Program-made: the position numbers and the translations under genes
The notes under the pieces: model-generated
What the model was told of the DNA's origin: nothing
Seen by the model: only the letters and a program-made list of their open reading frames with translations
Database searches by the model: none
Shown here: positions 1-20,000 of the stretch, in pieces
Numbering within the stretch: the first letter of the stretch is position 1
How the letters are laid out: every line of letters begins with the position of its first letter
NCBI GenBank assembly: GCA_021432655.1
Contig: MU271180.1
Span: forward strand, 205,565 to 225,564
Length of the DNA stretch: 20,000 bases
Direction: 5' to 3'
DNA from: Atractiella rhizophila
Taxonomy: Eukaryota

Positions 1-1555
1 CACGCTGTATACGTTCTTGAGGAACGTGGCGCCGATCACCCAGGTGATGATTGACTTTCCAAAGTCGAGGGTGAAGAAGGAGCCGAGACAGCGCGTCTCG
101 TCGGATGATGTGTAGGGGCCGAGGTTGAAGTCGTCGGGGGTGATGTTGTATGTTCGAGAACCGAAGGTTAGGGACATGTGTACGGTCGTGTTGCAGGGGT
201 AGGAGTAGTAGCCTTCGAATTCGCCCGTTGCTGGCGCGCTCCCTATCCATCAATCCCATCTTAGTAAACATCCTCAAGCAGTACCAGTAACAAGTAGCAA
301 TAGCGGTATAGAAAGCGACCAACCTGGGATGAGACTATACAGCGCCTGAATAGCCGCTGCAGGTCCACCAACGAGTGTGGTCCCCGTATCAATAGCGACA
401 TTCGTGCTCTTCACCGCCGTCAAATTAGTCCCATTGATAGCCATCCTCTCCAGGGGTACGACCCAATAACTCTCCAAATTATCGGGTATATCCACCCAAT
501 CGATCGCTCCCTCATACAGCGTCGTATTTATCAATCCCATGCTGAAGTAGCCTCCGAACCCCGTCTCCTCGTACGGCGTCACGTTCAGCAGACGGGAGAA
601 GGTGAAGGAGAAGCCGGGGAAGGGAAGTGCGTCGCGGGCGGTGCGGGGGAGGGAGGCGAGAGACTGCCACCACGGTGTTTGGTCGGACGTCGCTAGTGAA
701 GACCAACCCATGCCTGCACATCCATCCACCACACATCAGTCAGTACACTTTGTCGAAACACAGAAAGGGTGGCAGAGAAAGACGAACCCATCAGTCCGCT
801 CACTTGGCCTTGAATCAGGTCCACTGATACGTTGTCGCACAGTGCAAAGCTCTGTTCTGATACGTTGTACCCTGCTAGCTTCACCACATCCGTGTATAGC
901 TCTCCGGTCGCGTTACCCAGACCATAACGAATGAAGAAGGGTGTGTTTGTGGCTGTGGAAGTGTTTGAGGAGGAAGGGAGGTACGAGGCGCCTTCTGTGC
1001 AAGCTGTGCAGTTGGGAGAGGTCACCCACAGGTCTGCGGATCCCGTATCGAGAACGACATTGAAGGTTTGCGGAGGAGTGCCAATCTCTAACGGTGCCTG
1101 TTGCAACCACTCATTCCTAAGCAACCCAAGACACCATGTAGGGATGAAGGGGGAGGACACACAAAGTACTCCAAGTCCGCTTTATAATTCGTCAACTCGA
1201 CCGTTCCCCTCGGGATCGGTTTCGACGTCGCAGTGCTCGACTGCGTCCTCGTCGTCCCCGTCCCAGTCCCAGTGCCCGTCCCCGTTCCCGTTCCAGTCCC
1301 TCCGCCGCCTCCATCACCAGAGGTGGGCGTGCCGTTCTGCTGCCTCTTCCTCACCCGCCTCTCTTGGTTCTCCCTGCTGTATTTGCTCTGTAGTCGTGCC
1401 CTATTCCCCGCGGCCCAACGTCCGATTTCAGGTCGAGATTGCCGTTTGGCGGCTGGAGGGAGCAGGGCTGGGTGTCGGACGGTTGGGTAGGATTGGGAGT
1501 GGGACGGTGCGGTGAGGGAGAGGAGGAGGAGGAGGAAGAGTTCGAGCGAGACCAT
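1..1555 (-). CDS. Secreted pepsin-like (A1 family) aspartic protease, multi-exon, 3' end runs off the window
   Basis: Signal peptide MVSLELFLLLLLSLTAPSHS, then a propeptide with basic RRVRKR. Spliced mature start DLEYF|APLEIGTPPQTFNVVL-DTGS-ADLWV (DTGS at 1038-1049), flap IRYGLG, and second catalytic motif VAI-DTGT-TL (379-390). C-terminal ...WVIGATFLKNVYS at the window edge. GT-AG introns near 1162-1099, 790-720 and 322-246 (approximate). Confidence 0.95.
1254..1301. repeat. 8 x 6-bp imperfect tandem repeat encoding (Gly-Thr)8 in the protease propeptide
   Basis: Units gtcccc gtccca gtccca gtgccc gtcccc gttccc gttcca gtccct. The minus strand reads GGGGG-TGTGTGTGTGTGTGT. Confidence 0.9.
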
Positions 1556-3909
1556 CGATTGTGTACGTCTTCTGAAATTTTGGTGGATGTTCGTGGATGA
1601 AGTTGCGGGTGGAGGATTGAGGGAGAGATAAGGAAAAGGATGAAAGGAGAGGGTAAAAGAGAGGAATTAAGCTGAGGGAAGAATGAACCAAGACCCAAGG
1701 TTGTGCCAATCGAACCAAGCAACCGCGCTCACGTTTTGTGTTGTACCCCGCCAAACCAACAAGACAAGTGGTGCCAATCCCCAAGCTGGCTGTATCCCTG
1801 GTCCAAAGTAGAGTAATGCCTGATCACCGAAGGACAGCTGATCCCAGATGGAGCGAATGGCAGGAAGGGGAGACGTCGTCGTTCGTTTTTAGCTTTATAG
1901 TGTTGTTGGTGTGCCGAACTCCCGCTGTTGGTTGCTTTGCCGCGTCCTGATAACGTTCAATATTTCACTGGCTTGCAGCTCCGTCACGCCTTTTTATTCT
2001 GCCTGCCAAACTGCTTTGGTCTGGTTCAAGGACTCGGTGGGTTGGGTCTATGTTACTGTTACCTCCGTTACTTCAGCTTCTGAAGGGATGAGGTCGACGT
2101 GTTGAAAAACATTAGAGGGAGATGAGTCTTTTCCCTGTTTCTTTCACGTTCTCAACAGTACATTGCCGGCTCATACTCACCATGAGTTTGATCATCAAGC
2201 GCCATGGAGGTAGAGGTTGATCACTCGCGTCGTACCACGAGCCGCCGTTTGGGGACCGTGACGACGCAACAGCTTGAATTCATCACTCACAATCAAGCTT
2301 TGAACGAGTCCCGAGTCGCAGTTGCGAAGCGCCTTATGTCAATATATTCGCTTACTGTGCCACAATGAACGACGTTGATACAGGACGCTCGGGACTGATT
2401 GGACGTCGTGGACTTATTTGTCAGACTGTCAAGTTCAACTTGACGGGGAAAGCCGACTTTCCCTCACTCGTGTGTTGTGTTGTGTGCCGCAAGCTGGCCA
2501 AGAGCTGTCATTTGGGCAAGCAGAAGTAATTGCATAATCTCACATCCGCCTTGTTCTTGCAACTCTACCTAGGCCGTCTTCTCCTCCACATCTGGCTGTT
2601 GACCCATCAATGCATCACTGCTGAGCGAGACGGCTCCTTCGCGGGCTGCGAATACTGTCACGGTCGATAAGGGTCGGTCGGACCAGTAATCATTGTAACA
2701 ATATCGAACGTCCGGTCTGAAGAAAATGTTTGAATGCCAGCGACTCCCGACGATTGTTTTCGGCCAGCCATTACGCGTGTCCCCTCCACAACGAGCGACT
2801 CGAGACCTTGGCTTGAGCTGATGTAGCACAGCACGTCTACGGAGGAAGAGGAAGGGAGGAAGGTCGAATCATAATCGCTATCTCTCCAGCTTTCACTGCT
2901 CCGAGTCCCCATGCTTAACTCAACCGCTTTTCGTACCACGACACAACGTGCTGCAGTGGTATTTACATCTCCTCCCGCCAATGCCACTTGAAGTGTGATA
3001 CCTTACCATGCCCCAGACTTCCTAAGCAGCCTCTATCCGGTGATCGTTCGCTTATGATAATAAAGAGAAAGGAGCACTTTCTAGGCTTGAAAGAGTTTGT
3101 GGCACTGGGACGCGGCGTGAAAACTTCAGTTGCATTTCTTGCCCCTGCCAGCATCAAATCTCCTCCATGATTGAGCGTTACTAGCAGCATTGGAGGATAT
3201 GCATGTTTGCGGAGTGGACGGCAAGGTGCAATGAACCAGTGCTTGAAATAACAAGCAAGGACCTGTCAGCTAGGTAAAAGGTATACAATCGACGCAGAAT
3301 TTGTATTATTATACAAGTGGAATCGAGGTAGGAGATGAGGGCGTCACACTGGCATGTAGAAAACTTGAAGAAAGAAAAGAAACGAAGAGGGAACGAGAAA
3401 ATTAGAGGTGATCGCCTCAGCTCATTACGTCACTCCAGCTCCCATTACACTTAAAAGCCTGTCCATCCCTCCCTCTCTGCTGCGACTGACCCATACTCAA
3501 GAAAAAGGATATCATCATTCCTGTAACCTGATCGGAACAGCAAATCGAAGGAAAAGACTGCAAGTTGCCTATTCTGGAAAACGGAACAAGAGTCTTGTTT
3601 GATTGACCTTGACAGGCATTGTTCGGATCTCGATCCCGCGCGTCCGCCGACGCTTCATTCATTCATTCGTTCCAGTCGCTCCAGCGCTCGCCTGCCCAAG
3701 GTCAACTGGGCCATACTAGGCACCTCAAAAAATTTTCACCAACCAACTCAGCCGACATTCCTGTCGATATATAACGCAGAGCGCTTAGTATACTGCAGTA
3801 GAGTAGAGGAGGGATAGACGGACGCAGCCCTACAAACAAGTTTACAAATTACATTTACAGGTGGCGGTACGACTCGAAGTGCTAGAGTAATAGAAAAGAG
3901 AACTTGAGG

Positions 3910-6900
3910 ATGTCCCTCGTCGACAAGATGCACGACTCGAAGGCTGCAGCTCTGTGGCTCGCAGGCACGACCGCCGTCGTCCTCACTGGCGGAGTCTTGG
4001 CTGCTCACGCTCACGCTTCTGGGTCGCAGACGAATTCGGAAAAGCAGAAGCGGAGGAGGGAGCCAGAGAGGGTGGCGGTAGTTGGGGAGGAGGTGAAGAA
4101 GGATGGGGAAGGAGAGGTCAATGTGAAAGCGGTGGAGTCAGACGCTCTGGTCGCTGATACTACTGGAGGAGCTGTGGACAACGGAGAAGAGGCGGAGGCG
4201 GCGGAAGGACAAGAGAAGGAGAAAGAGTTCTGGAAGAGGATCAATCAGGTTTGGTACGTCCACCTCATTCAACGCCTGCCTTCAAGGTTCTGACATGTGA
4301 TTCCTGTACTCAGGTCTAACAACTCGTGGGAAGAGAGCGCCGCTTCCAAAACTAAAAACCAAAAACCAGCAGTCGATGCTGACATGAGCTTCACCGTCAC
4401 CGTTCGGGAGCCAAAGGATGCCTCTTCCGGTACGACTGACCTCCCACCTCTGACCGTATGCCGACGTTGACGTTCGTTGCATGAGTAGATCCAGACCCGA
4501 CCGTTTCAGTGACGCTCCACTGCAAATGTCTCATCTCTCGCCTCAAGTGCGTCTCTGCCCTCTCCCCTTCTTCGTAGACTGAGACTGCAACTGACGCCGA
4601 GCGGGGAAATAACAGGGACATGTTCTCCTCCCTCGAAGAGTTCCGGTCAGACACACCGACCATAGACGGCAAGATCCTCTTCGTCGCTCTCGCCGCCCTC
4701 CAACGCATGTCAGTCCTCACCCCTTCATCCAAATTCCACCCTGCATTTGACATTTGACAGCTGACAAAGCTGACCATCGCCCACTTACAGCCTCGACGAA
4801 GATACGAACGAACTCAATCTCCATCCCTCCCTCGCGCTCCAAAAGAGCCTGTCGAGCGAATCCCAGCCTTGTCACAAGTGTGGCACATCCAGTGCGTCTC
4901 CTCTCCTCTCCCCATCCTCCCTGACACATAAGGAGAGGAAAACTGAGGCAATCTTTTCGTCAGCTCCAGCGCTTGAAACCGCAGCCGCGACTGAGACCGC
5001 GGAAGAGAAATCGGAAGAGGTGGATGGAATGAAGAGGAGGCGGCTGGAGCTGAGGGTCTTGCATCTTTCCGCTCTCATCAAGTGCATACGAGAAGAATTC
5101 GCTTCTGTGTTCGTCTTCCCCTCTGTGCTTTCGAGTCAGGTGGGTGAGGCTGACGGATGGTCGGGCGGGAAAAAAAAAAAAAAAAGCAGAAGCGGAGGAG
5201 GGAGCCAGAGAGGGTGGCGGTAGTTGGGGAGGAGGTGAAGAAGGATGGGGAAGGAGAGGTCAATGTGAAGGCAGTGGAGTCAGACGCTCTGGTGGCTGAT
5301 ACCACTGGAGGAGCTGTGGACAACGGAGAGGAGGCAGAGGCAGCCGAGGGACAAGAGAAGGAGAAAGAGTTCTGGAAGAGGATCAATCAGGTTTGGTACG
5401 TCCACCTCATTCAACGCCTGCCTTCAAGGTTCTGACATGTGATTACTGTACTCAGGTCCAACAATTCCTGGGAAGAGAGCGCCTCTTCCAAAACTAAAAA
5501 CCAAAAACCAGCAGTCGATGCTGACATGAGCTTCACCGTCACGGTTCGGGAGCCAAAGGATGCCTCCTCCGGTACGACTACCCTCCCACCTCTGACTGTA
5601 TGCCGACGTTGAGGTTCGTTGCATGAGTAGATCCAGACCCAACCGTTTCAGTGACGCTCCACTGCAAATGTCTCATCTCTCGCCTCAAGTGCGTCTTCAC
5701 CCTCTCCCCTTCTTCTTAGGCTGAGACTGCAATTAACACCGAGCGGGGAAATAACAGGGACATGTTCTCCTCCCTCGAAGAGTTCCGGTCAGACACGCCG
5801 ACCATAGACGGCAAGATCCTCTTCGTCGCTCTCGCCGCCCTCCAACGCATGTCAGTCCCCACCACTCCATCCCAATTCCACCCTGCATTTGACATTTGAC
5901 AGCTGACAAAGCTGACCATGGCGCACTTACAGCCTCGACGAAGATACGAACGAACTCAATCTCCATCCTTCCCTCGCGCTCCAAAAGAGCCTGTCGAGCG
6001 AATCCCAGCCTTGCCACAAGTGTGGCACATCCAGTGCGTCTTCTCTCCTCTCCCCATCCTCCCTGACACATAAGGAGAGGAAAACTGAGGCAATCTCTTC
6101 GTCAGCTCCAGCGCTTGAAACCGCAGCCGCGACTGAGACCGCGGAGGACAAATCGGAAGAGGTGGACGGAATGAAGAGGAGACGGTTGGAGCTGAGGGTC
6201 TTGCATCTTTCCGCTCTCATCAAGTGCATACGAGAAGAATTCGCTTCTGTGTTCGTCTTCCCCTCTGTGCTTTCGAGTCAGGTGGGTGAGGCTGACGGAT
6301 GGTCGGGCGGGACAGGACTAAGAAGCTCGAGAGACTGGACGTGGATAATGGCATTCCGTTCAAGTTGCTATGGACCTTGTTCCCCCTTGGAGAGTTGGTG
6401 GGAACCAGGGATCCCGCCAGTGAGGAGAAGGTTCGCATTCTCATCCCGTCTCCCTCCCCCGTGCAATTATCTTCGGAGGAGGAGAGCTGATGAGAGGAGT
6501 TTGTAGATGTCGTTCATCGTCAAGAAGGCTTACTACAATGGCACCGAGTACGTTCTCTCCCTACAAGCCCAGAGATGCTCATACTCATCATGATGGGTGG
6601 ACAGAAACTTTGTCGTTTCTGGCACCCGTATCGAATGGGTCGGAACGACGTTCGTCAAGACGCTCGTGGAACGTCAGATTGCCTCTTACAAGGTACCGGT
6701 CCCTCAATCCTTCCACGGCAGCACTGATTTCTGTTACGTGTTGTGTTATGATGCATACAGGACTTGAAGCGAGTCCGGACCCTCAACGTCTATCCCTTGC
6801 AGCCGGCGTTGCGCGAGAAGTTGTTGGAAAGAGGCAGGAAGTATCTCCAGGTCCGTCTCCATGTTTACTCCCTCCTATGCGATTTCCAGCTCAATGTTGC

Positions 6901-8879
6901 TGTTGTGGCCCTGTAGTTCTGCCAGCCGACCCATATCGAGTATGAAGGTCCACTGGTGAGAGTGGGCACAAATGGCGCTTACAAAGTCATGGTCACTGGA
7001 CGTGGTATGTTGGATATCAAAACCTTGAGAGCGACGAGGCCAAACGAGGTACGCAACGACTTTGTCATCCGACCACTCATCTGCCTTCTTCGTACTGACA
7101 GGGCTGTTTATTAGGATTATTGGAATTTGGTCGAGTTTGACTCGGAAGGAGAGAGCGCGAGCTTCTTTCAGGACACCAGCTCCATGTTCGATAGTTTGGA
7201 GGAAGCGGAGAGGGAGAAGGAAATCATCACCCTTCCCCCGTGGCATTATGGTTACTGTTTTTACCTTTCCGTATGCTTTCTTCTCCTGCACCAGTGGTCG
7301 AAGAGTAATAATGAATGCCGAATGTGTGCCGTAAAGTGTTGGGGAAGGTTCTTGATTGACTTCATACAGCTGGTCGTTTATGATAAGACCCTGATAGATG
7401 ATCTTTTGATGGATGAAGACAGCAAGGTTTGCCGCATCTGCTCTCCTTTCCGCCTATTTTGTCTATGTTTGACACATCGATCTACAGCGCGTTCTCATGA
7501 ATGTGACGCGGGCGAGCACACAAGGCGTGGACCTCAAGTTCGGCTTCGAAGGCGTGCGAGTCTTGCTACACGGGGTACGTCCATACTCCTATATCATGAT
7601 ACATCCCTGAGGTTTTCTATGTGTTCGATGTAGCCATCAGGCAGCGGAAAGACTTTCAGCGCGCTCGCTATTGCGGAACATCTCGAACGTCCCCTGCAGA
7701 GGATCCCCTTGACTGAGATGGCCGCGAACGCATCGAATCAGGAGGCTCTCGTCGAGGTCTGCCATTTAACTTATCAATTTGTTTGGCGTTGACTGACCCG
7801 CTTCAATAGGGCGTGGTCGAGCTCGCATCCGTTTGGAATTCGGTCATCTTGCTTGAAGGCGCAGACACGTATTTCGAAGCACGGAGTGAGAGAGATACCT
7901 ATCGTAATACGGCAGTCGCTGTTCTACTTGACTTGTTGGATGCGTTCAAGGGTGTTTTGGTCCGTCTCACATATTGATCCTGCTGAAAGCGATAGTGATG
8001 TACAGAGCAGTTTATGACGTCCACGAGGCTGAGAAAGTAAGTGATCTCCTCCCCTCCGGCGAGACCTGAATGCTAACTGCAATCAGCTACGACGAAGCGC
8101 TCATCAGTCGTGTTTCGCTGGCTGTCAAATACCCCGCTCTCAATCGCTCCAAACGAGAAACGATCCTTCGATCCGTACGAGCCTTACCTTAACTCTCACT
8201 CCTTCCTAACAGTAGTGTTTCAGTTGTTACATAAAGCTGGAGCAAAGGTGCAAGAAGCCGAAGTCATCCTGCCGAAATCGCTTGCTCGCCTCAAGCCTCA
8301 CATGATCCAAAGAACTCTAAGCGAGAATCAGGTGACGACTTTACCCGACGGGCACCTCATACCTCCTCTTCATCTCCGTAGACAAGGCCACCATGGGGAA
8401 GCCACGACGCATAGTCTTCCTGGTTCGCCGCCGAAGGAGAAAGCGAGGTTGTTGTCAGAATCGATCACCTTCCAGGATATCAAGTCTTGGGCATCGAAGC
8501 CAATCAATGGTCGAATGATAAACGAGATAGTTAGAACAGCTAAATTGCTCGCGACTGCCGAAGGACAAAGTCTGCGATCGACTCATGTCGAAACGGTCCT
8601 CAATCTCAGTGAGCCTTCTCTTTCAACTTGCGAACAAATAGAAGTTGATGTAAACGCAGCTCTAGGATTCCATGACGATTATAGTGCGGTTGACGAAGAA
8701 GGGTTTGTCTCAGTCTACTTCGTTGACAGATTCTTTACTAAAATCTGATTTTCAGGTCATACATTGATGAACGAAACGAAAGATGGAACTCGAAGGTGAG
8801 TTTCCTTAGCCGCTCTCATTTCCGGACTAAAGACAAATAATTGATTGTTTTGGTAATCCAGTTGCCACTATACAGTTGA
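3910..8879 (+). CDS. Fungal AAA+ ATPase-like protein (long N-terminal region plus single AAA module), many introns, interrupted by an internal tandem duplication as assembled
   Basis: ATG at 3910. Family-type motif GIPFKLLWTLFPLGELV near 6350-6400. Walker A LLHG|PSGSGKT is split by intron 7575-7633. Walker-B region WNSVILLEGADTYFEARS, then RNTAVAVLLDLLDAFKGVL|FMTSTR, DEALISRVSLAVKYPAL and INGRMINEIVRTAKLLA. Inferred last exons GSYIDERNERWNSK|LPLYS* with TGA at 8877-8879. Some internal exon borders are unresolved. Confidence 0.85.
4040..5170 (+). repeat. Tandem direct duplication, copy 1 (about 1131 bp)
   Basis: Aligns to 5182-6312 with the same offset of 1142 at both ends and scattered substitutions. 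It includes introns. Confidence 0.97.
5170..5185 (+). repeat. A16 homopolymer at the duplication junction
   Basis: tcgggcggg-A16-gcagaagcgg joins the end of copy 1 (inside an intron) to the start of copy 2 (inside exon 1). Confidence 0.95.
5182..6312 (+). repeat. Tandem direct duplication, copy 2
   Basis: Same exon/intron series as 4040-5170. Only this copy continues into the downstream exons (...gggacag|gactaagaag). Confidence 0.97.
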
Positions 8880-9813
8880 ACGGGTTGACCTGAGAATCAG
8901 TTTTCACTTTTTTTGGCTTTACTCCTTTACCGTATCATCTTATCTTAGACTGGACTACAAACCTAGCTCTTTAGAGCTGCTTCTCCCTTTAGTCGTTTAT
9001 ATCCTGCTCTAATTCAAGTGGTTTCATTGTCGGTTTCCGTGCTACTAGTCTGTTGCTTCATTCCACTAATTAGCTGCCCATACGTGACCTTTATCTTACA
9101 TTATACGTACTACTTCGTGTCCATAAGCCCATTTTGTACATAGACATCGTCTCGCATTTGCACTGGGAACTATATCTACATCATCTTCATATTCCCATAT
9201 CGCGGTTGCATAACCTAAGGCTCAAGACAGAAGTCACCTTCTCCTGCTGTCACTTAAGCCTTGAGCACTGCTCTCTACCTTGCTCTACAGCACCTCTCAC
9301 CATGTTACACCGTACGTTAGTAGTGATGGAGGAAGGACAATGTAGAATGGGATGATCCTAATTTTCCGAGGGAGACCATACATGATTGAGACTGGAACCT
9401 GAACAACTGAGCGGATGCTACGATGTTGTAATGTCAAAGGCATGTTTAATCAACAAAGGGAGCTGTTGCTGTTAGCTCCCAACCAAACGCACGCACCTCT
9501 CTGGGGTAGTCTGAGGATCCGAGGATTGTTAAGTAACTATGGCTTTGCACGTTACGATGCAAAGTAGGATTTCCAAAGGTAAGAGAAAGCTAGATCCGTT
9601 TGTTCGAGGTCATGAAGCAGGTTTATCGCTCATAGTGATAAAGAGGTCGACGTATGGATATGGTCACACATGGGCCCCAGGTTGACGAATGTCTGAATTA
9701 AGCAACGGACGGCCAGGAGCTCAAGATGCAGTGTATGATAAAAAGCTTCAATTTCAGCCTCTCGAGCTCGATGAGGTCGAGGAGTCTCACAATGACTGTA
9801 AAGAAAGAGTGAC

Positions 9814-11004
9814 TTAGTTGCGGAAGTCGATCCCCTTCACACTCCTTTCGCTGCCCCTTGATCTCTCTGGGTAGTGAATGCCAGTCGTGTTCACGCAGTT
9901 TGTTTTAAAGGTGGTCTCGACTGGTTTGAAGTTGCCAAATTGTTCGGTGCCATAAACGTGCATGTAGTACCACACCTCGCTCAGGACAGTTCCATTTTGA
10001 GTGCAGCCAACGTGAGGGACAGCGCCGGTTTGGGACTTGAGAGCGTTGATGATGCTTCCTATGGGGTAGGTGGTCTTGTTGGACGGAACGATCCCGGCAG
10101 CAGCGAGAAGGTCGAAGGTGGGGAATTGCTGGAAGGCTCGAATGGTAGCATCGAAGGCATCGACAACCTCAGCATGCTTCTTATATGTGGGACCGTAGCA
10201 TTCGAGATCGAAGGTGGATGTGCAAGTGAAGTGCTTCGAGAACTCATGTGCCCAAAATGCGTCGTTAGGAGCTCCTTGGTTCACCCAGAAGGCGTTCACT
10301 ACATCATTTCTCAGACGGCGCGAAGGATATTGAGAGATGACATGCTGTATTCGAGTAATCCGGGTCTGTTAAACCTAGACACCATTGAGGTGATGCTCTC
10401 TCCCGTCCATGGTTTTACGACAACCACCTCTCCGTTCCTTGTGAAGTTCCTACAATCAATAAACCGTATTAGCAAAACCCAAAAGAGGAGAAGCAGTAAT
10501 AAAGACATACGCAGGGTCCGGCTTCGGGTCATATTGCCTGTCCAAATCGCAGTACTGGTCGAAGGAGCCTGTTGCAGCGTTCAATTTCTGGGATCAAGCG
10601 AATCTACTAGCACGCACCATCACAATTGTCCGGCCCTTTTATACTTATCAGTATGAAGTCCTGCCAATGGAAGGAAGAGCGCACATAAACCGTGAATCGT
10701 CCATGAACCCTCAGGCAAAAGCTGCCCCTTCTTCTCAAGGCCGGTATATGTGCTCCAGAACTACCCGAAATTTCAGCAAGAGGGTTAGGTAAAGGATCTT
10801 ACCGCCTACCTGGGTCTGTAAAACAAGTCCGCCTGGAGTAGGCGAGCAGCAAGTGTTCGTAATGGCAGTGGTATTCTCACAAGAGTAGAAAGAGTCGATC
10901 GCTGCGCAGGCGGTGATATTAGGGAAGGTAGAAATCTTCTGCCCATAACCAGGAAGGAGGGTGGCTGAAGCCGCGAGCGGGAGGACAGCGAGAAAGAGGG
11001 ACAT
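9814..11004 (-). CDS. Secreted ribonuclease T2 family protein, multi-exon
   Basis: Signal peptide MSLFLAVLPLAASA, then SCENTTAITNTCCSPTPGGLVLQTQ. CAS I SWTIHGL|WPDNCDG is spliced, with an 18-nt exon at 10618-10635. CAS II is FWAHEFSKHFTC (10257-10222), followed by LSEVWYY and stop TAA at 9814-9816. Confidence 0.95.
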
Positions 11005-11363
11005 GATGGCAACTGGGTGGAAAGTTGAATGAGGCACCAATGCGAAAAAGTCTTTGGGCTTTATAGAATCGCGGGTGAGCTCTTAGCACGTTCGATAAGC
11101 TGCCACGCGTCGACGGAATTAGCGTCCAGACAGTCAGGGATTGCAAACTTATGTGCGGCCGTTTCAAGCGCGATGAGCAGCTTCTTGATTCACTCAATGA
11201 AGTTCGGTCAGGGTCAGGCATTGCCACGAAATGGTTCTTCATTCCACAGAGATCAAGAAACGTGTACAATATTGAGAGAGGAACTGAGTCGTAAGGAAGA
11301 CCATTGAGAGGTGAATGTATCCAGGCGCAAGGAAATATTGAGCAAAACAAACACAGATCAAGG

Positions 11364-12766
11364 TTATTCGCTGTCCTCTTCATCTGCTTGTTCCAACCAA
11401 TGGATAAAGTTCTTCGCCTGCTTCTTGACCTTCGCACTCGTCTCCTTATCGACATACTACGTCCCGCAACGCTGTCAGTGAGAGCAGAAGAAAGGCAGAG
11501 GAGGAAGAACGGACCTTCTTGGAGACGTGAGTGCCCCAGTGCAGCAAGACCTCTTCTTCAAGCACGTCCGCTTGGTACAATTTCATCAAGATATTCTGCA
11601 CCGTCTTGTCCCCGTCCGTCAACCACTCGGGATGCTGGAGGCCAATGAAGCGCTCCAATCCTCCCAAAAGGGACTTCTGGTGCTTTTCAGAGGTCGTCAT
11701 CTGCATCCCACTTCCTCAGCACTTGTTCTTCAAGATATTAAGAAAAGTGCAAACCTTCTTCAACAATCCAGCATGTTCGCCAACCTCCTTTGCTGCATCC
11801 TCAGAGAAGAGAACTTGAGCAAGGACCGTCAGTGTTTTGTTCTTCTTCTCGATGCTCATCTCCTTCGCCTTCTTGAAGATCTCCACATCACCTTCCTTAA
11901 TGTTGTCTTTCACCCAGTCTCCAAAAATCTTATAGGGGCTGTCTTCCCCCTCTCCCTCTTCATCGTCTCCATTCATCCCCAAGGAGTTCTTAAACGTGTT
12001 CTCCAACTCCTTCACCCTCTCAGACACATCCGCCGACTCGTCCCAATCCTCGTCCAAGCCTTTGCCATGCTCCTTCTGGATCTCCGCAAGCGTCGGGATA
12101 TTGACTTCTTTCCCAGCAATCGTCTCCTTCTGCTCATCACCATCTCCAGTTTGCACTTCCTCTTCTTCAGGCGGAGTCTTATCGCCCGCAGCTCCACCAA
12201 TCCCATCCGCGGCACCGGAGATGTCCTTCTTCTTCTTCCCGCCCTTCCCCTTCGTTCCACCGCCGGTCGAAGGGGGGTTCTTCAATATAAAAGTAGTCAG
12301 TTTGTGCCTCATGTCCACGCTACCTTTGTGGCCGCACGCTTGGCAGTCTCTGGTGATCATCTCATCTCTGCCAATCACGAGCGTGGTCTCGGGGTTCTTG
12401 CAGGAAGGACAGAGCACGAATTTGTCGATGAAAGCATCCAAGAGTTCGCGGAGACGGTCGGCTTGGTGTGCTCCGTTGACAATGTAGCGGTCGGCGGCAA
12501 TGTCAAACGTGGTTTGTGCGCCTAACTCGCAACCGAAAAACTTTGTAGGATCTGCATCCCGCCCATCACCATCAGTACCACTGTCGTTTGAAATTGTCAG
12601 AAGACGTACAAGTAGCTGGTCTACTGAGGGAGCGCGCAATGTCGCTCATGTTCGGAATGACCGTCTTAATGCCGTTTCCTTTGCCTTCGATCTTGATTTG
12701 AAGAACGGGCATCTTGTACCGATAGAATTTATCGGAGACGTCCCTTCTAATGTTGACGGTCGCCAT
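11364..12766 (-). CDS. TIF5: Eukaryotic translation initiation factor 5 (eIF5)
   Basis: [20 protein letters not shown]...EGKGNGIKT (GAP arginine region). Intron 12609-12552 joins [18 protein letters not shown]. Zinc motif CPSCKNPET...DCQAC. C-terminal W2 domain [15 protein letters not shown]...[32 protein letters not shown], with stop at 11364-11366. Confidence 0.97.
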
Positions 12767-12781
12767 ATTGATTGATGAGTT

Positions 12782-12957
12782 TTACTACGGCCACGGACGA
12801 GTCAGTCAGTTGAGAAGAGATGGAATGAGCAGCAAAGACGTACAGATGATTGAGGTATGTGAGGTATATGGCCTTTGTGCCGTTCGTGAATGTTCAATAA
12901 TTTCGACTTCGAAGAGTAGATTGTGGATCGGAGAAATTGCGTGCTCTGAAAAGGCAT
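12782..12957 (-). promoter_or_regulatory. Putative poor-context uORF (38 codons) in the spliced eIF5 5' leader
   Basis: uAUG at 12957 in context ttcATGc. A leader intron runs GTACGT(12843)...CTGAC...CCGTAG(12785). After splicing, codon 39 is TAA (12784-12782), 15 nt before the strong main start aatATGg. Confidence 0.6.
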
Positions 12958-14087
12958 GAAACTGTTCTCTCCTTGCTTCTTGGGTTTGATGGGTTCCGAG
13001 GTGAAGGTTCAAAGGTGTTGATCTGTAGCTTTGGTCGTCAGCACGTTGAAGTATGAGCATAAACATGATAAAGAAGGAAGGCAGCGAATAAACATTAGAT
13101 GACGTGACACTGAACAGGATTTCGACGAGAAATCAGGGGGAACATTATCCTGCCGGTCCAATAATGAAAGGAAAATGTGTTTCCCGAGGTTAAGGCTAGA
13201 TTGACTGCTCCAAAGAATGTAAAAGGCCGATAGAGAAATCGCTTTAAGCTTCTCAAAGGTGGAACCCAACCCGAAAACTGTGAAGATGAAAAATAATGGA
13301 ATGCTGGAGACACACAGTGGGACCAAGTTCCCGGCCAAATCGTTGGGACACTAGACATATGAAAAGGGAACCAGGCAGTACAGGGCAATACAATTACAAA
13401 GGCTTCAATTTATAGGCGCAAATTCTCCATTCATCGCTGAGACAGAAGACAAAGAGCAAACAATACCCTGATCAACACAGAGAAAGCTTCAATCTTTCTG
13501 GAGTATTGTAACCATGATAATTGATTATGGATCGAGGGTTGAGATTTGGCTTTTTCAGAATAAATATTGCCTTCATGACGTGGCCAATGAGACCGCTTCA
13601 TCCGTTTCTGAATTCAGATGCATCCTGCCTCCCGGCCTCCGAACGAGGCCAAAGGGACACGTGTTTGGTCAAAAAAACACGTTCAGCCTACAGTTTTCCA
13701 AACTCCAAACGATGGGTTGAGCTGAGAGGCAGGATGGTAGAGCAGGATAGATGTTTGGGTTGTGTGTTGACACAACCGTTGCCACCTCTTCTATCCGCTC
13801 AAATCTCGCCTTCCTTCGACTCCAACGACACACTCCTCTTCCACACTCAATTTGACGCACAACAGAATGAAAAGGACGCAGATGAAACGAAAACATGATC
13901 CCAACATATTGTAGCATGACCTAGATGGAAAACGACAGACTCACAGTAGCACACGCAGTCGAGTAATCGCTTTTCCCTCCTTTCAGGCGGGGTAGCTCGC
14001 TTCTTCTTTCTCTCTCTCTTGCTCTTGCTTTCCGTGTTCGTTGTTGAAAGAAGAATTGCCACCCTGCTTTGATGACTCCGTTCAAGG

Positions 14088-14104
14088 TTAGGGTTAGGGT
14101 TTTT
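14088..14104. promoter_or_regulatory. (TTAGGG)2 / telo-box-like motif in the divergent eIF5 / coiled-coil gene intergenic region
   Basis: Sequence ttagggttagggttttt, which is AAAAACCCTAACCCTAA on the minus strand. It lies about 130 bp upstream of the ATG at 14231. Function is inferred only. Confidence 0.35.
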
Positions 14105-14230
14105 GCCATTCCACGCCTGCAGTCTCACTTTCGCTCAGGTACTCCGTACGCGCCTGCCCAGTTTCAACACCGTGTCCGCATTCCTGTGACTAGTTGTGCC
14201 AGAAGTCGCGAAGAAGAAGAAGAAGGAAGG

Positions 14231-15961
14231 ATGACGGTCGTGCTGGACTCTCCCAACCTCGAACGGCTCTGGGCTCTCCTCTCCGAACTCTCAGCCCAGC
14301 TGAGCGCGAACAAGGAGCAGTGTGTCGCCTTGCAACGGCAGGCTGAAGAGTTGAAGGTCTCTTTTCCCTCCTACCCCTGTTCCTGTCCCTTCCTTGCTTA
14401 CAACTTGTGTGTGTGGACAATAGGCCCAGGCCGTACATACCAATACTGGCTTCGCCCTCAAGCGGTTCAACGTCGATATCACCCAGGAACGGTTCGAGAG
14501 CGAACTGGAGAGGTCGAACGCTCAGCTGACGGTCGAGAATCAGCAGTTGCATTATGAGAATCGACAGCTGAACGCTCTGTTGAAGGATTATGAGGGGACG
14601 TTGGAGAGCGTCATGGGAAGGTTTAGAGGACTTGCGGTGCGTTTTTATTCTTCGGTTTGGAAGGATGGAGGACTACATCGGAGGAATGTATGTATGGTGG
14701 AGGAGGTTGCGCCTGTTCCCTTCTTCCGCATTTCTACGACCTCCTGTTCATTGCATGACGTTGAAAGCCCATTTCGATTCTTGGGCGAGCACTAGCAAGT
14801 TTCAATGTGTTTTTTCCTTCATGGAACGAGGGTATCGAGAGACCAAAGGATTCTTTCGTCGAGTTGGAGAACGAGCATCCGGAAAATATTTCTGCAATCC
14901 TCACTCAAACTGTGCTCGATATTTGACCCAAAGTGCGTACTCGAGCTGCTTAGAAGCGGAGCAGCCTAGCCTGGGGACAGAAGTCGGGCCATTAGAGTAG
15001 AGATGGAGACTGCGCAACAGGAAGCTGGTGTGTTGCCCTAGTCCATCGTTTTCTTCTCCCCTTCATTTATGCCCTGCCCCTCTTCATGAGAAAGTAAAGG
15101 AGGCAGAGGAGAGGAAGGAATACGCTGTTCGCGCTCCTCGTCCTAGTTGCTGGAGCTCCGAGCATGATTGCCTCTATCTGTCTCGCAGCCCTTGTCCTAG
15201 CTCCTGGGAGGCGAAGGAAGATCGACCGTTGGGATGACGGTGCCAGGTAGTTACCATTACTAGTTGAAATAATGCTGGTGAGGAGCCACGAACAACAAGT
15301 GCTCCTGATTCCTTTTCCCCGTAAACCTGTGCATGAAGCTAGCATTCCTTTCCCAGTTGATTTTAAATGAAAGTCGCGTCTCCTTTGTTGTTCAATGGCA
15401 CATGTGAGAGAACGATAATTATCCAAACCAGTGGATTAGAGGTTGGAAAAAGACAATGTGAAGTAGAATTTTGAAGGAGTTTTTTAACGAAGAACTGACA
15501 AAGTTTGAACAACATGAAATGGTGCTGATACGTTCCTCTAGCATTCGACGCAGCAACATGAACTTGCACTTCACCGCCATTACGAATCACTTCTCCTTAA
15601 TTACATGCAGCAACAAGCCTCGCCCACTTCCCCCTACAACTCCCAATTCGAACACGAACGAGAACCTTCCAAAGAACAAAACCAGCCTAACGGCTTCTAC
15701 ACCTCCCCGTCTTCTTCACAAATTTACGATTCGCCGGCGTCGGCACCGTCCGCTCAACAGCTCCAGCAATCCAATTTAGAGCGGAGAGGATCGACGGCAT
15801 CCGTTTCTGGACTCCCGCCTGAGATGGAGCGATCGTTGGACCGTCTCTCGACTTTGCTGAGGAAAACGATGCGGTCGTTGAACGACGAGGAATTCGAAGC
15901 GGAAGACGACGAACCCCTGTCTCCGATCACGTCTCCAATCCAAGCACCGACTTCGCCTCAA
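14231..15961 (+). CDS. Small coiled-coil protein, probably a SIKE/FGFR1OP2-like STRIPAK subunit (SCI1/Csc4-like); 5' portion
   Basis: Exon 14231-14356 (MTVVLDSPNLERLWALLSELSAQLSANKEQCVALQRQAEELK). Exon 14424-14636 (AQAVHTNTGFALKRFNVDITQERFESELERSNAQLTVENQQLHYENRQLNALLKDYEGTLESVMGRFRGLA). Intron 14637-15541 of 905 nt. Exon from 15542 (HSTQQHELALHRHYESLLL...LDRLSTLLRKTMRSLND...APTSPQ). Gene structure is well supported; the family name comes from recalled motif similarity only. Confidence 0.75.
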
Positions 15962-17637
15962 CGCGCAAAGACCGCCTTGAGCGCTTATTTCTACAACCGT
16001 ATCCTTTGTAGCGCTACCTATTCCAGCACTAGCAAATTGTACCGATTAAGACTGTTGTTTAGTTCCGTTCGGGGTTTTGCTTTTCTCTCGTGCGTGCGCA
16101 GTTCTGTGGAAACTTGCGCAGCTCGTGTAGCAGTTCTGCAAGTCGACTTCTTTCTCCCCTCCGGCCGGCATCTTAACATCTACTCCTGCCCTTAATCCAG
16201 TCAGAGGTACTGGAGGCTTTGTAGCGGGTGGTAAGGTCTCACGTAAAAACCTGTCCTAAAAAGACCAACTTTCTAATCCGACTCTTTCTTACTCTGCTCC
16301 TCACACAGCTTCGGTAAGGTTTAGGCAGCGTAGACGACCGCTAGGTAGCTCTAAAGCACCGCCAACCAGGAAGGTTTCGAGGGAGGTTTGTAACTTGACG
16401 AAATGCACGAGGAGGTTGGAAAAGTTGTGCAGGAGGCAGTCGGTATGTACGAATTACTGTGGTATGGGTGGAGGAAGGTCGAGCGTGTAGGTTTGGACGC
16501 AAGGAGACGGCCATTACCTTATACTTGCTTTATCTTAAAGGACCTGGGTCAACCCGAACTTGAGCCTTGGGAACGGCTGTTGTAGGGTAGGGAAGTTGTA
16601 GGCAAATCCAGGTCAAATTTAAACACTAATCCCAAACCCTGCTTAACGCTTCCTTCCTCGTATCACCTGGTACCGCACCAAACATCTACGCCTACTACCG
16701 AGCGACTTCCGTTGCTCTACAACCCCCTCGACCGCGCCCTTGAACTCTCCCTTCACAAAAACCTCCGCCCAAGGACTCAAGCTCTGGCTGACGGATGGAG
16801 GGTCCACTTCACGGTGCGACCTAGCACTAGTTTCTACAACTCTTTAGGCTAAACAAGGAGCGAGCGAAAGCGTTTGGAACGCTACTAGACACGCTGAAGA
16901 AACTTCACCAGAAGCTCCGCAAAACCAAAAGGGACTTTCACGGGTGGTGCGTATGATAATTGGGTTCTCATTACAAATAGAGGTCGACATAGTTAGTTGT
17001 CTCAGGTCTGTTTTGTCGCTCCAGAGCGGGGCTCTCACATCCGTCGCAAAGCACGATTAACCCACAAGAGCACGCTTGGTCGTAAGAGTTCTACAGAGAC
17101 TTAAGATTACGGTCGCTATACAAGCTCATGCGGAAGTGTCCTCCCAGCTAGAGTACCACCTGGTTCTAAGGCAGGTCGAGACTTCTTAGGAACCAGCTGT
17201 CTAAGAGACTGTTGACGTAAGCACATGGTGGAACCGTCATAGACCTGAAAAGGAACGCGTGCTGGATCTGGCACAGAAGTAAGTACCACGAGTTAGTTGA
17301 CACTTAGTGAGTGCGCTATGTCGAGTAGGTAGGTTCAAAATTAGCTCAAGAGTAGGAAGGTCAGGCGACGTAATATGCAACAATCGAGCTCACCGTCAAG
17401 CTGGAGTCCATACAATTACAAACCGGCATCTAGGAGGTTGTGGTGTTGCCCACTAAGGTTCAGCTCAAAAAGTGGATCACCGTCCAACGCGACGTTGCCA
17501 AACTTCAAACCCCTGTGGCAAGAACTTCAACGGAGAACAACTATAAAAACGAAACACAAAACTTAGCTCAGCCCTCACCGTCCACCACCGCCCCTAGGAG
17601 AGAAGTAACGTCAGAAGAAACAGAAGGAGAAGCAGTA
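15962..17637. pseudogene. N-terminal part of a FunK1-type (Pkinase_fungal) protein kinase, mirror-reversed and frameshifted
   Basis: Right-to-left from ATG 17637: MTKRKTKKTAMKRGSPPPP...WMDELYR, intron 17313-17265, ...ELDGILV...NISLALEF/QLARNAAYTLGARPRCFVWTLLI...EEQIGF...ILFRSYSITGRGTQVW...VIKHVW...LDDVLDAFKGVLT, intron 16096-16050, QLAMLNDHDLI-HRDVSYAN-IFI (16017-15994). Frame breaks occur near 17099, 16250 and 16158, and near 16600 unless an intron covers it. Confidence 0.8.
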
Positions 17638-18378
17638 GATCTCCTCTCCGCTCAGTTACGTCCTCTGACCTACTAATTATAATGCTACACGCGACAGGGT
17701 CAGTAAACTGAGCTTTCTAGTTTACGGTACTATAGGACGGTACTTCGTAGTGGGAGAAGAGAGGAGACGTCCAACAGGAGGTCGTGTGAGATAAGGACGC
17801 CCTTGCTGAAAGTAGTAAGGCAAAAAAGACGACGGAGTCCCATGTCCGTTAAACGCTCTATTGAGGTGAAGCGCTGAGTAGAGGAAGGTTTCAGCTGTTG
17901 GCTTTTGGAAATAGGGGGAGGACTAGGGTTTGATGAGAGGTGTCGCGTTTGTGGTTGCGTTAGGAAATGGAGGCAGTACAACGAAAGACTCAGCGTAAGC
18001 GTAACTGCATCACCGTCGTCCAACTCGACATGTCCGCGCGTAAAAACTGCGAGAAGTGGAACCACTCCTCCAGGAAACGACTAGTAAGAGTAGTGTCTGA
18101 CACGCTTCACTCACCTATTATAAACCATTAAAATATTGGAACTAATTTGTTGGAAGTCGTCAAGGCTGAGACTCCATTGCTCAGTAATGTAAGTTCAACA
18201 CGCACCACTCCCCTTGCCTTCTCCCTCTACTACAACCGAACAACACTACACCCTAAGAGTCCAAATCGTACTGCCTCATGACAAGTGTGAGCCCTGGTAG
18301 CTTTGCCTCCCTTTACAAACACTTCTTGTTTGCTCTTACTTACTCTGTTTTTGAGTACTGTGCGTAAGGTTTGAGTAG

Positions 18379-18927
18379 AGTGAGCAGAAGTAGGAATTAC
18401 TCCGGGTAGAGGTTGAGGCCAAGGTGGAGGGCTAGGGATTTGTATTGTAGTAGCTCGAGGTAGCGGTAGAGGCCGAAGTGCTTTACCCCTAATAGGTTGT
18501 GGTCGCCCGACGGGTTGAACCGGACTGAAAGAAAGTTTACGCCGAAGCGAGAGGGGTTCGACTTAGGAGGGAAGGTGGGTGAAGGAAGGCGAAGGTGACC
18601 CAGGTTTAGGTTTGGATTTCTTCTCCACTGCCCGCTGCAGGAGAGACGGACGCGAACCCCTCCCCTGGTTAGGAGAGGTCGCGAGCCACCTCCTGAGCTT
18701 CCGCCCGGTGAATTTCTCCCACTGCCACGACCTCCCTCCTCCAGTAGTAAACTTTGCAGGCAGAGCTAGGGGTTGTCGGAAGCGTCGAGGGATAAGAGGA
18801 AAAGGTTGGACACGGAGAGCGAGAGAGCGAGGTTTCGCGACAGCATAAAGCAGTTATGCGGTCAGCTCGGCTACATGGGGTTGACTCGGACTAAGTCCAA
18901 AACATAGCTTGCCTGCAAACATTTCCA
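18379..18927. CDS. C-terminal 182 aa of the coiled-coil gene at 14231, readable only right-to-left uncomplemented
   Basis: 18927 to 18379 reads acc ttt aca aac gtc... = TFTNVRSIQNLNQAQLGYIGSTGVLTKYDSALERESERHRLEKENRELRRLLGIETDVSNDDLLPPAPSPSLSGPP...ELEMGLIKDEDE*. It is in frame with ...cct caa ending at 15961. Confidence 0.9.
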
Positions 18928-19214
18928 NNNNNNNNNNNNNNNNNNNNNNNNNNNNNNNNNNNNNNNNNNNNNNNNNNNNNNNNNNNNNNNNNNNNNNNNN
19001 NNNNNNNNNNNNNNNNNNNNNNNNNNNNNNNNNNNNNNNNNNNNNNNNNNNNNNNNNNNNNNNNNNNNNNNNNNNNNNNNNNNNNNNNNNNNNNNNNNNN
19101 NNNNNNNNNNNNNNNNNNNNNNNNNNNNNNNNNNNNNNNNNNNNNNNNNNNNNNNNNNNNNNNNNNNNNNNNNNNNNNNNNNNNNNNNNNNNNNNNNNNN
19201 NNNNNNNNNNNNNN
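18928..19214. other. Assembly gap, 287 N
   Basis: Run of N directly abutting the reversed block. Confidence 1.
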
Positions 19215-19216
19215 CG

Positions 19217-19912
19217 TACGAGCAGTCGGTTATGGATGACATCGAGTCCGTAATCTACTGTGTTATCTACTTTTTCTGCAATTTCTATCCGGGCACTGAA
19301 GGACGGCTCGTGAGGCGAGATTGGAGCCGCAAGCCGGACACACCGACAGGAGAAGGGACTGGAAGGACCTTCAGTGGTTCCAAGGAACTGGAACAGAATG
19401 CCGAGGCGGATGAACGATCCTCGTCACATCACAGCGTCAAATCCAGGAAGGAACGATCCTCAACCCTCCACGGCGTCAAATCTGCAAAGGATCGATACTC
19501 GACACTTCGGAGCACCAAATCTGCAAAGGAAAAATCCTCAACAATTCAAAGCGTCAAATTCGTTCCACAGAACGGTGACTATCCGCTCCAACTGTGGTTG
19601 ACTTTGGAAAGTGCCTTCCACGTGAAATCATTCCTTCTCAACACTTTCAAACCAGCCAGTTTACCAGCCTTTACCAAGCTTCTGAAGCAACGTCTGGTTG
19701 ACGATGGGCGTTGGAACCAAGATCACATCACACGCTTATTATGGGAACTCACTCGGCCACTTCAACTTCAGTCGGAAGATATTGTAAACGGCATTTATTG
19801 GCGTCCACTCTTTCCCGATGGATGCGATGGAAAAGCAGTTGTCAAGGGCATTGTTGGAAAGATGGTGGACGCTTTGGAGCGGGGAAAGAAGAGATTTAAT
19901 GGGAAGCTGTAA
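19217..19912 (+). CDS. C-terminal lobe of the FunK1-type fungal kinase
   Basis: YEQSVMDDIESVIYCVIYFFC matches the FunK1 subdomain IX pattern (H/D)DLESFFYVLLW. The frame is open to TAA at 19910-19912. It is the logical continuation of the reversed HRDVSYAN segment across the gap. Confidence 0.8.
   Translation, partial: YEQSVMDDIESVIYCVIYFFCNFYPGTEGRLVRRDWSRKPDTPTGEGTGRTFSGSKELEQNAEADERSSSHHSVKSRKERSSTLHGVKSAKDRYSTLRSTKSAKEKSSTIQSVKFVPQNGDYPLQLWLTLESAFHVKSFLLNTFKPASLPAFTKLLKQRLVDDGRWNQDHITRLLWELTRPLQLQSEDIVNGIYWRPLFPDGCDGKAVVKGIVGKMVDALERGKKRFNGKL
19412..19567 (+). repeat. 4 x 39-bp degenerate tandem repeat (13-aa Ser/Lys-rich unit) within the kinase C-lobe
   Basis: ERSSSHHSVKSRK / ERSSTLHGVKSAK / DRYSTLRSTKSAK / EKSSTIQSVKFVP, with units starting at 19412, 19451, 19490 and 19529. 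Confidence 0.9.
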
Positions 19913-20000
19913 GTTGCCTTCGTCTCCATCAGCTGAACGAGGTATAACGTCCACACCAGTGATCCCTCTGAAGAGTTCGACTTTGAACCTGCCTCGTAAG

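What the first reader, a model, noticed from the sequence alone, without database searches (positions are those of the whole stretch)
15962..18927. 3-kb mirror-reversed block: genes readable only backwards without complementing
Seen: reading the + strand from 18927 down to 15962 without complementing gives normal fungal gene sequence, including a 549-nt open frame, GT-AG introns of 49 and 47 nt, and kinase motifs GRGT, VIKHVW and HRDVSYAN. Flipping the block in place restores both junctions. On the left, ...cct caa|acc ttt aca... continues the 14231 gene in frame. On the right, the kinase catalytic loop runs into the N gap and resumes at DDIES. Established: real inversions give the reverse COMPLEMENT, and no known replication or recombination process yields a kb-scale reversal alone. 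Inference: this is a gap-extension/scaffolding software error (it abuts the gap exactly) or an in-silico edit. Standard six-frame annotation cannot see it, and it corrupts two gene models. If raw reads supported it, it would be unprecedented.
Basis: partly seen in the sequence, partly recalled or inferred. Interest (0 to 1): 0.9.

Follow-up and report, generated by a model that had tools for sequence, protein, structure and literature searches.

The report
Backwards-written patch beside assembly gap
About 3 kb of this fungal genome record, next to an assembly gap, was written into the public assembly backwards without complementing; this is a data error and not biology, and it hides the end of one gene and the front of a kinase gene from normal annotation.

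Summary
Window 15976-18927, which ends at the 287-N gap, makes sense only when read from 18927 downwards without complementing.

- **Composition.** K-mer statistics favour the reversed reading by 94-144 bits. Five of 5 control chunks favour the written direction.
- **Kinase.** A paralogous fungal kinase from the same contig matches the reversed block at E=3.9e-111. It matches the block as written, on either strand, at E=0.13 or worse.
- **SIKE gene.** 88 of 148 SIKE-family relatives hit the reversed block and 0 of 148 hit it as written.
- **Reads.** Read-derived contigs of two coded runs follow the window to 15975.
- **Public record.** An NCBI protein (BT69DRAFT_1345076, Atractiella rhizophila) is translated straight through the junction. 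The error is in the deposited assembly, not an edit made for this scan.

Verdict: a software or handling artefact of extending a contig into a gap, not a real feature. Biological interest is low. Its practical value is as a data-quality flag and a possible sign of a systematic pipeline bug.

The parts
14231..15975 (+). Forward part of the SIKE-family gene: exon 1 14231-14356, intron 14357-14423 (67 nt), exon 2 14424-14636, intron 14637-15541 (905 nt), exon 3 from 15542. The bases 15962-15975 belong here, not to the reversed block.
   Evidence: PF05769 SIKE on exon 2 (24.6 bits, cut-off 24.3). phmmer found 166 relatives at E<=1e-10. Spliced contigs of X3 and X4 join 14354>14422 and 14635>15541 with GT..AG ends. 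X3 record 23 lies on 15545-15975 with no gaps.
15976..18927 (.). The block written backwards without complementing (2952 nt). The real order is 18927 down to 15976, placed between 15975 and the gap.
   Evidence: K-mer tests. Homologue hits only to the reversed string. Loose ends behind 15975 in X1 and X3 equal the reversal of 18927 downwards, apart from one extra C.
18379..18927 (.). Read downwards: the rest of SIKE-gene exon 3, 182 codons plus a stop, including the conserved second coiled-coil segment.
   Evidence: Open frame. 88 of 148 SIKE-family representatives hit reversed positions about 4-186 in a + frame, best E=1.9e-09; 0 of 148 hit the block as written.
15976..17637 (.). Read downwards from 17637: the front of a FunK1-type fungal protein kinase gene. 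It starts at a candidate ATG at reversed position 1291 and ends at the catalytic-loop region HRDVSYANIFIREF, which is the last codon of the block. Introns lie at 17313 down to 17265 (49 nt) and 16096 down to 16050 (47 nt). Three single-base frame breaks relative to the paralogue lie near 17095, 16597 and 16158.
   Evidence: P0006 residues 4-481 are colinear with reversed positions 1420-2952 at 57-70% identity, E=2e-118 for the best piece. The frames are shown.
18928..19214 (.). Run of 287 N: an assembly gap inside the kinase gene.
   Evidence: The paralogues have 59 residues (177 nt) between ...IREF and YEQSV..., so the gap falls where the flipped-in-place order predicts. Loose ends before 19215/19216 differ among contigs.
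19215..20000 (+). Forward C-terminal part of the same kinase gene, with an intron at 19909-19959.
   Evidence: Translation P0001 is 80-82% identical to P0006 and P0007. Spliced contigs join 19908>19960 with GT..AG ends. P0156 (226 aa) equals 19232-19909 at 100%.

Best explanation
A stretch of consensus sequence that extends the left contig (which ends at 15975) into a gap was written into the scaffold in reversed letter order without complementing. An equivalent error would be a reverse-strand patch that was complemented but not reversed; the resulting string is the same. The real genome reads ...15975, then 18927 down to 15976, then the unsolved gap, then 19215 onwards. The gap lies inside one member of a multi-copy FunK1 kinase family, which plausibly explains why the assembler stalled there. 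The patch also looks like low-quality consensus, with single-base length errors. Shown here: the reversal, its limits, its presence in the public record and the damage to the annotation. Inferred: which program or step did it, and that the patch came from error-prone reads.
For: Reversed k-mer statistics appear only in this block. The same-contig paralogue P0006 matches the reversed string at E=3.9e-111, against a best E of 1.0 (P0006) and 0.13 (P0007) for the block as written on both strands. The match is colinear over residues 4-481 and ends exactly at the block's last codon. 88 of 148 SIKE relatives hit the reversed block and 0 of 148 hit it as written. Contigs built from reads of two coded runs (X1, marked DNA?; X3, which behaves as RNA because it skips introns) lie on the window up to 15975. 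They then run on for 48 and 255 letters. The 30 letters shown agree with the reversal of 18927 downwards: 16 identical, one extra C, then 13 identical. The block ends at the base before the N run. The paralogues' missing 59 residues fit the gap position. The public protein P0005 equals window 15542-16192 at 100%. Low quality is suggested by the CC/CCC difference from the reads and by three single-base frame breaks against the paralogue, two of them in T or C runs.
Against: Only the first 30 letters of each loose end are shown, so the remaining ~2.9 kb is not checked letter by letter against reads. Only Logan contigs were available, not raw reads. X1 and X2 may be the libraries the assembly was made from. 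X2 and X4 list no loose end at 15975. I found no record of how the assembly was made, so the culprit step is unknown. The three frame breaks could instead be real lesions of a decaying kinase paralogue.
Confidence: 0.95

Rival explanations
1. The block was reversed after deposition, as an in-silico edit or planted control made when this window was prepared.
For: The reversal is clean, and the N run could in principle be a mask. No whole genome is held for the window, so the record could not be inspected.
Against: A protein held by NCBI nr under a locus tag of the organism (P0005) is translated from 15542-16192 as written, at 100% identity over residues 114-330. The reversed letters were therefore already there when the public gene models were made.
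Confidence: 0.02
2. It is an ordinary biological or assembly inversion (reverse complement) that merely looks odd.
For: Inversions next to repeats and gaps are common misassemblies.
Against: tblastn reads both strands. The block as written gives no hit better than E=0.13 with the kinase paralogues and 0 of 148 hits with SIKE relatives. All significant hits are to + frames of the plain reversal.
Confidence: 0.005
3. The organism really carries a 3-kb segment in mirror order.
For: None found. It is kept only because contigs, not raw reads, were inspected.
Against: Read contigs continue from 15975 into the un-reversed sequence, including an RNA-like contig of the spliced SIKE transcript. From established DNA chemistry (antiparallel strands), cutting and rejoining a duplex gives the reverse complement, never a plain reversal.
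Confidence: 0.001

Closest known systems
Inversion misassembly (a segment placed as its reverse complement)
   Same: A kb-scale segment in the wrong orientation, next to a repeat-induced gap, breaks gene models at both ends.
   Different: An inversion stays readable on the other strand, and six-frame searches still find its genes. Here neither strand of the written block gives homologue hits, so standard annotation is blind to it.
Gap-filler or contig-extension errors (wrong or low-quality sequence inserted at gap edges)
   Same: The block sits exactly between a contig end and an N run and extends into an unsolved gap. It shows single-base length errors.
   Different: The inserted sequence belongs to the right locus and sits in the right place; only its letter order is wrong. 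I found no printed description of this kind of error in four phrase searches. That such fillers exist and make errors is my own knowledge; no paper was read for it.
Reversed (not complemented) sequences used on purpose as decoys or negative controls
   Same: The string operation is the same. The papers listed by the search for 'reversed but not complemented' use it as a designed control (listing only).
   Different: Those are deliberate and labelled. This one sits unmarked in a deposited genome and its annotation.

Membership tests
Reversed-not-complemented assembly artefact | The plain reversal encodes recognisable genes that are colinear with the flanks | tested here: met
   P0006 residues 4-481 match reversed positions 1420-2952. 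88 of 148 SIKE relatives match reversed positions about 4-186. After the gap the kinase resumes 59 paralogue residues further on.
Reversed-not-complemented assembly artefact | The string as written encodes nothing recognisable on either strand | tested here: met
   Best E=0.13 with P0007 and 1.0 with P0006. 0 of 148 SIKE relatives hit at E<=1e-2.
Reversed-not-complemented assembly artefact | Oligonucleotide statistics are reversed relative to the surrounding DNA | tested here: met
   +94 to +144 bits for the reversed string. 5 of 5 control chunks are negative at both k=4 and k=5. The sliding profile agrees.
Reversed-not-complemented assembly artefact | Sequencing reads support the un-reversed order across the junction | tested here: met
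   Loose ends behind 15975 in X1 (48 letters) and X3 (255 letters) have the same 30-letter consensus. It equals the reversal of 18927 downwards plus one C. This rests on contigs and on 30 letters only.
Reversed-not-complemented assembly artefact | The block lies at a contig end or gap edge | tested here: met
   The block ends at 18927 and the N run is 18928-19214.
Biological inversion | The segment is the reverse complement of the ancestral order, so its genes are readable on the opposite strand | tested here: not met
   There are no minus-strand hits on the block as written.
SIKE family (Pfam PF05769), for the left gene | Match to the family profile above the curated cut-off | tested here: met
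   Exon 2 alone scores 24.6 bits against a cut-off of 24.3, which is marginal. The whole public model P0005 scores 20.1, below the cut-off. phmmer found 418 relatives at E<=1e-3 and 43 at E<=1e-30. Relatives P0022 and P0026 match PF05769.
Fungal protein kinase, Pkinase_fungal / FunK1 (Pfam PF17667), for the right gene | Match to the family profile, with a catalytic-loop HRD...N motif | tested here: met
   The support is indirect. The reversed translation was not handed to Pfam because it is a changed sequence. It is 57-70% identical over residues 4-481 to P0006, which scores 124 bits on PF17667 (residues 430-557), and it carries HRDVSYAN. The post-gap piece P0001 alone matches no Pfam family.

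The most novel reading that the evidence does not exclude
The same bug wrote other gap-edge extensions backwards, in this assembly and in other public assemblies made with the same pipeline. Six-frame annotation and ordinary inversion checks cannot see such blocks, so an unknown number of public gene models would be silently truncated or given nonsense tails. A k-mer reversal score together with a search of reversed gap flanks would find them.
Probability: 0.3. Interest if true: 0.4.

Novelty: not a real feature. Interest (0 to 1): 0.18.

Why it matters
It has no biological significance, because the organism does not carry mirror-order DNA. The practical points are these.

- A public genome record holds about 3 kb that no standard tool can interpret.
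- One deposited protein carries a nonsense tail of about 72 residues and lacks its real 180-odd C-terminal residues, including a conserved coiled-coil segment.
- A kinase gene is reduced to a 226-aa fragment.
- Such proteins enter nr and clustered databases and look like orphan sequence.
- If the error is systematic, the cheap detector used here (a reversal log-likelihood of k-mers at gap edges) would be worth running over assemblies from the same pipeline.

Tried and rejected
- **Whole genome.** None is held for the window, so other gap flanks could not be scanned.
- **Read cover.** All 12 bins from 16014 to 19025 have depth 0 in 4 of 4 runs laid (X1-X4, out of 8 runs listed), while the flanks are covered.
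- **RNA holders.** No RNA holder is listed. X3 and X4 behave as RNA only in that their contigs skip GT..AG introns.
Rejected in favour of 15975/15976, because X3 record 23 lies on 15545-15975 without gaps before it diverges. The paralogue alignment also ends at ...IREF, the last codon of the 2952-nt block. The next 14 bases reversed would read RQKR, against QTDT and QTNS in the paralogues.
- **Pfam on window pieces.** P0001 and P0003 match 0 families.
- **Reversed translations.** They were not sent to Pfam, structure or database tools, because they are changed sequences. I used local tblastn with fetched homologues instead.
- **Literature.** Four phrase searches for a printed description of reversed-but-not-complemented assembly errors found only unrelated uses (listings only). 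Two searches and one passage look-up for the assembly method of this genome found nothing (listings, passages of PMC13347111 only).
- **Earlier findings of the scan.** Four look-ups returned nothing relevant.

Full report
**What is in the window.** The finding covers 15962-18927, which ends at the base before a run of 287 N (18928-19214). To the left lies a + strand gene that starts at 14231. Its second exon matches the SIKE family (PF05769, 24.6 bits against a cut-off of 24.3). To the right of the gap, 19217-19912 translates to the C-terminal part of a protein (P0001). That part is 80-82% identical to two proteins named as hypothetical proteins of Atractiella rhizophila, on a contig of 316,639 bases. 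Both carry Pkinase_fungal, PF17667 (P0006 and P0007).

**Checking the observation.**
- As written, the longest stop-to-stop frames in the block are 122, 116 and 110 aa. Reversed without complementing, they are 185, 182, 146 and 138 aa.
- Markov models of order 1 to 5, trained on both strands of the rest of the window, prefer the reversed string by 93.5 to 143.9 bits. Five of 5 control chunks of the same size, each left out of training in turn, prefer the written direction by 54.2-98.2 bits at k=4 and 48.9-129.9 bits at k=5.
- In a sliding 4-mer score, all 11 windows of 500 nt from 16001 to 19000 score -32 to -66. The lowest score anywhere else is -5.5. That model was trained on the outside sequence, so the outside values are flattered.

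**Do the reversed letters encode real genes?** I did not hand the reversed translation to any database tool. I fetched homologues of the flanking, normally written gene parts and compared them locally with the block in both forms. tblastn reads both strands of each form.
- *Kinase.* P0006 hits the reversed block at E=3.9e-111 (65.6% identity over 305 residues), with further pieces at about 6e-85. Against the block as written, the best hits are E=1.0 (P0006) and E=0.13 (P0007). The match is colinear over residues 4-481 of P0006 and reversed positions 1420-2952.
- *Left gene.* A full HMMER scan with the public model P0005 returned 418 relatives at E<=1e-3. Of the 148 listed relatives other than the two same-organism proteins, 88 hit the reversed block at reversed positions about 4-186 in a + frame (best E=1.9e-09). 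None of the 148 hits the block as written at E<=1e-2.

Both genes are therefore present, but only in the reversed reading.

**Reads.** One search for sequencing runs with 13000-18927 listed 8 runs, and the best three hold 0.30-0.33 of the sampled words. I laid 4 of the 8 (X1-X4) on 12500-20000. All are Logan contigs, not raw reads.
- In X1 and in X3, a contig lies on the window up to 15975 and then runs on for 48 and 255 letters that fit nothing in the stretch. X3 record 23 covers 15545-15975 with 3 differing letters and no gaps.
- Both loose ends have the same 30-letter consensus. Compared by eye with the reversal of 18927 downwards printed, the first 16 letters are identical, then the reads have one extra C (CCC against CC), then 13 letters are identical.
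- X3 and X4 also skip GT..AG introns at 14357-14423, 14637-15541 and 19909-19959. They behave as transcript contigs, and the X3 contig crossing 15975 is the spliced SIKE transcript.
- The depth over the block itself is reported under Tried and rejected, as the tool requires.

**Corrected limits.** The reads put the junction at 15975/15976, so the block is 15976-18927 (2952 nt).
- The 14 genuine bases plus the C missing from the window make 15 bases.
- Independent support comes from the paralogue alignment, which ends exactly at the last codon of the 2952-nt block. The paralogues then have 59 residues before YEQSV..., where the window resumes after the gap. That is 177 nt, against 287 N.

**Where the error lives.** P0005, held by NCBI nr as hypothetical protein BT69DRAFT_1345076 of Atractiella rhizophila, has 330 residues. 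Its residues 114-330 equal window 15542-16192 at 100%. The public model thus reads about 72 codons of the backwards block as its C-terminus. The reversal was in the assembly when it was annotated, which rules out an edit made for this scan. For the kinase, the only exact-match product in the protein collection is P0156 (226 aa), equal to 19232-19909. It starts at the first Met after the gap and stops inside the RNA-supported intron.

**How it most likely arose (inferred).** The block fills exactly the space between a contig end and a gap that was never closed. That is what a contig-extension or gap-filling step produces. An extension built base by base and not turned round gives exactly this string. 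So does a reverse-strand patch that is complemented but not reversed. The two cannot be told apart from the result.

The block also looks like poor consensus. There is one single-base length difference from the reads within the only 30 letters that could be compared. There are also three single-base frame breaks against the paralogue's reading, near window 17095, 16597 (TT where TTT is needed) and 16158 (a C run). The breaks could instead be real lesions in a decaying paralogue. The gap lies in a gene family with at least six further members or fragments at 76-92% identity in the same organism. The contigs entering the gap from the right disagree with each other, which fits a repeat-induced gap. 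I could not find how the assembly was made.

**Comparison with what is known.** A true inversion is a reverse complement and stays readable on the other strand. That was tested and not met. Plain reversal of a duplex segment is excluded by the antiparallel structure of DNA (established knowledge). Four phrase searches found no printed account of this kind of assembly error (listings only). That is weak evidence, since such bugs are rarely published.

**Verdict.** This is not a biological feature, and interest is low. Its practical value is as a correction to a public record and a possible pointer to a pipeline bug, which I could not test because the genome is not held.

Noticed in passing
window 14637-15541: The SIKE-family gene has a 905-nt GT..AG intron, long compared with its 67-nt first intron. 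Spliced contigs of X3 and X4 support it, and X3 shows low-depth contigs inside it.
   Followed up: partly
window 12300-13945, minus strand: An eIF5/eIF2-beta-domain gene (PF01873, E=2.1e-24 and 1.3e-09) lies here. RNA-like contigs skip 58, 59 and 922 nt (CT..AC on the + strand, so minus-strand GT..AG). The 922-nt intron lies upstream of the start codon.
   Followed up: partly
window 13046-13320: DNA-type contigs of X1 and X2 join 13046 to 13320, skipping 273 nt (TG..TG). This looks like a length polymorphism or second haplotype inside the long intron of the eIF5 gene.
   Followed up: no
proteins P0004, P0158, P0159 (a contig of 49,090 bases, not in the window): A second contig of the same organism carries another SIKE copy (155-aa model, identical over residues 1-113, then reading into the intron). 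It also carries FunK1 kinase pieces that are 76% identical to the window's. This is a diverged haplotype or a segmental duplication of the locus.
   Followed up: partly
protein P0006 (same 316,639-base contig, outside the window): The 1427-aa model contains the kinase unit twice: residues 4-482 and 636-1126 both match the reversed block, and residues 541-693 and 1185-1425 both match 19217 onwards. It is probably two tandem FunK1 genes fused into one model.
   Followed up: no
window 19909-19959: RNA-like contigs splice out 51 nt here. The stop codon at 19910-19912 that ends the 226-aa called product therefore lies in an intron, and the kinase continues beyond 19960.
   Followed up: partly
window 13995-14041: read laying flagged a CT-rich simple repeat between the two divergent genes as a place where reads seem cut.
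   Followed up: no
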